Source of the DNA: Candidatus Altiarchaeales archaeon
GTDB taxonomy: Archaea > Altiarchaeota > Altiarchaeia > IMC4 > SCGC-AAA252-I15
Direction of reading: 5' to 3'
Assembly: GCA_014727915.1 (NCBI GenBank)
Contig: WJMO01000005.1
Span: forward strand, 288,001-352,000
DNA: 64,000 bases
The notes under the pieces are model-generated. The model was not told where the DNA came from. It worked only from the letters and a program-made list of their open reading frames with translations, and did not search any database. Shown here one piece after another: positions 1 through 64,000 of the stretch. Numbering within the stretch: the first letter of the stretch is position 1; each line of letters starts with the position of its first letter. Position numbers and translations under genes: made by a program.

Positions 1-70
1 CTACGGCCTCTTCAACAGGCTCTTCAGCAGCTTCCTCGACCTCTTCCTTCTTCTTTTTCTTCCTAGCCAT
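1..70 (-). CDS. 5' end of a gene running off the window (MARKKKKKEEVEEAAEEPVEEAV...), product unknown
   Basis: ATG at 70-68 on the minus strand, open frame to the window edge, AT-rich promoter-like region upstream. Confidence 0.6.
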   Translation of the reverse strand, partial: MARKKKKKEEVEEAAEEPVEEAV

Positions 71-353
71 TTTCAAAACCACGAATTAAAAATATTTCAA
101 ATATTTTCAAAATAATTTCAACTAAAATCCAAATTATTTTAAAAACGTCCAACTACCGGTTTTTTGTCTCAGGTAGCCAAACCACCCCACACAAAAGGGC
201 TATAATATATTATATAATATTATTAAAAAGGACGAAAAACAGGAGAAAACGGGGGTGGACGCGACTCCGCCCACGGCTCCGTCGCCCTCATCGGTTGAGC
301 ATTATTATATCCTGATTTCCCTGTATATTGACACGATTTCTCGCACAAAAACT

Positions 354-426
354 GCTGGGGTGGCCAAGCCCGGTTAGGCGATCGGCTGCAGACCGATGAA
401 CGGGGGTTCGAATCCCTCCCCCAGCT
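354..426 (+). tRNA. tRNA-Cys (GCA)
   Basis: Acceptor stem GCTGGGG/CCCCAGC, anticodon arm ATCGG-CTGCAGA-CCGAT, T-loop TTCGAAT, U discriminator, no intron, CCA not encoded. Confidence 0.95.
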
Positions 427-436
427 TTTTGTTTTT
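426..436 (+). terminator. Oligo-T tract after tRNA-Cys (archaeal-type terminator)
   Basis: TTTTTGTTTTT directly following the tRNA. Confidence 0.55.
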
Positions 437-1560
437 CATGTGGCTGTTTCTGTGCAGGCTTTTTGTATGTCCTGGTATTCTATTTCCCTGCAGTATTCGG
501 GTCTGTTATGTCTTTCGGCCAGTAGTCCTATGCAGGCGTATTCCCTTTCCAGTATGCCTGCTTCCTCACAGTCTTCGGCTTCCTTGACGTCTTCTGGGAT
601 GTGCATCCTCTTGCAGGTACCCTGCCATCCGGGGTTTTCGATTTTATTGCAGATGGAATCGTTGTTTAATGCCACCGTGTAGCTTAATGTCTGAGTATCG
701 TAGACTGGTTTGAACGGATTTTCCCCTTCTTCATCTTTCGCATAGCCTCTGAAGGAGATTGTAATGTTCAGATGATCCGAGTTCAATACTGAAATCCTCG
801 ATTGTTCCCTCAGCATTATCCTGAAAACGTACTCTTTCTCCTGGCCGGGTTGGAATGCCCTATCCCGGATGTCGATATTATAGTATGAACTGGAAATTCT
901 TGTGCTGGGCGAGTCCTCCCCTGTTTTTTCCCGGACTAGCTTGTGCGCTGAAGGGTTTATGTCCACGTGCAATCTGGAATCCTCCAACCTGTCATCCAGT
1001 GTGTTCTTCACAGCTACAGTGAACTCGAACTCGTTCGAATACGCATCTGGCGCCTTAACTGTCAGAGCATCTGGTGTTTCTCCTGTCTCGAACATGTTGT
1101 CGGCTTGGAATATTGACATGTGCGCCCTTGACATGTATTTCAGCTCTTCAATTGACGGGTTCTCACGATGTAGCTCCTGGATTGAATACAGTTTCGTGTG
1201 TCCTGAGAGGAAGTAGAGAGTGTCCCCCACATCTCTTCCAATGTTGAACTCTTGTGACAGGGATTCCGTCATCTTAACAGGCCTCCCAACATCGTCTTCA
1301 AAAACCCAGTGGTCGTAGATGCGCTCCCCCATCACTCTCGGCACCTGTCTGCCGTCTCTTTCTTCATCAAGCCTCCTGACGAAGCCGATGTAGAACTCGG
1401 TTGTGTTATGTTCATAAGGAAAAAAATAGCTTGGCTGGTCATCCGCATTCATCTCATCTGCTCCCAGGTCGCTTGGCTGTTCTGCTCCAATACACCCTGG
1501 GAAAGCCGGCAAAAGCAATAATGCCAACAGAGTAATGTAATAATGCCTGTCCATCATCAC
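436..1560 (-). CDS. Exported lipoprotein-like hypothetical protein with C-terminal Cys repeats
   Basis: Hydrophobic signal ending FPGC; C-terminal repeats such as ICNKIE..C and YCREIE..C. Confidence 0.75.
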   Translation of the reverse strand: MMMDRHYYITLLALLLLPAFPGCIGAEQPSDLGADEMNADDQPSYFFPYEHNTTEFYIGFVRRLDEERDGRQVPRVMGERIYDHWVFEDDVGRPVKMTESLSQEFNIGRDVGDTLYFLSGHTKLYSIQELHRENPSIEELKYMSRAHMSIFQADNMFETGETPDALTVKAPDAYSNEFEFTVAVKNTLDDRLEDSRLHVDINPSAHKLVREKTGEDSPSTRISSSYYNIDIRDRAFQPGQEKEYVFRIMLREQSRISVLNSDHLNITISFRGYAKDEEGENPFKPVYDTQTLSYTVALNNDSICNKIENPGWQGTCKRMHIPEDVKEAEDCEEAGILEREYACIGLLAERHNRPEYCREIEYQDIQKACTETAT

Positions 1561-1603
1561 CCTCTTTTTGACTTACCCCTTTATATCATGGATTATGGTT
1601 TTT

Positions 1604-2101
1604 TCACATGTCGACGGTTGTTTGGCCCATGTTCTGGCATCTGTGTTCGAGGGTGCATATCCTGGCGTAGGCTGTGACTGTGATGTCGCATGACTCTTCG
1701 CTGCCTTTTAGCAGTAGTGTTCCATTGTTTGTGTCGTGGACTGTCTTGTCTATGAACTTGTGGAAGCCCTTGTCCTCGCCCAGCTGGTCCACGGACAGTG
1801 TAACATTGTATATGTCCACTCCTGGCGCGTACCATTCGAAGCCCACTATCCTCTCGGTCTTGTTGACTATCCACTTGAAGTATATCTGATTGCCGTCGTC
1901 TCCCTCATCCTCTGCCGTCTCTGCCTTTATGCCCTTGGCGGTCTCAGCAGGTCTTATTTCATCTGCGGCTGTTGTCGTCATGGCCTCATCCGCTTTGAGA
2001 GCCCGGATGAACTGGAATACCAGCACCGCCAACACCGCGCATCCGATGTAGAATAGTATGGTCTCGGAGGTCTTGTTCATGGTTTCATATGTGGTATCCA
2101 A
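1604..2101 (-). CDS. Membrane-anchored hypothetical protein
   Basis: 165-aa ORF with a single N-terminal TM segment. Confidence 0.65.
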   Translation of the reverse strand: MDTTYETMNKTSETILFYIGCAVLAVLVFQFIRALKADEAMTTTAADEIRPAETAKGIKAETAEDEGDDGNQIYFKWIVNKTERIVGFEWYAPGVDIYNVTLSVDQLGEDKGFHKFIDKTVHDTNNGTLLLKGSEESCDITVTAYARICTLEHRCQNMGQTTVDM

Positions 2102-2172
2102 TGCTTAAAGCTTTTGCGTGTCCGGCCCGCTCTACTCTGATGCTTTTATCTTTTCCATGTGATTCATTCTCT

Positions 2173-2925
2173 ATGGGGGTGGAAGTCTTCTACTTTGGAG
2201 TGGCTGTGGTCATCGGGGGTCTCTTGTTGTTCTACAGGGGCTTCAGGTGGTTCCGGGAGAACCAGCTAATACATAACACCCCCACCTCAAAGGTCCGGTC
2301 CATGGCAATGGGCCGGGTTGAGCTGTACGGGACCATCGAATCCTGCCCTAAAAAAGAGGTTAAGACCCCATTCAGCGGATTGCCGTGTGTCTGGTGCAAG
2401 TGGGTTGTCGAAGAGCGCCGGTCCTACGGCGACGATAAGAAGTGGACCAAGGTTAAAGAGGGCGTGTTGAACGGTCTCTTCTACCTCCGGGACGAGACCG
2501 GCAAGGTAATGGTATACCCCAAGAATGCTGATGTTGACGTGCCGCAGTTCAGGGAGTACTCGAACAGGATGTTCGGCAGCCTTCCCCAGGGTGCCCTCAG
2601 CTTCCTGGAAGGCAGGGGACTTAAGACATCCGGTCTCTTCGGCTCTGACCGGACCTTCCGGCTCACCGAGTATTTTCTCATGCCCGGGGATGAAGTGTAC
2701 GTTCTCGGCACCGCCCGGGACAACCCGCTGGTGGAGGACGGCACCTCCGACATAAACGAGGAAGACATCATAGTATGCGGCGGAGAGTTCTTCTACATCT
2801 CCCGAAGGCCCCTCAAGGACGTTCACGAATACCACGCCGCGAAGGTCATAACTGGCTTCGGCGGGGGCATACTCCTCACTTTGGCGGGTGTATATCTGAT
2901 GCTCTACTATTTAGGCATCGTATAG
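2173..2925 (+). CDS. GIDE-domain membrane protein (MUL1/SP1 intermembrane domain-like)
   Basis: TM-NTPTSKVRS..GRVELYG..PFSG.PCVW..FYLRDETG..E..L.PGDEVYVLG-TM pattern; adjacent to lemA; start taken at ATG 2173. Confidence 0.8.
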   Translation: MGVEVFYFGVAVVIGGLLLFYRGFRWFRENQLIHNTPTSKVRSMAMGRVELYGTIESCPKKEVKTPFSGLPCVWCKWVVEERRSYGDDKKWTKVKEGVLNGLFYLRDETGKVMVYPKNADVDVPQFREYSNRMFGSLPQGALSFLEGRGLKTSGLFGSDRTFRLTEYFLMPGDEVYVLGTARDNPLVEDGTSDINEEDIIVCGGEFFYISRRPLKDVHEYHAAKVITGFGGGILLTLAGVYLMLYYLGIV

Positions 2926-2941
2926 TAATCCTTTTAATGTC

Positions 2942-3517
2942 ATGTTCCTTGGTTTGATCATATTAGCTGTCGTCGCTTTCCTATTGTCAGCAGTAATGGT
3001 CGCCAACTACCTGGTGGGAACATACAACAGCCTGGTCGAGTTGAAGAACGACATCGTTAAGGCGTGGGCCAACATCGACGTTCTTCTGAAGCAGCGCAGC
3101 GATGAGGTGCCCAACCTAGTCAGCACAGTGAAGGGCTACATGGCCCACGAACGGGAGGTCCTGGAGGCCGTCACACAAGCCCGTGCTTCGGTTGTGCGGG
3201 CAGGTTCCGTCGGCGAGAAGGCAGCAACCAACGATATGTTGGAGGTTGCGTTGGGCCGGCTGTTCGCGGTCGTGGAGGCATATCCTGAGCTGAAGGCAGA
3301 TGAGAGCTTCCTGGAGCTGCAGAAGCGGATAACCCGTTTGGAGAACGAGATCGCCGACAGGAGAGAGTTCTACAACGATGCCGTTACCATCTTCAACACC
3401 CGCATTGAATCCTACCCTGACCGATTCGTCGCCGGCTGGATGGGTTTGAGGCGAAGACCCCTATTCAAGGCGAGGCCCAGGGAGCGTCTGAGGGTCAAGA
3501 CGAGCTTCACCAAGTAA
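2942..3517 (+). CDS. lemA: LemA family protein
   Basis: YNSLV..AWANIDVLLKQRSDEVPNLV..E.YPELKA..RREFYNDAV..FN motifs. Confidence 0.93.
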   Translation: MFLGLIILAVVAFLLSAVMVANYLVGTYNSLVELKNDIVKAWANIDVLLKQRSDEVPNLVSTVKGYMAHEREVLEAVTQARASVVRAGSVGEKAATNDMLEVALGRLFAVVEAYPELKADESFLELQKRITRLENEIADRREFYNDAVTIFNTRIESYPDRFVAGWMGLRRRPLFKARPRERLRVKTSFTK

Positions 3518-3531
3518 GAAACTGCATGAAC

Positions 3532-4362
3532 CTATATATAAACCCCTTTAACCGGTGTCTTCTGCGTTTTTACCGTGTTTTTCCCGCTCTCTTTGGTCTC
3601 ATAGTCCAGTTCAACCACAATGTCATATTCCCCTCCTGGTACTCCTGGGATGCATTCGGTCGAGAATCTCAACGATTCATCCGCTTCTATGACTCCCCTG
3701 TAGTCGAGGCTGCACTTCACCACTCCGTCCTCAACCACCCTAATCTGCCCGACGGTCAACTCACCGGGTCCCTCGTTCCTGAACTCTGCCTTGAAAGTGC
3801 CGGCGGAGAAGAACATTATCCTGTCCGGTTTCGGTTCCAGCCTGTATATTCCGTCAGATGCTATGGCGGCTGTGGTCTGGTTCCGTATGCCAGCTCCCTG
3901 CCTCGTCTCGTACTCCCTCCATAGGTCCTTTCTTGGGATGTCGTCATGTGCTTGCATGGACTGCATTAGAAGGAGGCCTGCTGACAGCAATGTGATGGAA
4001 AGTGCGAATGCCATAAGCTGGTTGTATCGCTTTTCCGCCTTCTCCCCGGCCACTATGATGTTGCTGAACTCGCCCGCGTTGCCGTACAGTACCATGAGGA
4101 ACACCATGCTCTTACCGATGTTCACGACCGTTAGCAAGTCGGGTATGTCGTTGAATGAGACGATGATGTTGACTATCTGGTATATGACTGCCACCCTGTA
4201 GGCATTCGTGAAGCGCTTCAGGACGCCGGCGCCCGTGAGCAAAAGCAGGATACCAAGGCTCAACCCCAACATGTCCCCCCTGTAGGCTGAGAACACTATC
4301 AGGCTCTCCATGAGGAACACCAACCCTATGAAGTCTACTGCGCGGGAGCTCCTCCTATCCAA
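3532..4362 (-). CDS. Multi-pass membrane protein with C-terminal extracellular beta domain
   Basis: About five hydrophobic segments, then a FRNEGPGELTV-type Ig-like region. Confidence 0.65.
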   Translation of the reverse strand: MDRRSSRAVDFIGLVFLMESLIVFSAYRGDMLGLSLGILLLLTGAGVLKRFTNAYRVAVIYQIVNIIVSFNDIPDLLTVVNIGKSMVFLMVLYGNAGEFSNIIVAGEKAEKRYNQLMAFALSITLLSAGLLLMQSMQAHDDIPRKDLWREYETRQGAGIRNQTTAAIASDGIYRLEPKPDRIMFFSAGTFKAEFRNEGPGELTVGQIRVVEDGVVKCSLDYRGVIEADESLRFSTECIPGVPGGEYDIVVELDYETKESGKNTVKTQKTPVKGVYI

Positions 4363-4405
4363 GGGATACCACCACTAAGACTATTCTTGGGCAGCGTATA
4401 AAACT

Positions 4406-5494
4406 TTACTCGAACAGCTTCAGGTATTCCCCATAACCCTTCTCTCCCAGTTCTTCTTTGGGTATGAACTTCAAAGCCGCCGAGTTTATGCAGTATCTAG
4501 TGCCTGTGGGGGGTGGTCCGTCCTCGAAGACATGGCCGAGGTGGCTGTCTCCCTCCCTGCTCCTTACCTCGGTCCTCACCATCCCCAGAGTTCGGTCCGT
4601 GTTCTCTACTATGGTGTCCTCTTCTATGGGCCTGTTGAAGCTCGGCCACCCTGTTCCGGAGTCGAACTTGTCCGTCGAGCTGAACAGCGGCTCCCCAGAT
4701 ACTATGTCGACGTATATGCCCTCACTCTTGTTATCCCAGTACTCGTTGTTGAAGGCTGCTTCGGTCCCGTTCTCCCTGGTCACCCTATACTGGGTGGGAG
4801 TCAGCTTCTCCCTGAGCTCATCCTCCGAAGGGCGTTTATATCCCCTTTCACCGCCGGAGCCAGGTTTGGGACCGTCTTCTACCCCGTCTTTCCACACGCT
4901 CTTGAGGTAGCCTTCCCTCCTGGACATTGCCTTGTAGCCCTTGTATTGGACGGGGTTCTTCTTGTAGTAGTCCTGGTGGTATTCCTCAGCTGGGTAGAAG
5001 CCCGTGTATTCCCTTATCTCGGTCGCGATGGGCCTCTTGAACTTCCCCGACCCGTTCAGCCTCTTCTTGGACTCCTCGGCCAGCCTCTTCTGTATGCTGT
5101 TGTGGTAGAATATCACCGTCTGATACTGGCTTCCCCTGTCCGCGAACTGGCCGATTGCGTCCGTGGGGTCTATCTGCTGCCAGTACACCTCCAAGAGCTC
5201 ATCATACCCTATGCTCTCCGGGTCGTATGTTATCTGCACCGCCTCCACATGCCCTGTGCCTCCCTCCGACACCTTCTTGTAGGTCGCGTCCTCATCGCTT
5301 CCACCGCTGTACCCTACTGTGACCTCAACCACTCCCTCCAGATTCTCAAAGGGTGGTTCCATGCACCAGAAGCAACCTCCTGCAAACGTTGCCTTCTCAA
5401 CCTCCCCCTCATACTCTGGTATTCCCTCTTTTGGTTCCATGCATCCGCCTCCTGTCAAAACTATCAATAAAACGATGACGGCCTTGTTCATCAT
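4406..5494 (-). CDS. msrAB: Bifunctional peptide-methionine sulfoxide reductase MsrA/MsrB with signal peptide
   Basis: GGCFWCME and AEEYHQDY (MsrA); GTGWPSF, HLGHVF and RYCINS (MsrB). Confidence 0.96.
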
Positions 5495-5590
5495 CTATCT
5501 TCCCTCATCATTCTATTAAATACTTGGCAGTTACGGGTTGGTAATGTTTTCTAAACCCTTTTTCTTCTCCTAATCGAATTATTTCACCTA

Positions 5591-5947
5591 ATGGAAGCTG
5601 ATACCATCTTCTTTGTCGAGCGGGATGTCTGCGACAGCAGTGCCTGGTCGCTGAAATGGGGCACTCTAATACTCTATAAGGCGGGTTTGGTGTTCTATTA
5701 TAACCGGCCCCGCGCTGAAGAGCCGGAGAGACTGCAGGACGTGGTCAAGACCGGCGACATCCTGGAGGTGCGGGTTGAGAAGATGGACTGGCTGGTGAGC
5801 AAGATATTCTGGGTGGGCCGCAAGCTCGTGGTGTTCAAGACACGGGAGGGGGAGAAGAAATACTATCTCAGGGAAACTGAAAAGCTGTTCATGGCCTTTG
5901 ACATGCTGGACAACTCGATCAAGTGCGTGGACAAATCCAAAAAATGA
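5591..5947 (+). CDS. Hypothetical protein (possible PH-like fold)
   Basis: 118-aa ORF filling an intergenic gap; beta-rich with C-terminal helix. Confidence 0.6.
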   Translation: MEADTIFFVERDVCDSSAWSLKWGTLILYKAGLVFYYNRPRAEEPERLQDVVKTGDILEVRVEKMDWLVSKIFWVGRKLVVFKTREGEKKYYLRETEKLFMAFDMLDNSIKCVDKSKK

Positions 5948-6126
5948 CCTTAAACAGGCCCAACAACCTTTTTATTCGAGTATTCCCTATCTCTACGACC
6001 CTGGGGGTGTTTATATCCTATATAGGTCAAAATCCCTATTAGGATAAAACCGCACATTCTGGTGTGGTTTATATTCCGCCATTGGTTAATCTTTTAACTC
6101 AATTTTGGTTTTCAAGGTGATATGCG

Positions 6127-6714
6127 ATGTTGGTAGTTATGACCGGCGTGCCCGGTGTCGGGAAGTCGACTGTTGTCAAGACCGCCTTCAAACAGGCGGA
6201 GGAGAAGGGAATAGACGTTAACTTTGACCTCGTTAACTTCGGGGACATGATGCTCAAGACCGCCGAGAAGGAGGGTCTTGTCAAGCACCGTGACGAGATG
6301 AGGCAGCTGCCCGTGGAGCAGCAGCACAGCATACAGAAGCATGCTGCAGCCGAGATAAGGAAGATGGCTGACAGCGGAGACGTCATATTGGACACTCACG
6401 CGTCCATCGAGACCCCGAACGGTTTCATACCCGGCATGCCCGAGTGGGTTTTGCGGGAGATGAAGCCTGATGTGATCGTGGTCTTGGAGAGCAGGCCTGA
6501 GGACGTCAACAAGTTCCGGAAGAAGGACTTGGGAGACGATTTCCGGAGGCGCGAGGTCGACAACATCGAGGGCATAGAGAGGCATCAGAGCGTCAACCGG
6601 AGCATTGCCATGGCATATTCGGTTTTCACAGGGACTCCCATCAAGCTGATCTGGAAGCCTGAGGGCACCCTACCCCGGGCTGCAGAGGAACTATTAGGTG
6701 TTTTAAGTGCTTGA
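6127..6714 (+). CDS. adkA: Archaeal adenylate kinase
   Basis: TGVPGVGKSTV, NFGD.M, RDEMR.L, DTHA..TP.G..PGMP. Confidence 0.95.
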   Translation: MLVVMTGVPGVGKSTVVKTAFKQAEEKGIDVNFDLVNFGDMMLKTAEKEGLVKHRDEMRQLPVEQQHSIQKHAAAEIRKMADSGDVILDTHASIETPNGFIPGMPEWVLREMKPDVIVVLESRPEDVNKFRKKDLGDDFRRREVDNIEGIERHQSVNRSIAMAYSVFTGTPIKLIWKPEGTLPRAAEELLGVLSA

Positions 6715-7483
6715 GATCACTACTGCGGGGCAGGTTATCGGGGTCATCTCCGCTGGCATGGCTCTCATGAGCTCGCTGGTCCGGCATGCGGTATTGGACA
6801 AGGACAAGCTCAAATCCCAGAAGTTGAAGCTCAAGGAGAAGCAGTCGCTGATGAAGGAGGCTCAGAAGAGCAAGGACATGAAGGCCATGCAGAAGCACCA
6901 GAAGGAGATGATGGACCTCTCTATGGAGCAGATGCGCCACGGTATGAAGCCCATGATATTCACCATAATACCCTTCATACTCGTGTTCGGGTGGCTTCGC
7001 GGAACATATGGCGTTGCAGGCTATATCTACAATGTCTCCGTCACTGATTCACTGCCTCCTGGCATCGAATTCTCCGGCGTTGAAGCGGGGGACGGGAACT
7101 ATGTTAAGCCGACCCGTCAGGTCTCATGGGAGTGGGAGGAGATTAAACCGGGTGAGAAGGGCGAGTTGTCGGTTAATCTGATAGTTGATGGTTCCCCGGA
7201 AGTTGGCGTTTCCGATACTCCGACCGAGGTGGAGTATGTCTTCCCGAACGGTACTGGAGCCTCCTACATGTTAGGCGTCAACGGCGGCAGCTCACAGCTT
7301 GAGGTCGTGAAGACCCAGCCGGAAACCCAAGGTAATAAGCTTACCTACAATATACTCTATGAGAACACCGGATCTGGAACGGTTGCATCGTTATTCGGGT
7401 TCAACCTGTCCTGGTTCTGGTGGTATTTCCTTTGCAGCGTACTGGTTTCGATGATATTAAACAAAGCATTAGGTTTAACATAG
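6707..7483 (+). CDS. EMC3/TMCO1 (DUF106, Oxa1 superfamily) membrane insertase with inserted extracellular domain
   Basis: Coiled coil, MKPMIFTIIPFILVF and WFWWYFLCS; conserved position between adkA and rpl34e. Confidence 0.88.
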   Translation: MLEITTAGQVIGVISAGMALMSSLVRHAVLDKDKLKSQKLKLKEKQSLMKEAQKSKDMKAMQKHQKEMMDLSMEQMRHGMKPMIFTIIPFILVFGWLRGTYGVAGYIYNVSVTDSLPPGIEFSGVEAGDGNYVKPTRQVSWEWEEIKPGEKGELSVNLIVDGSPEVGVSDTPTEVEYVFPNGTGASYMLGVNGGSSQLEVVKTQPETQGNKLTYNILYENTGSGTVASLFGFNLSWFWWYFLCSVLVSMILNKALGLT

Positions 7484-7492
7484 GAGGATAAA

Positions 7493-7963
7493 ATGGTAGC
7501 GCCAAGCAAGCGAACAAGGTCTACGAAGAAGGTTAGGCGTAAGACACCCGGCGGGAAGAACACCACCCTCTTCAGGAGGGCGAAGTCCGCCAAGCCCAGA
7601 TGCGGGAGATGCGGAAAGCAGCTGTCAGGTATGGCATCAGGCACTGCGACGGAGATGAAGTCATTCAACAAGAGTTCTAAGGTGCCTGCGAGGCCGTATG
7701 CGGGCGTCCTATGCACCGACTGCCTTGACGGTCTGGTCAGGTATGTCACGCGCATGGAGGCCAAGCACAAGGAGTCTGCTTTCGCCGACCTTAACCTTCA
7801 GAGGGATTTGACCCTTGAGAAGTATCTCCCGAGGGGATGGTGGGGTGAGGTCTCCGCTGGTAAGGTGTCCGTGAAGAAGGACGGTAAGAAGCCGGCCGGG
7901 AAGAGGACCGACTCCAAGTCAAAAGCCAAGACCGTCAAGAAGAAGGCCAAGAAAAAGGCTTAA
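7493..7963 (+). CDS. rpl34e: 50S ribosomal protein L34e with C-terminal extension
   Basis: RKTPGG, C..CGK.L.G, RPYAG.LC..C; GGAGG RBS upstream. Confidence 0.92.
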   Translation: MVAPSKRTRSTKKVRRKTPGGKNTTLFRRAKSAKPRCGRCGKQLSGMASGTATEMKSFNKSSKVPARPYAGVLCTDCLDGLVRYVTRMEAKHKESAFADLNLQRDLTLEKYLPRGWWGEVSAGKVSVKKDGKKPAGKRTDSKSKAKTVKKKAKKKA

Positions 7964-7979
7964 AATCCTTTCAGGGTTT

Positions 7980-8507
7980 ATGATGATAGTCACCGTCGGT
8001 GGTTCAGCCGCTTCGGGCAAGTCCACCCTCGCAGGGGCTTTAGCTGAGCGGCTGGGATTCAACCATGTCTCCGCAGGCCAGGTCATGCGTGACATGGCCG
8101 CTGAGAAGGGGATGTCATTGGTTGAGTTCTCCAAATACGCGGAGGAACACCCTGAAGTCGACCGTGAGATTGACATGCGGCAGAAGGAGCTTGCAGTCGG
8201 GGATTCTGTCGTTGACGGAAGGCTGTCAAGGTATTTCCTAGAGCCTGACGTGTCCATATGGCTAACTGCCCCAGTTGATGTCAGGGCTGAGCGTGTCCTC
8301 GGCCGGGGTGAGAAGTACGAGTCCGTCAGCGCCGCTAGGAAGGACATCATCGAGCGGGATTCCAGCGAGCGCAGGCGTTACCTGGAATTCTACGATATCG
8401 ACCTGGACGACCTGAGCCAATACGATCTCGTGCTGAACACGGGCAGGTTCAACATCGAGCAGATGACCTCTCTGGCTTCGGCGGCCGTGGATTCTTTAAG
8501 GAATTAG
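7980..8507 (+). CDS. cmk: Cytidylate kinase (archaeal)
   Basis: GSAASGKST, SAG..R.MA.E.GMSL.EF, D.EID, RY..FY.ID..D.S.YDLV.NT. Confidence 0.93.
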   Translation: MMIVTVGGSAASGKSTLAGALAERLGFNHVSAGQVMRDMAAEKGMSLVEFSKYAEEHPEVDREIDMRQKELAVGDSVVDGRLSRYFLEPDVSIWLTAPVDVRAERVLGRGEKYESVSAARKDIIERDSSERRRYLEFYDIDLDDLSQYDLVLNTGRFNIEQMTSLASAAVDSLRN

Positions 8508-8525
8508 TTCAATTCTTTTAATGTC

Positions 8526-9101
8526 ATGGACGGCGGGCAGGATTTTCTGATGAAGCGCCTTATCTCGATGGCCAGGCTCACCGCAGACCCCAGCACGCTC
8601 ATCAGGACAATATACGAGGAGGAGCAGCGTAACCCCGACAACCACATGGTCTACGTGCTCAAGGGTTGGGCTCAGTCGGGGATGGGAAAGAATACCGCTG
8701 CTCTGGAGTCCTTTGACCGTGCCATAGAGTTGAATCCCCGGAGTGCATGGGGGTATTATGGGAAGGGCGAAGCTTTGAGGGAGCTCAGGAGGTTTGATGA
8801 GGCTTTGAAGTGCTTCTCGCGGGCTGTTGAGCTGAAGCCCCGCAGGGCTGATTTCTGGCTTAGCAAGGGTTTTATGGAAGAGGAGGTTGGCATGCTGAAG
8901 GCAGCCGGGGAATCCTTCAAAAAGGCGATTAGCTTGGGGGATAGGAGTGGTTGGGCCCAGTATGGTCAGTCCAGGCTTCTCGTCTATGAGGAGAGGCTGG
9001 AGGAGGCGCTTGACGAGTGCAGGAACGCTATGCAGTTGAGCCCTGACGAGGAGGAGTTCAAGATGCATGAGGCCTTCATCCTGGACCTGATCAAGGATTA
9101 G
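8526..9101 (+). CDS. Tetratricopeptide repeat protein
   Basis: Several TPR motifs (FDRAIELNP, FSRAVELKP). Confidence 0.85.
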   Translation: MDGGQDFLMKRLISMARLTADPSTLIRTIYEEEQRNPDNHMVYVLKGWAQSGMGKNTAALESFDRAIELNPRSAWGYYGKGEALRELRRFDEALKCFSRAVELKPRRADFWLSKGFMEEEVGMLKAAGESFKKAISLGDRSGWAQYGQSRLLVYEERLEEALDECRNAMQLSPDEEEFKMHEAFILDLIKD

Positions 9102-9125
9102 GTTCTTTTATTTTGTCCAAGCTAA

Positions 9126-9614
9126 ATGTTTAACAAGATGAGAGTGAAGTTGAGGGGTCAGGGTTCGCTTGAGTTCATCATGACCTACGGTTGGGTCCTG
9201 CTCGTGCTCTTGGTCGTTGTCGTGGTCATGTGGCAGTGGGGTTTGTTCGACATAGGCGCTAGTGTCGATCCCGGCAGCTTTGGGTTCTGGGGGTTGGTCG
9301 TGGCCCAGGGCAACGAGTTCATACTGGACGAGTCCGGCAGCCTGCAGGTGAGCTTGCTCAACAACATCGGATACAACATCACATTGTTCAACTATTCGGC
9401 TACCATCGATGGCGTCTACAAGCAGTGCGAGGCGTGCACGCCGTTGGTCATCGAACCCGGCGAGAACGAGGTCATACAGTTGGACCATTTCGAATGGGGC
9501 CGGCCCTCCGGCAAGAGGTTCGACGCATTTCTCGTTCTCCAGTACAATGACAGCCGAACCGGCGGGGAAGTCTACCAGAGCTCCGGACGCATATGGGGCA
9601 ACGCAGAGCTATAG
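9126..9614 (+). CDS. Class III signal peptide pilin-like protein
   Basis: KLRG/QGSLEFIMTYGW followed by a hydrophobic stretch. Confidence 0.85.
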   Translation: MFNKMRVKLRGQGSLEFIMTYGWVLLVLLVVVVVMWQWGLFDIGASVDPGSFGFWGLVVAQGNEFILDESGSLQVSLLNNIGYNITLFNYSATIDGVYKQCEACTPLVIEPGENEVIQLDHFEWGRPSGKRFDAFLVLQYNDSRTGGEVYQSSGRIWGNAEL

Positions 9615-9624
9615 GGCTTCTGGC

Positions 9625-10950
9625 TCACTGATTAACCGCTTTCCTGCAGGCTTCCTTGAATATCTCGGTGAGTGTGGGGTGGGGGTGTATTGTCGCGGCA
9701 ACATCCGACGCTTTCAGCTTCATCTTCACAGCCAATGATGCCTCTCCTATCAGGTCTGAGGCGTGGGCTCCGATCATGTGCACGCCCACTATGACGCCCT
9801 CGCCATCAACTACTACCTTGCAGAATCCTGATCTTTCGCCCATGCAACGTGCCTTCCCGTTGCTGATGTAGTCTGCCCTCCCAACCTTGCATCCGCTGCC
9901 TGCCTCGTCCTCTGTAACCCCTACCCTGCCGATCTCGGGTAGTGTGAACACGCACCATGGCACGGCATCATAGTCCACTTCATCATCCAATCCCATTATG
10001 TTCTTGGCTGCAGTTTCAGCGCCGGCGTAGGCCACGTGGGCCAGCTTATAGCTCCCTCCCGTGACGTCTCCAACTGCGTATACGCCCTTCACGCTCGTTT
10101 CCATGCGTGGGTTGACTTTGACTCCGTCCTCTCCGACTTCAACCCCTAATTCCCCGACTCCCTCAGGGATGTTGGGTTTCCTGCCCACAGCCAACAGTAT
10201 CCTATCTGCTTTGATGTCTTCTCCGCCGACTTTCACCGTCTTACTATCCCTGTCGGCGGATTCGACTTTCACATCCTTCACTATCCTGACATCCTTTGAG
10301 AGTATACTCTCCAACTCCTTTGATATCTCACTGTCCTCTGCTGCGAGAATCCTGGGCAGCGCCTCCACCAATGTGACGTTGCATCCGAGCTTCCCGTATA
10401 TTGCCGCGTACTCGCATCCTATGAACCCGCCTCCCACGACCACTATGTCCTCTGTGAACTCATTTGACGTGGCTGCGTCATCCCCGGATATAATGTACTC
10501 CCCGTCCAACTCCAGGCCTGGAAGGCCTGTGGGCTTCGAACCAGACGCCAGCACGATGTTTTCGCATTCCAGGGTCATGCCCCCGGCTTCCACCTCGTTT
10601 GCCGACTTGACCCTGGCGTCTCCTTTTACGATTTCAACCCCCGTCTCCTCTAAAATCTTCTCTATCCCTTTCCTGAGGGTGAGTGCGACGCGGTCACGGC
10701 GTTTGAGCATCTTACCCACGTCTGTTTTCACATTGTTCGCTTCTATCCCGTGTTGTGCGGCTTTCCTGACGGCTTCAACGGCCTCGCAGCTGGCAGCCAA
10801 TGCCTTCGTGGGTATGCATCCCCTGTTCGTGCACACTCCCCCTAACTCGCTTTTTTCAACGACGGCTGCTTTGCCTCCCAGCTTGTGTATCCATAGGGCG
10901 CATTCGTAGCCTCCCGGTCCCCCGCCTATTATCACAGCATCGTATCTCAT
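9625..10950 (-). CDS. lpdA: Dihydrolipoyl dehydrogenase (L protein)
   Basis: GGGPGGY, GGVCTNRGCIPTK, GGGFIG.E, HPHPTLTE. Confidence 0.96.
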   Translation of the reverse strand: MRYDAVIIGGGPGGYECALWIHKLGGKAAVVEKSELGGVCTNRGCIPTKALAASCEAVEAVRKAAQHGIEANNVKTDVGKMLKRRDRVALTLRKGIEKILEETGVEIVKGDARVKSANEVEAGGMTLECENIVLASGSKPTGLPGLELDGEYIISGDDAATSNEFTEDIVVVGGGFIGCEYAAIYGKLGCNVTLVEALPRILAAEDSEISKELESILSKDVRIVKDVKVESADRDSKTVKVGGEDIKADRILLAVGRKPNIPEGVGELGVEVGEDGVKVNPRMETSVKGVYAVGDVTGGSYKLAHVAYAGAETAAKNIMGLDDEVDYDAVPWCVFTLPEIGRVGVTEDEAGSGCKVGRADYISNGKARCMGERSGFCKVVVDGEGVIVGVHMIGAHASDLIGEASLAVKMKLKASDVAATIHPHPTLTEIFKEACRKAVNQ

Positions 10951-11714
10951 CTTTTGTTGTTCCAGTCAACGGTCGAATACTTGTTCTCCGAGAGAGCTTC
11001 GGCCTTCATCCTCTCCTCCCCTGTCGGCCTGCCCTTCTTAAGATCCAGCTTCAACGACTTAGCGAAACCTTTCCGGAACGCCGTCGAAGCCTTATCAAAT
11101 GTGATCTCACGATTTAAAACGTGTTTCACGGAGGTCACCCGCTCCTTAACTGCCTTGACCGCCTTGTCCCTCATCTTCTCATCCGATACCCTCAGGAGTT
11201 TGAACATCCTCTCCGCATCCACGTCCAAGAGGACGGTCCCATGCTGTAGCACGCAGTTCATCCTGCGTGTCTGGGCGTTGCCGCTGATCTTCCTGCCTCC
11301 TGTGATTATGTCGTTCAAGGGGGCGAACTCAGCGTCTATGCCCAATTCTTTGAAACCTCCTATGAGGCCTGAGCATATCAGCCTGTAGGATTCGAGAACG
11401 TCCTTTGGCACCGTGTCCTCTGGGGATATGAAGCTGTATGTCAGCTCAGTGTCGTGGTATACTGCTCCCCCGCCGGTTATTCGCCTTACCACGTCAACGC
11501 CTTCCTCAAAACAACTGTCAAGATCCACTTCCTCCCGCAGGCTCTGGAAGTATCCTATCGAGACGGTGGCTGGCTCCCATCCGTAGAACCTTAGCGTGGG
11601 TGGGCTGTTGCCCTGGCTCACCTCTTCCAGCACGGCTTCGTCCAATCCCATGTTCCAGTATCCTGGGTTGTGTCCTGTCTCCAATAGCCTGCACTTCACT
11701 TCACAGCCTCGCAT
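10947..11714 (-). CDS. lplA: Lipoate-protein ligase A catalytic subunit
   Basis: NMGLDEA, RRITGGGAVYHD, NDI...RKISGNAQ, QHGT. Confidence 0.93.
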   Translation of the reverse strand: MRGCEVKCRLLETGHNPGYWNMGLDEAVLEEVSQGNSPPTLRFYGWEPATVSIGYFQSLREEVDLDSCFEEGVDVVRRITGGGAVYHDTELTYSFISPEDTVPKDVLESYRLICSGLIGGFKELGIDAEFAPLNDIITGGRKISGNAQTRRMNCVLQHGTVLLDVDAERMFKLLRVSDEKMRDKAVKAVKERVTSVKHVLNREITFDKASTAFRKGFAKSLKLDLKKGRPTGEERMKAEALSENKYSTVDWNNKR

Positions 11715-11962
11715 ATGACCTTCACTATCGATTCCGCGTCCACACCGTACAATTCCGCCCCTTCCAGAGCCTTCTTAACGACCTTCCTGACGTCCCCGGC
11801 CTTTATGCCCCTCAGTTGTTCGTCCAGCTCGTCCATCCTGGACTCGGGGTGCATGAAGAAGTCGCCTGTTACCTTGGCCTTTAGTATCCTGCCATTCTCG
11901 TGTCTGACATCTGCTTTCAATAGCTTGCCTCCCGGAACCTTCAAAATGGCCTTTCCCCTCAT
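11696..11962 (-). CDS. Lipoate-protein ligase C-terminal/accessory subunit (LplB-like)
   Basis: KVPGGKLL..V.GDFF.HPE motif; overlaps the lplA start. Confidence 0.85.
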   Translation of the reverse strand: MRGKAILKVPGGKLLKADVRHENGRILKAKVTGDFFMHPESRMDELDEQLRGIKAGDVRKVVKKALEGAELYGVDAESIVKVICEAVK

Positions 11963-12082
11963 CTTTTTAATATTAATGTGTCCTCTTATTTAACATGGCT
12001 GGACCAATTCTGGGCGTTATCGGCGGATTGGGCGTTGTTAAGGTCGCCGAGCGCGGTATGGAAGAGATCGGGAAGGGATTGG

Positions 12083-12304
12083 ATGATGAAGGGGAAGAAG
12101 ACGAAGACTGAGCCCGAAGTCATCCACTCTCCAAATTCTAAGGTCTGCGTCAGCCCCGGCTGCCCACTTTGCACCCCGTTGGGGCTTGCGCTGTTCCTCG
12201 TCGGATTCATGGTGGTGTTCTACACGGACTGGCCCTACCAGGTGTTTGGGTGGTTGACGCTAGCGTTGGCTTACCTGCAGGCGTGGGTCAAACCACGCTG
12301 GTAG
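12083..12304 (+). CDS. Small membrane protein with a Cys-rich motif
   Basis: CVSPGCPLC followed by two TM segments; start uncertain. Confidence 0.5.
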   Translation: MMKGKKTKTEPEVIHSPNSKVCVSPGCPLCTPLGLALFLVGFMVVFYTDWPYQVFGWLTLALAYLQAWVKPRW

Positions 12305-12305
12305 G

Positions 12306-12917
12306 CTATAGTCCTTCCAGCAGTCCCATGAGCTCTCCAAGAGACTCTATCCTGTGGTCTCCGTCCACTCCTATCCCAACGGTTGTGCACCCCGCAGCCC
12401 CTCCGGCTCCTATGTCTGCTTTGGTGTCACCCACCATGACGGAATCCGACTCTTTCACCCTAACAGCCTTGCAGGCGTGGTGTATCAGGTCAGGCTCCGG
12501 TTTGCCGACTGCCACGTCGTCTCCGCCGAAAACTCCGTCGAACCTCCCAGTCAGGCCTACGGTCTCGAGGGTGAGGTGCATGAGCTCGCGGGGTGTGTTG
12601 GTCACGATGACCTTGAGCTTATTCTTCCTTGATAGGTATTCCAGGACCTCGTCCGTTTCGGGGAACAATGTCACGCTACCTATGTTGTTTGGGAAGAACT
12701 CATCGTATAGTTCCACCAGCTCGCCGGGTGATAGGTTGGGGAAGAACCTACTCACATCCTCCTCCGTCGACTGTCCCAGTATGTCCTGGCAGAACGTCTC
12801 ATAGCCGACTTTGTCCCCACCCGTGTATTCTAGGACGTCGTTGAAGGTCTTATGCCATGCTGGGATGGAGTCGACGAGCGTACCGTCCATGTCGAACAGG
12901 ACTGCTTCGTAGGTCAT
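12306..12917 (-). CDS. HAD-superfamily hydrolase (phosphoglycolate phosphatase-like)
   Basis: FDMDGTLVDS, VTN, KPEP, MVGDT..D; real start is ATG 12917. Confidence 0.92.
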   Translation of the reverse strand: MTYEAVLFDMDGTLVDSIPAWHKTFNDVLEYTGGDKVGYETFCQDILGQSTEEDVSRFFPNLSPGELVELYDEFFPNNIGSVTLFPETDEVLEYLSRKNKLKVIVTNTPRELMHLTLETVGLTGRFDGVFGGDDVAVGKPEPDLIHHACKAVRVKESDSVMVGDTKADIGAGGAAGCTTVGIGVDGDHRIESLGELMGLLEGL

Positions 12918-12954
12918 GGAGAAAGATATGTGTCGTCTTCCATTAAAAGCGTTT

Positions 12955-14304
12955 CTAGTATCCTGCGTCGTGCTTGGCCCACCGCTCCTTCTCGGTGAGT
13001 ATCCTGCTGATCTCCTGGAATACCGGGGGTATGGGCTTCCTGCCCGACTCAACAGCGTTCCTGTTGACTGGCGCCCTCACGATGAGGGCTCCGTCCACGC
13101 CGTAGTCGTTAACTCCTATCCCCGTGGTCTTGCCCACGTTGTAGTCGTTCAACGTGTGTATGTCCGCTCTGGCAAAGCGCCCGGTCGTCAGCGCATGGTC
13201 TCCCTCCATGTCAGCGGTGAAGACTTCGAAGTCCAAATCCATCAGCGGCCGGTATGCCCTGTAGTGGTTGAAGCCTGCGACATCGTCTGTGCGGATGGTG
13301 GTCACCTCCCCTCCCCTCATGACGGTCAGGCTGGCTCCTGGTATGAGCATCCTCGTGTAGGCCATCATCCTCCCGTCGTCCGCCTGCTCGTATACGACAT
13401 CCCTACTATGGTCTATTCTGCTCCTCTTCATCCTCTGAGCCCTATCAAACTCATCCTGTGCCAACGCCGATGACTGGTGGAACAGTGCGGTCAGGCTTGT
13501 CGGCTTTGTCTCGGTTGACTCCACGTCGGGGATGTACCTCCACATTGGTATGTACACCCCTCCCGGGGTATGATTGCGTTGGATAGTCCCAGCTTCCACA
13601 TCTAGTCTGGGAAATTGTATGTCCATGACAGAGCCTCCGCTCAGTCCCCTCACCAGAAGGCGGGTCCTATCCATGTCCTCCCTTCCCCGGTCTCCTCCGA
13701 TCTTTGTTATGTCGACTTTGCCCTCCCTTCCAGCTCCCCTGCTGAACATGTCCAACAGGCTGCCTTGGAAGCCGAGGGCTTGCAGCGATGGATCGTGTCC
13801 CTCTTCGCCGTCTACCACCACCGCCATAGGCACGCCGTCGCAGTGGCAGCTTATCGCATACTCGTCTCCGCCCCCGAGGGAACATATAACAACATCGCTT
13901 TTCCCGGACCTCAGCGGGTACTGGTCTTTGGGAAGCCTTCCCGCCAGGGCGTCAAAGTACCTCCTGGCGCCTCCAACCTCCTCTAACGTGTTCAGGAAAA
14001 GCCTCATGGCAGTCGGATGCCGGTCCATGGCGTGCGCGAACCCGTCCAGTTGTAGCTCTGGCATGCTCTCAACCAAGTCTCTGAGCAAGTGGGTCCTCTC
14101 CCCCCAGACCCCCGGGTGCCCGCTCCTGGAGTCGACCAGGTCGCGGAGGCTATCGCGTGTTGCGTGGAAATGAGCGTTAGGCCTGCTGATCAGACGTGTT
14201 TTCTCGGCGGCATCCTGTCTTGCAACATCTGCTGGCACCTGGCCTTGCTCTTCCTTCCCCCCCTGGCTTTGACCACCCTTTGGTTTCTCTTCCTCTTTTG
14301 CCAT
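12955..14304 (-). CDS. Hypothetical protein with conserved-His domain and divergent C-terminal cupin-like domain (paralogue of 58417 and 59750)
   Basis: Shared motifs TPGGVYIP, HYRA..FEV, F.R.D.H...D...KTTG. Confidence 0.75.
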   Translation of the reverse strand: MAKEEEKPKGGQSQGGKEEQGQVPADVARQDAAEKTRLISRPNAHFHATRDSLRDLVDSRSGHPGVWGERTHLLRDLVESMPELQLDGFAHAMDRHPTAMRLFLNTLEEVGGARRYFDALAGRLPKDQYPLRSGKSDVVICSLGGGDEYAISCHCDGVPMAVVVDGEEGHDPSLQALGFQGSLLDMFSRGAGREGKVDITKIGGDRGREDMDRTRLLVRGLSGGSVMDIQFPRLDVEAGTIQRNHTPGGVYIPMWRYIPDVESTETKPTSLTALFHQSSALAQDEFDRAQRMKRSRIDHSRDVVYEQADDGRMMAYTRMLIPGASLTVMRGGEVTTIRTDDVAGFNHYRAYRPLMDLDFEVFTADMEGDHALTTGRFARADIHTLNDYNVGKTTGIGVNDYGVDGALIVRAPVNRNAVESGRKPIPPVFQEISRILTEKERWAKHDAGY

Positions 14305-14338
14305 GACCCTTTTATTATTTGGTGAGCTATGTATTAAT

Positions 14339-17300
14339 CTAATTCGCCTGTTTGCCTTCCCGGGATTTCTCCCTCTTCTCCTCGATCCTCTGCCTCAAGT
14401 ACTCGTAGGCTTTTTTGTGGTCCCAGATGTTCTGGGGAGTCTCCTGGTTTTGGCTCTCAGAGTGCGAGATAATCTCACGCGCCCACCCCCCGCATTCTCT
14501 GCTGTCCAACAAACCCATCTCCTCTCTCCTCTGGAGCAGCCTTCGAGGCGGGAGGGATATGGTCACACTACCCCTGTCTGGGGGGACTCCGGCCTCATCG
14601 TCCAGGATCGCCTCAAGGCCTATCTGCAATGCTATCCCCTCGAACTCTTCGGAGAGCGCTCCGCAGGTGTAGTATGGCTTGTCCGCTCGCCTGCAGCTCC
14701 TCCTGCTCGATAGCAGGGCCTCCGCGAGGGTTGGCGCATACTCTGTCTTCTCCCCCGCGCTCCTGGGGGTTTCTGTGAATGACTCTCCCAGGTCGTTAGA
14801 CCCGTATGATGCTATGTCATAGTACGGGTGCAGTGATGCCATCTTACTCAATCCCATCCTGGATTCATATTGCAATATGAAGAGGACCTGCCTGTCAGGT
14901 GATTTGCCCACCTGTTCGAGCCTGCGCATGATTCTATCGAATGATTCCCTGCAGGCCTGCACGTCGCTGATGTGCTGGGCGTTTGGCAGTATGACCCCCG
15001 TCTGCTGTCGTGCGGTCGCGGCAGACCTTATTATGGCTCCCATGTTGGCGTCGAGCAGCCTGCGCCTACGAGGCTCTGCTATGAACCTAAGGCTGGTCAT
15101 ACCCCCTCTAAGCGCGTCTGGCCCGTATGCCTCCTGCAGTATCGGGAGGTATTTGTCTTCTGTGATGTCGAAGGTCCTCTTTAGGCTTGGGCATTCCCTG
15201 TATTCCGGCGGTGCGTGGTCGTAGAGGTAGTCGTCCACCCTCGAATACCTCCTCGTCAGGTACTCCTCCAGAACCCTGAACGAGTCCGGTTCAAAAACCT
15301 CTATGTGCGTGGGGTGGTCGGGGTTTGCATATGCGATGAACCTCCCTCGGATCCTGCTCTCATCATCGTCGTTGCCTGCAAAGACCAGCAGTTCGTCGCC
15401 CTGATGCCTTAGTGTCAGCTCCTCTCTCAAGTCTGTCCTGACCCTCCATCTCCTGGCTCCTCCGATCTCATCAAGCGGTTCAACCGACTCTACGTGGGAG
15501 CCGGCGTTTATCAGGTCGAACCTGTCGAAGCTGTTATTGGCCTGTTGGATGTTGGCGTAATTGTTATCTCCGAGGGTGAACGCTGGAAGTCTGCTGTTAA
15601 GCTTGACTCTGAGGGGTTGGAGGTCCGTGCTCGTGGCTATCTCGGTCCTGAATAGGTAAAGCCCCTCAGCCCCGTATCTTGTTGCGCGGGCAAGCTGGCT
15701 TTCGTTGAACCCGTTCAAAGTGGCTCCCCCAACTATCCTGAAACCGTCCGATGTGACCATGTTCCTTATCTCCCCGACTTCAGGCTCTATCGATACCTTC
15801 TGGGGTAATACGATCGCGTAACCCCTTTCCGGGCCTTGCAGTTCACAGCCGAAGAACTCACCTATCCTCCTCCCTGGACTCTCTATCATAACAGAGTTCC
15901 GGTCGTCTATGGGGTCTGCGATTAGCACGGGAGTTCCGTCCTCTATCCTATCCAGTTGTTCGGGGTCCACTCCCATGATTATGGCTTGACGCGCGGCTCC
16001 CGCGGCGATAGCTCCATGGCAGTTGCTCTTGCCATGTAATGAGCCCCAGCCTTCGAATCCCATATGCCTCAGCTCGATCACCTGGTCGGGCGTCGGGTCC
16101 CTCGGGAGGATGGCAACCCATCCCTCGTGCAGGCGTGTTAGTGTCTCCTGCGTCTGCCTTCTCATCTGGAGCAGGTCTCCGGCTCTGAGGGCGGTTTCCT
16201 TGAGGCCTCCCTCCATTATGACCTCGTTGCCGTCTATCCGTTCTCCTTCCTTGTCGGCCCAGATCACGCCCAGGAGCTCTCCTACCTTGCCTGGTTCCTC
16301 TGTTGGCGCGTGTATGGTGGCCCATGCGCAGTTTGGGTTCTCGCAGAAGCCGCCTCGCGTGTCCGGGTTGTGGAATGTGTCTTCGACTATCATTACCTCC
16401 TGCCTTCCGCTTTCCATAGCCCTTCTCGCGATGACCGCAGTGCCGTCTTCTGGCTTGTCCAATGGTATCCTAGCATCTCCCGGGACTGTTTGGAAACCTC
16501 CTTTCTTCCACTCGTACCTTGAGACCAGCTCCCTGGAACTGGGTTCCAGCAGGTATACCCCCGCCTGTCTGAAAACGGGTTCCTGGCCCTTTGGTTTGAT
16601 TGCTCTGCGGAGCACGTATGCCAGGATGTGAGTCTCTGAGAATCCGTCTCTGGTGGGCAGCAAAAGAGTCCTCATGTCAGCTTCTGCGTTGGCCCTCTGG
16701 GCGTCGTCCATCTCCTTGGGTTTTCCCTGGTCGTCCAACATGAACTGGCATCTTATGGCCAGCTCCAGGTTGGGGTGGGTTTCCTCCCCTACTGTTAGTG
16801 GCAGTCCTAGGGCGTCAACGATGCCCTGTGTTACCGGCTGGGCTAGCCTGGTGGCCAACGGCATCCTCAACTGTCCCAGGTAGTCTGCTTCACCCTTCCT
16901 CATGGCCTTGAACTCCTTTTCGTCCGTCAGTCCCAGGGCTGCAATCTCAGCGTCGGTCGCGTGCTTTCTACCGGTGGTTATGATGTCCATGAGAGCGTCC
17001 AAACGCCTTATCTGCAGCGGCACCTTGTCTTCACTCACCAGCCCATAGTCTATCACCTTCCCCCTCTCCTGTAGGGGGTCTCTCTTGACTGGCCCGTAGA
17101 CTACCATGCCCGATTCTCCTCCGCTGCCTACCAGCACGACGTTGCCCTGTTCCCTGTGCCTCCTGATCAGGCCCAGTTCGACCAGCTCCTCCGAGAAGCT
17201 GGTATCCTGGAATCTTAGCTCTCCTCCTGATTGTCCTGAAGCTTGCGCCAGCATCTTACCGTACTCTTCAGGGTTATCCTCTCTTTTTTTGATGTAGTCT

Positions 17301-17866
17301 TTCACACGCTGCTGGAAGTTGTCATGGTATGCTACGGTCAGCATGTCTGTCATCTGGCGCACGACCTGCTCGTCGGGGCCAATGGCTATCATATCTATCT
17401 GTCTCGGCTGGTTGTTGTGCGCTTCCGGGCCTTGCACTCCGAGGTCTCTCAGCTGGTCTGACCTGCACATCTCCTGCCATCCGAGGCTTCCGGGGGCGTT
17501 TCCTTCACCGTCTTTTCCCACTGGTATGAACAGCTTGCAGTCTATGTCATCCGGGTTGCCTCCTGTCTTCTTGCACCGTGGGTTATGCTCTCTGATGATC
17601 CTGAAGGTCGTGGTCGCAGGCCTGACGTGCAGCTCCTGCAGTGCCGGGAAAGTCATCTCAACCAGCGTGAGACCCTGGGTTTCAGCCCTTCTCCGTAGGT
17701 CTTCCGTGGTTATCACACCTACCGATCTTGTACTGGCGACTTCTATGGGAGTTGCGCCGGTTATCTGCGGGCCCTGCTCCTCAGGCTTCCTTGGCTGCGG
17801 GGGTTCCTGGGCCTGCGGGGGTTTCACCTCCTTTTGAGGGCCTTTCGGCTGGTCGTCAGATGGCAT
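14339..17866 (-). CDS. HPr / PTS Enzyme I-like fusion protein with inserted GAF-like domain
   Basis: LHVRPA (HPr His), SNCHGAI (EI His domain), GAEGLYLFRTE, RTFDITEDK, GSNDL, TCG (EI barrel). Confidence 0.8.
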   Translation of the reverse strand: MPSDDQPKGPQKEVKPPQAQEPPQPRKPEEQGPQITGATPIEVASTRSVGVITTEDLRRRAETQGLTLVEMTFPALQELHVRPATTTFRIIREHNPRCKKTGGNPDDIDCKLFIPVGKDGEGNAPGSLGWQEMCRSDQLRDLGVQGPEAHNNQPRQIDMIAIGPDEQVVRQMTDMLTVAYHDNFQQRVKDYIKKREDNPEEYGKMLAQASGQSGGELRFQDTSFSEELVELGLIRRHREQGNVVLVGSGGESGMVVYGPVKRDPLQERGKVIDYGLVSEDKVPLQIRRLDALMDIITTGRKHATDAEIAALGLTDEKEFKAMRKGEADYLGQLRMPLATRLAQPVTQGIVDALGLPLTVGEETHPNLELAIRCQFMLDDQGKPKEMDDAQRANAEADMRTLLLPTRDGFSETHILAYVLRRAIKPKGQEPVFRQAGVYLLEPSSRELVSRYEWKKGGFQTVPGDARIPLDKPEDGTAVIARRAMESGRQEVMIVEDTFHNPDTRGGFCENPNCAWATIHAPTEEPGKVGELLGVIWADKEGERIDGNEVIMEGGLKETALRAGDLLQMRRQTQETLTRLHEGWVAILPRDPTPDQVIELRHMGFEGWGSLHGKSNCHGAIAAGAARQAIIMGVDPEQLDRIEDGTPVLIADPIDDRNSVMIESPGRRIGEFFGCELQGPERGYAIVLPQKVSIEPEVGEIRNMVTSDGFRIVGGATLNGFNESQLARATRYGAEGLYLFRTEIATSTDLQPLRVKLNSRLPAFTLGDNNYANIQQANNSFDRFDLINAGSHVESVEPLDEIGGARRWRVRTDLREELTLRHQGDELLVFAGNDDDESRIRGRFIAYANPDHPTHIEVFEPDSFRVLEEYLTRRYSRVDDYLYDHAPPEYRECPSLKRTFDITEDKYLPILQEAYGPDALRGGMTSLRFIAEPRRRRLLDANMGAIIRSAATARQQTGVILPNAQHISDVQACRESFDRIMRRLEQVGKSPDRQVLFILQYESRMGLSKMASLHPYYDIASYGSNDLGESFTETPRSAGEKTEYAPTLAEALLSSRRSCRRADKPYYTCGALSEEFEGIALQIGLEAILDDEAGVPPDRGSVTISLPPRRLLQRREEMGLLDSRECGGWAREIISHSESQNQETPQNIWDHKKAYEYLRQRIEEKREKSREGKQAN

Positions 17867-17910
17867 GTTAAGTACTGGGAGGGACAGGCTTAAAACATTG
17901 TGTTGGCGGT

Positions 17911-18750
17911 TTATTTGGCTGTTTCAGCTGCTTGGTAGCTGGTTCTAGCCAAGGGTTCGGATGTCACTTTTTCAAACCCCTTTTCAAACGCTTTTTCCTT
18001 GAATCGCTGGAATACCCTGGGTTCTACATATTCGACAACTTGCGTCTGCTTCCTTGTGGGTTGGAGGTACTGGCCAATCACGAGGAAGTCACAGCCCACT
18101 GCCCTCAGATCGTCCATCGCCTGAACGATCTCTCCCTCTTTCTCTCCTAATCCCAGCATTATGGACGACTTCGTCTTCAGGGAAGGGTTGAGCTTCTTCA
18201 CCTCCAATAGCGTCTGGAGGCTCCCCTGGTATGATGCCCTACTGTCTCTGAGATGTTGGAGCCTCTCCACGACTTCGATGTTGTGTGCGACCACGTCCGG
18301 TCCGGCGTTGACCACAGCTTCCAGTTCATCGCCTGTGTAGTCAGGTATAAGGACTTCTACCTTGGCTCCAACGCCCTTCAACGCCCTTATGCACTCTGCA
18401 TACCTTCCTGATCCCTTGTCCTTGAGGTCGTCCCTGTCAACGGATGTCAGCACTACATAAGCCAGATTCAGCTCTCGCACCGCTTCCGCGAGGTTGGCCG
18501 GCTCTTCGATGTCCAATTCATCACCGGCGTCCGAGCTTTTGACCGCGCAGAAACTGCAGTTCCTCGTGCAAGTTTCCCCCAGTATCATGAAGGTGGCTGT
18601 GCCGCAACCCCAGCATTCCCCCATGTTCGGGCAGCGAGCCTCCTCGCAGACCGTGTTGAGATTGTGCTTTCTCAGCACGTCTTTGACGCTTGCATAGCGT
18701 CCATGCCCCCCTATGGGGGCCTTCAGCCAATGGGGCTTCCCGGCTTCCAT
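17911..18750 (-). CDS. lipA: Lipoyl synthase
   Basis: KPHWLK, TVCEEARCPN..EC, CTRNCSFC, GQYLQP, R(T)SY. Confidence 0.96.
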   Translation of the reverse strand: MEAGKPHWLKAPIGGHGRYASVKDVLRKHNLNTVCEEARCPNMGECWGCGTATFMILGETCTRNCSFCAVKSSDAGDELDIEEPANLAEAVRELNLAYVVLTSVDRDDLKDKGSGRYAECIRALKGVGAKVEVLIPDYTGDELEAVVNAGPDVVAHNIEVVERLQHLRDSRASYQGSLQTLLEVKKLNPSLKTKSSIMLGLGEKEGEIVQAMDDLRAVGCDFLVIGQYLQPTRKQTQVVEYVEPRVFQRFKEKAFEKGFEKVTSEPLARTSYQAAETAK

Positions 18751-18785
18751 GGGAGAAGATAGGCAGTTAGGGTAAATTAGCTTTT

Positions 18786-20231
18786 CTATGGTCGGTCTCT
18801 GCTCATGTTCCAGTTCAGAACGGGCTTACGCGCAGCAAGGGCGTCATCCAACCTCTTCACTGGGGTTTTTTGGGGCGCGCCTGTGACAAGCTCCGGTGTT
18901 TCAACGCACTCGGCCGCTATTCTCTCCATTATGTCCGCGAACTCATCCAATGATACTTTGCCTTCGGTCTCAGTGGGCTCTATCATCATCGCCTCCTCCA
19001 CTATCAACGGGAAGTAGATGGTGGGCGCGTGGACTCCATAGTCCAACAGCCTTTTGGCGATGTCAAGGGTGTGCACCTTGTTCTCATGGGCCTGCCGCCT
19101 CCCGGATAGAACGAACTCGTGCATGCATGTCCTGTCGAATGGGAGGTCATAGTGTTCCCTAAGCCTCTTCATGAGGTAGTTGGCGTTCAAGACCGCCTGC
19201 TCGCTGGCATCCTTCAATCCCCGTCCTCCCAATGCTTTGATGTAAGCGTAGGCTCGCAGGATGACTCCGAAGCTGCCGTGGAATGCCTTCACCCTGCCGA
19301 TGGACTTTGAACTGCTGTTCACAAGACCGTATCCGCCCCTGTCCTTCACAATCCTCGGCACAGGGAGAAACGGCTCCAGGTCCTTCTTCACACCTACCGG
19401 TCCCGACCCGGGCCCGCCTCCGCCGTGGGGTGTGCTGAAGGTCTTATGGAGGTTCAGGTGCACTATGTCGTATCCCATGTCTCCCGGCCTAGCCTTTCCC
19501 ATGATGGCGTTCATGTTCGCTCCATCGTAGTAGACGAGCCCTCCTTTCTCATGGACGATCTCCGTTATCTCGCAGATGTTCTCGTCGAAGAGTCCGAGGG
19601 TGTTCGGGTTGGTGAGCATGAGGCCTGCAACGTCCTCTGTCATGTGCTCATTGAGGTCTTTGAGGTCCAAATCGCCCCGCTCGTCAGACTTTATGACAGT
19701 CACCTCATATCCGAGGTAGGCTGCCGTGGCTGGGTTGGTGCCGTGGCTGCTGTCCGGGACGATTATCCTGGCCCTCTCCTCGCCCTTGTCCTTGAACCAC
19801 GCCTTCATGAGCATGGTCCCCGTCAGCTCCCCGTGCGCTCCCGCCGAGGGCTGTAGTGTGAACGCCTCCATGCCGGTTATCTCGCACAGCATATGTTCCA
19901 GATCGTGCATCACCTGCAAAGCGCCCTGGCACGTCTCCGATGGCTGTAGCGGGTGCAGGTCCCTGAACCCCTCCAACCTGGCGGTGTCCTCGTTCACCTT
20001 GGGGTTGTACTTCATGGTGCAGCTGCCCAGGGGATAGAATCCTGTGTCGACGCCGTAGTTCAAGCTGCTGAGATTGGTGTAGTGCCTAACCACGTCGACC
20101 TCGCTCAGCTCCGGCAAACCAACACCATCCCTCAACATATCCTTTGGGATCCTTGGTTTGGCTTTGACATCCGACTCCCGTGGCAAAACCCCAACCCTGC
20201 CCTTGACGGACTTCTCCTTCAACGTCTTCAA
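18786..20231 (-). CDS. gcvPB: Glycine dehydrogenase (decarboxylating) subunit 2
   Basis: [36 protein letters not shown]. Confidence 0.97.
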
Positions 20232-21505
20232 CCCAGCACCTCCACCAGACGGTCAAGGTCGTCTTTCCTGTGAATCTCTGTAGTGCACAAGAGCATCCTA
20301 TCATCGGAGACCATGTGACCAGGCATCATGCCGGCCTCCAAGACCCTCTCATAGGTGCCCTCTGGACACTCCACCAGGAACTCATTGTAGAACGGATGAT
20401 CGTATGCGAGGCTGAAACCGTCCAGCTTGGATATACTCTCGGACAGGTATGCGGCGTTACGGTGGCTCTCCAACGCCATCCTCCTAACACCCTCTGGGCC
20501 GAGCAGCGCCAGGTGGGCTGCTGCCGCGATGCCGCAGAGGCTCTGGGAGGTGCAGATGTTGGACAGCGCCTTCTCCCTCCGGATGTGCTGCTCCCGAGCC
20601 TGCAACGTAAGCGCAAAGCCGCGTTTCCCGTCCTCGTCTACTGTCTCTCCTACCAGCCGACCGGGCATCCTCCTGACATTCTCCAGCTTGGTCGCGAGCA
20701 CCCCATAAGAGGGCCCCCCGTATGACAATGGATTCCCATAGCCCTGGCCTTCGCAGACGGTGATGTCCGCCGGCGGAGGCTTCACCAAACCCAGCGACGT
20801 GATCTCCACCACACAGCATATCAAAAGGCTTCCATTCTCCGCCGCCTTCTCTTTCACCCCTGCCATCTCCTCCAGGCACCCGTGGTAGTTGGGGTTCTGC
20901 ATCACCACAGCGGCGGTTTCATCCCCCGGTTCCAGTTTATCCTGCAGGCCGTCATCCGATTCGACCACTGTCAGCTTCAGATCTCCCGCACTGCAGTATG
21001 ACTTCAACACCTCCACGTAATCGGGGTGTAGCAGGTCCGAGACGAGTATCTCATCCCTACCTGTCATGTTATGGGCCATGACGCAGGCTTCCGCCAATGC
21101 TGTGGACCCGTCGTACATTGTGGCGTTGCAGACCTCCTGGCCGGTGAGCTCGCACATCATGCTCTGATACTCGAACAGTGCCTGCAATACTCCCTGGCTG
21201 ACCTCGGCCTGGTACGGCGTGTATGATGTGTAGAACTCGCTCCGTGAGATTATGTGGTCGACGGCTGCTGGTATGTAGTGCCTGTAGGCCCCAGCCCCCA
21301 GGAAAGACGTGTCTGCCCTGTTCTTACCGGCTACCTCTCTCATGTGCCTGGCGAGCTCCTGCTCCGACAGGCCTTCCCCAACCTTCAAGCCCTCTTTCAG
21401 CAGTATCTCCGATGGCACGTCAGCGTATAGCTCATCAACGCCCTTTATCCCAAGGTATTCCAGCATCTGCTCTCGCTCTTCTGGGCTGCTGGGAGTGTAA
21501 CGCAT
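20228..21505 (-). CDS. gcvPA: Glycine dehydrogenase (decarboxylating) subunit 1
   Basis: [34 protein letters not shown]. Confidence 0.97.
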
Positions 21506-21506
21506 C

Positions 21507-21896
21507 TTACTTTCCCTGTTCGCCGACGAACTCAGAGTATTCTCCAGCGTCCATCAGCCCGTCCAACTCTCCGGCGTCCTTCAACCTCAGCTTGAACATC
21601 CAACCTTCACCGTATGGGCTCTTGTTCACCAGCTCCGGCGAGTCCTCAAGCGAGCCGTTGACTTCCGCGACTTCCCCTGATGCCGGCGCGTATATGTCCG
21701 AGACGGACTTCACGGACTCCACCACGCCAGCGCCCTTGGACTTCTCAACACTGTCCCCTGTTTTCGGCAGCTCGACGAACACGACATCTCCAAGCGCGTC
21801 CTGCGCATAGTCCGTTATGCCGACGGTGGCGGTGTCCCCCTCGACTTTGACCCACTCATGCTCTTTCGTATATTTAAGATCATCCGGGAATTCCAT
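21507..21896 (-). CDS. gcvH: Glycine cleavage system H protein
   Basis: YTKEHEWV, GITDYAQ..LGD, VESVK lipoyl site; GAGGTGA RBS before ATG 21896. Confidence 0.97.
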   Translation of the reverse strand: MEFPDDLKYTKEHEWVKVEGDTATVGITDYAQDALGDVVFVELPKTGDSVEKSKGAGVVESVKSVSDIYAPASGEVAEVNGSLEDSPELVNKSPYGEGWMFKLRLKDAGELDGLMDAGEYSEFVGEQGK

Positions 21897-21901
21897 CTGA
21901 T

Positions 21902-23008
21902 TCACCTCTTGATGAATGGTAGATTTACGACTTTAGCTTTATAACGTTTCTCCCGGACTTCAACCTCTATTCCCGACCCGAGTTCGCTGTCTTCGGCCTT
22001 CACATACGCCAGTCCGATGTTCCTCTTTAAGGTGGGCGAGTAGCTGCCAGACGTCACATGCCCCGACTCCCCGTCTGCATTGTACACCTTGTAGCCCTCC
22101 CGCGCCACTGCCTTACCTTCCACCTCAAAGCCGACGAGCTTCTTCTCCAACCCGTCGGCGTGCTGTCTGAGCAGCTCGTCCCGTCCTATGAAATCCCTCT
22201 TGTCGAACTTCACAGTCCAGCCGATAGTGGCCTCCAACGGTGTTGTGGTCTCGTCTATGTCGTTGCCGTAGAGCATCAGCCCTGCCTCAAGCCTCAGAGT
22301 GTCCCTCGCACCCAACCCTATGGGATGTAAACCCTGCTTTTCTCCCGCTTCCATCAGGATATCCCATGTCTCCTCCGCATCATCGGATTTCACATATATC
22401 TCGAAACCGTCCTCTCCAGTGTATCCCGTCCTTGACACCACCGCCTTCACGTCGCTGAACATGACGTCCTCCCTGAACCTGAACCTACTCAGGTATGTGA
22501 CGTCAGGATCGGTCACCCCCCTGATTATGTCCTCTGCTTTAGGGCCCTGCAAGGCTATCATGGCGGTGGTCTCGCTCACATCCCTCAAAGACACATCATC
22601 GGTGTCGTATCCCATGTCCTTTAGGTTCTTCTCGATCCAGGAGCAGTCCTTTTCTATGTTGCCTGCGTTGACTACCAGCATGTAATGCTCTTTGTTATGG
22701 ACGTAGACGAGGAGGTCGTCCACTATGGTCCCGTTCTCGTAGCACATGGGGGTGTACATGCACTGGTCCTCGTCCAAGGCTGACACATCGTTGGTGACCA
22801 TGTGGTTGACGAACTCTTCGGCCTTCGGACCGAATATTAGGAACTCGCCCATGTGGGAGACGTCGAACAATCCGGCCTTCTCCCTGACGCACTCGTGCTC
22901 TCCGATGACTCCACTGTACTGGACTGGCATGGCCCAACCATGGAATTCGACGAACTTGGCGCCGAGGCGCTCATGGACCTCATACAATGGTGTGGTCTTG
23001 GATGTCAT
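21902..23008 (-). CDS. gcvT: Glycine cleavage system aminomethyltransferase T
   Basis: GLFDVSHMGE, SRTGYTGEDGFEI, GLGARDTLRLEAG. Confidence 0.97.
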   Translation of the reverse strand: MTSKTTPLYEVHERLGAKFVEFHGWAMPVQYSGVIGEHECVREKAGLFDVSHMGEFLIFGPKAEEFVNHMVTNDVSALDEDQCMYTPMCYENGTIVDDLLVYVHNKEHYMLVVNAGNIEKDCSWIEKNLKDMGYDTDDVSLRDVSETTAMIALQGPKAEDIIRGVTDPDVTYLSRFRFREDVMFSDVKAVVSRTGYTGEDGFEIYVKSDDAEETWDILMEAGEKQGLHPIGLGARDTLRLEAGLMLYGNDIDETTTPLEATIGWTVKFDKRDFIGRDELLRQHADGLEKKLVGFEVEGKAVAREGYKVYNADGESGHVTSGSYSPTLKRNIGLAYVKAEDSELGSGIEVEVREKRYKAKVVNLPFIKR

Positions 23009-23078
23009 AGCTGCCTCACGCTGCGGTTTTATAGTAATTATCCCCAGCTATATAAATTCCCCTAGATTTAATTGATAT

Positions 23079-24167
23079 ATGCACAGGATGAAGCTTGTGA
23101 AGATGATATCATTGGATATGGAGTCCCGGAAGAACATGTTCCAGGACTATCTGGTGAAGATAGAGCGCATGCAGTCGAAGGTGATAGTGGTATCATTCGT
23201 GATAGCACTCTTCCTGGGCCTTATACTGCTGTCTGTCAGGTTGGAACTGATATCCATCGAAACCTCCCATCTGGCCATGCTGTCCAACATCATGCTCAGC
23301 ATCTTCGCGGTCATAGTCGCAACAGCCTTCCTGAAGATAACCACTCCGCTCCTCAACCGGTTCTTCTTCTTCCTCGACTCCTCTTCGAGGAGCATAGTGG
23401 TGCACGCTTGGAACTACGGCGTATGGTTCGTGGCTTTGCTGGCGATACTGGCCCGTTTCACCGGCCACATGCAGTCCCTTGGAATATCGATCGGTGTCTT
23501 CTCGGCAGGCCTGGCGATAGCATTACAGCAGCCCATAACCTCCGTTGTCGGGTGGCTCATCATCATGGCCAAGAAACCGTACCGGGAAGGCGACCGGATT
23601 GTCGTCCGCGAAATAAAGGGCGACGTCGTGGAAATAACGCTTTTCTACACGGTGCTGAGGGAGTTTGGCAGGGACATGGACGGCGACGACCCGACTGGGG
23701 TGAAGATAACCATACCCAACAACATAATACTCATGGAGCCCATCCTCAACTACACCTCCGAGTTCCCCTTCATATGGGACTATACCGCAGTCTCAGTTAC
23801 ATACGAGAGCGACATACAACTGGCCAGGAAGCTGGTCAAGGAGGCGTCGATGGAGGTGCTCGGCGACTCTATGAAGCGTGCGGTTGAGCGCATGCGGCCA
23901 CACCTCTACGGCACGCCCCAGGAGGCCGACCTCTCCGAAGATCCTGTGGTCTTCACCAAGTTCTCCGACTCTTCCGTGGTATTGGACGTCCGCTACATCT
24001 GCAAGGCAGTTCGCAGGCGCAGGGTAAAGAGCGACATCAACGAGAAGATCATCGAAGCATTCGGCAAGCACGACAACGTGACCATAGCCTACCCTCACCA
24101 GCAGCTGGTATTCCATGACGAGAGCATCGAAGGCATGATGCGAAAATACCTCCAAAAGAAAAGCTGA
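23079..24167 (+). CDS. mscS: Small-conductance mechanosensitive channel family protein
   Basis: AGLAIALQ..PY..GDRI...GDV..I, IPN, IAYPHQ. Confidence 0.9.
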   Translation: MHRMKLVKMISLDMESRKNMFQDYLVKIERMQSKVIVVSFVIALFLGLILLSVRLELISIETSHLAMLSNIMLSIFAVIVATAFLKITTPLLNRFFFFLDSSSRSIVVHAWNYGVWFVALLAILARFTGHMQSLGISIGVFSAGLAIALQQPITSVVGWLIIMAKKPYREGDRIVVREIKGDVVEITLFYTVLREFGRDMDGDDPTGVKITIPNNIILMEPILNYTSEFPFIWDYTAVSVTYESDIQLARKLVKEASMEVLGDSMKRAVERMRPHLYGTPQEADLSEDPVVFTKFSDSSVVLDVRYICKAVRRRRVKSDINEKIIEAFGKHDNVTIAYPHQQLVFHDESIEGMMRKYLQKKS

Positions 24168-24202
24168 ACAATATATAACTTTCTCATTCGAATATTTCTA
24201 CT

Positions 24203-26017
24203 ATGGGCCGTAATCGCAAGAAGGGGAGGCAGCAGAGGCGGCGCAGAGAAGATCGGCAACGTGACGATGCCGACATAACCTCTGACACTCCCCGTCCCAG
24301 CTTGCCGGGCGATGATGCATTCGGCCTGCTGGGGCCTGCTAGAGAACAACCTTCCTGGGTTGCTGACATTATAAAAAAGAAGGGTGCTGGCCCTACTGAA
24401 CAGGAGAATACACATCTTAAGGACGTTCAGCCCCTTGGCGGCTTGGGCGTATGCGATTGCACGGAGCCCGCGCCTGAAGTTCCACTCCGATTGTCTGGCA
24501 GGGCTTTTGACCATATCGGCCGTTTCATGTCCGGCCTCTCCTACCGGCAGAATTTCCTGGGTTTTCTTATGAGTGACGGGGGAGTCCTTGACCTTTCTTC
24601 CATACACGGTAACCGTGAGGGCGATGATGAATCTGTAGCTGGCATAGTGGAAGAAGACACGAGGTTGCGCCGGGGAGGCTATGATGCAGTGTACCTTGCC
24701 TTGTTCGGCTCCATAAACCTGAGGAATCTGACCAACTTCCTGGAAACATACGAGTCCTGCGCCAGCCGCGGCATGCAGGCGTACATGATCACATTCAACC
24801 CTCCGCTGGAGGAGGGTGAGACGAGGGTCAGGGGCGAGGTCTGCCGCCTGAACCCTAACATACCCGGAGGCCCGGTGGAGGGGATGAAGAAAATGCTCTC
24901 GGCCGCGGGTGGCATAGCAAACGAGCTCATGGCCTGTCAGCAGAGTCTTACAAAGGACTATCAGAGCATGCCTCCCATGGGAAGCGGCTTCCGGGAGATA
25001 CTGGGAAGGATACTCCAAGGCCATTCCGACCTTGTGGTCGAATATGTGCAGCGGAAGATCGGGGATCCCGCCATGTCCAAGGCTGTTAGGGAAGCTGTCG
25101 ACTACAAGACGGGGGAAGTGATGAAATCGCTTAATAACGATGTGAAGGCTCAAAAAGCGTTTGGCGATGTGCAGAGGGAGTTCATCACGGGCGTGCACAC
25201 AGGCACGATGTTCTTCATATTGGGTCAAATGTTCTCTGGGACCAACTACCTCGAGCATGTCAACCCTGTCACAGGCCAGGGCAACCAGGATTTCATCTAT
25301 CTCGAGCATGAGAGGGGCCAGGCCGAGCGTCGGACGCTGTCCGAAAGCGTGGACATGGGAGATCCAGCAGCGTCCGAGGTTGTCGGCAGGATATCATCTG
25401 CCGCCCATGGGATGCAGTCCGACGCTTCCCTCCTCAGGCCTCTCGTCAACGCGTGTGTCAGCGCAGGCGGCGTTAGCCAGGGCACATTGGACTCCATCGA
25501 GGGCAACCTTCCGGGGCTCTTGAGATGCGCCCAACACGAGGGTGGAGCCGACATGCCAGAGCTATCGTCTTTTGCAGTTTCACGTGGGAGGGAGCGTGAA
25601 CTCATGTTCACACAGGCCAGCGACATATTCTACGGACAGGACCTGGCCAAGCCCCCCGCATCTTCTGGCATATTGGGCCTCCTGGCCGAGGAAAGGTTCG
25701 CAGGCATAAGGGATGACATGGACCGTGTGATCTCTAACGCATCCGGTAGGTCGCGGCAGGAGCTTTCCGAACCCCGGCTTATGTGGGTTCACACGATGCC
25801 TTTGGTTGAGGCGTTGAGGGGCAGGTGCACGGCCCGCCATATTGACTTGATGGAACGTTCTCGCATGGAGGGTGTTCAACCTGCTGATAAGACCAAGGCT
25901 GCGATGGAGGCTTCAGTCTACTATGGATTCAAGAGTTCAGTCGACCAGTTGGGATTGGCTGGTGAAGGTTTCTTGAACATGCCGACCAAGGAGTTTCTTG
26001 CCGAGCTGCTCACCTAG
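24203..26017 (+). CDS. Large hypothetical protein, Arg-rich N-terminus, possible inactive MPN/JAB-like domain
   Basis: 604-aa ORF filling the gap between mscS and hypC; domain call weak. Confidence 0.65.
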   Translation: MGRNRKKGRQQRRRREDRQRDDADITSDTPRPSLPGDDAFGLLGPAREQPSWVADIIKKKGAGPTEQENTHLKDVQPLGGLGVCDCTEPAPEVPLRLSGRAFDHIGRFMSGLSYRQNFLGFLMSDGGVLDLSSIHGNREGDDESVAGIVEEDTRLRRGGYDAVYLALFGSINLRNLTNFLETYESCASRGMQAYMITFNPPLEEGETRVRGEVCRLNPNIPGGPVEGMKKMLSAAGGIANELMACQQSLTKDYQSMPPMGSGFREILGRILQGHSDLVVEYVQRKIGDPAMSKAVREAVDYKTGEVMKSLNNDVKAQKAFGDVQREFITGVHTGTMFFILGQMFSGTNYLEHVNPVTGQGNQDFIYLEHERGQAERRTLSESVDMGDPAASEVVGRISSAAHGMQSDASLLRPLVNACVSAGGVSQGTLDSIEGNLPGLLRCAQHEGGADMPELSSFAVSRGRERELMFTQASDIFYGQDLAKPPASSGILGLLAEERFAGIRDDMDRVISNASGRSRQELSEPRLMWVHTMPLVEALRGRCTARHIDLMERSRMEGVQPADKTKAAMEASVYYGFKSSVDQLGLAGEGFLNMPTKEFLAELLT

Positions 26018-26239
26018 TCACACCTGGCACTCGCATATCTCGTTGAGCACCTTCAGCGTTTCTTCAGCGTCTTTCTTCTCCAGCTTCTGTATCGCCAGGT
26101 CGCCGTGGGCTAGTATGTAATCCCCTTTCTCCACGCTGGAGAGCATGCTTATGTTCACCTTCCTCCGCTCTCCCTGGGAATCTACCATGGCCTCGCGGCC
26201 GTCGACACCCAATACCCTCACGGGGAACGCCAGGCACAT
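26018..26239 (-). CDS. hypC: Hydrogenase maturation chaperone HypC
   Basis: MCLAFP start, GDYILAHG..AIQK. Confidence 0.93.
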   Translation of the reverse strand: MCLAFPVRVLGVDGREAMVDSQGERRKVNISMLSSVEKGDYILAHGDLAIQKLEKKDAEETLKVLNEICECQV

Positions 26240-26271
26240 ATTATAACAGATAATGCACTATATAATTAAGA

Positions 26272-26604
26272 ATGGCTGTTGAGACCTACTATAACCCCCC
26301 TCCCAGGCGGGGCCGTGAGGAGCCGGACGAGGCATTCCTAGGCCGCGTCGTCGACTGGATACAAAACACCGAAGTTCACGGTAGCCGGGAGGAAAAGTCC
26401 CTGCCACGGGTGACCCGGCAGGATGTGCCGAGGATACTAGCCAAGACCAAAGAGCTTGGTTTGTCCGTCGATGACGCTGACGAGGCCATACGCTGCTGTG
26501 ACGGCGTCCAATCCAAGGTTGAATACGAACTCAGGACCATGAAAGCCCAGAGGGATATGGCTGAGCGAGCCCGGAAGGCACGCGACCTCCCCCGCCTAAG
26601 GTAG
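26272..26604 (+). CDS. Hypothetical protein
   Basis: 110-aa ORF divergent from hypC with TATA-rich spacer. Confidence 0.6.
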   Translation: MAVETYYNPPPRRGREEPDEAFLGRVVDWIQNTEVHGSREEKSLPRVTRQDVPRILAKTKELGLSVDDADEAIRCCDGVQSKVEYELRTMKAQRDMAERARKARDLPRLR

Positions 26605-26676
26605 TTTTTTAAATATTCAGGCTTTTTCCGTGGCTGTTCTGGTTTTATTTTAAACTGTTGAAACCATATATCTCTT

Positions 26677-27165
26677 GTGGATTTCAGGCTGGCTTCTCGG
26701 AGCGTGGTAGTATCCGGGCTTCTGACGGCGATCCTCTCAGTGGTTCCTCCGATATCCTACTATAACATGTTCTGCGGGGCGTGGGTGGTGCTCGGGGGCG
26801 TGCTCTCAGTGTTCCTCTACGAGAGGTCCGTCGACGAGAGGCTCTCATATGTCGACGGAGGATTGCTTGGTCTCCTGACCGGCCTGTTGGCAGGTTTGCT
26901 CTCCGCTGTCGTGGCAATGACAGGGTTCACAGTCTTCTCCGCAGTGCCCCTATGGAACAACCTTGTGGTGGCTGCCGGCATGGCGGTATTCGTCGTTATA
27001 ATAATCGCGGTCTTGTTCTCTCTGTTCGGTGCTGTTGGCGGATTATTGGGCATGGTCATATTCGGCGGTGAGGACCTTAAGAGGGAATACAACTACGACA
27101 CCGATTACGTTACCAAGCTAAAGAAGGAGATGGAAGATAGGAAGACAGGTGAAGAGATAAAATGA
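26677..27165 (+). CDS. Gly-rich membrane protein (DUF5518-like)
   Basis: Four TM segments, DGGLLGLLTGLLAG repeats. Confidence 0.7.
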   Translation: MDFRLASRSVVVSGLLTAILSVVPPISYYNMFCGAWVVLGGVLSVFLYERSVDERLSYVDGGLLGLLTGLLAGLLSAVVAMTGFTVFSAVPLWNNLVVAAGMAVFVVIIIAVLFSLFGAVGGLLGMVIFGGEDLKREYNYDTDYVTKLKKEMEDRKTGEEIK

Positions 27166-27485
27166 TGTACGTGAACACAGAGGAGATAACAGGGTATGAG
27201 ATATCGGAGATGTTGGGTGTCGTGCGGGGCAGCAGCGTCCGGGCGAAGTGGCTTGGGGCGGATTTCGTCGCTGCCATAAGGAACGTGTTCGGCGGTGAGA
27301 TAACCGAGTACAGCAAGCTATTGGCCGAAGCACGGGAGCAGGCCATCGACCGTATGATGGAGGACGCGAAGGAACTCGGCGCGGACGCGATAGTGAACGT
27401 CCGTTTCATGACCTCCCAGGTCGGCCAGCAGGCGGCGGAGATACTCGTCTACGGCACTGCGGTGAAAACAAACAAGAAGGCATAG
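27162..27485 (+). CDS. YbjQ/UPF0145 family protein
   Basis: GGEITEYSKLL.EARE.A..RM...A..LGADAIV.VRF, YGTAV. Confidence 0.93.
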   Translation: MMYVNTEEITGYEISEMLGVVRGSSVRAKWLGADFVAAIRNVFGGEITEYSKLLAEAREQAIDRMMEDAKELGADAIVNVRFMTSQVGQQAAEILVYGTAVKTNKKA

Positions 27486-27487
27486 GC

Positions 27488-28318
27488 TCAGATTTCGTCG
27501 GGTCTTTTCCCGGTCGTCTGCCAGTATAGGAGGCTTACCTCTCCGTTGGTGCATTCGCCTTTCCCGAGCCCTAGTGGTTCGTGGTTGACGCCTATGAATG
27601 TGCAGATGGACTTGTAGCATCCTACTGCGCCTCGGTCGTGGTGTTCGTAGAGTAGGTTGTAGCGGTGGCCTCTGCTGGTCATCCACCTGTCTATCGAGTT
27701 GGCTGGACTGGCGGAGGAGGTTGGCATTCCGTTCTTGTATCTCCTTAGTATCCCTATGTTCTCGGCGAGGTTCTCCGCGGAGTAGAATCCATAGTCTCCC
27801 TTCATGTCCTTCACGCAGGTTCCCTCTGGTGTCACGTGGTCGAAGTACCCCTTCTCGAACATGTCCTTGGACCTGCTAACAGCCAGGTAATATGCTCTCT
27901 CATCCCATTTGATCGATGTCCTACTGTAGCCTTTCCTGATGCTGTTGAGGTATTCGAAGGCGTTCTTGCATTCCCCGACCCAGTCGCGCTCACCTTGGAA
28001 GCTGCAGACCTCCTCGTCCAACATGTTAGCCAGTGTCAAGTTCAAATGGGGGTGTTCGTCAGTCCTAGGCTGTGATGAGGTGTCGTATGCGATTATCATG
28101 TTCTCCCGTGTTCCCATTCCAATCCATGGCATCACCCCTGCTATGGCGTGGCCTCCGGGGATGGAATCCTGTGAGATCCCCACCAGGTTGAGCAGGGACA
28201 GTAGAAGGGAGAACGTCATGACCATGGTGAAGGGGTTTACTACTCCGCCTCTCTTCCTCAGGCTCTTTCCGGGGGCGGGCGTGAGGGTCACCTCTAATAT
28301 GAATTTCGTCTTCTTCAC
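27488..28318 (-). CDS. Membrane-anchored CAP (SCP) domain protein
   Basis: LN..R, DM...YFDH..PEG, AENI, WM.S.GHR.NLL. Confidence 0.88.
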   Translation of the reverse strand: MKKTKFILEVTLTPAPGKSLRKRGGVVNPFTMVMTFSLLLSLLNLVGISQDSIPGGHAIAGVMPWIGMGTRENMIIAYDTSSQPRTDEHPHLNLTLANMLDEEVCSFQGERDWVGECKNAFEYLNSIRKGYSRTSIKWDERAYYLAVSRSKDMFEKGYFDHVTPEGTCVKDMKGDYGFYSAENLAENIGILRRYKNGMPTSSASPANSIDRWMTSRGHRYNLLYEHHDRGAVGCYKSICTFIGVNHEPLGLGKGECTNGEVSLLYWQTTGKRPDEI

Positions 28319-28469
28319 TTTGTAGCTCCTACGTCCGCCTAGGATAACTCAACCACACCCACTCAAAAATCAGCCAATCACAACCACAGCCAACATGTTG
28401 TGTAATCTACATTGAACGGTGAGATATAAGAAATAAAAAAAATCATTTACATTGTTCAATGTTGTCTTT

Positions 28470-29720
28470 TTAGTGTACGCTGCAGGTTATGCACGGGTCG
28501 TATGCGCGTATCAGCATCTCCAGAAGGTGCTCCCTGTGCTTCCGGCTCTTGCCATCTGTCATGTGCAGCACCTCCTCGGCGTCCGATTCTATGTTGGTGA
28601 GGTTCTGGACCGTGGGCGTGATTATATTGCATTCTCTCAGCTTGCCCTTGCTGTCCAGGCCGTAGGTGTAGTATAGTGTCCCCCTTGGGGCTTCCACCGC
28701 CCCGTGTCCGACGCCGCTGGCCACGTCATAGTCCGGCGTGTAATCGTTCAGGCCGTCTGATAGTGTGTCCTCGATCCTCTCTATCGCTTCCTCGATGAAG
28801 TGAAGCGTCTCGACTGCCTGGGCGAAATTGTTGTGGAAGCTGTTGTAGCTTGGGAACCTTATCCTGCTCTTCTTAAGTTCTTTGGCTGCCATGGGCATCA
28901 GGTAGCTGCTGTGCAGGTTCATTCTGGCCAGCGCGCCCACCATTATGCCATGCCCGTCCCTCTCACCCCGTTTGGCGGTCGAATAGGGTTTGACGGTCTC
29001 TTCTATGTTGGTCTTGTACTCGTCTATTTCAAAAACATCTCCCGAGGTCGAGTTTATGAGCCCCCCGTAGAACCCGTATTTGTTGTCCGCCATTATGCTG
29101 AGGTACTCTGAAGCCCTCTCCATCTCCGGGTATTCCAGGGATGCGAACAGCTGGACTGCCTCCACCCCGTCCTTCAATGTGAGTTCCAACTCCCTCCCAA
29201 GCCTTTCCAGCTCCTCTTCAGACGGTACCTGGCTGAACCCCCCTACCGTCGGTGTTATGGGGTGGACCGGCCTTCCTCCTACGACCTCGACTATCTTGTC
29301 CCCGATCTTCTTGAGGTTCAACGCCATCTGGAACTTGTCCGGCGCCGCGTCCACGAGATCCAATGCGCTGTCCGCGTTTATGTAGTCTGGGAGAACGAGG
29401 AAGAACAGGTGGAGGGCGTGGCTCTGTATCATCTGCCCGCAGAGCATCAGCTTCCTGAGATTCCTAGTCGTCTCCGAAACCTCCACATCCATCGCGTACT
29501 CGAGTGCTTTTATGGATGCCATGCAGTGTGCGGTGGGGCAGACCCCGCATATCCTCTGGGTTATGAACGTGGCGTCCAGGTAGTCCCTCCCCAACATCAT
29601 GGGCTCGAACAATCGTTCGCCCTCGTGTATGCCCAGTTCCGCGATGTCCGATGTGAAGTCTATCCTCAGGCTACCATGGCCTTCAATCTTGGCTATGTAG
29701 TGTGGGACAACATCCTTCAT
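28470..29720 (-). CDS. hydA: [NiFe]-hydrogenase group 3b (sulfhydrogenase) large subunit alpha
   Basis: KIEGHG, RICGVC..AH, EAPRGTL, YDPCITCSVH-stop. Confidence 0.95.
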   Translation of the reverse strand: MKDVVPHYIAKIEGHGSLRIDFTSDIAELGIHEGERLFEPMMLGRDYLDATFITQRICGVCPTAHCMASIKALEYAMDVEVSETTRNLRKLMLCGQMIQSHALHLFFLVLPDYINADSALDLVDAAPDKFQMALNLKKIGDKIVEVVGGRPVHPITPTVGGFSQVPSEEELERLGRELELTLKDGVEAVQLFASLEYPEMERASEYLSIMADNKYGFYGGLINSTSGDVFEIDEYKTNIEETVKPYSTAKRGERDGHGIMVGALARMNLHSSYLMPMAAKELKKSRIRFPSYNSFHNNFAQAVETLHFIEEAIERIEDTLSDGLNDYTPDYDVASGVGHGAVEAPRGTLYYTYGLDSKGKLRECNIITPTVQNLTNIESDAEEVLHMTDGKSRKHREHLLEMLIRAYDPCITCSVH

Positions 29721-30484
29721 CTTCTACCATACCTCCTCTTGTATTCTTCGCTCTCGCTCATGAACATGCCCAGCATCCTCTCCGCATCTCCTCTGCCCGC
29801 GATCTCCTCCAGGGCCGTTACCATACGGTCGAAGTTGGCGTCCTTCACGAGGCCGTAGCAGCCGTAGCAGTGCTTCCCGTGGGTGATGCAGAACGCCCGG
29901 CACCCGCCCATGGTTATGGGGCCCAGGCAGGGTTCTCCGTTCACGAGCCGGCACCGGTTGTCGTTTATCTTGCACTCCATGCAGACGGGATAGTCGCGTT
30001 CCTCGGGCGCGCATCCCCTCAGCAGGCTTGACAGCGTCCGGGCGATCTCCCGCTTGTCCACGGGGCACCCGTTTATCATGTAGTCCACTTCGACGTAGGC
30101 GCTCAACGGCTTGGCCTCGGTGCCCCGGGGCTTGTACTCTGGCGGGTAGGCGCTCTTGTAGAAGCTCAGACGGTCCCGCTCATCGTCTATTATCGCGGGT
30201 ATCCCCCCAGTGCATGCGCAGGCGCCCAACGCGACTATTATCCTAGTCTTCTCCCGTATCTCCCTCAGCAAATCCTGTTCATGGGGTGTAACGGGGGTTC
30301 CCTCTATTATCGCCACGTCGAAGGGCCCGGGTTTGTTACCCTCCTTTGCGAGCCTCCAGTTGACTATCTCCACACCCTCCAAAAGGTCCACCAGCTGGTC
30401 TTTCAGGTTTATAAGTTCCACCTCGCAGCCTTCACAGTCTGTGAAGTCGAATATCCCCATCTTCGGCTTTCCTATCGGTTTCAT
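29717..30484 (-). CDS. hydD: Group 3b hydrogenase small subunit delta
   Basis: TDCEGC, GACA..GG, GCP, VC.EC..CLGP.T..GC...C.....CYGC.G. Confidence 0.92.
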   Translation of the reverse strand: MKPIGKPKMGIFDFTDCEGCEVELINLKDQLVDLLEGVEIVNWRLAKEGNKPGPFDVAIIEGTPVTPHEQDLLREIREKTRIIVALGACACTGGIPAIIDDERDRLSFYKSAYPPEYKPRGTEAKPLSAYVEVDYMINGCPVDKREIARTLSSLLRGCAPEERDYPVCMECKINDNRCRLVNGEPCLGPITMGGCRAFCITHGKHCYGCYGLVKDANFDRMVTALEEIAGRGDAERMLGMFMSESEEYKRRYGRR

Positions 30485-31311
30485 AGTCCCCCGTACTCCT
30501 CCAGCAATTCCTTGTATGTGAATATTGGCCCGTCAAGGCAGACGTACCTGCTTCCACGGGTGCAATGCTGGCATTTCCCCACCCCGCATTTCATCCTACG
30601 CTCCATCGACACCAGGATCCGATCCTCCGCCAACCCCATCTCCAGGAGCTTCTTCACCACGAACTTGTACATTATCGGAGGGCCGCACATGCAGGCTACA
30701 GTGTTCTTCCCCACTTTGACCTTGTCCAATAGGTTCGTTACGACGCCGACTCCGCATTGGAGTGATAGGCTGTCGTCGGGCGCGTCCTCGCTGTCCACAG
30801 TAAGCAATACATTGGCCTTCTTCGCCCATTCCGCGTATTCCTTCCGGAACAGGAGGTCCTGCTGTGTCCTGGACCCATAGAGAAGTGTGACTCCTTTGAA
30901 CTTTCGCTTGTTCTCTATCGCATGCAAGAGTAGAGACCTCATCGGCGGTATACCGCATCCGCCGGTTATTATCAGCAGGTCCTTGCCCTTTATCCTCTTC
31001 TCCTCGAATCCGTTGCCGAAGGGGCCGCGCACTCCCACTTCGTCTCCTGGTTCGAGCCGGTGCACGGCTCCGGTGACGTTCCCGACCTTCCTCACGGAGC
31101 ATTGTATGTGCTTCCTGTCGCTTGGGCCGGAGGCTATGCCAACGGGTATCTCCCCGTATCCCGCCAGCGAGAGCTGGATGAACTGCCCAGGTATGAACTT
31201 GAAGTTCCTGGCTGCTTCCGCGTCCTTGAGCTTCAACGTGAGCAGCACGCTGTCCGGGCTCAGCGACTTAATGTCCGCGACCACCGCATCATATGGCTTG
31301 TAAGTGTTCAT
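30481..31311 (-). CDS. hydG: Group 3b hydrogenase subunit gamma (FAD/NAD-binding, 2Fe-2S)
   Basis: PGQF, RGPFGNGF, CGPPIMYK, ERRMKCGVGKCQHC..VC.DGP. Confidence 0.92.
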   Translation of the reverse strand: MNTYKPYDAVVADIKSLSPDSVLLTLKLKDAEAARNFKFIPGQFIQLSLAGYGEIPVGIASGPSDRKHIQCSVRKVGNVTGAVHRLEPGDEVGVRGPFGNGFEEKRIKGKDLLIITGGCGIPPMRSLLLHAIENKRKFKGVTLLYGSRTQQDLLFRKEYAEWAKKANVLLTVDSEDAPDDSLSLQCGVGVVTNLLDKVKVGKNTVACMCGPPIMYKFVVKKLLEMGLAEDRILVSMERRMKCGVGKCQHCTRGSRYVCLDGPIFTYKELLEEYGGL

Positions 31312-32291
31312 CCCTTCTCCTCGCACCTTCTTATGATGTCATGTATCTTGATCTTTGCGGGGCAGTATGTTATGCACCTCCCGCATCCCACGCAGTCCGG
31401 CATGCCCCGCTCCTTCACAGCCCTGCTGAACTTGTGGTGGTACCAGTTGTGTATCCTCATGTGTCTCTTGTCCCTGAAGTTGACGCCTCCAGCCACCAGC
31501 GCGAAGTCCGCGAGCATGCACGAGTCCCAGCACCTCACCCGCTCACCCTCTTCCCCGCTCAAACCAACCCTGTCCTCTACGTCGAAGCAGTGGCATACGG
31601 GGCAGACGTAGCTGCATATGCCGCAGGCGAAGCACTCCTTCGCAAGGTTCTCCCACAGCTCGTCATCAGGCCCCCCGTCCAGGAAGGCTGAAGTCCTCTT
31701 GACGTTTAGCTTCTTCTTACCCGACTTGGGGATCTTCGGCTTTCTCACGTGGCCGCTCCTGCTCCTGACGTTCCCGTTCTTCACCAGCTTATGCCCCCTC
31801 TTGGTCTTCACGTCCAACAGGTAGTGGTCGCCCTCGTCCAAGAGGATTATGTCATATCCTGACTCGAAGTCCAGGTCCAGTTCGCTGTAGAATGCGTTGG
31901 GTATCTCCCCGTGTTCGACCGCCACTATGAACGACCCCCTCCTCCTTCTCGAATAGTATGAGTCTTTCACAGGCTTTCCGAAGGCGTGGTCGAGTATCTT
32001 CAGCGCTTGCACGTCGTAGGGGTGGATCCCGAAGACGACTATGCTCTTCCCCATGTGCTCCGGCTCTGACACAGCCCCTCCCTTGAACTCCAGCAGGGTC
32101 TCCTCCGCAGGGAAGAACGCCTTCTTCACAGCTGAGTTGGTGGTCTCATAGTCCAATACGGCCTCGTCCCCATCCCGCCAAATGTCGAAGGTGACGATAT
32201 CACCCCGTTTTACTGGTGCGTAGACGACGTATTCGCGAGCCAGCCTGCTCAGATACCCCCCTAGATCCTCTTTGGCCAAAACCAAGGCCAT
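31308..32291 (-). CDS. hydB: Group 3b hydrogenase subunit beta (4Fe-4S)
   Basis: CFACGICSYVCPVCHC, WDSC, HKF, CVGCGRCITYCP. Confidence 0.92.
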   Translation of the reverse strand: MALVLAKEDLGGYLSRLAREYVVYAPVKRGDIVTFDIWRDGDEAVLDYETTNSAVKKAFFPAEETLLEFKGGAVSEPEHMGKSIVVFGIHPYDVQALKILDHAFGKPVKDSYYSRRRRGSFIVAVEHGEIPNAFYSELDLDFESGYDIILLDEGDHYLLDVKTKRGHKLVKNGNVRSRSGHVRKPKIPKSGKKKLNVKRTSAFLDGGPDDELWENLAKECFACGICSYVCPVCHCFDVEDRVGLSGEEGERVRCWDSCMLADFALVAGGVNFRDKRHMRIHNWYHHKFSRAVKERGMPDCVGCGRCITYCPAKIKIHDIIRRCEEKG

Positions 32292-32326
32292 CGTAACTAA
32301 TTAACTTCGTTATATTAATAACCCAT

Positions 32327-32965
32327 ATGTTGTTCGAACTGCACGTTCACTCCTCCTACTCTGATGGGAAGCCAACACCCAAGGAGATACTGGAATATGC
32401 AGGCAGCAGACTAGATGGCATCGCATTAACAGACCATGACGAGATAGCCGGCGCTTTGGAGGCTTTGGAACATGCAGGCGACGATTTCACCGTGATACCC
32501 GGGGCTGAGGTTTCCTCTGTTGAAGGTCACATACTCGCTTTGGGCGTCACCGAACTGGTGCCCCGGGACCTATCCGCGGCCGAGACCGTTGACAGGATAC
32601 ACGGCCTGGGCGGGCTGGCGGTCGCAGCCCACCCCTACGACGTTCGCCGCGCGGCCCTCGGAGACCTCATACTAAAACTCCCGTTCGACGCAGTTGAAGT
32701 CGTTAACGGCCACACGTTCGGCAACAAAAAGGACCCTGTCAAGGTCTGCCGGGAGGCCGGCCTGCCGATGGTCGGCGGCAGCGACGCCCACATACTATCC
32801 GAGGTCGGTTCCGTGACCGTCGAGTTCGACGGCGACTGGAGGAACGCCATAAAGAAGGGCAACGTGACGATCGACAGCAGGAACATCGCCCACAGGATAT
32901 TCAACTTCGGAGTAGGCGCAGTGCATCGCAGGATCTCACGGAGCAGGAAGAAGGGCGACCATTAG
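32327..32965 (+). CDS. PHP domain phosphoesterase
   Basis: LHVHSSYSDG, TDHD, AHPY, GGSDAH. Confidence 0.92.
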   Translation: MLFELHVHSSYSDGKPTPKEILEYAGSRLDGIALTDHDEIAGALEALEHAGDDFTVIPGAEVSSVEGHILALGVTELVPRDLSAAETVDRIHGLGGLAVAAHPYDVRRAALGDLILKLPFDAVEVVNGHTFGNKKDPVKVCREAGLPMVGGSDAHILSEVGSVTVEFDGDWRNAIKKGNVTIDSRNIAHRIFNFGVGAVHRRISRSRKKGDH

Positions 32966-33768
32966 CCCTTGTAGACTGAATAGCATTCCATCTCGGACGG
33001 GAACGCCCTCTCCTTCACCTTATTGATGAAATCCCCAACTGCTTTCTCAGGGCTGCTGGTGTCCCATTCGCCTATGAATCTGGGCTTCCTGCCGCCGGGG
33101 AACCTGCTGAAGTCCGTCCAACCCACCAGGTCATCGAGGACGAGCACCTGCCCGTCTGTTCGCGGGCCTGCTCCGATACCGATGGTTGGAACGCCCACGG
33201 ACTCTGTCACCCTCCCTGCGACTTCCGGGTCTGCCAGCTCTATCACAATTGCGAAGGCTCCCGCCTCCTCCAATGCCCTGGCATCCCCTATCAGCTTTCC
33301 GGCGTCCTCCTCGTCCCTGCCCTTTATCCTGTGCTTCTTCTCCGTCTGTGGTGTGTGCGCAATGTGCCCCATCACATCCACTCCAGAATCTACGATTGCC
33401 TTCACCATATCCGCGACCTCGCTTCCCCCCTCCAACTTCACCGCTTCACCTCCGGCGTCAACCAGCCTCTTCGCGTTCTTCACCGCATCCTCAAAAGTAT
33501 CGTATGTGTGTATGGGCATGTCAACGACCACCAACGCGTTGGCCTTCTCTGACGTCACATCCGCCGCCGCCTTCATCATGTCCTCCAAGGTGACATGTGT
33601 TGTGTCCGGATAGCCCAGCCTCACGTTTCCTATGGAATCCCCCACGAGTATAACGTCCACGCCAGCGCTGTCGAGCAGCTCACGGTCCCTGCTGTCATAG
33701 CCTGTTATGACGGCTATCCTCTCGCCCCCTGCCTTCATCCCCCTAATGCTATCAACAGTCCTCTTCAT
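32962..33768 (-). CDS. panB: 3-methyl-2-oxobutanoate hydroxymethyltransferase
   Basis: ILVGDSIGN, DMP, VKLEGG, PTIGIGAG..DGQVLV.DD. Confidence 0.95.
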   Translation of the reverse strand: MKRTVDSIRGMKAGGERIAVITGYDSRDRELLDSAGVDVILVGDSIGNVRLGYPDTTHVTLEDMMKAAADVTSEKANALVVVDMPIHTYDTFEDAVKNAKRLVDAGGEAVKLEGGSEVADMVKAIVDSGVDVMGHIAHTPQTEKKHRIKGRDEEDAGKLIGDARALEEAGAFAIVIELADPEVAGRVTESVGVPTIGIGAGPRTDGQVLVLDDLVGWTDFSRFPGGRKPRFIGEWDTSSPEKAVGDFINKVKERAFPSEMECYSVYKG

Positions 33769-33836
33769 ATAATGCCTCGACCGTTCACTAATGCTATTAC
33801 AACTTATTAATCCTCTTTCCCCTATAATTTGGAGCC

Positions 33837-34892
33837 ATGAAAAAGCTTAACGTCGGTGTTTTGGGCGCTACCGGCATGGTGGGTCAGAGGTTCATAGAGG
33901 GTTTAGAGCATCATCCATACTTCAAGATTGCGTGCCTGGCAGCTTCCGACCGGAGCGCGGGCAAACCCTACCGTGAGGCCGCCAAATGGTACCTCGCAGG
34001 GGACATACCCAAGCACGTCGGGGACATGAAGGTGGAATTGATCGGCACCGGGATCATCGACGAGTTCGACCTGGACATCGTGTTCAGCGCCATACCCTCC
34101 TCAGTTGCGAAGGAGGTCGAGGGCTCGTTCGCTGAGCAGGTCCCCGTCTACAGCAACACCAAGACCTACCGGATGGAGTCTGACGTCCCCCTGGTCGTAG
34201 CTGACGTCAACCCCCATCACCTGGACCTGGTGAAGGTGCAGAAAGAGAACCGCGGCTGGAACGGCCACATAGTCACTAACCCCAACTGCTCGACCATCGG
34301 CTTGGTGGTTCCCCTTAAGCCCATACTGGACGAGTTCGGCCTTGAATGGGTGAACGTCTGCACCATGCAGGCATTGTCCGGAGCGGGATACGATGGCGTG
34401 CCCTCCATGGCCGCAGTCGACAACGTCATACCCTTCATAGGCGGCGAGGAGGAGAAGGTGGAGCTTGAGCCCTTGAAGATACTGGGCAAGATGGAGTCGG
34501 GTCGAGTGGAGGACGCCGGATTCCAGGTTTTCGCATCCTGCAACCGTGTGGCCTCGTTGGACGGCCACTTGAAGTCCATGTTCATCGGAACCAGGGATGA
34601 CTTCGACATCGAGGACATAGTTGCGGTATTGCAGAACTACACCAGTGTTCCACAGGAGCTCAAGCTCCCGACCGCCCCCATACCCCCGATCATCGTCAGG
34701 GAGGAGGACGACCGGCCCCAGCCACGGTTGGACAGGGATGCTGGCAGGGGCATGGCAGTAACCGTGGGCAGGCTGCGGAAGAAGTCGGAGAAGAAGCTTA
34801 AGCTCACCTGCCTCAGCCACAACACAATACGCGGAGCGGCCGGGGCTAGCATACTGAACGCCGAGCTAGCGTTGAAGGAGAAGCTACTCTAG
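33837..34892 (+). CDS. asd: Aspartate-semialdehyde dehydrogenase (archaeal type)
   Basis: GATGMVGQRF, NPNCST, QALSGAGY, HNTIRGAAG. Confidence 0.96.
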   Translation: MKKLNVGVLGATGMVGQRFIEGLEHHPYFKIACLAASDRSAGKPYREAAKWYLAGDIPKHVGDMKVELIGTGIIDEFDLDIVFSAIPSSVAKEVEGSFAEQVPVYSNTKTYRMESDVPLVVADVNPHHLDLVKVQKENRGWNGHIVTNPNCSTIGLVVPLKPILDEFGLEWVNVCTMQALSGAGYDGVPSMAAVDNVIPFIGGEEEKVELEPLKILGKMESGRVEDAGFQVFASCNRVASLDGHLKSMFIGTRDDFDIEDIVAVLQNYTSVPQELKLPTAPIPPIIVREEDDRPQPRLDRDAGRGMAVTVGRLRKKSEKKLKLTCLSHNTIRGAAGASILNAELALKEKLL

Positions 34893-34901
34893 GATCAACC
34901 A

Positions 34902-37844
34902 CTACGCCTGTTCTGTCAATGAGGTTTTGTGCCTTATCGGCGGCCGGAAGTACCCTCGCACGTCCAATTCTACGTAGTCGTCTGATGTGATGATGTCGAA
35001 CAGCCTGTCCTGGTTCTCCTCTGACAGCGGAATCCCGAACCTTCTGTTGCAACGCTCCATGAATGCGTTTTTCGCGCCTTCCCTAGAATTCCCCCTCATC
35101 AGGCCTCTTATGTAGCCTATGACCGTCTCTGCTGTCAAGCTCCTATCCGGGTCCAGCGGTTTATGCCCTACCCTGTTTATCCACGCGCTTATCCGCATCG
35201 CCTCGAGCTTTCCCATCCTCCTTCTGAAATCGTCTGTTTGGAAGCTTGGGTCGTCCTCTAACACCTTCACCCCTGCTGCCAGGTCCTTCGAGAGCAGGCC
35301 GAAAGTTCTCAGATACTGCTCTCTAAGCTCTCTACGCTGGTTTTCCGTGAGGTTCTCGTCTGTGCACGCGAGCTCCATCCCCCTTACCGCGTCTTCTGCG
35401 TTCTTCCTGAAGACCTGAACTACATCGTCGGGGTCGGCCTCGCCTATCAGCCTCATCCTATGATTCCACTGCAGCCGCGGGTCCCACATAAGGAAGGGGG
35501 TCTTGGACGTGCGCGGGTAGGGCAGGCCCTCACCCATCACCTTCTTGGCAGCATCCTCCACCCGCTCCCCAAGGCCCTCCTCTCCTGAATCGCCTGCCAG
35601 GCTCACTAGATGGTCTGCAAGATACGGCCTCAGTGGCTCTGAGACCCCCAGCAGCGTTCCATGCACGAACCGTTCCAGCCGGTCTCTCCGCATTAGCATC
35701 CTGGTCAGGGGCAGTCCAACCCTCCTCGGCCTACCCGCGTTTATGAGTCCCTCTGCCAGTTCCATGTCCTGTTCCCGGAGTATCCCATGCATCTCCAACA
35801 GCTCCGGGTTCTCCAACAGCTGCGTATCAACGAACGAATCCCAACCGTGCATCTCACTGTCCCTCTTTATCCTGCTCAACTCCCCCTGGATGTTCTGGCA
35901 GTAGGCGTTAAGGACCCTCTCCCCGCTCCTACTCCTCTTGCCGCCGTATTTGTACCTGTACATGTCGCTCGCAGCGTTCAAGGCGTATATCCCAGTGTTA
36001 TCTCTAAGTGGTCCCTTATCCCGGAATAATGACGTGTGCTCGGATAGCACCAGCATCCTCGTAAGGCCCTCGTCGTTTATCAGGGCCAGCTCGTCACCGT
36101 CGTCGAATACCACTCTCCCCGCGCATAGGGCGTCGGCTGCCATGCACGCCTTCTTCCTCACAAGCGACTCCAGCAGGCTCCAGTGCCGGTACTGCTCGTC
36201 TGTTAGTATGTGCGTGGGCCTGACGGTCTCTCCCTCACCCGCCTCCTGGTAGTATCTCGCGCAGTGGCCGACTTCGATGAGCCCATACCGGGGGTGCCGT
36301 TCCCTCAGGTGCACCAGGTCCAAGTCCGGCACCACGATGCCCTTCTTCCGGTTGGCTATGAGGCCTGCGCATAGCACCCTGGTCTTCGTGTAGCCCAGGT
36401 ACCTGTCCTGCTCCCTCTCCGCTCTCCTCTTTTCACGGCACCACCGGTTGTCCAGTATCAGCACGGCATTGCATCTCACCTTGCGTGTGAAGTCCCTCTC
36501 CTCTCCCTCATCACCCCGGGTCTTGTATAGCACAGTGAAGACTTCCCTTGCAGAGTCTCCGTATTCCCTCGTCGCGTCCACCATCCTCTCCCTCTTCCAT
36601 ATGGACTCTGGCACCGCTAACACCAGTATGTACTCTCCCCCTCCCCTCATCTTCACCTGGTCATAGTGCGTTATCAGGTCTCTTGTCTTAGTGCTCGCAT
36701 AGGGGTTGAACTGCACCTCGCCAGTCTCAGGGTCTAACCTTGCTCCTGGGAGCGGGACCAGCAGGCCTCCCGTCCGCCTGAACTCCGGACCCCACCCCGA
36801 CAGTATCTGGTCGTTTATGATCCCTGAGAGTACATAGTGCATGTCCTTCTCCCATTCCCTGTCTCCGGGCCGGTCCCTCCTGAACTCGGGGGAGCACAGC
36901 CTCCTGAACTGCTCTATCAAAGCCGTGAACTCCCTGTGTGTAAGCCTCCTGTTCGAGACCGCCCCAGTCTCCTGCCCCTCCCAATCGGTCCTACCCCGAA
37001 CCCTCCCGATGAAGGATTTCATGTTCACTGCGAGGTCGTCGGTGTCCTGGTTGAGCCCTCCGTCACCTGTGAAACCCAGCAGGAAGTCAGCGTCCCGGTG
37101 GCTGTTGTCCCTCATCCTCATGAACTCCTCCAAACCGCCCAGGAAGACCTCACGGTTCTCCAGCGTCCTGACATGGTCTGTGAGGTTCTGGACCGAGACG
37201 AACCTCAATCCTATGTTCTTGCTGTACCAGCACCCCAGACCCCTGATGCTGCTCTTCCTGGATGCGACCTCATCTGCCATCTCCTCTGACGAGAGCCGCA
37301 GCCTTGGCGTCCTCCAACCGTAGTCGTTCAAGAGGAAGAAACGCCGGCTTCCCTCTTTCAGCCCGGGGGCTGTTATGAACTTTATCCTGTTGGGGTCGCA
37401 CCCGTGGCCTTCCAGCGCCCTCACAGCCCTGTCCAACCTCTCGGCGAACTCCGGCTCGAAGTTTTCTATCCTCAATTCCATGTCACGGCCAGGTCTGATG
37501 TGGCCCCTTATCATCTCCTCGCTTATCCTCCCCTTCGCCGCAGCCTGGTCTGCGGGTAGTGGTGTGCCCACCACCTGGGGGAAGAGCTCGGTTAGCAGGA
37601 GGTCGTGGGAGCCGAAGAACCACCCGTCCGGCCTCTGGGCTCCCCCCACGAAAACTATGTCGTCCCCGACGAATGCAACGTCTATGAGCCTCTCATCCTG
37701 GGGCCTTTCCACATCCCCCCTCAAGAGCTTAACAGGGTCTTCATACACCCACCTGAACGGTATCTGGCCAAGTTCTCCCTTCAATCCGGGTGTTATCTCA
37801 GCTATGGGGCTCTCAGCCTGCCCGTGCCTCCGGTACTTGCGCAT
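34902..37844 (-). CDS. Large hypothetical protein (980 aa)
   Basis: Long uninterrupted ORF filling the whole gap between asd and the Lrp gene. Confidence 0.75.
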   Translation of the reverse strand: MRKYRRHGQAESPIAEITPGLKGELGQIPFRWVYEDPVKLLRGDVERPQDERLIDVAFVGDDIVFVGGAQRPDGWFFGSHDLLLTELFPQVVGTPLPADQAAAKGRISEEMIRGHIRPGRDMELRIENFEPEFAERLDRAVRALEGHGCDPNRIKFITAPGLKEGSRRFFLLNDYGWRTPRLRLSSEEMADEVASRKSSIRGLGCWYSKNIGLRFVSVQNLTDHVRTLENREVFLGGLEEFMRMRDNSHRDADFLLGFTGDGGLNQDTDDLAVNMKSFIGRVRGRTDWEGQETGAVSNRRLTHREFTALIEQFRRLCSPEFRRDRPGDREWEKDMHYVLSGIINDQILSGWGPEFRRTGGLLVPLPGARLDPETGEVQFNPYASTKTRDLITHYDQVKMRGGGEYILVLAVPESIWKRERMVDATREYGDSAREVFTVLYKTRGDEGEERDFTRKVRCNAVLILDNRWCREKRRAEREQDRYLGYTKTRVLCAGLIANRKKGIVVPDLDLVHLRERHPRYGLIEVGHCARYYQEAGEGETVRPTHILTDEQYRHWSLLESLVRKKACMAADALCAGRVVFDDGDELALINDEGLTRMLVLSEHTSLFRDKGPLRDNTGIYALNAASDMYRYKYGGKRSRSGERVLNAYCQNIQGELSRIKRDSEMHGWDSFVDTQLLENPELLEMHGILREQDMELAEGLINAGRPRRVGLPLTRMLMRRDRLERFVHGTLLGVSEPLRPYLADHLVSLAGDSGEEGLGERVEDAAKKVMGEGLPYPRTSKTPFLMWDPRLQWNHRMRLIGEADPDDVVQVFRKNAEDAVRGMELACTDENLTENQRRELREQYLRTFGLLSKDLAAGVKVLEDDPSFQTDDFRRRMGKLEAMRISAWINRVGHKPLDPDRSLTAETVIGYIRGLMRGNSREGAKNAFMERCNRRFGIPLSEENQDRLFDIITSDDYVELDVRGYFRPPIRHKTSLTEQA

Positions 37845-37927
37845 ATGTTATCATCTGGAATCCCACGTTTATATCACCTATTTTTAAGTTTATAGCGTGT
37901 ATTCTCTTACCTATAGGGTGTGTAGGT

Positions 37928-38410
37928 ATGGTCGACGAGACCCGGTTGTTGGAGCTGCTGGAGGGTGATGCGAGGACTTCCCTCGCTGACCTGGCGACCA
38001 TGTTGGGCTCATCAAAGGATGAGGTGGAGAAGGCCATCGAGAGACTCAGGAAGAAGGGCGTCATAAAGGGCTCCAGGACTGTTGTGGACTGGCGGAAGGT
38101 CGACGGCAAGAAGGCGGTGGCCGTCATACAGGTTCAGGTCGTACCCCAGCAGAAGTACGGCTTCGACAGGGTTTGCGAGGATATCGCCAAGGACAAGCGT
38201 GTCTCGGACCTGTTCATAACATCCGGCAAGTATGACCTCATGGTGACAGTCAGGGCGGATGACATAGACGAGATAAGCGAGTTCGTCACTGACAAGCTGG
38301 CGCCGATGAAGGAGGTCACAGGCACGTTCACCCATGTCATTTTGAAGGAGTTCAAACGGGATGGCGCGTTGTTCCACGAGGCCAAGCGGAAGCGCCTTCC
38401 CGTCAGCTGA
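37928..38410 (+). CDS. Lrp/AsnC family transcriptional regulator
   Basis: L..DARTSL..LA HTH, SG.YDL.V; start ATG 37928. Confidence 0.93.
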   Translation: MVDETRLLELLEGDARTSLADLATMLGSSKDEVEKAIERLRKKGVIKGSRTVVDWRKVDGKKAVAVIQVQVVPQQKYGFDRVCEDIAKDKRVSDLFITSGKYDLMVTVRADDIDEISEFVTDKLAPMKEVTGTFTHVILKEFKRDGALFHEAKRKRLPVS

Positions 38411-38421
38411 TGTGCTAGGCG

Positions 38422-39558
38422 ATGGTTTCAAAGCGCGTGTCTGAAATACCCTTCTCGGGTATCAGGAGGTTCTTCGACATCGTGTCGGAACGGGATGATG
38501 TCGTTAGCCTGGGGGTTGGAGAGCCGGATTTCCCCACCCCTGACCCGATGAAGCACGCTGGCATACAGTCCATTGAAGACGACCTCAACAGCTACACCTC
38601 AAACTACGGCCTGTCGGAGCTGAGGGAGAAGATATCAGCCAAGCTGAAGTCGGAAAACGGATTGTCAGCAGACCCAAAATCACAGCTTCTAATAACCACA
38701 GGCACAAGTGAGGCGTTGGACCTGGTTTTCAGGGCCATACTGGACCCTGGCGACGAGGTCATCGTCCCGGAGCCCAGCTACGTCTCATATAAGCCGTGCG
38801 TGTGGTTCGCCCACTCCACTCCCGTTCCCGTGCCGATGGTTGAGGATAACGAGTTCAGGGTGCAGTCAGACGACATCAGGGAGAAGATAACCGACAGGAC
38901 CAAAGCCATAATCGTAGCCTCCCCCAACAACCCTACGGGCAGCGTGCTTAGGAAGAAGGACCTTGAGAGCATAGCAGACCTTGCATTGGAACATGACCTG
39001 ATGGTCGTATCCGACGAGCTCTACGAAGACCTCATATACGACGGCCTACGCCACTATAGCATCGGCTCCTTCAACGGCATGTCCGACAATACCGTGACGA
39101 TCAACGGGTTCAGCAAGGGCTACGCCTTCACCGGGTGGAGGCTCGGATACGCCGCTGGCTCCTCGGAGATTATCGAGGCGATGATGAAGATACACCAGTA
39201 TACGATGCTTTCAGCACCCTCCGTAGCCCAGTACTCGGCCTTGGCCTTCGACAAGTGCGGCAAGTTTGTGAAGTCGATGGTCAAGGAATACGACGTGCGC
39301 AGGCGACTGCTGGTGAAGGGCTTGAACGAGGTCGACGGAGTGTCGTGCATAATGCCGAAGGGCGCATTCTACGCGTTCCCCAACATCGAAGGCACCGGAT
39401 TGTCGAGCGAGGAGTTCGCCCGGAAGATGCTGGACGAGAAAAAGGTGGCGGTAGTGCCGGGCAACAGCTTCGGAGAGACCGGGGAAGGCCACGTACGCTG
39501 CTCGTACTCGGTGAACAGGGAGACCATAAAGGAAGCGTTGGAGCGGATGAAGGCCTGA
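38422..39558 (+). CDS. PLP-dependent class I/II aminotransferase
   Basis: LGVGEPDF, SPNNPTG, SDELY, NGFSKGYAFTGWRLGY. Confidence 0.95.
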   Translation: MVSKRVSEIPFSGIRRFFDIVSERDDVVSLGVGEPDFPTPDPMKHAGIQSIEDDLNSYTSNYGLSELREKISAKLKSENGLSADPKSQLLITTGTSEALDLVFRAILDPGDEVIVPEPSYVSYKPCVWFAHSTPVPVPMVEDNEFRVQSDDIREKITDRTKAIIVASPNNPTGSVLRKKDLESIADLALEHDLMVVSDELYEDLIYDGLRHYSIGSFNGMSDNTVTINGFSKGYAFTGWRLGYAAGSSEIIEAMMKIHQYTMLSAPSVAQYSALAFDKCGKFVKSMVKEYDVRRRLLVKGLNEVDGVSCIMPKGAFYAFPNIEGTGLSSEEFARKMLDEKKVAVVPGNSFGETGEGHVRCSYSVNRETIKEALERMKA

Positions 39559-39590
39559 TTATTAATTAATAATCCCTATCTTTTCCTATC

Positions 39591-42392
39591 ATGTCCGATT
39601 CGGCTGAAATCGAGGCCAAATGGCTCAAACGTTGGGAGGAGGCGGGAGCCTTCGAAAGCGACCCTGACAGCAGGGATTCCTTCTATCTCACGGTTGCCTA
39701 CCCCTACCCGTCGGGGGGGATGCACATCGGTCACGCCCGAACCTACACCGTACCCGACGTCATAGCCCGGTATAAGCGCATGCAAGGCTACAACGTATTG
39801 TTCCCGATGGCCTGGCACGTCACCGGCACTCCCATCATCGGCGCGTTGAACCGGCTGAAGGAGGGAGAGGAAAAACAGCTCAAGGTCCTCAGGGAAGTCT
39901 ATGGAATGTCAGACGAGGAATTGAACTCCATCAAGGAGCCCCTGGACTTCGCCCGCTACTTCATCGACAGCCACTACCGGCCCAGCATGCGCAAGCTCGG
40001 CTATACGATCGACTGGCGCCGCCAGTTCACCACCAACGACCCGCACTACAACGCCTTCATCACATGGCAGTACATGACCTTGAAAGACCGGGGCCTCATA
40101 AAGAAGGGACTGCACCCGGTCAAGTTCTGCACCAAGGACGAGAACCCGGTCACCACGCACGACCTCTTGGAGGGCGCTGAAGCTGACACCCAGGAGTTCA
40201 CACTGCTCAAGTTCGAACACGACGGATCCTACATCATAGCCGCCACCCTCCGGCCTGAGACCATGTGGGGCCAGACCAACATGTGGGTTAACCCGGCTGT
40301 GACCTATGTGAAGGCCGACGTGGACGGGGAGGAGTGGATAATCAGCAGGCAGTGCGCCGGCAAGCTGAAGCTCCAGGACAGGGGGGTGGAGGTCAAAGGC
40401 GAGGTCAAGGGCGGCGACCTGCTCGGCAAGTACTGCAAGGCTCCAGTCATCGACAGGGACATAATAATACTGCCCTCCGACTTCCCGGACCCTGACATCG
40501 GCACCGGCCTTGTTACTTCAGTCCCCTCCGACGCGCCCTACGACTGGATCGCGCTGAAGGACCTCCAAGGTGACAGGGCAACATGCGAAAAACACGGCTT
40601 AGACTACGATGTTGTGAAAGCGATCGAGACCATCCCGATCATAGACATCGAGGGCTTCGGCCCGGAGGCTGCGAAGGACATGGTGGAGCGTATGGCCATC
40701 CGAAGCCAGCATGACACGGAAAAGCTGGAGGAGGCGACGAAGGAGGTTTACAAGCAGGGCTTCCACGCAGGCTTCATGAACGAGAACTGCGGCCCCTACA
40801 AGGGCATGGCCGTGGTCCGCGCCAAGGAGAAGATGAAGCAGGCCCTCCTGGGCGAGGGCCGGGCGGACACGATGCTGGAGTTCAGCGAGCCCGTCATATG
40901 CCGGTGCGGCGGCCGCGTGGTGGTAGCCAAGGCCGAGAGCTGGTTCATCGACTACGCCAACGAGGACTGGAAGGAGCAGGTTTGCGGGTGCATCTATAAC
41001 CTCAACACCATACCAGACCGGACCAAACAGGATTATATGAACACTGTGGACTGGCTTAGGGAATGGCCTTGCATCCGCAACTATGGCCTCGGAACCAAGC
41101 TCCCATTCGATGACCGGTTCATGATAGAGCCGTTGTCGGACTCGACCATTTACATGGCCTACTATACCATAAGCCATCTGCTGGAGGAACTTGAGCCGGA
41201 ACAGCTGACACGGGAGTTCTTCGACTACATCTTCAGGGGAGAGGGCAAACCCGGGGAAATCTCAAATAATCTAAACATTCCTTTAAATAATTTGAAAAAA
41301 ATCCGCGATAGTTTTGACTACTGGTATCCTCAGGCCTGGAGGTGCAGCGCCCTCGAGCTCATCCAGAACCACCTCACCTTCATGCTCTTCCACCACTGCG
41401 CCCTCTTCAACGCGGACAAATGGCCCCTGGGAATCGCATCCTTTGGCATGGGTTTGCTGGAGGGGGAGAAGATGAGCTCCTCCAAGGGTAACGTGATACT
41501 GGTGAAGGAAGCGGTTGAAAAGCATGGAGCTGACGTCACCCGCCTGTTCCTGATGGGCAATGCGGAGCCCTGGCAGGACTTCGACTGGCGTGAGAACCTG
41601 GTGGAGGCGACGATGAAGCGGCTGAACCAGTTCAAGAAGCTGGTGTTGGACTCGCACTCACTTGAGGGCAAATCTGAAATCCGGCCCATCGACCGTTGGA
41701 TGATGTCCCGGCTTAACAGGAGGATAATGGAGGCTGTCGAGTCCCTGGAGGCCTTCCAGACCCGCAAAGCCCTTCAATCGATGTTCTATGAGATGTTCAA
41801 TGACATCTCATGGTATCAGCGCAGGCGCGACCCGAATCCGGAGGTCATGCGGGAGCTGGCCAACGCGTGGGTCCGACTCCTCACGCCATTCACACCCTTC
41901 ACCTGCGAGGAACTCTGGGAGAATATCGGCGGCGAAGGATTCGTCTCACAGGCCGAATATCCCACCGCGGACGAGTCCAAGCTTGACGAGCGTTCCGAGG
42001 CATCCGAGGAATATCTCCGCAGCCTAATGGAAGACGTGCAGAACATATTGAATGTGACGAAGAAATCACCCTCTAAGATCTCACTATACACTTCCCCCAG
42101 ATGGAAATACACTGTGTTCAACGCTATCGTCGAGGGCAGGCAGATAAAGGACGTGATGGCCGACCCTGAGGTGAAGAGGAACGGGAAGCAGGCCGCGAAG
42201 CTCATGCAGACCCGCAGGGACGAGATACCACACGTTTTACTGTCTCCTGAGGATGAATCCGCAGTTTTAGGGTATGCATACCAATTCTTATCAAGGGAGT
42301 TCAAAGCGGAAGTGTCGATCAACCCGGAATCAGACCCTGAGGGAAAGGCGAAATTCGCCCAACCCATGAAACCGGGCATCTTCATCGAGTGA
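39591..42392 (+). CDS. leuS: Leucine--tRNA ligase (archaeal type)
   Basis: YPYPSG.MHIGH, ATLRPET, SVPSDAPYD, EPLSDSTIYMAYY, KMSSSKGN. Confidence 0.96.
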   Translation: MSDSAEIEAKWLKRWEEAGAFESDPDSRDSFYLTVAYPYPSGGMHIGHARTYTVPDVIARYKRMQGYNVLFPMAWHVTGTPIIGALNRLKEGEEKQLKVLREVYGMSDEELNSIKEPLDFARYFIDSHYRPSMRKLGYTIDWRRQFTTNDPHYNAFITWQYMTLKDRGLIKKGLHPVKFCTKDENPVTTHDLLEGAEADTQEFTLLKFEHDGSYIIAATLRPETMWGQTNMWVNPAVTYVKADVDGEEWIISRQCAGKLKLQDRGVEVKGEVKGGDLLGKYCKAPVIDRDIIILPSDFPDPDIGTGLVTSVPSDAPYDWIALKDLQGDRATCEKHGLDYDVVKAIETIPIIDIEGFGPEAAKDMVERMAIRSQHDTEKLEEATKEVYKQGFHAGFMNENCGPYKGMAVVRAKEKMKQALLGEGRADTMLEFSEPVICRCGGRVVVAKAESWFIDYANEDWKEQVCGCIYNLNTIPDRTKQDYMNTVDWLREWPCIRNYGLGTKLPFDDRFMIEPLSDSTIYMAYYTISHLLEELEPEQLTREFFDYIFRGEGKPGEISNNLNIPLNNLKKIRDSFDYWYPQAWRCSALELIQNHLTFMLFHHCALFNADKWPLGIASFGMGLLEGEKMSSSKGNVILVKEAVEKHGADVTRLFLMGNAEPWQDFDWRENLVEATMKRLNQFKKLVLDSHSLEGKSEIRPIDRWMMSRLNRRIMEAVESLEAFQTRKALQSMFYEMFNDISWYQRRRDPNPEVMRELANAWVRLLTPFTPFTCEELWENIGGEGFVSQAEYPTADESKLDERSEASEEYLRSLMEDVQNILNVTKKSPSKISLYTSPRWKYTVFNAIVEGRQIKDVMADPEVKRNGKQAAKLMQTRRDEIPHVLLSPEDESAVLGYAYQFLSREFKAEVSINPESDPEGKAKFAQPMKPGIFIE

Positions 42393-42398
42393 AATAAA

Positions 42399-42785
42399 AT
42401 GCCGGAGTACAAGGAACTCAACCAAGGCCAGCAGCGAGCCATATTGGAGTCTAAGCTCAGGACTGTTGACTTTCCCCTACCCGACATCAGGGACTTCTCC
42501 AGGATCGACAGCATCGCATGGCAGGTGAACGGAAACGAACGGGTCGTTGACCAGTGCATCGAGATCGCCAAGAGATCCTCCAACAAGCGCGAGACCTTAA
42601 CCCTACTGGACAATGCCATGAAACACTGTAAAGGCCAGCGTGAAAGCCCGTCGGAAATCGGGGACAAGCTCTCTGGCGCATTGACGGACATGAAGGAGAT
42701 AACAGCCTACCACTCCTACCCCCCTGAGGGGATTAACAGGATCTTGATACGCAATCATCTGCTGCCCGAGGAGGATGAAAAATGA
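42399..42785 (+). CDS. Hypothetical protein
   Basis: 128-aa ORF tightly coupled between leuS and the next gene. Confidence 0.6.
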   Translation: MPEYKELNQGQQRAILESKLRTVDFPLPDIRDFSRIDSIAWQVNGNERVVDQCIEIAKRSSNKRETLTLLDNAMKHCKGQRESPSEIGDKLSGALTDMKEITAYHSYPPEGINRILIRNHLLPEEDEK

Positions 42786-43075
42786 AGTGCCCCAAAGACG
42801 GATGCGAGATGAAGGAGAAGACAGAGGACGACATCAAAGTCGACGAATGCCCGGAATGCGACGGCGTCTGGCTTGACTGGGGGGAGCTCCAGCGGGCGAC
42901 AGACAACCGGGTGACGGAATACGAGGTCAACTACCGCGGGAAAAGCGGCAGAAACTGTCCCCGGTGCGGAAACAGAATGCGGAAGGGTGACCTGCACTCG
43001 GTGATAGTGGAAGAATGCGAGTGCGGCCTGTTCTTCGACAAGGGAGAGATAAGACAAATCACAATCTACAGCTAG
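42782..43075 (+). CDS. zf-TFIIB-like double zinc-ribbon protein
   Basis: MKCP, DECPECDGVWLD.GEL, CPRC, FFDKGE. Confidence 0.85.
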   Translation: MKCPKDGCEMKEKTEDDIKVDECPECDGVWLDWGELQRATDNRVTEYEVNYRGKSGRNCPRCGNRMRKGDLHSVIVEECECGLFFDKGEIRQITIYS

Positions 43076-43165
43076 GCTTCTATGCACTTACCGGCGGGAA
43101 CCTTTCTCTCTTAGGAAGAAAGAGAAACTTTCACGAAAGAGAAAGAACATTATCACATCCTGATA

Positions 43166-43936
43166 CTATGCTTCGATGCATTTGTCCGCGAACTCCCGAG
43201 CCTCGCTTAACGTGAAATCTCCGGTCAAATCCTTACCCGTCGCCGGACATAACAGCTGCGGAGCGTACTCGGTCCTGTCGAACGCCTGCAGGCAGTCTGT
43301 CAATATCTCCTTGTTAACCGCATGGTCCGCGGTGTAGACATCGTAGACTACTCCGTCATCGTATTCCAAACCCTCCAACTCGTCAACGACCTTGTCGGTG
43401 GACTCGCAGATCGGGCAGTTGCCGGAACTCGTATGGTAGACGATGGAATCCTCTCCCAGCCCGTATCCTTCAACGCAGGAACCGACCCTCTCCAACTCAC
43501 TTTCGAACAGCTGGCAGGACTTCTCCAACCCGCTGAGCAGGCAAATGGTGTGGGCGATGTTATACCGTGTCCGCGCATCCCCCAAGGTGGCCTTGTCCTC
43601 GTACATGACCATGACCGCGGGTTTGCTCACGGCATCGCTGACCTTGAACTGCACAGGGGTTCCCACCTCCTGACTGATCAAATCCATCAACCGGATGTCA
43701 TAGTAGCTGGTGCAATAATCACACTCTCCCTGAACGTGCAGGTCACAGTCCACACAACGGAGGGGATAAAGGTAGTAGACGGTCAAATCCTCAACGGGAT
43801 AGACTGTGTTATTAAACTCAACGACTTCAGTATGCACAGTACCCCCAAAAACGATGAAACCCGCCAGAATCAGGCAGATAACACCCAAAACCCCCGCGGC
43901 AAACCTGTAATCCATCATATCCCCAAACCAAATCAA
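43166..43936 (-). CDS. Membrane-anchored Cys-rich protein with thioredoxin-like CxxC motifs
   Basis: N-terminal TM; CVDC, CDYC, CPIC motifs. Confidence 0.7.
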   Translation of the reverse strand: MIWFGDMMDYRFAAGVLGVICLILAGFIVFGGTVHTEVVEFNNTVYPVEDLTVYYLYPLRCVDCDLHVQGECDYCTSYYDIRLMDLISQEVGTPVQFKVSDAVSKPAVMVMYEDKATLGDARTRYNIAHTICLLSGLEKSCQLFESELERVGSCVEGYGLGEDSIVYHTSSGNCPICESTDKVVDELEGLEYDDGVVYDVYTADHAVNKEILTDCLQAFDRTEYAPQLLCPATGKDLTGDFTLSEAREFADKCIEA

Positions 43937-44050
43937 GAATAAATACTATGCCTACACTAATATAAAAAGCCAGCGCACCAGCCTTGAATTCACACACTAT
44001 GCCAAGGCATGCACAACCTCTACGAGGTTGATAACCTACCCCTCTTCGAG

Positions 44051-44204
44051 GCCGAGGTGGCGATGCCGCAACCTAGCGGTTGCTTACCGCCACCTCGTCC
44101 ACACGATAACACAAAGGATAACACATTGCCGAGGTGGCGATGCCGCAACCTAGCGGTTGCTTACCGCCACCTCGTCCACACGATAACACAAAGGATAACA
44201 CATT
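44051..44204 (+). repeat. Two identical 77-bp tandem units, each starting with the first 12 nt of tRNA-Ser and forming a hairpin
   Basis: Units 44051-44127 and 44128-44204; stems CGAGGTGGCG/CGCCACCTCG and GCAACC/GGTTGC. Confidence 0.92.
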
Positions 44205-44290
44205 GCCGAGGTGGCGGAGCCTGGACTAACGCGCACGCCTGGAAAGCGTGTTCCTTCACGGGAGCTCGAGTTCAAATCTCGACCTCGGCG
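44205..44290 (+). tRNA. tRNA-Ser (GGA)
   Basis: GCCGAGG/CCTCGGC acceptor, CACGC-CTGGAAA-GCGTG anticodon arm, long variable arm, TTCAAAT T-loop, G discriminator. Confidence 0.95.
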
Positions 44291-44359
44291 ATTTATTATC
44301 ATATCAGAGCGATTTCGTCTAGAGAACCGGGAGAGATAAGCGAGCCGTCAGGCGAGCGG

Positions 44360-44375
44360 AATCTCGACCTCGGCG
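44360..44375 (+). repeat. 16-bp direct repeat of the tRNA-Ser 3' end (att-like)
   Basis: AATCTCGACCTCGGCG at 44275-44290 and 44360-44375. Confidence 0.88.
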
Positions 44376-44478
44376 CACGGCTCGTGCCGGAGACATATGT
44401 GTCTCCGGTACGACCAAGAGCTTTTGCTCTTGGTCGCGCCCCGTGCACACGCGGAGCGAGTACCCCCGAAGGGGGTAC
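44375..44478. repeat. Cluster of nested palindromes (REP/MITE-like)
   Basis: CCGGAGACA-TATG-TGTCTCCGG, CGACCAAGAGC-TTTT-GCTCTTGGTCG, GTACCCCC-GAA-GGGGGTAC, outer GCACGG/CCGTGC. Confidence 0.8.
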
Positions 44479-44494
44479 GCACTATAATATTGAA

Positions 44495-44695
44495 ATGTTG
44501 AATTGGGAACGATATAGCATTGATAAAGTAGGGAAAATGGCCGATGGAATTATTATTAGTGCTCTCGGCGGTTTTGTTGCTGCAACTGTATAGGACAACT
44601 TGATTTATTTACTTATGGATTTTTTTTTAATGTTTACAGTTTCTGTTTGGGCAATTCTACAATTTCTGATCTTTTGGGTTAAAACAAAGACCTAA
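44495..44695 (+). pseudogene. AT-rich small membrane-protein ORF interrupted by an in-frame TAG (44591-44593)
   Basis: Frame continues after the TAG with a second hydrophobic segment to TAA 44693-44695. Confidence 0.35.
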
Positions 44696-44732
44696 GTGTT
44701 CTTGGGGTTCGATGGTCTCGGCGCAGGTTTTT

Positions 44733-45440
44733 TTATTTTTTGTTTGTTTTTTTGTTGTGTATTTCTATTCCTTTGTTTGTGATTTCGAATGTTTTGGTGT
44801 CTAGGGGGTGTTTGGTTTCTCGCATTTTTATGACTCTTATTGATCTTGAGTTCAGGGCGGGGTTTATGCCGAGTTTAAAGACTCCATCGCATGCGAACTC
44901 CAGTATCTTATCCTCCTCTTTCGTGCCTTCGAAGTCTTCGATCAGCAGCATGGTCGTTAGTTCCAGCGATCTTATCTCTTCGACCACCAGCCGGTTGGTC
45001 TTCTCCGATTCTGCCTCCAAGCCGGTGCGGGCGAACTGGAGGTCGTAGCCCAGCATGGACTTGTTGTAGAGGTTGTACAGGCTGATGCTGTCCACCACAA
45101 GGCGTTTTATGTTGTGTTCTTTCATCTGTTCCCTGATGTTGTCCGTCATGGTCCTGACGTCCCGGGCCTCCTGGATGAATATGTGGTAGTGTTCGCTGCC
45201 TGCGAGATCCCAGCCGAACTGCAACGCCTGGGTTTCGATGTGGTCTGCCTCCCCCTCCAAGTGGACGAACAGACATTCCTCCCCTGCTTTTATCCCCTCC
45301 CATATGAACTGTATGCCAAGTATTGTCTTGGCAGCTCCTGGGCCGCCGATAACTCCCACTATGAAACCCTCGGGTATGCCCCCGTCCAGCATCTCGTCCA
45401 AGCCTTCAACTCCTGACTTAACCCGTTTGATCTCGCTCAT
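44733..45440 (-). CDS. KaiC/RAD55-like single-domain RecA-superfamily ATPase
   Basis: RVKSGVEGLDEMLDGGIP, GGPGAAKT, RLVVDSIS, DGV, KMRETKH. Confidence 0.92.
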   Translation of the reverse strand: MSEIKRVKSGVEGLDEMLDGGIPEGFIVGVIGGPGAAKTILGIQFIWEGIKAGEECLFVHLEGEADHIETQALQFGWDLAGSEHYHIFIQEARDVRTMTDNIREQMKEHNIKRLVVDSISLYNLYNKSMLGYDLQFARTGLEAESEKTNRLVVEEIRSLELTTMLLIEDFEGTKEEDKILEFACDGVFKLGINPALNSRSIRVIKMRETKHPLDTKTFEITNKGIEIHNKKTNKK

Positions 45441-45480
45441 ACAGTCAACTATTAGATGTGTAAAATAAAAAAATCCAGGT

Positions 45481-46149
45481 TTACTTGCATCTGTTGTTTT
45501 CGCACCCTTTTGGGCAGGGTGTTTGGGTGATAATCCATGTGGTGGGTTTGCACTGGGATTCGCGCGTTCCGGGGTTCTCGCATTCGAAGAGGAAGTGTTC
45601 GCTTGTCAGCTCGCATTCGCCGGTGCATACTGTGTTGGTTATCCCTCCTCCGCAGTCGGTGTCCCGGGTGCATAGCAGGTCAGGGTTTCCCGGGTTGCGG
45701 AGGCAGCTTCCCTCCAAGCATATGCTCTCGCAGGTTTGGACTTTAAACTCCCTCTTTCTCGTCGTGCACCTCGACTCCCCCGACCTTGGAGGGCCGCAGG
45801 CGTAGTGCCTCTGGCATCCGCTGACCTCGTATCTCACGTACTGGTCGTATCCTATGCAGAACAGCTCCACGCTCGTCTCCCTGCCGCCGCAGTCCTCGTC
45901 CGTGTGACAGGCGGTCTCATCTTCCGAATATTCATTCTCGCCGCCTTCGATGGGTTTCGGGCATCTGGGTCCAGCGCATGTGGGGGAGATCCCGCCTGAA
46001 CTGCCATTGTCACGGGTCATTTGATGTTCATCCGCTCCCCGGCCTGCAATTTCCACCTCCTCGGGTTCTCCGGTCTTTGATCCGCCGATACGTTGCATTA
46101 TGCAGCCTGAAAGGATAAGCAGTAGAACAAGCGATGCGAGTGCTCTCAT
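45481..46149 (-). CDS. Cys-rich lipoprotein-like surface protein
   Basis: LILSGC lipobox-like signal; two C..D.DCGG repeats. Confidence 0.75.
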   Translation of the reverse strand: MRALASLVLLLILSGCIMQRIGGSKTGEPEEVEIAGRGADEHQMTRDNGSSGGISPTCAGPRCPKPIEGGENEYSEDETACHTDEDCGGRETSVELFCIGYDQYVRYEVSGCQRHYACGPPRSGESRCTTRKREFKVQTCESICLEGSCLRNPGNPDLLCTRDTDCGGGITNTVCTGECELTSEHFLFECENPGTRESQCKPTTWIITQTPCPKGCENNRCK

Positions 46150-46191
46150 CAGGTTAATGATGATAATATGGGAATAAAACCTCCTGCCTTA

Positions 46192-46560
46192 TCAGAACCG
46201 AACTGAACCCACGCTGCCCAATGACCTGCTGAATTCATCCAAGCGTCCGGTGGCTCTTCCCACAACTGAAATACGCGGCACATGCCCCTCTAGTGGAGCG
46301 AGGGTTGTGTTGGCCCCTATCTCACTCACTCCAGCTCCTTGAACCGGTGTCCGGACCACTGGCGGCTTCCTAGTCTGTATTGGCGGTATCTCGCCCGGGG
46401 CTGCCATCGTTTCCCCTGGCTGCAGATGTACGGCGGCTTTTGCGCCCACTACTGGGATCTGCCCGTCTCCGGCGACGCCCTGCCCTCCATCCAACGTCTT
46501 CCATTCGCCTGTGTGCGTCTCATCAGCTGGTTTTCTCTGTTTTTCCCTCGCCATTTGCAC
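46192..46560 (-). CDS. Hypothetical protein (low complexity)
   Basis: ORF filling the gap; GAGGTGA RBS-like sequence upstream. Confidence 0.5.
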   Translation of the reverse strand: MQMAREKQRKPADETHTGEWKTLDGGQGVAGDGQIPVVGAKAAVHLQPGETMAAPGEIPPIQTRKPPVVRTPVQGAGVSEIGANTTLAPLEGHVPRISVVGRATGRLDEFSRSLGSVGSVRF

Positions 46561-46607
46561 TCACCTCCTCTTATATCTATCCCCGCAGGATTCCAATAAA
46601 TACTTGT

Positions 46608-46922
46608 CTATTGGGCTTCTTGGGCTCTCTTCTCTATGATTTTCTCTAATTCAGCTAAGAGGGTCCTCTCCTGCTCTTCGCTGATTTCCGCCTTTTTGGC
46701 GTCTCCTATGCGCAAGTCGTTCATCTCCGCGTAAACGGCTATTTTCTCGCTCACCGGCGAGCCGAATATCTCCTGGAGCGTCTTGTCCGCGTCGATGTCG
46801 TCCGCGATCCTACGCAGGATGTCCAGTCTTATCGCAATCTTCGGCCGCTTGTAGGCGTCCATCATCTTCTTCTCGATGTCCGCCGACCTTTTATCCAGAT
46901 CCTCACTGACCATTTGAAACAC
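46608..46922 (-). CDS. Hypothetical protein, paralogue of 47431-47694
   Basis: Shared IRLDILR...G...S..IA.....ND motif. Confidence 0.7.
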   Translation of the reverse strand: MFQMVSEDLDKRSADIEKKMMDAYKRPKIAIRLDILRRIADDIDADKTLQEIFGSPVSEKIAVYAEMNDLRIGDAKKAEISEEQERTLLAELEKIIEKRAQEAQ

Positions 46923-47009
46923 CTATGCGAAAACATTAAATTCCAACGTTAAAATACCAGTTCAGTCTCAAAAAACGACTTTTAACCGATTAGCTCCCAT
47001 TTTTTTAAC

Positions 47010-47381
47010 ATGGCATTGGTAGCACAACCTCCAAGGGCTCCGGTAATGTCTCCAAGCCCTCCACCTGTAGGTCTTCAGCAGAATCCCCAGCAGCAGAAGG
47101 AGGAGCTTCTGAAGATTATAGACAAGAAGATGGCCGCCAACCCAGGCTGGAAGCCGGGCGACGGCATCGACTTCAACCCGGATGCCGACCAGGTGGACGG
47201 GATGATAGCCTCTAAGGCGAAGACGTTCCTAGCAGCCGACCAGAGGGTTAAGATGGATTTGGCTCAGGCGGTGTTGGACCCAACTGCTGCAGGAGCTTTT
47301 TTGCAGAATAAGTTCGGACTTGAAAAACCACCCGAAAACCCTCTCTACAAGGTCCAGGTGCTGGCGGCGGCATTGGGTTAG
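47010..47381 (+). CDS. Hypothetical protein with Pro/Gln-rich N-terminus
   Basis: 123-aa ORF with TTTAA promoter-like sequence upstream and T-tract downstream. Confidence 0.65.
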   Translation: MALVAQPPRAPVMSPSPPPVGLQQNPQQQKEELLKIIDKKMAANPGWKPGDGIDFNPDADQVDGMIASKAKTFLAADQRVKMDLAQAVLDPTAAGAFLQNKFGLEKPPENPLYKVQVLAAALG

Positions 47382-47430
47382 ATAACTAACCCATCTTTTA
47401 CCTTTTTTTATGTTTTCCCCTATTTCTACT

Positions 47431-47694
47431 ATGGCCGACGATTTTAAACCTCCTTTCGGTATCAGGTTGGATATTCTCAGGGAATTGATTGATGGGTTGT
47501 CTGGCCGGGATGAGTTGAAGAGTTTCCTCGGCGAGGACCCTTCCAAGAGCATTGCGGCGGTCAGCCAAGACAACGACATACTCTTCTATATCGTGGGTAG
47601 CGAGGGTAACGTGCCGACCGTGACCGGTGAAGACCATGAGACGTTCTTGAACGCGGTTGATTCCGTGTTGCGGAATGTGTTGCCGAAGGGGTAG
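47431..47694 (+). CDS. Hypothetical protein, paralogue of 46608-46922
   Basis: Shared IRLDILR motif; start taken at ATG 47431. Confidence 0.7.
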   Translation: MADDFKPPFGIRLDILRELIDGLSGRDELKSFLGEDPSKSIAAVSQDNDILFYIVGSEGNVPTVTGEDHETFLNAVDSVLRNVLPKG

Positions 47695-47697
47695 AAG

Positions 47698-47982
47698 ATG
47701 CTGAAACAAAGAACGGATGAGAGGGACGCTAGTTTGACCCAGCTCATAAACAACATCGAGACCGAACGCGGACTTAGGAAAAACGGAGAGGGACTCTTCC
47801 CCCAGAAATCCATGGAAGGTGGCGGTGGTCTGATGGCTATGGCCGGTCTTTCCATGCTGAATCCAGTCTGCTTTGGGGTTGGGTTCACCCTGCTGGTGAT
47901 GGGGCAGGCCGAGAAGGAACAGCACCGCATAGTTGAGGACCGTCGTAGGAGTGCGAGAAACCACTACTCACTGGCGGTGTAA
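47698..47982 (+). CDS. Small membrane protein
   Basis: 94-aa ORF 3 nt after the previous stop, with a hydrophobic hairpin. Confidence 0.5.
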   Translation: MLKQRTDERDASLTQLINNIETERGLRKNGEGLFPQKSMEGGGGLMAMAGLSMLNPVCFGVGFTLLVMGQAEKEQHRIVEDRRRSARNHYSLAV

Positions 47983-47989
47983 GCGGATT

Positions 47990-48463
47990 TCATCTATTCT
48001 GTGTTTTCCGGGTTGGGAACCTTATCCTGATGCCGGGCCTGGGTTGATCCAGGTTCTGTTGTTGGTCCAGGTCTTCAGGGGGCAGCCTTTCGATAGGCGT
48101 TACCGGGACTAGTGGCCTGCTTTCAGCCGGTGGGTGCACGGGCACCAGCGGCCGGCGGTCGGGTTCCAAGGCCTCTGGCATAGGTCGTATGTTGTCTGTG
48201 CTGGCAGCAGCCGGAGTGTTCGGTTCCTCTTTGATTTGGCTGTCCTGGGGCCTGTCAGCGGTCAAGCATGCCATCAGAATGGCTGTCGCGGCCGCTCCGA
48301 TGATCCCTCCGGTTATGTGATCGCCGACTCGCTGGCCCAGCCTTCTGCCGTGGTATCTCACATGCTCTCCGGCGGTTGACAGCTTGTCCGAGACGATCTC
48401 CCCGTCTTCGTCGGTGGTGACCTCACGGACCAGTAGCTCCCTTCTGACATCCCTATTGCCCAT
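47990..48463 (-). CDS. Hypothetical single-TM protein with Pro-rich tail
   Basis: TM GGIIGAAATAILMACL; RPLVPV repeated twice. Confidence 0.55.
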   Translation of the reverse strand: MGNRDVRRELLVREVTTDEDGEIVSDKLSTAGEHVRYHGRRLGQRVGDHITGGIIGAAATAILMACLTADRPQDSQIKEEPNTPAAASTDNIRPMPEALEPDRRPLVPVHPPAESRPLVPVTPIERLPPEDLDQQQNLDQPRPGIRIRFPTRKTQNR

Positions 48464-48503
48464 CTTATGTTTAATAATTTGGGGTCGTAGGAATAAATAA
48501 TCC

Positions 48504-50234
48504 CTATCTTCTGTCTTTGACCCGTTCCAGCAGATTTTCCCGTTCGCTATAATATTCTTGGACGAACATGCCGAACTCGTTTATGCCCTTGATGTCTTTT
48601 TCTATGGCGTGTTTGAGGACTTTCTTCTTCTCCTCGATGTCCGCTTTCATCTCCGCTTCGGTCATGCCCGTCTTCTTGTTGACCTTTTCGAATATCTTGT
48701 CCGGCTTGCTGACCTGTATGTACGCGCGGTTCTTGGGCGAGTATAGGTATAGGTTGGACATGATGTTCGAGTCCGACATTGAGCCGTCGTATGTTATCTC
48801 CGATACCTCGATCAAGGTCCTGCTCATGTCCTTCAGGTTATGATACATGACCACCACTAGGTCCAGGGAGTTTATGTCGGTCTTTGGGATGTTATAGGAG
48901 GGGTCCATGAGCCTTTTCATCAGTTCGTTGCTGCTCGTGGCGTGTATGGTCGAGTATACTGGGTGCCCGATCTGCATGGCCTGGAAGAGCGCGCGTATCT
49001 CTTCAGGGCGGACAGCCTCACCCAGTATTATCCGCTCCGGTCGCATCTTAAGGCTGGTGTTTATCAGGTCTATGGTGTCTATCGGGTCTGTGTTAGGGTC
49101 GTCCCTTGAAGTCAGCGAGAGCCAGTTCCACGCGCGGTTCTCGGGTATGAAGATCTCCCTCACCGACTCTATGCTCAGCGTGTGTATGGACGGGGGTATG
49201 AGGCTGCATATGGCGTTCAGCAGCGTCGTCTTACCCGACCCCGATCCGCCGGCTACGAGGATGTTCAGGTCGTATTCGACGGCGAACCATAGTAGCGCGG
49301 CTATCTCCAGGCTGACGCTCGCATACTCTGTCATCAGCCCGACTATGGTCCACGGGTTCCTCGAGAACTTCCTTATGGTTATCATGGTCCCCTGTGGCGA
49401 GACGGTGTTCAGCAGCGTAGTAACCCGGTCGCCTGTGTGCAGCCTCGTCTCTACGATGGGGTTGCTTATGTTTATCTCCTTCCTCGCGACCCGTGCCATC
49501 CTGTTGGCGATCTCTATCAGCGACTCCTCGCCGTTGGGGTATGCGTTGGTCTTCATCCAACCGTGCCGGCAGTGGTATATCGACACGGCATTGTTCCCGT
49601 TGAATACCACCTCCTCAACTTCCGGGTCCATCAGGAATATGCTCAGGCACCCGATCTCGGAGAACTCGTATAATAGGATGTCTGACAGGCGGTCCGTGAC
49701 GTCGGCAGGGAGCTTAAGCTCCTTCTTTATGGCTATCACCGCCATCCTCTTGGCCATCTCCATCTTCTGCTCGTGGTCCTGGCCTATCGGCGCAGTGTAG
49801 TCCCCCTTCACCCGTATGAGGTTGTGGAATACGTACTTCAACTGTATCTTCAGCCCGTTGCTGATCTTTATGGGGGGTACATAGTATGTTAGCACGTTCT
49901 CCCCGGGGAGGTCCAGGACCTTCACGACGAACTTCAGGTTCCTCCAGTCGAATTCCTCCTCCGAGACGACTTTTCCCTCCTCTATGGTCTCGTATTCGAT
50001 CAGCCCTGCGGGGGGTATGACATCCCATATCCGGTCGCTTCTTATGTCGAACACGTGGGCTTTCGAGAATACGTCGATTATGTTACGGTATGTGTGGGAG
50101 TCAAGGTTGAACGCGCTCTGCACCTTGGACAGGGGTATGGGCTTCTTGCCCTTTGATGTGGCCTCGTAAACCTTGTCATAGATGGCCTTGGCCTTCACCA
50201 GTTCGCTCTCACTGTAGCCCTCCGGGTCTGGCAT
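48504..50234 (-). CDS. Type II/IV secretion / pilus assembly ATPase (VirB11/TadA/FlaI family)
   Basis: DPEVEEV..NG, ITIRKF, GGSGSGKTT, LKMRPERIILGE, GHPVYSTIHA. Confidence 0.93.
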   Translation of the reverse strand: MPDPEGYSESELVKAKAIYDKVYEATSKGKKPIPLSKVQSAFNLDSHTYRNIIDVFSKAHVFDIRSDRIWDVIPPAGLIEYETIEEGKVVSEEEFDWRNLKFVVKVLDLPGENVLTYYVPPIKISNGLKIQLKYVFHNLIRVKGDYTAPIGQDHEQKMEMAKRMAVIAIKKELKLPADVTDRLSDILLYEFSEIGCLSIFLMDPEVEEVVFNGNNAVSIYHCRHGWMKTNAYPNGEESLIEIANRMARVARKEINISNPIVETRLHTGDRVTTLLNTVSPQGTMITIRKFSRNPWTIVGLMTEYASVSLEIAALLWFAVEYDLNILVAGGSGSGKTTLLNAICSLIPPSIHTLSIESVREIFIPENRAWNWLSLTSRDDPNTDPIDTIDLINTSLKMRPERIILGEAVRPEEIRALFQAMQIGHPVYSTIHATSSNELMKRLMDPSYNIPKTDINSLDLVVVMYHNLKDMSRTLIEVSEITYDGSMSDSNIMSNLYLYSPKNRAYIQVSKPDKIFEKVNKKTGMTEAEMKADIEEKKKVLKHAIEKDIKGINEFGMFVQEYYSERENLLERVKDRR

Positions 50235-50288
50235 AGATGATATTGTGACCTTCCATATAAGTGCTTTTCCGGTAACCTAACCCTCACC

Positions 50289-50741
50289 ATGGCATTTTTA
50301 TTTCTCACATGGCTATTTCCTACTCCTATGAGCAGGCTAGCAGGTGAAGAGCCAGGGAAGGTCAAAAACACAATTCAAACACTCATACTTGCGTCAGCGG
50401 CGGTCCTGTCCACTCTCATGTTCTTCTCTGTCTTGGGGGCGGCCTATGTGATGTCAACATCCCCCCATGTGGCTTCCACCACATCCTCGACGGTTCCGAC
50501 TTCCACCACCTCAACCACGGCTTCCACCACATCCTCGACGTCTTCGACTTCCACCACTTCAACCACGGCTTCCACCACGACTACGACCCAACCTCCGTGT
50601 GGAGGGTTCAACCAGAAGCCATGCGGGGGTAGCACATGCGACCCCGGCTATGATATATCTGCCGGCGGGAGGTGCTGGCCCATCAAAGGAGGCGGGGGCG
50701 GGTGCTACATACCAGCAGGATACCTGGAGTCCTGGAGGTGA
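50289..50741 (+). CDS. Membrane-anchored Ser/Thr-rich, Cys-rich surface protein
   Basis: TM segment, long STT linker, CGG..Q.PC motif. Confidence 0.65.
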   Translation: MAFLFLTWLFPTPMSRLAGEEPGKVKNTIQTLILASAAVLSTLMFFSVLGAAYVMSTSPHVASTTSSTVPTSTTSTTASTTSSTSSTSTTSTTASTTTTTQPPCGGFNQKPCGGSTCDPGYDISAGGRCWPIKGGGGGCYIPAGYLESWR

Positions 50742-50778
50742 GCTAATATAAAGAGAGGCTACCAATCCATATACGCAT

Positions 50779-51705
50779 ATGAGGTCCGTGCTGTTCATCC
50801 TGGCTCTGGTGTTGTCTTCCGCTTGCATCGCTGGGAAGTCCTGTGAGAACCCCTACACCCTCGTATACGGGGATTGCTGCCTGGACGAGGACTCAGACGG
50901 CATATGCGACAGTGACAAGCCGGTATGCAACCCCCCTTACATGTTGAAGGGCGTGGATTGCTGCCTGGACGAGGACTCAGACGGCATATGCGACAGTGAC
51001 AAGACCCCCACCACCACGAATTCTGAGGCTACCGCATCCACCCAGGCCACGACCACGTCTTCCACCCAGGCTACCACCACCTCCCTGCCAGCCGAGTGCG
51101 AGTGCGTTAACGTGTCCGAGTGCACATCCTACTCTGACATCGCATGCGACGACAGGGGCAGGGCTGTGACAGTCCATTATACTCCTATCATATGCTCCGA
51201 CGGCGAGTGCGTCTACAGGAGCAGCCAGGAGATAAGCAGGTACTCATGCGGTTACTGGGAGCGTTGCGTTGACGGTCTTGGATGCGTCCCGGAAGAGAAC
51301 GTCTCATCCTACACTACCACTACATTGAAGTACACCTACAGCTTCGAGGGCATAGTGGACCGGGTCAGCGAGAAGGCGTCCATGACCACCACTACCACCA
51401 CCCTGGCGGAGATGGACTGCTTTGACGATGACGGCGGCAGGAGATACGGCTCCAGGAGCGTCAACGTCTCCGGATACTATTATGACAATAAGACGGCGGT
51501 CTACTCCATCTCCGAGCATTGTATCGGATCGGACGTCATCGAATACTACTGTGAATCCGGGGTTTTGGAGAGCATTAGGCACACTTGCGCCGGGGAGTGC
51601 GTTGATGGCAGGTGCTGCGGGAAGCCGACTGACACGTGCACTGGAGACAGGGACTGCTGCAGCGGCCAGTGCAAGTCCAGGGGCATACTCAAATACTGCC
51701 TCTGA
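50779..51705 (+). CDS. Cys-rich lipoprotein-like surface protein with DxDxDG Ca-binding-like repeats
   Basis: Signal ending SSAC; CCLDEDSDGICD twice; Thr linkers; C.DDDGG motif. Confidence 0.8.
   Translation: MRSVLFILALVLSSACIAGKSCENPYTLVYGDCCLDEDSDGICDSDKPVCNPPYMLKGVDCCLDEDSDGICDSDKTPTTTNSEATASTQATTTSSTQATTTSLPAECECVNVSECTSYSDIACDDRGRAVTVHYTPIICSDGECVYRSSQEISRYSCGYWERCVDGLGCVPEENVSSYTTTTLKYTYSFEGIVDRVSEKASMTTTTTTLAEMDCFDDDGGRRYGSRSVNVSGYYYDNKTAVYSISEHCIGSDVIEYYCESGVLESIRHTCAGECVDGRCCGKPTDTCTGDRDCCSGQCKSRGILKYCL
50871..51003 (+). repeat. Intragenic 49-bp identical direct repeat (period 84 bp)
   Basis: GGATTGCTGC...GTGACAAG at 50871-50919 and 50955-51003. Confidence 0.85.
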
Positions 51706-51735
51706 TCCCCTCTTTTAAAGATGGGGGATTAATGA

Positions 51736-52245
51736 TTGAATGGGTCAGTTAAACAGTATTTGGTGGTCAGATTGGTCGGAAACGAGACAACTCACAGGAC
51801 TGTGGGCGAAGTCAATCTCAACAAGGTCGTTCTGGTATCCTCTCAGACGTCGATATTCGACGCTTGCAAGCACATGGCCGAGAAGAACGTTGACAGCGTA
51901 TTGGTCGTGGACAAGTCCGGCGACGGCGCCAAGCCCGAGTTCCTCGTCAGGCCGCTTATAAAGGGCATCCTAACCTCCAAGGACATAGTCTTGAAGGTCA
52001 TCTCCCAGGACGTGGACCTGAAGAAGACGCCGGTGTCGTCTGTCATGACCTCCCCGGTCCGCACAATAGAGTCGGACGCCTCACTCTACAAGGTGGCGTC
52101 CTTCATGAACAAGAACGACTTCCGTCAGATGCCTGTCGTGTCCCCCGAGGAGATCAGGGGCATGGCCACCTCCTCCAGGGTTAACATGGTCATCTTGGAG
52201 AGCATAATAACGGACATCAAGCTGATGGCATCCCTATTCAGGTGA
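51736..52245 (+). CDS. CBS domain pair protein
   Basis: SVLVVD..GILT.KDI..V..VMTSPV.TI, FRQMPVV; start uncertain. Confidence 0.88.
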   Translation: MNGSVKQYLVVRLVGNETTHRTVGEVNLNKVVLVSSQTSIFDACKHMAEKNVDSVLVVDKSGDGAKPEFLVRPLIKGILTSKDIVLKVISQDVDLKKTPVSSVMTSPVRTIESDASLYKVASFMNKNDFRQMPVVSPEEIRGMATSSRVNMVILESIITDIKLMASLFR

Positions 52246-52256
52246 GGGGGGGGGTT

Positions 52257-52889
52257 CTAGCATCTCTTCACGTAGGCTTCCCTGACCAGTATCTTGGCTT
52301 CCATGGGCTCTTCACAGTATGGGTTGCAGGTCAGCTGGTATTCGCCCGCCTCTTCCGCGTAGAATATGAGCTCGTAGCTCTCCCCGGACTGCAGTGTTAT
52401 GGACTTGTTAGTGTAGGTCTCCCTTATGCGGTGCAGGCCTTTGACGTTGGTTATGTTGGCTATCACCGTGTCACCTACGAAGACCTCTATCTCGTCAGGC
52501 CTGAACTCCTGCCCTTTGATCCTCATGTGGAACTGCCTGGCCTGGGGGGTGTAGTCCTTTACAGGTATGGTCACGCAGGTGGTGCTGGTGGATGAGGTGG
52601 TCGTCGTTGGGGTGTCGCATACCCACTGGACGCATTCACAACCCTCCTTGGGGGCATGCACCCACTGGGTGCCATCGTCGATCGTGGTCGTCGTGGTCTC
52701 CTTGACTGTCATGGTGGTGGCTTCGGGCTTTGGTGTCGTGGTGGTTGTTTTGACTGTGTCATGGGTTGTCGATGTGGGCTTGGTTGATGTTGTTGCCGTG
52801 TTGGTCGTGTCGGGGGTCAGGCACCCTGATGCCAGAAGGAGCGCAATGAAACATGTCATCGCATGCCATGGTTTCATCGTTTTATCCAT
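52257..52889 (-). CDS. Lipoprotein with Thr-rich linker and C-terminal cupredoxin-like domain
   Basis: LASGC signal; F.PDEIEV..GDTV, GLH, GEY...CNPYC...M. Confidence 0.8.
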   Translation of the reverse strand: MDKTMKPWHAMTCFIALLLASGCLTPDTTNTATTSTKPTSTTHDTVKTTTTTPKPEATTMTVKETTTTTIDDGTQWVHAPKEGCECVQWVCDTPTTTTSSTSTTCVTIPVKDYTPQARQFHMRIKGQEFRPDEIEVFVGDTVIANITNVKGLHRIRETYTNKSITLQSGESYELIFYAEEAGEYQLTCNPYCEEPMEAKILVREAYVKRC

Positions 52890-52932
52890 TGGGTTAGGTG
52901 TTTATATACCTTCTTGGACATATTCATAGGTT

Positions 52933-53280
52933 ATGCCTGACTGTTCTGGATGCACCGCATGCTGCAGGCATGTTTCCATCGAAGTGGACGAGCCTGACAC
53001 ATATGAGGAGCTGGACGAGTACCTTTGGCTTGTTTTGCACGAGGGTGTTGACGTCTACATTGACGACGGCGACTGGTATGTGGAGTTCAAGACAAAGTGC
53101 ACTGCCTTAGCTGATGACGGCAGGTGCACCCGCTACGAGGGCCGGCCGCTGCTATGCCGCAACTACGACCCCAAGGACTGTCTCAAGCATGGGGAGGAAG
53201 CATGGTACGACCATTATTTCACGACTCCCGAGGAGCTGAAGGCATACTGGGAGAAGGCGAAGAGAGCAGAGAGCCAATAG
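52933..53280 (+). CDS. YkgJ family cysteine-cluster (CxxCxxCC) protein
   Basis: CSGCTACC, C..L...RC..YE.RP..CR.Y. Confidence 0.9.
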   Translation: MPDCSGCTACCRHVSIEVDEPDTYEELDEYLWLVLHEGVDVYIDDGDWYVEFKTKCTALADDGRCTRYEGRPLLCRNYDPKDCLKHGEEAWYDHYFTTPEELKAYWEKAKRAESQ

Positions 53281-53382
53281 TATATCCCATATTATTTTGA
53301 AAAAAGCCATTTTTTTATGAATAATTAATATATGTCATGCTCTGCTGTCTTTTAATCTCCTATTCCATATTTCCTATCTCAA

Positions 53383-55785
53383 ATGGCTGGGAAGAAGAAA
53401 TACGACCCCCGAGAGGCCGAGCCAAGGTGGCAGAGGCTGTGGGAGGAGGACCAGGTCTACAGATTCGACCCGGATGCGGGGGGTGCGGTCTACAGCGTGG
53501 ACACGCCTCCGCCGACGGTATCCGGGAAGATGCACCTTGGGCATGCGTTCAGCTACAGCCAGCAGGACTTCATCGTCCGCTACAAGCGGATGCGAGGCTA
53601 TAACATCTTCTACCCGTTCGGCACCGACGACAACGGCATACCAACGGAGCGGCTGGTTGAGAAGATGAAGAAGGTCCGCGCCCGGGACATGGAACGTCAG
53701 GACTTCATCAAGCTCTGCCTCAGGACCTTGGAGGAGGAGCTAAGGCCAAAGTACATAGAGGACTGGAAGCGCATCGGCATGAGCTGCGACTGGAACGTCT
53801 TCTACACGACCATCAACGAGCACTGCCAGAGGATAAGCCAGAAGTCCTTCATCGACCTGTACGGGATGGGCCGGGAGTACCGGAAGGACGCGCCCACCAT
53901 GTGGTGTCCCGAGTGCCAGACGGGCATAAGCCAGGTTGAGTGCGAGGACAAGGAGTTGGAGTCATCGTTCAACGACATCATATTCAAGGTGGACGGCGAG
54001 GACCTTGTGATAGCCACCACGAGGCCCGAGCTATTGCCCGCCTGCGTGGCTGTATTCTACCACCCCGACGACGAACGCTACAAGAAGCACGAGGGCAGGG
54101 AGGCTAAGGTCCCATTGTTCGACATCAACGTCCCCATCCTCCCCGACCCCCGGGCTGACCCTGAGAAGGGGACGGGCATCGTCATGTGCTGCACATTCGG
54201 CGATCAGACGGACATGGAATGGCAGAAGGCCCACGAACTCCCCATCAAGGTCGCTATCTCCCCGGATGGCAGGATGACCGGCCAGGCCGAGAGATACGAG
54301 GGTTTGAAGGTCAAAGAGGCGAGGGAGAGGATAATAGGGGACTTGAAGGAGGCGGGGCTGCTGGTGAAGCAGGAGAAGATCCTCCACCCAGTCAACGTCC
54401 ACGAGCGCTGCGGCACGGAGATCGAGTACCTGAAGAGCAAGCAGTGGTTCATAAGGTACCTGGACTTGAAGGACGAGATGCTCGAGTGGGGTTACCAGCT
54501 GAACTGGCACCCGGAGCACATGAGGCACCGATTCGACCACTGGGTGAAGGGCCTCCAGTGGGACTGGCTCATATCCAGGCAGCGGTACTTTGGCGTTCCC
54601 TTCCCTGTGTGGTATTGCAGCGAATGCGAGGCCGAGGTATTGGCCAGGGCGGAGGACCTCCCGGTTGACCCGCTGGTTGACAACCCCCCCGTTGACAAGT
54701 GCCCCAACTGCGGTTGCAAGGAGTTCACGCCCGAGGAGGATGTGTTGGACACGTGGGCCACCTCATCCCTGACGCCCCATCTATCCGCCGACCTCTACAA
54801 GGACCATCCAATCTACGAAAAAATCTATCCTATGAGCCTCAGGCCCCAGGCCCATGACATCATCACCTTCTGGCTGTTCAACACGGTGGTTAAGAGTCGC
54901 ATGCATGATAGGGTGAACCCGTGGGCTGACGTGGTCATCTCAGGCCACGCCCAGGACCCCCACGGCCGGAAGATGAGCAAATCCAAGGGGAATGTCATCG
55001 AGCCCCAGGAGATGCTCGAGAAGTACAGCGCGGATTCGCTGAGGTTCTGGGCTGCCGGTTGCAAGCTCGGCGACGACCTCCCCTTCAGCGAGAAGGACCT
55101 TGTCACAGGGGAGAAGTTCATCACCAAGATATGGAATGCGTCACGGTTCGTGTTCATGCACCTGGAGGACTACGACGGCAAAGACGTCGAATTGGAGGAT
55201 GTTGACAGGTGGTTGTTGACCAAGCTGTCGAAGATAATAGCGGCTTCCACGGAGTCGTTCGACAAGTACGAGTACAGCCGGACGAAATCGGAGGTTGAGA
55301 AGTTCTTCTGGCAGACCTTCTGCGACTACTACCTCGAGATCGTGAAGCAGCGCCTTTACAAGCCCGAATTGCGCGGTGAAGAGTCCCGGAGGGCCGCCCA
55401 GCATGTCCTATATCACGCTCTTCTGGCTGTTGTGAAGATGATGGCTCCCATCATGCCCCACATAACCGAGGAGATATACCAGACATACTACCGGGAGTTG
55501 GAGGGGAGCAAGTCAGTCCATGTAAGCGCATGGCCTGATGAGGGGTTGGTCGATGAGGAGGCCGAGAGGAAGGGCGACCTGCTGGTAGAGGCTGTCGCGC
55601 TCATCCGCAAGGTCAAGTCCGACAACCAGCTGAGCCTTGGCAAGGAGGTGGAGAAGGCGAAGATAACCGGGTCCAAGGACCAGTTGGACATGCTGAAACC
55701 CCTGGAAGCGGATGTTAAAGGAACGGGGAAGATAGGCCTGTTGGAATATGAGGTTGGAGACGGGTTGAGTGTTTCCTTGTCCTAG
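53383..55785 (+). CDS. valS: Valine--tRNA ligase (archaeal type)
   Basis: DTPPPTVSG.MHLGH, ISRQRYFG, LRPQAHDII, KMSKS. Confidence 0.96.
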   Translation: MAGKKKYDPREAEPRWQRLWEEDQVYRFDPDAGGAVYSVDTPPPTVSGKMHLGHAFSYSQQDFIVRYKRMRGYNIFYPFGTDDNGIPTERLVEKMKKVRARDMERQDFIKLCLRTLEEELRPKYIEDWKRIGMSCDWNVFYTTINEHCQRISQKSFIDLYGMGREYRKDAPTMWCPECQTGISQVECEDKELESSFNDIIFKVDGEDLVIATTRPELLPACVAVFYHPDDERYKKHEGREAKVPLFDINVPILPDPRADPEKGTGIVMCCTFGDQTDMEWQKAHELPIKVAISPDGRMTGQAERYEGLKVKEARERIIGDLKEAGLLVKQEKILHPVNVHERCGTEIEYLKSKQWFIRYLDLKDEMLEWGYQLNWHPEHMRHRFDHWVKGLQWDWLISRQRYFGVPFPVWYCSECEAEVLARAEDLPVDPLVDNPPVDKCPNCGCKEFTPEEDVLDTWATSSLTPHLSADLYKDHPIYEKIYPMSLRPQAHDIITFWLFNTVVKSRMHDRVNPWADVVISGHAQDPHGRKMSKSKGNVIEPQEMLEKYSADSLRFWAAGCKLGDDLPFSEKDLVTGEKFITKIWNASRFVFMHLEDYDGKDVELEDVDRWLLTKLSKIIAASTESFDKYEYSRTKSEVEKFFWQTFCDYYLEIVKQRLYKPELRGEESRRAAQHVLYHALLAVVKMMAPIMPHITEEIYQTYYRELEGSKSVHVSAWPDEGLVDEEAERKGDLLVEAVALIRKVKSDNQLSLGKEVEKAKITGSKDQLDMLKPLEADVKGTGKIGLLEYEVGDGLSVSLS

Positions 55786-55786
55786 C

Positions 55787-56311
55787 TTATGCCTTTGTTT
55801 TCACATATACCATTACTGTCTCTCCTTTTGTGTTTTTCCCCGGTTCTAGCGTCATGTCCGCTTCGTTTGTGCTGTGGACTCCCCCGTCCTGGACCTGTTT
55901 CACCTTCATGTCCGCTGCTATCGCCTGCCCTATCTGTTTCCTGGCCTCCGGGTTCAGTGGGTTGGCTGGGTTGAACTGGGTTTTAAGCAGTTCTGTCGGG
56001 TCCTCAACGACGAAACCTACGGCCACACCTATCAGCCCGCGTTCACTACTCTTTTCAGCTACCCTGGGGGATATGAGCTTTGGTTCTGCGGTTCTTTCGT
56101 AGTCTGTTGGGTACATGATCACCACTCCCCTGAGTTCTGGGAACCTGCTTCCCAATTGGTTAACGGTTCCTTGGAGGCTTTCAAATCCCTTCTCTGCAAC
56201 CGCTCTGAATGCCATGACCTCGCCTGTCAGGTTCTTTTCGATTTCAGGTTCTGTTTCCCCGGGGTTGAACCGTGGCATCACACCATCAGTCCCTATCCTC
56301 CTCTTTTTCAT
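55787..56311 (-). CDS. Hypothetical protein
   Basis: ORF with basic N-terminus MKKRR; start taken at ATG 56311. Confidence 0.55.
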   Translation of the reverse strand: MKKRRIGTDGVMPRFNPGETEPEIEKNLTGEVMAFRAVAEKGFESLQGTVNQLGSRFPELRGVVIMYPTDYERTAEPKLISPRVAEKSSERGLIGVAVGFVVEDPTELLKTQFNPANPLNPEARKQIGQAIAADMKVKQVQDGGVHSTNEADMTLEPGKNTKGETVMVYVKTKA

Positions 56312-56318
56312 GGTCTGT

Positions 56319-57101
56319 TTACACTTTTGGCAGTCTGCCTTTTTTAACAGCAGACGGCCGGACCACACCATACTTCCGCTTTTCTGCGGGTGGCTTCAAT
56401 TCGCCCAACTCCTTGGGTGGTAGATCAGCTGTCATATCGCTGTCTGCCTTGGGTGGTAGATTAGATGTCATATCGATGTCCGAATCCCCAGGTCCCCCTG
56501 TCTGGCTGACCCCGCCTCCAGTCAACATCCTCTTGACCCTCTTAAAAAACCATGTGAATCCCCTTGGCTCTTCACTCTCCCCACCCTGTCTGGGCGTGCC
56601 TTGCAAGCCATGTTTCAGTAGTGAGTCCAGGACTTTCAGTTCTGTTTGTAGGAGATGCTCCCTATCCAGGAGTGCTTGCGACACGCGTTCACCCCCTTCT
56701 TTCACCCTCATGCGTATCTCTCCCTTAGTGAAGTCCTCGTTTATCATTATCCCATGTTGGGTCTCCATGGTCAGCTGTATGCCCTCATCGTTGATCGCGA
56801 CCACACCCCCCCTGTCCCCGCACCTATAGTCGTATTCCCCCGGTTCATATCTCCGCTCAGGGTCGTATTTCTCCCACTTTGGCTGGGGGTGAGCTTCCCC
56901 CCATCTCTTATACTCTTCTCCCATCATACGCTCTACTTCCCCCAGTTCCCTCCCCAGTTCCATGAGTCTTTCAGGGCCTCTTCCACTGGCTATTACCCCC
57001 TGCACCCTAAGCATAATCTCATCGTAAACCTTCTCTTCCGCCCCCAATGCCCTTCTCACTTCAGCTGAAGCATAACCTTTTCTCTCCACAACTTTTCCCA
57101 T
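56319..57101 (-). CDS. Hypothetical protein with a 12-aa internal repeat near the C-terminus
   Basis: Start taken at ATG 57101 (upstream part overlaps glmU); DMT..LPPK twice. Confidence 0.6.
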   Translation of the reverse strand: MGKVVERKGYASAEVRRALGAEEKVYDEIMLRVQGVIASGRGPERLMELGRELGEVERMMGEEYKRWGEAHPQPKWEKYDPERRYEPGEYDYRCGDRGGVVAINDEGIQLTMETQHGIMINEDFTKGEIRMRVKEGGERVSQALLDREHLLQTELKVLDSLLKHGLQGTPRQGGESEEPRGFTWFFKRVKRMLTGGGVSQTGGPGDSDIDMTSNLPPKADSDMTADLPPKELGELKPPAEKRKYGVVRPSAVKKGRLPKV

Positions 57102-57156
57102 CAATAAATACTGGGATGAATTCTTTTTTATCCTTGTTCTCCGTTGATAATACAAC

Positions 57157-58380
57157 ATGGACGCCGTTGTTCTGGCTGCGGGTGAGGGCACGCGTTTGAG
57201 GCCTTTGACCTCCACTAGGCCCAAGCCCATGCTGCCCGTTGCTGGCAAGCCCATCCTGGAATGGAACCTGGAGGCCCTCGACTGTGTGGGTGTGAAGAAG
57301 GCTGTCATCGTAGTCGGGTACATGCGGGAGGCCATCGAATCCTATTTCGGGAGGAAGTTCCGGAAGGTGAGGCTCGAGTACGTGGAGCAGAAGGAGCAGT
57401 TGGGCACTGCTAACGCCTTGTCGTCTGCCAGGGGCATGGTGAAGGGGGAGTTCATCGTGTTGAACGGCGACCTCTTCATAACCCGGAAGGTTCTTTCATC
57501 GCTCATCGAAGCCCATGGCAGGCACGGGGCAGAGGTGACTATGTCCCTTGTTGAGGTCAGGGAACCCCGTTCGTTCGGGATCGTCGAGGTGAGCCGTGGC
57601 AAGGTCGAGTCACTGGTCGAGAAGCCGAAGCGGCCGAAGAGCAACCTCGCGAACGCTGGCGTGTACATATTCAAAGAAGGCATATTCGAGGTCATTGAGG
57701 GGTTGAAGAAGAGCGTGCGGATGGAATACGAGCTCACAGACGCCATCGGCAGGCTGATCAAAGACGGTGTCGTCTACGGTTGCAGGAACGAGGAGGGCCA
57801 GTGGATAGACGTAGGTTTGCCCTGGAACCTTTTGGACGCGAACGAGATCGTCATGAAGAGCGTTCCGTTGAAGATGAGCAAGAAGGCGACAGTCGAAGAC
57901 TATGCTGTCCTCAAGGGCTCTGTTAACGTCGGCGACGGCACGGTCATAAGGTCGGGCTCGTACATCGAGGGTCCCGTGTACATCGGCAGGGACTGTGTGA
58001 TCGGCCCCAACTGTTACATACGCCCCCACACCGTAATAATGGACGGTTGCAAGGTGGGCAACGCCGTCGAGGTCAAGAACTCCATAATCATGCCGCGAAC
58101 ATGCGTCGGCCACCTGTCATACGTTGGGGATTCAATAATCGGGGAGGGCTGCAACTTCGGCGCGGGCACCAAGGTCGCCAACCTTCGGTTCGACGACGGG
58201 GAAGTGTCCATTGAGGTCAAGCAGAATATGGTAATGTCCGGCCGGCGGAAGTTCGGGGTCCTCATGGGCGACAACGTGAAGACGGGCATAAACGTGTCCA
58301 TAATGCCTGGCCGTTCCATCTACCCGAACGCCTACGTGGACGCCGGCAGCGTGGTGAAGAACACCATATACACGGAATAG
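57157..58380 (+). CDS. glmU: Bifunctional sugar-1-phosphate nucleotidyltransferase/acetyltransferase (archaeal GlmU)
   Basis: LAAGEGTRLRPLT..RPKPM, hexapeptide repeats, HLSYVGDS, NFGAGTKVANLRFD, GRRKFG. Confidence 0.93.
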   Translation: MDAVVLAAGEGTRLRPLTSTRPKPMLPVAGKPILEWNLEALDCVGVKKAVIVVGYMREAIESYFGRKFRKVRLEYVEQKEQLGTANALSSARGMVKGEFIVLNGDLFITRKVLSSLIEAHGRHGAEVTMSLVEVREPRSFGIVEVSRGKVESLVEKPKRPKSNLANAGVYIFKEGIFEVIEGLKKSVRMEYELTDAIGRLIKDGVVYGCRNEEGQWIDVGLPWNLLDANEIVMKSVPLKMSKKATVEDYAVLKGSVNVGDGTVIRSGSYIEGPVYIGRDCVIGPNCYIRPHTVIMDGCKVGNAVEVKNSIIMPRTCVGHLSYVGDSIIGEGCNFGAGTKVANLRFDDGEVSIEVKQNMVMSGRRKFGVLMGDNVKTGINVSIMPGRSIYPNAYVDAGSVVKNTIYTE

Positions 58381-58416
58381 GACTTATATCCGATTCCTTC
58401 CTCTTCTTTTAATATA

Positions 58417-59748
58417 ATGGCTAAAAAGCATGCTAATCTAAATGTAGGGGCTGGAGGCGGTGAGGAGGGCGTTCCGGTAGCGAGGCTGGAGCAGCCTGCA
58501 GGCCTCAAACTCTCCGAGGAGGATATGATGGGGCGTTATCTCATCTTTTCCGACGAGCCTCGGGAATTGGCGGCGATCGCATCGGGAGATAAGCCTAATC
58601 CCGCGGATAACATCGCGGGTTTCCTGCGTGCCGGCCAGAGGTTCGGGTTCTGTGTCTCCCCCTTCATGGGATATACGCGCGTGGAGCCGGCTTCGCATCC
58701 TGTCGTCTCATCCGCGTGCAGTATGAGGGCTACACTCCCTTCCGAGAACATTTACTCTCTCGGGTCTGTGGGGCCCGACCCCGAAGACCCTTCCAAGACC
58801 CTGGTCTACATAAGCAGGCCTGCGTGGATCCCAGAATACGGCCCTGATGTCGTGGAGGACCGTACCGTGGCCGCTCTTCACGCCTTGGGCGTAGCAAAGG
58901 ATGCTGTCGTCGACTCCCCCCGGAGGAGGATGCTTGATCTTCTGGACGAGGAGGGATGCTTCTCCTGGGTTGTCGACCATAACAATAAGCTTGCGTATGT
59001 GGCTGACATGGAGACTGGCCATCCCGAGATAGTCATGGAACACACGAAGGACGGAAAGCGTTTGGCTGACAACTTCAGGAGGCAGAGGGCGCCGATCGAG
59101 GAGAGGACGGGCAAGTATACCGAGCGGTTCAGCTGGGGTAGCGTCGAGTCCCTGGAGGACGAGGTAAGCGGCGTTGAAGTTGCTTCACTACACGTGCAGT
59201 TCCTAGGGAAGAGCACATATAGCAACCCCTATAAGAGGTGGACCGAGGTCGTGGATGTGCTAACCCGCTCTGGCATGCCTGAACAGGTCAGGCTGGTCCC
59301 TCCAGAACAGCTTAAGTCTCTGAAGGGGGTTTTACCCGGGACGGTGGAGAGGGGGAAGACCCCCAATGGCGTGGGCATCCCCTACTTTCCGCGGGCGGTC
59401 TCGGAAGAAGGCTACCGCTACAGCCAGTTTACCCTCCCGAGCGGCGAACATTATCTGAAGATAGGGGGGCCGCTTCTGCGGCATGACCGCGCGATAACCG
59501 CGATCGACCGTGCGGGAAGCTTCGAGGTCTACAACGACAGCAGCAGCCAGGAGGATGATGGTGTCAAGCGCGGTTCTTTCGTGAACGGCGACTATGACGG
59601 CATCCGTGATGGACCCTCCCATAAGACCAGCAATGGTCCCGTTGGAGGTGGGAGCATGATAGCGAGGGTGCCCGATAAGGACAACCCTGATCTGATTTTG
59701 GGTCGGATTGCCAGGGTTGTTGGCAGGGATTGGAGTAAGATGGACTGA
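58417..59748 (+). CDS. Hypothetical protein: duplicated conserved-His domain plus cupin-like C-terminus (tandem paralogue 1)
   Basis: Colinear similarity to 59750-61081; GDYDGIRDGPSHKTSN resembles cupin motif 2. Confidence 0.78.
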   Translation: MAKKHANLNVGAGGGEEGVPVARLEQPAGLKLSEEDMMGRYLIFSDEPRELAAIASGDKPNPADNIAGFLRAGQRFGFCVSPFMGYTRVEPASHPVVSSACSMRATLPSENIYSLGSVGPDPEDPSKTLVYISRPAWIPEYGPDVVEDRTVAALHALGVAKDAVVDSPRRRMLDLLDEEGCFSWVVDHNNKLAYVADMETGHPEIVMEHTKDGKRLADNFRRQRAPIEERTGKYTERFSWGSVESLEDEVSGVEVASLHVQFLGKSTYSNPYKRWTEVVDVLTRSGMPEQVRLVPPEQLKSLKGVLPGTVERGKTPNGVGIPYFPRAVSEEGYRYSQFTLPSGEHYLKIGGPLLRHDRAITAIDRAGSFEVYNDSSSQEDDGVKRGSFVNGDYDGIRDGPSHKTSNGPVGGGSMIARVPDKDNPDLILGRIARVVGRDWSKMD

Positions 59749-59749
59749 G

Positions 59750-61081
59750 ATGGGCAAGAAATCTGTTTCAAAGAGTGTGCAGGATAGTGGCGGTGGCGAT
59801 GTCCCGGTCTCGCGGTTGGAGCAGCCGTCTGGCTTGGCGGTTTCAGAGGATGGGCTCCGGATGAAGTACTGGCAGATGGAGGCTGACGAGAGGGTATTGG
59901 CTGATATCGCTTCCGGCAGGATTAACGATCCCTCTGAAGCAGTTCCCGGTCTTCTGGGTCGGGGGAGGATGATGGCGTTCAAGGTCTCTCCCCTCACGGG
60001 CCTGGCTTTGGTGGAGGAGGCGGACTTCCATGTTGTCAGCTCCAGCTTCGGCGGCTCCACCAGGCACGACGATGATAGGGTCTATTCTTTCGGTTGTGTG
60101 GTGCCGGGCGAGTCTGGCAAGCCCGTGATAGACATCTCACGCGCTGGTGTGGTTCCAGAGTATGGATGTGAGGTGTCGGAGCAGAGGACAGTGGATGCAT
60201 TGCATGCCATCGGCGTTCCAGGAGACTCTGGTGTCCGCTCTCCCAGGATTATGATGTCGAGGCTTTTCGAGGATGAGGGCGGCTTCTCCTTTGTCGTCGA
60301 CCATGATGAACGGCTTGTACTGGTTGATGACCTTGAAGCCGGCCATGCCGAGATCATAAGCGACAACGTGCGGGGCGGGGACGCGATCATCTCGGCTTTC
60401 AAGGGATTGGGCGGTGGCCCGCGTGATCGTGAATGCGAGTACACTCGGAGGTTCACCTGGGGTGTGGTCCAGCCGCTATTGGATGATGTAAGCGGCTTGA
60501 CGGTGAATGAGATGCAGTTCGAGCAGATTGCCAGTCATCCGCTGATGGACGGCCAGGCCGTGTACCTCCAGGCATGTTCCCTGCTTTCCGAGGCTGGAAT
60601 GCCTGATGCGATACGTTTGTCCTCCCCTGACAATTGCATTGTGCCCGAAGGCGTTCATGTGAGGAGCGTCCACCGCGGCAGGACACCCCAGGGGGTTGAG
60701 ATACCCTCTTGGACGGGAGTCCTTAGAGAGGGTAGCCACTGGTACACCGGGTTTCGGATACCTTCAGTCGCCGATAAGATAGGGTTGGGTCTGTTGCACC
60801 ATGCCAGGGCTGTGGAGCCCATTTCAGGCGCCGGCGAATTCGAGGTCTACAACGATGATGTGTCCGAGCCTGGCCAGCCAAAGATGGGCGGGTTTCGGAG
60901 GGGCGACTTCCATGGTGTATCGGACGGTGAGTACTGCAAGACGAGCGGGGCTTCCGACGGCGGGTTCATGTATGTGCGGGTCAGGTCAGGGGGGTCTGCT
61001 GGGGGCGTCCCGTCCGAGGTCACGCAGGTATTCAAGGCGATATCAGATGCGTTGAACAGGGATTACAGCAAAAAACCCTGA
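59750..61081 (+). CDS. Hypothetical protein: duplicated conserved-His domain plus cupin-like C-terminus (tandem paralogue 2)
   Basis: VPV.RLEQP.GL..SE, PEYG, RTV.ALHA.GV, TP.GV.IP and FEVYND shared with 58417; start ATG 59750. Confidence 0.78.
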   Translation: MGKKSVSKSVQDSGGGDVPVSRLEQPSGLAVSEDGLRMKYWQMEADERVLADIASGRINDPSEAVPGLLGRGRMMAFKVSPLTGLALVEEADFHVVSSSFGGSTRHDDDRVYSFGCVVPGESGKPVIDISRAGVVPEYGCEVSEQRTVDALHAIGVPGDSGVRSPRIMMSRLFEDEGGFSFVVDHDERLVLVDDLEAGHAEIISDNVRGGDAIISAFKGLGGGPRDRECEYTRRFTWGVVQPLLDDVSGLTVNEMQFEQIASHPLMDGQAVYLQACSLLSEAGMPDAIRLSSPDNCIVPEGVHVRSVHRGRTPQGVEIPSWTGVLREGSHWYTGFRIPSVADKIGLGLLHHARAVEPISGAGEFEVYNDDVSEPGQPKMGGFRRGDFHGVSDGEYCKTSGASDGGFMYVRVRSGGSAGGVPSEVTQVFKAISDALNRDYSKKP

Positions 61082-61085
61082 TGCC

Positions 61086-61283
61086 CTACTTGGCTAGCTT
61101 TATGTCTTCTGCCTTTACGGTGACTCTGCCCGCGTGCCTTGCCAGCTTCGCCGCCCGTTCCGCGACTTCGGTGGCGTATTCCTCTATCACGTCCCTCAAT
61201 GCCGCCGCTGCTTCGTCGCTCACTCGGTCTATGTTGGCCTTCCGGAGTATCCTGGCCATCGGGGCGATCGGTATCTCAGCCAT
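61086..61283 (-). CDS. Archaeal histone
   Basis: IPIAPM.RI, RVS..A, A.HAGR.TVK.EDI. Confidence 0.96.
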   Translation of the reverse strand: MAEIPIAPMARILRKANIDRVSDEAAAALRDVIEEYATEVAERAAKLARHAGRVTVKAEDIKLAK

Positions 61284-61330
61284 GTCATAATTATATTAAC
61301 CTATAATTAATTAAGAGAGGTGATCTTAGG

Positions 61331-62149
61331 TTGATCAGGCGTCCGGCTGTCGCGGGCCAGTTCTACAGCGGCAGCGTGTCGGGTTTGAAGGAGCAGGTGG
61401 AGTCCTGCTTAGACTTGAACGCCGAGAGATTCGACGCTTTGGGTGTGGTGTCCCCCCACGCGGGCTTGATGTACAGTGGCCCTGTGGCGGGGGCGGTATA
61501 CTCGCGGATCAACATGCCCGACACGTTCGTAATACTCGGGCCGAACCATCATGGTTTGGGAGCTGACTTCGGCATCATGACCGAGGGCATCTGGAACATG
61601 CCCTTTGGGGATGTGCGGGTGGATTCCATGCTTGCCAGGGAGATCTTCAAGAACTGCGGGAGCCTCGAGGAGGACCCGTTCGGCCAGGAGCGGGAGCACA
61701 GCCTGGAGGTCCAGGTCCCGTTCATGCAGTATTTCTCAGACAGCTTCCAGATAGTGCCCATAGCCTTGAGGCATTACAGCCCAGACGAGGGTTTCCTCGG
61801 GGTTTGTGAGGACATCGGCAACGCGATAGCTTCGGTGGTGTCAAAGGTCGATTCCAGGGTTGTGATTGTGGCGAGCACTGACTTCACCCACTATCAGCCC
61901 CAGGAGGTCGCGGAGGAGAACGACCATGCCGCCTTGGACGCGATACTCTCATTGGATGCCGGGGCGCTGTTCAAGGAGGTGTCTTCGAGAGGTATCAGCA
62001 TGTGCGGCTACGCTCCGGTGGCTGTGATGCTGACCGCATGCAAGGGATTGGGAGCCTCTAGGGCCGAGCTTGTCAAATACCTGACCTCAGGGGACACGAC
62101 GGGAGACTACTCTGCTGTCGTAGGATACGGGGGTGTCGTGGTACGGTAG
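61331..62149 (+). CDS. amrB: MEMO1 family protein (AmmeMemoRadiSam protein B)
   Basis: RRPAVAGQFY, PHAG..YSG, GPNH, EHSLEVQ.PF, ASTDFTHY, MCG, SGD..VVGY. Confidence 0.94.
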   Translation: MIRRPAVAGQFYSGSVSGLKEQVESCLDLNAERFDALGVVSPHAGLMYSGPVAGAVYSRINMPDTFVILGPNHHGLGADFGIMTEGIWNMPFGDVRVDSMLAREIFKNCGSLEEDPFGQEREHSLEVQVPFMQYFSDSFQIVPIALRHYSPDEGFLGVCEDIGNAIASVVSKVDSRVVIVASTDFTHYQPQEVAEENDHAALDAILSLDAGALFKEVSSRGISMCGYAPVAVMLTACKGLGASRAELVKYLTSGDTTGDYSAVVGYGGVVVR

Positions 62150-62467
62150 CTACTTGCGCCTTAATGGCAATCCGCTCGGCTCATCATCATCGTCTCCCTC
62201 CAGGCCTGGGAGGTCCTCGTCTATGGGCTTTTCAGCCTGTTGGTCTTTCCCTCCCAGCATGTTACCTGTGTCTTTCAGGTCGTGTATGCTGTCGTTTGCG
62301 ATTCCCTTGTTCTCGTCCACGATGTTTCCCAAGGAGCTGAAGGTGTCGTTTATGCTCATGAACACTATCATCAGGAGGATGAGTCCGGCGACGAGGAGCC
62401 AGAAGTTCCTACGGTCCACCTCGTCCATCTCATTCCACTTTTCCCTGAATTCATCTATCGGGCTCAT
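62150..62467 (-). CDS. Small single-TM hypothetical protein
   Basis: 105-aa ORF with one TM segment and an acidic tail. Confidence 0.6.
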   Translation of the reverse strand: MSPIDEFREKWNEMDEVDRRNFWLLVAGLILLMIVFMSINDTFSSLGNIVDENKGIANDSIHDLKDTGNMLGGKDQQAEKPIDEDLPGLEGDDDDEPSGLPLRRK

Positions 62468-62524
62468 ATCATGTAAATATTGTGTTTATCCCATTTATAT
62501 ACCTCTTTCTGCTATATTTAGTCT

Positions 62525-62614
62525 ATGCCCTGTGGTAGGAAGAGGAAGCTGCAGAAGATGCGGAAGCACAAGCTGAAGAAGCGCCGGAAGAAGACTAGGC
62601 ACACGAAAAAGTAG
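62525..62614 (+). CDS. 29-aa basic protein, bS22 / mS38 (AURKAIP1-COX24)-like small ribosomal protein
   Basis: MPCGRKRKLQKMRKHKLKKRRKKTRHTKK; TTTATATA box about 30 nt upstream; absent from the ORF track. Confidence 0.75.
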   Translation: MPCGRKRKLQKMRKHKLKKRRKKTRHTKK

Positions 62615-62621
62615 GTTTAGT

Positions 62622-64000
62622 CTACCTTTTTCTCAACTTTGACTTCAACACGCCAGCGACTATTATCAGAGACATCAGCAGCGCCGCATACATTATTATG
62701 TCATCCTGGCTTATCTCAAGCTCCTCCTTCACGGTCGTTGTGGTGGAAGTCTGGGTGGTGGTGGTCTTGCTGGCCAGCCCCTCCCTGCTGAGTTCAATGA
62801 GGGTTTTAGCGACGTTCATCCCCGGCTCATACCCAACCCTCTCGTATTCCTCATAAGCCCTTTCCGCGTATTCCAATGACGTCTCAAAGGACCCGTTTAT
62901 GTAGTGTGATTCTGCAGTCTCATAGTATCTCTGTCCGGCTTCCCTGTTTTTTATTGTCGCGATTATCTCGGCGGCTTTCCCGGTGTTCAGCTCAGCCAGC
63001 TCCCTGGACCTGTTCAGCCCCTTCTCATAGCCTATAAGCTTGTACATCTCGATGGACTGCTGGGCCGCCTCTATGCTCGCATTGTACCTGCCCGCCTCAT
63101 AGTGTTCGATCGCCTTCCTATAGTACTGTTCCGCCTCTATTATGTTCATGGACTTTGTTGCGAGGCTTCTGGCGTCTGACTCGTTGGGGGTCAACCCGAC
63201 CTCCTTGTATATCTCGGCTGCCATGTTGGCGTGTTCGATGGTCGTCTCGAAGTCTTCCAATTCGAAGTACTTCAACGCTTCGAGGTATTGCTTGTACGCT
63301 TCCCTGGCTTTGAAGATGTCCTCGTCTATCCTATATGATATTATCCCGTCGTTGGTGCCCACGAACAGCCTGACGAAACCCTCCTCTCTGACGGGCTTTA
63401 TGGAGAGTATCTTATCTCTGACCTGGTGTTCCCAGTTCACCTCTCCCCGTGGGTTGATGAATGCGAGGGTGCTTCCCGCCCCCACTAGAAGGTAGTTCTG
63501 GCTTGACCCGTATATTCCCATGGCGCTTATGGCCTCTATGTTGGGCCTGCCGTGGCTCCAGAGCCTGTTACCCGCCGAGTCGTAGACGTGGATTATGTCC
63601 TCTGAAAGGCCGATGTATTCGGGTTTTCCGTCCCCGTCCAGGTCGTAGGCTTCTGCCATGTCATACCTGCTTTCGGCAGGCTGTTCCCACATTGTCTCCC
63701 CGTTGTCGTCTAAGAGGTATAGGCCTTTGAAGCCTGCTATGATGTATTCCATCTTCTTGTCGCCGTCCGCGTTCACGGGCTTGGCATCCCACACAGACCC
63801 GTCCATGGTCAGCTCTTTCAAGACGTTACCCTCATGGTCGTATGCGCGTATCCTGTTGTCTACGGATGATGTTATGATGTCTGTCTTACCATCTCCGTTG
63901 GCGTCGGCGAAGCTTATGCTCGTTATCAAACCCGTGTCCTTGACCATCCAAACGTACCTGTTATACAGCCTGTCCAAGCCAACCTCGGGTATCCTCTGGT
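62622..64000 (-). CDS. 3' part of a surface protein: FG-GAP/beta-propeller repeats, TPR-like helices, Thr linker and C-terminal TM anchor
   Basis: DANGDGKTDI and DLDGDGKPE repeats; helical repeats; TM followed by KSKLRKR; frame extends beyond the window. Confidence 0.8.
   Translation of the reverse strand, partial: QRIPEVGLDRLYNRYVWMVKDTGLITSISFADANGDGKTDIITSSVDNRIRAYDHEGNVLKELTMDGSVWDAKPVNADGDKKMEYIIAGFKGLYLLDDNGETMWEQPAESRYDMAEAYDLDGDGKPEYIGLSEDIIHVYDSAGNRLWSHGRPNIEAISAMGIYGSSQNYLLVGAGSTLAFINPRGEVNWEHQVRDKILSIKPVREEGFVRLFVGTNDGIISYRIDEDIFKAREAYKQYLEALKYFELEDFETTIEHANMAAEIYKEVGLTPNESDARSLATKSMNIIEAEQYYRKAIEHYEAGRYNASIEAAQQSIEMYKLIGYEKGLNRSRELAELNTGKAAEIIATIKNREAGQRYYETAESHYINGSFETSLEYAERAYEEYERVGYEPGMNVAKTLIELSREGLASKTTTTQTSTTTTVKEELEISQDDIIMYAALLMSLIIVAGVLKSKLRKR

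Follow-up and report, generated by a model that had tools for sequence, protein, structure and literature searches.

A candidate PEP-dependent phosphorelay protein uniting HPr-like, Enzyme I and GAF-type modules in an archaeon

What purpose might be served in an archaeon by a single polypeptide that joins an HPr-like domain to Enzyme I (EI), with a GAF-type module lodged inside the latter? The question is raised by P0001, a 1175-aa protein encoded on the minus strand at 14339..17866 of the window (the whole 64,000-nucleotide stretch of Candidatus Altiarchaeales DNA that was analysed; all positions refer to it and all features described lie on the minus strand). An earlier note had read this frame as a self-contained, ligand-gated phosphorelay used for signalling rather than sugar uptake. 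The reading frame has the coordinates and length given there, and the assignment of HPr-like, EI and internal GAF-type parts to one chain is borne out by family profiles and Foldseek. The archaeal host is likewise confirmed, with Ribosomal_S6e encoded on the same contig (E=2.8e-35), a family that was positive among 14 control genomes only in the four archaea.

Domains of the fusion

An exhaustive phmmer search of 1.84 billion representative proteins recovered seven relatives of P0001 at E<=1e-10 and one 262-aa fragment; the family alignment (A1) holds nine sequences. The fusion is present in 4/61 genomes of the phylum, namely its own (G000) and G004, G008 and G019, and is missing from a same-genus genome, G001. 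Identity between fusions is only ~30%. When 19 distinct ORFs for PEP-utilizers, kinases or HPr were surveyed with sub-profiles, four showed the layout of all five modules.

Taken by itself, P0001 has a sole Pfam match, PEP-utilizers_C at aa 895-1080 (E=1.7e-5; 24.6 bits, cutoff 22.8), and its HPr, GAF, mobile-domain and PEP-utilisers_N regions have no direct match. NCBIfam returns EI matches that are all far sub-threshold, and phmmer against the PDB finds EI C-domains at E=8e-4. The HPr, GAF, mobile-domain and PEP-utilisers_N assignments come from the nine-sequence family profile and transitive homology. Scanned member by member at E<=1, A1 yields PEP-utilizers_C (PF02896) in 8/9 sequences, PEP-utilizers (the mobile domain, PF00391) in 5/9, PTS-HPr in 3/9 (best 1.4e-4) and GAF_2 in 2/9 (best 0.019). 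Of the Pfam profiles proposed earlier as a check, these four (GAF as GAF_2) are found in some members, and P0001 alone matches just the first. Eleven key residues, two phospho-histidines and nine in the barrel, are each invariant in the 8/8 members covering the position.

The protein begins with a Pro/Gln/Lys/Glu-rich leader (aa 1-53; 17708..17866) that is predicted to be disordered (pLDDT 24-36). It is followed by the HPr-like domain (aa 54-185; 17312..17707), which has a long insertion between strands. His80 of its LHVRPA, compared earlier with LHARPA of HPr, is invariant in 8/8 members and LHxRP is kept across the family; such constancy at ~30% identity argues for an active site in use. The A1 profile matches HPr 1rzr_T in the PDB (E=0.004), and hhalign of aa 55-185 with the stand-alone HPr-like proteins of the lineage gives a probability of 83% (E=8.8e-6) over 79 columns that include LHxRP. 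In the AF2 model (mean pLDDT 70.1; barrel blocks mostly near or above 90, GAF mostly 67-90), the order of secondary structure in this region agrees with HPr, though pLDDT is only 43-76. The tripeptide CRS had been put forward as the regulatory Ser and is rejected, its column being unconserved in A1 and HprK not being found in the genome. Two helices (aa 188-209; pLDDT 65-76) and a flexible, low-confidence linker leading to the first EIN strand, with pLDDT 30-35 over aa 211-250, complete this part (aa 186-245; 17132..17311).

EI begins with the first EIN strand (GSGGESGMVVYGPV) and the helical subdomain (aa 246-385; 16712..17131), which in EI is the HPr-binding part. Pfam PEP-utilisers_N has no match here, and the earlier reading of an EI N-terminal-like segment is sustained instead by the conserved motifs G.G..SG.AVYG and PNAELA, by AF2 helices at 279-376 and by a Foldseek alignment to full-length EI. 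Beyond the inserted module lies the phospho-histidine (swivel) domain (aa 583-700; 15767..16120). Its NCHGAI had been taken for the EI phospho-His site, and His617 is indeed invariant in 8/8 members and aligns with EI His189 in 2hwg. The PEP-binding TIM barrel (aa 701-1135; 14462..15766) retains the motifs listed in the earlier note, LFRTE (R740, E742), RTFDITEDK (R897, D900, K905), YES (E1001), GSNDL (N1024, D1025) and TCG (C1068), each residue being invariant in 8/8. A beta-rich insertion of ~130 aa in the barrel (aa 751-880; 15227-15616) is common only to P0001 and P0004. Against the PDB, the A1 profile matches E. coli EI 2hwg (E=2.8e-46) over EI residues 153-305 and 326-572, where EI residues R296, R332, D335, K340, E431, N454, D455 and C502 are matched. 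The AF2 model overlays on EI, a check suggested earlier, with Foldseek matching full-length 2hwg (E=1.1e-15, TM(target) 0.64) and EI C-domains (TM 0.82-0.86). As judged from profiles and model, a complete EI is present in the fusion.

The GAF-type module (aa 386-582; 16121..16711), with motifs RAG..LL, EWK, IPL.K.GDGTA and LGVIWAD, follows the helical subdomain and precedes the stretch aligned to EI residue 153 onward. A1, the 2hwg alignment and AF2 thus uphold the claim that it is internal to EI, within EIN, whereas the GAF of bacterial PtsP is N-terminal. By blastp it matches the N-terminal domains of sister-genome histidine kinases (E=4e-11 and 3e-9; 27-31% identity), which carry HATPase_c/HisKA and in one case GAF_2 (6.2e-5). 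A dedicated alignment of six members (A6) matches the GAF-bearing PDB entries 4mcw (E=0.0064) and 4g3k (E=0.0084), and Pfam GAF is found in 2/6 of them (best 2e-6), with the piece from P0001 itself unmatched. In the Atlas its nearest clusters are of GAF type with a score of 0.91, which is no more than a lead, and JGI names fragments in the cluster of a relative 'signal transduction protein with GAF and PtsI domain'. By sequence, the module is related to the GAF sensor domains of the histidine kinases of its own archaeal lineage, to which, unlike the GAF of PtsP, it is closest. Those GAF–HisKA–HATPase_c kinases rely on ATP-dependent autophosphorylation, whereas that of the fusion would be of the PEP-dependent EI type.

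A linked partner gene and a proposed relay

Thirty-five nucleotides past the stop codon of the fusion begins P0043, a 449-aa protein of an orphan family (12955..14304). In 4/4 fusion-bearing genomes, the next gene downstream is a homolog in the same orientation. Partner-family matches occur in 8/49 genomes of the order, and all eight have one on a contig with an EI-like gene; in the four weaker cases the EI-like gene is ~0.5-0.6 kb away (two genomes), ~2 kb or 2.6-3 kb, and the arrangement is convergent or divergent, not operonic. The third gene in the block encodes a HAD-family hydrolase (12306..12917; HAD_2, E=1.1e-31); it probably starts with the Met at MTYEAVLFDMDGT, and its longest ORF reaches to 13052. 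All three genes are missing from the syntenic, otherwise colinear locus of G001, and the HAD gene is unlinked to the fusion–partner pair in G004, G008 and G019.

A Gly-His pair, Gly169-His170 in P0043, is invariant in 10/10 partner-family members. P0043 has no match in Pfam, the PDB or NCBIfam, and the AF2 model of the partner alone is poor (pLDDT 42). A complex was predicted for the orthologous pair of G008, using residues 1-125 (the HPr-like domain) and the 324-aa partner. It scored 0.64 (runs 0.70, 0.57 and 0.64) versus 0.01 for the best control, the score mark being one reached by 58/80 solved complexes and 2/110 mismatched pairs, a calibration that holds only roughly for a complex built on shallow alignments; part of the score could also be memory of HPr interfaces, given the HPr:EIIA complexes in the PDB. 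The runs have at least 74% of contacts in common, with partner pLDDT of at least 83. On the HPr-domain side the interface includes residues 29-31, with His29 as the HPr histidine, and on the partner side residues 106-110, among them the invariant Gly109-His110. The partner is thus predicted to dock at the HPr active site with its Gly-His facing the HPr histidine.

The reading favoured here, with moderate confidence, is that P0001 is a divergent, catalytically competent EI with a tethered HPr-like domain and a GAF module in its hinge, which relays phosphate to the downstream partner and does not serve sugar import. Computation supports the domain content, the conserved catalytic residues, the gene linkage and the failure of the EII searches to find a match, and we infer the phosphotransfer, its gating by the GAF, the acceptor role of the partner and the physiological output. 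PEP bound in the barrel would phosphorylate His617, from which the phosphoryl group would pass to His80 of the tethered domain, in cis or within a dimer. The GAF module, seemingly spliced in at the hinge between the HPr-binding helical and phospho-histidine subdomains, may set the rate of these steps on binding a small ligand, by analogy with glutamine on the GAF of EI-Ntr. His80~P would then donate to the partner, with the invariant His170 as the probable acceptor. Since the genome yielded no EII, Dha kinase or HprK, the most likely role of the relay is to control or drive the activity of the partner. The fusion looks like a rare phosphate-relay switch that has both general PTS parts and a built-in sensor, without a sugar transporter, and the proposed role in signalling rather than uptake is likely.

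Among known systems, EI-Ntr (PtsP) is a close counterpart. It likewise pairs EI with a sensory GAF and needs no sugar transporter, and glutamine on its GAF is described as governing PEP-dependent autophosphorylation (PMC4848567, PMC2405797), the effect reported being inhibition (PMC4848567). PtsP, however, has no fused HPr and sends its phosphate to NPr and then EIIA-Ntr, whereas in the fusion the HPr-like domain is attached and PTS_EIIA_2 is found in 0/49 genomes of the order, 13 of them at least 90% complete.

The fusion relay is probably not self-contained, contrary to the earlier claim: besides the orphan gene directly downstream and its predicted docking, the genome encodes another EI-like protein, of 754 aa, and an HPr-like protein that stands alone (P0003), so that cross-talk is possible. 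A rather unlikely but still appreciable alternative is that the ligand-gated EI–HPr relay signals without the orphan protein as phospho-acceptor. Its HPr-like domain would instead bind other targets in the phospho- or dephospho-form, or would engage in cross-talk with P0003, and the neighbour would be linked only by shared physiology. Bacterial regulatory PTS branches are described as working through protein–protein contacts of the phosphocarrier (PMC4848567, PMC2937029), stand-alone HPr-like proteins occur in three of the four fusion-bearing genomes (G000, G008 and G019), three paralogs of P0043 within the same genome as the fusion adjoin no EI-like gene, and the partner has no recognised fold. 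Against this, adjacency is kept at every fusion locus despite the low identity between fusions, the predicted docking centres on the two invariant histidines, and comparison with G001 shows fusion and partner gained or lost as a unit.

Other PTS components and alternative functions

The earlier remark that no EII transporter is visible in the window extends to the whole genome as assembled. Seven EII, Dha and HprK families, each positive in the expected control genomes, were searched: PTS_EIIA_2, EIIA-man, Dak1, Hpr_kinase_C, PTS_EIIA_1 and PTS_IIB were not found in the 90.6%-complete genome, and the only match to PTS_EIIC was one of 16 bits in a DUF2330 protein. Among the PTS families searched, this genome is positive only for HPr and the barrel, in contrast to the Haloferax control, which is positive for HPr, EIIA_2, EIIC, EIIA-man, Dak1 and PTS_IIB. 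The haloarchaeal PTS (fructose-class in Haloarcula and Haloferax; DhaKLM) resembles the fusion in having archaeal EI and HPr homologs, but there EI and HPr are described as separate and bacterial-like, EIIA/B/C share one cluster, and branch lengths are short (PMC2405797).

It is improbable that P0001 is an ordinary multiphosphoryl transfer protein feeding an EII transporter or Dha kinase encoded in the unassembled part of the genome or too divergent for Pfam. Bacterial proteins of this kind (FPr-type and others) also carry HPr and EI in one polypeptide, and in the HPr(N)-EI(C) protein of Mesorhizobium loti, HPr is N-terminal to EI as here (PMC2405797). Transporter-serving fusions are well known in bacteria according to the same source, an EII could be missed in the 9.4% of the genome that is lacking, and the PTS parts of this lineage are barely seen by Pfam, so that EII parts might escape too. 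The bacterial proteins, however, are described as usually having an EIIA domain and as sharing operons with genes for EII transporters or Dha kinases (PMC2405797), whereas the fusion lacks both EIIA domain and transporter, has an internal GAF and is archaeal. None of the seven families exceeds threshold, PTS_EIIA_2 is not found across the order, and at none of the four loci examined is the fusion linked to a gene for a membrane protein. A PEP phosphorelay without a permease, proposed to be purely regulatory, is described in Brucella (PMC2937029); there EI-Ntr, NPr and two EIIA proteins are kept as separate chains, as against a fusion and an orphan-family partner here.

About as improbable is a metabolic PEP-utilizer that interconverts PEP and pyruvate or phosphorylates a small molecule, with a vestigial or structural HPr-like domain. 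Similarity of the barrel extends to PEP synthase and PPDK (A1 profile, E=6e-27 and 7e-13; Foldseek), and EI is reported to be reversible in E. coli (PMC5290146). Yet the match to EI is some 20 orders of magnitude better than that to PEP synthase, Pfam detected no ATP-grasp nucleotide domain in P0001 or the A1 members, the genome already has a PPDK-like gene (916 aa) and a PEP-synthase-like one (808 aa), and His80 with LHxRP is invariant. That P0001 is the decaying or non-functional remnant of a bacterial PTS gene gained by horizontal transfer, as its patchy distribution and extreme divergence might suggest, is exceedingly improbable with the 1175-codon frame intact, all catalytic positions invariant and the partner linkage kept.

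A leader like that of P0001 also begins the paralogous EI-like protein P0002. Upstream of the fusion gene, the sequence reads TTTTAAG at 17889..17895, centred 26 nt before the ATG, which we take to be a possible archaeal TATA box of a leaderless transcript.

The fusion protein and its candidate domains

The 1175-aa fusion protein (P0001) is encoded by a single uninterrupted frame of 1175 codons on the minus strand (window 14339-17866) and very probably joins a catalytic Enzyme I (EI), an HPr-like domain and a GAF-type module in one chain. Taken alone, it matches only PEP-utilizers_C in Pfam (PF02896; E=1.7e-5, 24.6 bits, above the cutoff). NCBIfam returns EI models only, far below threshold, and a phmmer search of the PDB returns EI C-domains at E values of about 1e-3. 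A word-indexed homolog search finds P0001 itself alone, and a search of genome contigs with its sequence finds no relative. An exhaustive phmmer search of 1.84 billion representatives recovers 40 proteins at E<=0.001; eight of them reach E<=1e-10, namely P0001 and seven relatives (633-1104 aa, ~27-35% identity), together with one 262-aa fragment, and the remaining matches are ordinary EI-type barrels. One relative is labelled 'Candidatus Altiarchaeota archaeon', which is a submitter label and not a phylogeny.

The nine-sequence family alignment preserves the blocks LHxRP, GP(D/N), G.G..SG.AVYG and PNAELA in its first half, followed by RAG..LL, EWK..GF, IPL.K.GDGTA and LGVIWAD, and finally by G...(S/C/D)H(G/S/P).I.AG, YGAEG.GL.R.E, R..D...K, IE.P, GTND and CG. 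Compared with the PDB, its profile matches Escherichia coli EI at E=2.8e-46, the match covering EI 153-305 and 326-572 as separate segments, with PEP synthase (6e-27), PPDK (7e-13) and HPr (1rzr_T, 0.004) lower. At E<=1, individual members match PEP-utilizers_C (8/9), PEP-utilizers (PF00391, the swivelling phospho-His domain; 5/9, P0001 not among them), PTS-HPr (3/9) and GAF_2 (2/9). The earlier note had read HPr, EI and an inserted GAF domain from the sequence of P0001; in profile scans its barrel is borne out directly by PEP-utilizers_C, and HPr, GAF and PEP-utilizers are reached only through relatives. PF05524, the N-terminal helical HPr-binding subdomain of EI, is matched by none of the nine members at E<=1; the model of P0001 described below has bundled helices at aa 279-376, and Foldseek aligns that model with full-length EI.

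The catalytic residues of EI can be followed through the printed alignment of the family profile with the EI structure 2hwg. The family histidine aligns with EI His189 and corresponds to H617 of P0001. In the barrel, the arginine of the RTE motif (EI R296) is R740, accompanied by E742, the R..D...K motif (R332/D335/K340) is R897/D900/K905, and the residues of IE.P (E431), ND (N454/D455) and CG (C502) are E1001, N1024/D1025 and C1068. The PEP/Mg ligand residues and catalytic cysteine of EI (R296, R332, K340, E431, N454, D455 and C502) are thus all present in P0001 as aligned. H80, H617 and the listed barrel residues are each invariant in all eight members covering the position, in line with the phospho-His and PEP-binding motifs first picked out by eye. 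Having drifted to ~30% identity yet frozen exactly these residues, the family is evidently selected to keep the chemistry of EI and HPr.

An AlphaFold2 (AF2) model of P0001 built with the family alignment (mean pLDDT 70.1, pTM 0.56) is most confident in the barrel, where most blocks score about 90 or more. The pLDDT is mostly 67-90 in both the helical subdomain and the GAF-like region, about 50-78 in the phospho-His domain and 43-76 in the HPr-like region. Disorder extends over the long leader (aa 1-53) and a long linker segment (aa 211-250), both at pLDDT 24-36. In Foldseek, the top-ranking solved structure is full-length EI (2hwg, E=1.1e-15, TM(target) 0.64); EI C-domains reach TM 0.82-0.86, and PPDK and PEP synthase fall below EI. 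The barrel also carries a ~130-aa beta-rich insertion just after the RTE strand (aa 751-880, window 15227-15616, minus strand; pLDDT mostly 46-73). Its long form is common only to P0001 and one relative (P0004), and two others (P0006 and P0008) have short extra segments.

In the HPr-like domain, the putative active-site histidine stands in an H-x-R-P context near the domain N-terminus (LH80VRPA) and, as noted, does not vary. With hhalign, aa 55-185 (eight sequences) align at 83% (E=8.8e-6, 79 columns including the histidine) to four HPr-like proteins from the lineage, either stand-alone or C-terminal, which pass the Pfam HPr cutoff themselves and whose histidine aligns with H80. The family-profile match to 1rzr_T spans residues 3-78 of that 88-residue chain. 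PF00381 itself has no match in P0001 and a best E of 1.4e-4 among the three members that it does match, and a genome-level PF00381 scan of 49 genomes missed the fused domains. The predicted elements E67-74, H83-94, E111-113, H137-140, E156-163 and H166-181 fit HPr topology, at a pLDDT of only 43-76 and with a ~40-aa disordered insertion within the region; the orthologous domain of another fusion-bearing genome (G008) reaches 75-77 in the complex runs described below. For the HPr fold of this domain, the support comes from sequence profiles and not from the model. A regulatory Ser46-type site, earlier placed at 'CRS', has to be given up: the column is variable in the family alignment, and Hpr_kinase_C is not found in the genome.

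The closest relatives of the inserted module (aa 386-582) are the N-terminal domains of a 598-aa and a 780-aa protein of two sister genomes, G011 and G001 (blastp E=4e-11 and 3e-9; L115 5341-7134 and L114 4749-7088, both minus strand). Both are histidine kinases with HATPase_c, one also has HisKA, and one matches GAF_2 below the cutoff (6.2e-5). A dedicated six-sequence profile finds the GAF-bearing structures 4mcw (E=0.0064) and 4g3k (E=0.0084), and Pfam GAF matches two of the six module relatives (best 2e-6), the piece from P0001 itself being unmatched. In the protein atlas, the nearest clusters are all GAF (score 0.91, a lead only), and fragments in the cluster of one relative carry the JGI name 'signal transduction protein with GAF and PtsI domain'. 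Because its closest relatives sit in histidine kinases of sister genomes, the module suggests that a GAF-type domain has been shuffled within the lineage. It follows the helical bundle and directly precedes the segment aligning to EI 153 onward, a site that we take to be one of the two places where the HPr-binding subdomain of EI is joined to the phospho-His subdomain. In a sub-profile survey, the full five-module layout occurs in 4 of the 19 distinct ORFs matching any module, those of its own genome (G000), G004, G008 and G019; the other EI-like proteins of the lineage have neither HPr nor the GAF module.

The partner gene and the accessory block

The P0001 gene belongs to a co-directional minus-strand run of gcvPA, gcvPB, lipA, P0001, the 449-aa partner ORF (P0043; 12955-14304), which starts 35 nt past the P0001 stop codon, and a HAD hydrolase gene. 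GC at the locus (0.564-0.568) is like that of its surroundings, and the assembly comprises 1.81 Mb in 13 contigs (90.6% complete). The contig also encodes Ribosomal_S6e (E=2.8e-35), a family that matches only the four archaea among 14 control genomes, and the host is an archaeon; its lineage is taken to be Altiarchaeota from the submitter labels of two relatives. A contig search with GcvPB gave matches of about 60% identity from Firmicutes and various archaea, which do not help to place the host. Across the window, Rfam yields a single match at gathering threshold, a tRNA (354-426, plus strand, 59.1 bits). Within the small phylum, covered by 61 species-level genomes of which 49 belong to the same order, the fusion is present in four of the 61. 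A sequencing-run search with the fusion–partner pair found no run, RNA included.

A same-genus genome (G001, 92% complete) has no fusion, and it matches the window colinearly across gcvT-H-PA-PB-lipA. There, lipA is followed ~40 nt on by a homolog of the small membrane-protein ORF at window 11978-12304, whereas in the window the HAD gene, P0043 and P0001 lie between the two, occupying about 5.6 kb with 35-37 nt spacers. From their presence here and absence from the colinear locus in G001, it follows that the three genes come or go as a unit and form an accessory block. In the other three fusion-bearing genomes the HAD gene is unlinked to the pair. A functional link to the upstream lipA and gcvP genes can be set aside, since that context is absent from the same three genomes and the block is an indel in a conserved neighbourhood. 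The gap that replaces the block in G001 contains a 76-aa ORF (L134 9471-9701, plus strand), presumably resembling a HicA-type toxin.

Homologs of P0043 lie immediately downstream of it and co-directional in G004, G008 and G019 (inter-locus blastp E 4e-7 to 7e-25), so that a copy adjoins the fusion in all four fusion-bearing genomes. A profile scan of the order finds the partner family in 8 of 49 genomes, and all eight have a copy sharing a contig with an EI-like gene; outside the fusion loci the two are separated by ~0.5-0.6 kb (G020, G003), ~2 kb (G015) or 2.6-3 kb (G002), in convergent or divergent orientation. Three further paralogs are present in the P0001 genome away from any EI-like gene. 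Two of these three, tandem paralogs of 443 and 457 aa (window 58417-59748 and 59708-61081, plus strand), stand directly downstream of, and co-directional with, a GlmU-like NTP_transferase and hexapeptide gene (57157-58380). Each seems to hold two 'F.F.V.P ... GH' regions, a sequence pattern that suggests internal duplication. Further along (62622-63977, minus strand), the window encodes a 451-aa protein with N-terminal D-x-D-G-D-G-rich repeats, TPR-like helical repeats, a Thr-rich linker and a C-terminal hydrophobic anchor.

Genes for a sugar-1-phosphate nucleotidyltransferase and three epimerase/dehydratases (Pfam) come after the pair in G008; for G019 the same succession is read solely from gene order and N-termini that are nearly identical. 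Because of these neighbours, the GlmU-like gene before the tandem paralogs and the HAD gene in the block, there is a weak hint of sugar-phosphate or nucleotide-sugar metabolism.

Partner family members range from 324 to 499 aa. Gly169-His170 alone is invariant in ten members, and P130, G190, P247 and G249 are nearly so, the near-invariant P.G falling in a consensus RG.TP.GV.IP motif. By profile, the family has no relative in Pfam, NCBIfam or the PDB, and protein-atlas scores of <=0.88 yield no credible match. A word-indexed search returns P0043 alone with its own sequence and, with the family alignment, a single further protein, identical to the ORF of a same-family genome (G015) and labelled 'Candidatus Altiarchaeota archaeon' at NCBI. 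An AF2 model from a four-sequence alignment (pLDDT 42) is too poor for Foldseek, and the atlas model is also poor.

Complex prediction was applied to the compact G008 pair, with the HPr-like domain (residues 1-125) and the 324-aa partner each given its own alignment. The score of 0.64 (runs 0.70, 0.57 and 0.64) compares with 0.01 for the best control, and 58 of 80 solved complexes attain the mark applied, as do 2 of 110 mismatched pairs, in a calibration that did not include these alignments. The runs have at least 74% of contacts in common, with a partner pLDDT of at least 83. The predicted interface includes residues 29-31 and 33-35 of the HPr-like domain, in which His29 is the HPr histidine, and residues 106-110 of the partner, in which Gly109-His110 is the invariant pair. 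Since the alignments lie outside the calibration and many solved structures already contain HPr interfaces, the modelling supports, rather than shows, binding between the HPr-like domain and the partner.

Known phosphotransferase systems and the proposed relay

In the usual view, PTS phosphorelays belong essentially to bacteria, and those known from Archaea are mainly bacterial-like, transporter-linked haloarchaeal systems. A search of the P0001 genome for conventional output components finds no PTS_EIIA_2, EIIA-man, Dak1, Hpr_kinase_C, PTS_EIIA_1 or PTS_IIB, although each of these searches matched the expected control genomes, Haloferax where appropriate. The sole PTS_EIIC signal (16 bits) lies inside a DUF2330 protein and is rejected as an EIIC, and Pfam detects no EIIA domain within P0001 or the nine family members. 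The earlier impression that no EII transporter is visible thus extends from the window to the genome, with no EIIA, EIIB, EIIC or HprK above threshold, an absence bounded by the 90.6% completeness of the assembly and by EII parts that may have diverged just as far.

The separate features of P0001 are each known in bacteria: HPr–EI fusions (PMC2405797), GAF–EI proteins (PMC4848567) and a PTS without transporters (PMC2937029). A 2008 survey of 19 archaeal genomes places a PTS only in Haloarcula (PMC2405797). A conventional multiphosphoryl transfer protein serving a transporter would have an EIIA domain and/or a linked EII or Dha kinase; none was found for P0001. PtsP/EI-Ntr also combines GAF with EI, and differs in that its GAF domain is N-terminal, before a complete EI (PMC2405797), whereas the module of P0001 lies inside EI, where the first reading had put it. 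The EI-Ntr partner EIIA-Ntr (PTS_EIIA_2) is found neither in the P0001 genome nor in any of the 49 genomes of the order. The literature search found no EI with an internal GAF domain or HPr–EI–GAF single chain of this kind, though the architecture table of PMC2405797 may list further multiphosphoryl transfer proteins; nor did it find any PTS-like relay in Altiarchaeota or any account of the partner family. P0001 stands apart in its deep divergence, the rarity of its family, the union of EI and HPr in one chain and a sensor at the EI inter-subdomain hinge; the categorically new element, if there is one, would be the partner.

In the relay proposed here, PEP would phosphorylate His617 of P0001, from which the phosphoryl group would pass to His80 and then to the partner, and the GAF module would gate this flow. 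As a whole, this GAF-gated relay is mildly favoured. The specific assignment of P0043 as phospho-acceptor of P0001 is tentative, falling a little short of an even chance. That the partner family forms a new terminal class of acceptor, an analogue of EIIA or DhaM without detectable kinship, through which PEP and a GAF ligand control or energise a sugar-phosphate or nucleotide-sugar (cell-envelope) step, is rather unlikely. If the biochemistry holds, uncultured archaea would be shown to have turned PEP-driven histidine relays to regulation independently, the two proteins would offer a compact system for ligand gating of EI domain motions, and the orphan family would gain its first functional handle; tied to P0001, the partner may be a new kind of phospho-acceptor.

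Other EI- and HPr-like proteins of the lineage

The P0001 genome encodes further candidate relay parts. A stand-alone HPr-like protein of 158 aa with the motif GLHIRPAS reaches the PF00381 cutoff; its gene (L001 1336-1809, minus strand) lies at about 15 kb on contig C12, between ORFs of 431 and 342 aa that we take to resemble an RtcB-type ligase and a dehydroquinate synthase of archaeal type. G008 and G019 encode similar proteins of 132 aa, and HPr is detected at the Pfam level in 4 of 49 genomes, three of which also bear the fusion. A second EI-like protein of 754 aa (P0002; L004 1339-3600, minus strand, at about 140 kb on C12) matches PF02896 at E of about 1e-34, with weak N-terminal and mobile domains and neither HPr nor GAF. 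Its Pro/Gln/Lys-rich N-terminal leader resembles the P0001 leader, with 44% identity across 32 aa. PPDK-like and PEP-synthase-like genes are also present. Another unusual HPr fusion is found in the same archaeal family, in G011 (contig C10; L131 1143-3671, plus strand), where an 843-aa protein combines ~720 N-terminal residues without a Pfam match with a C-terminal HPr domain (PF00381, E=8.8e-8).
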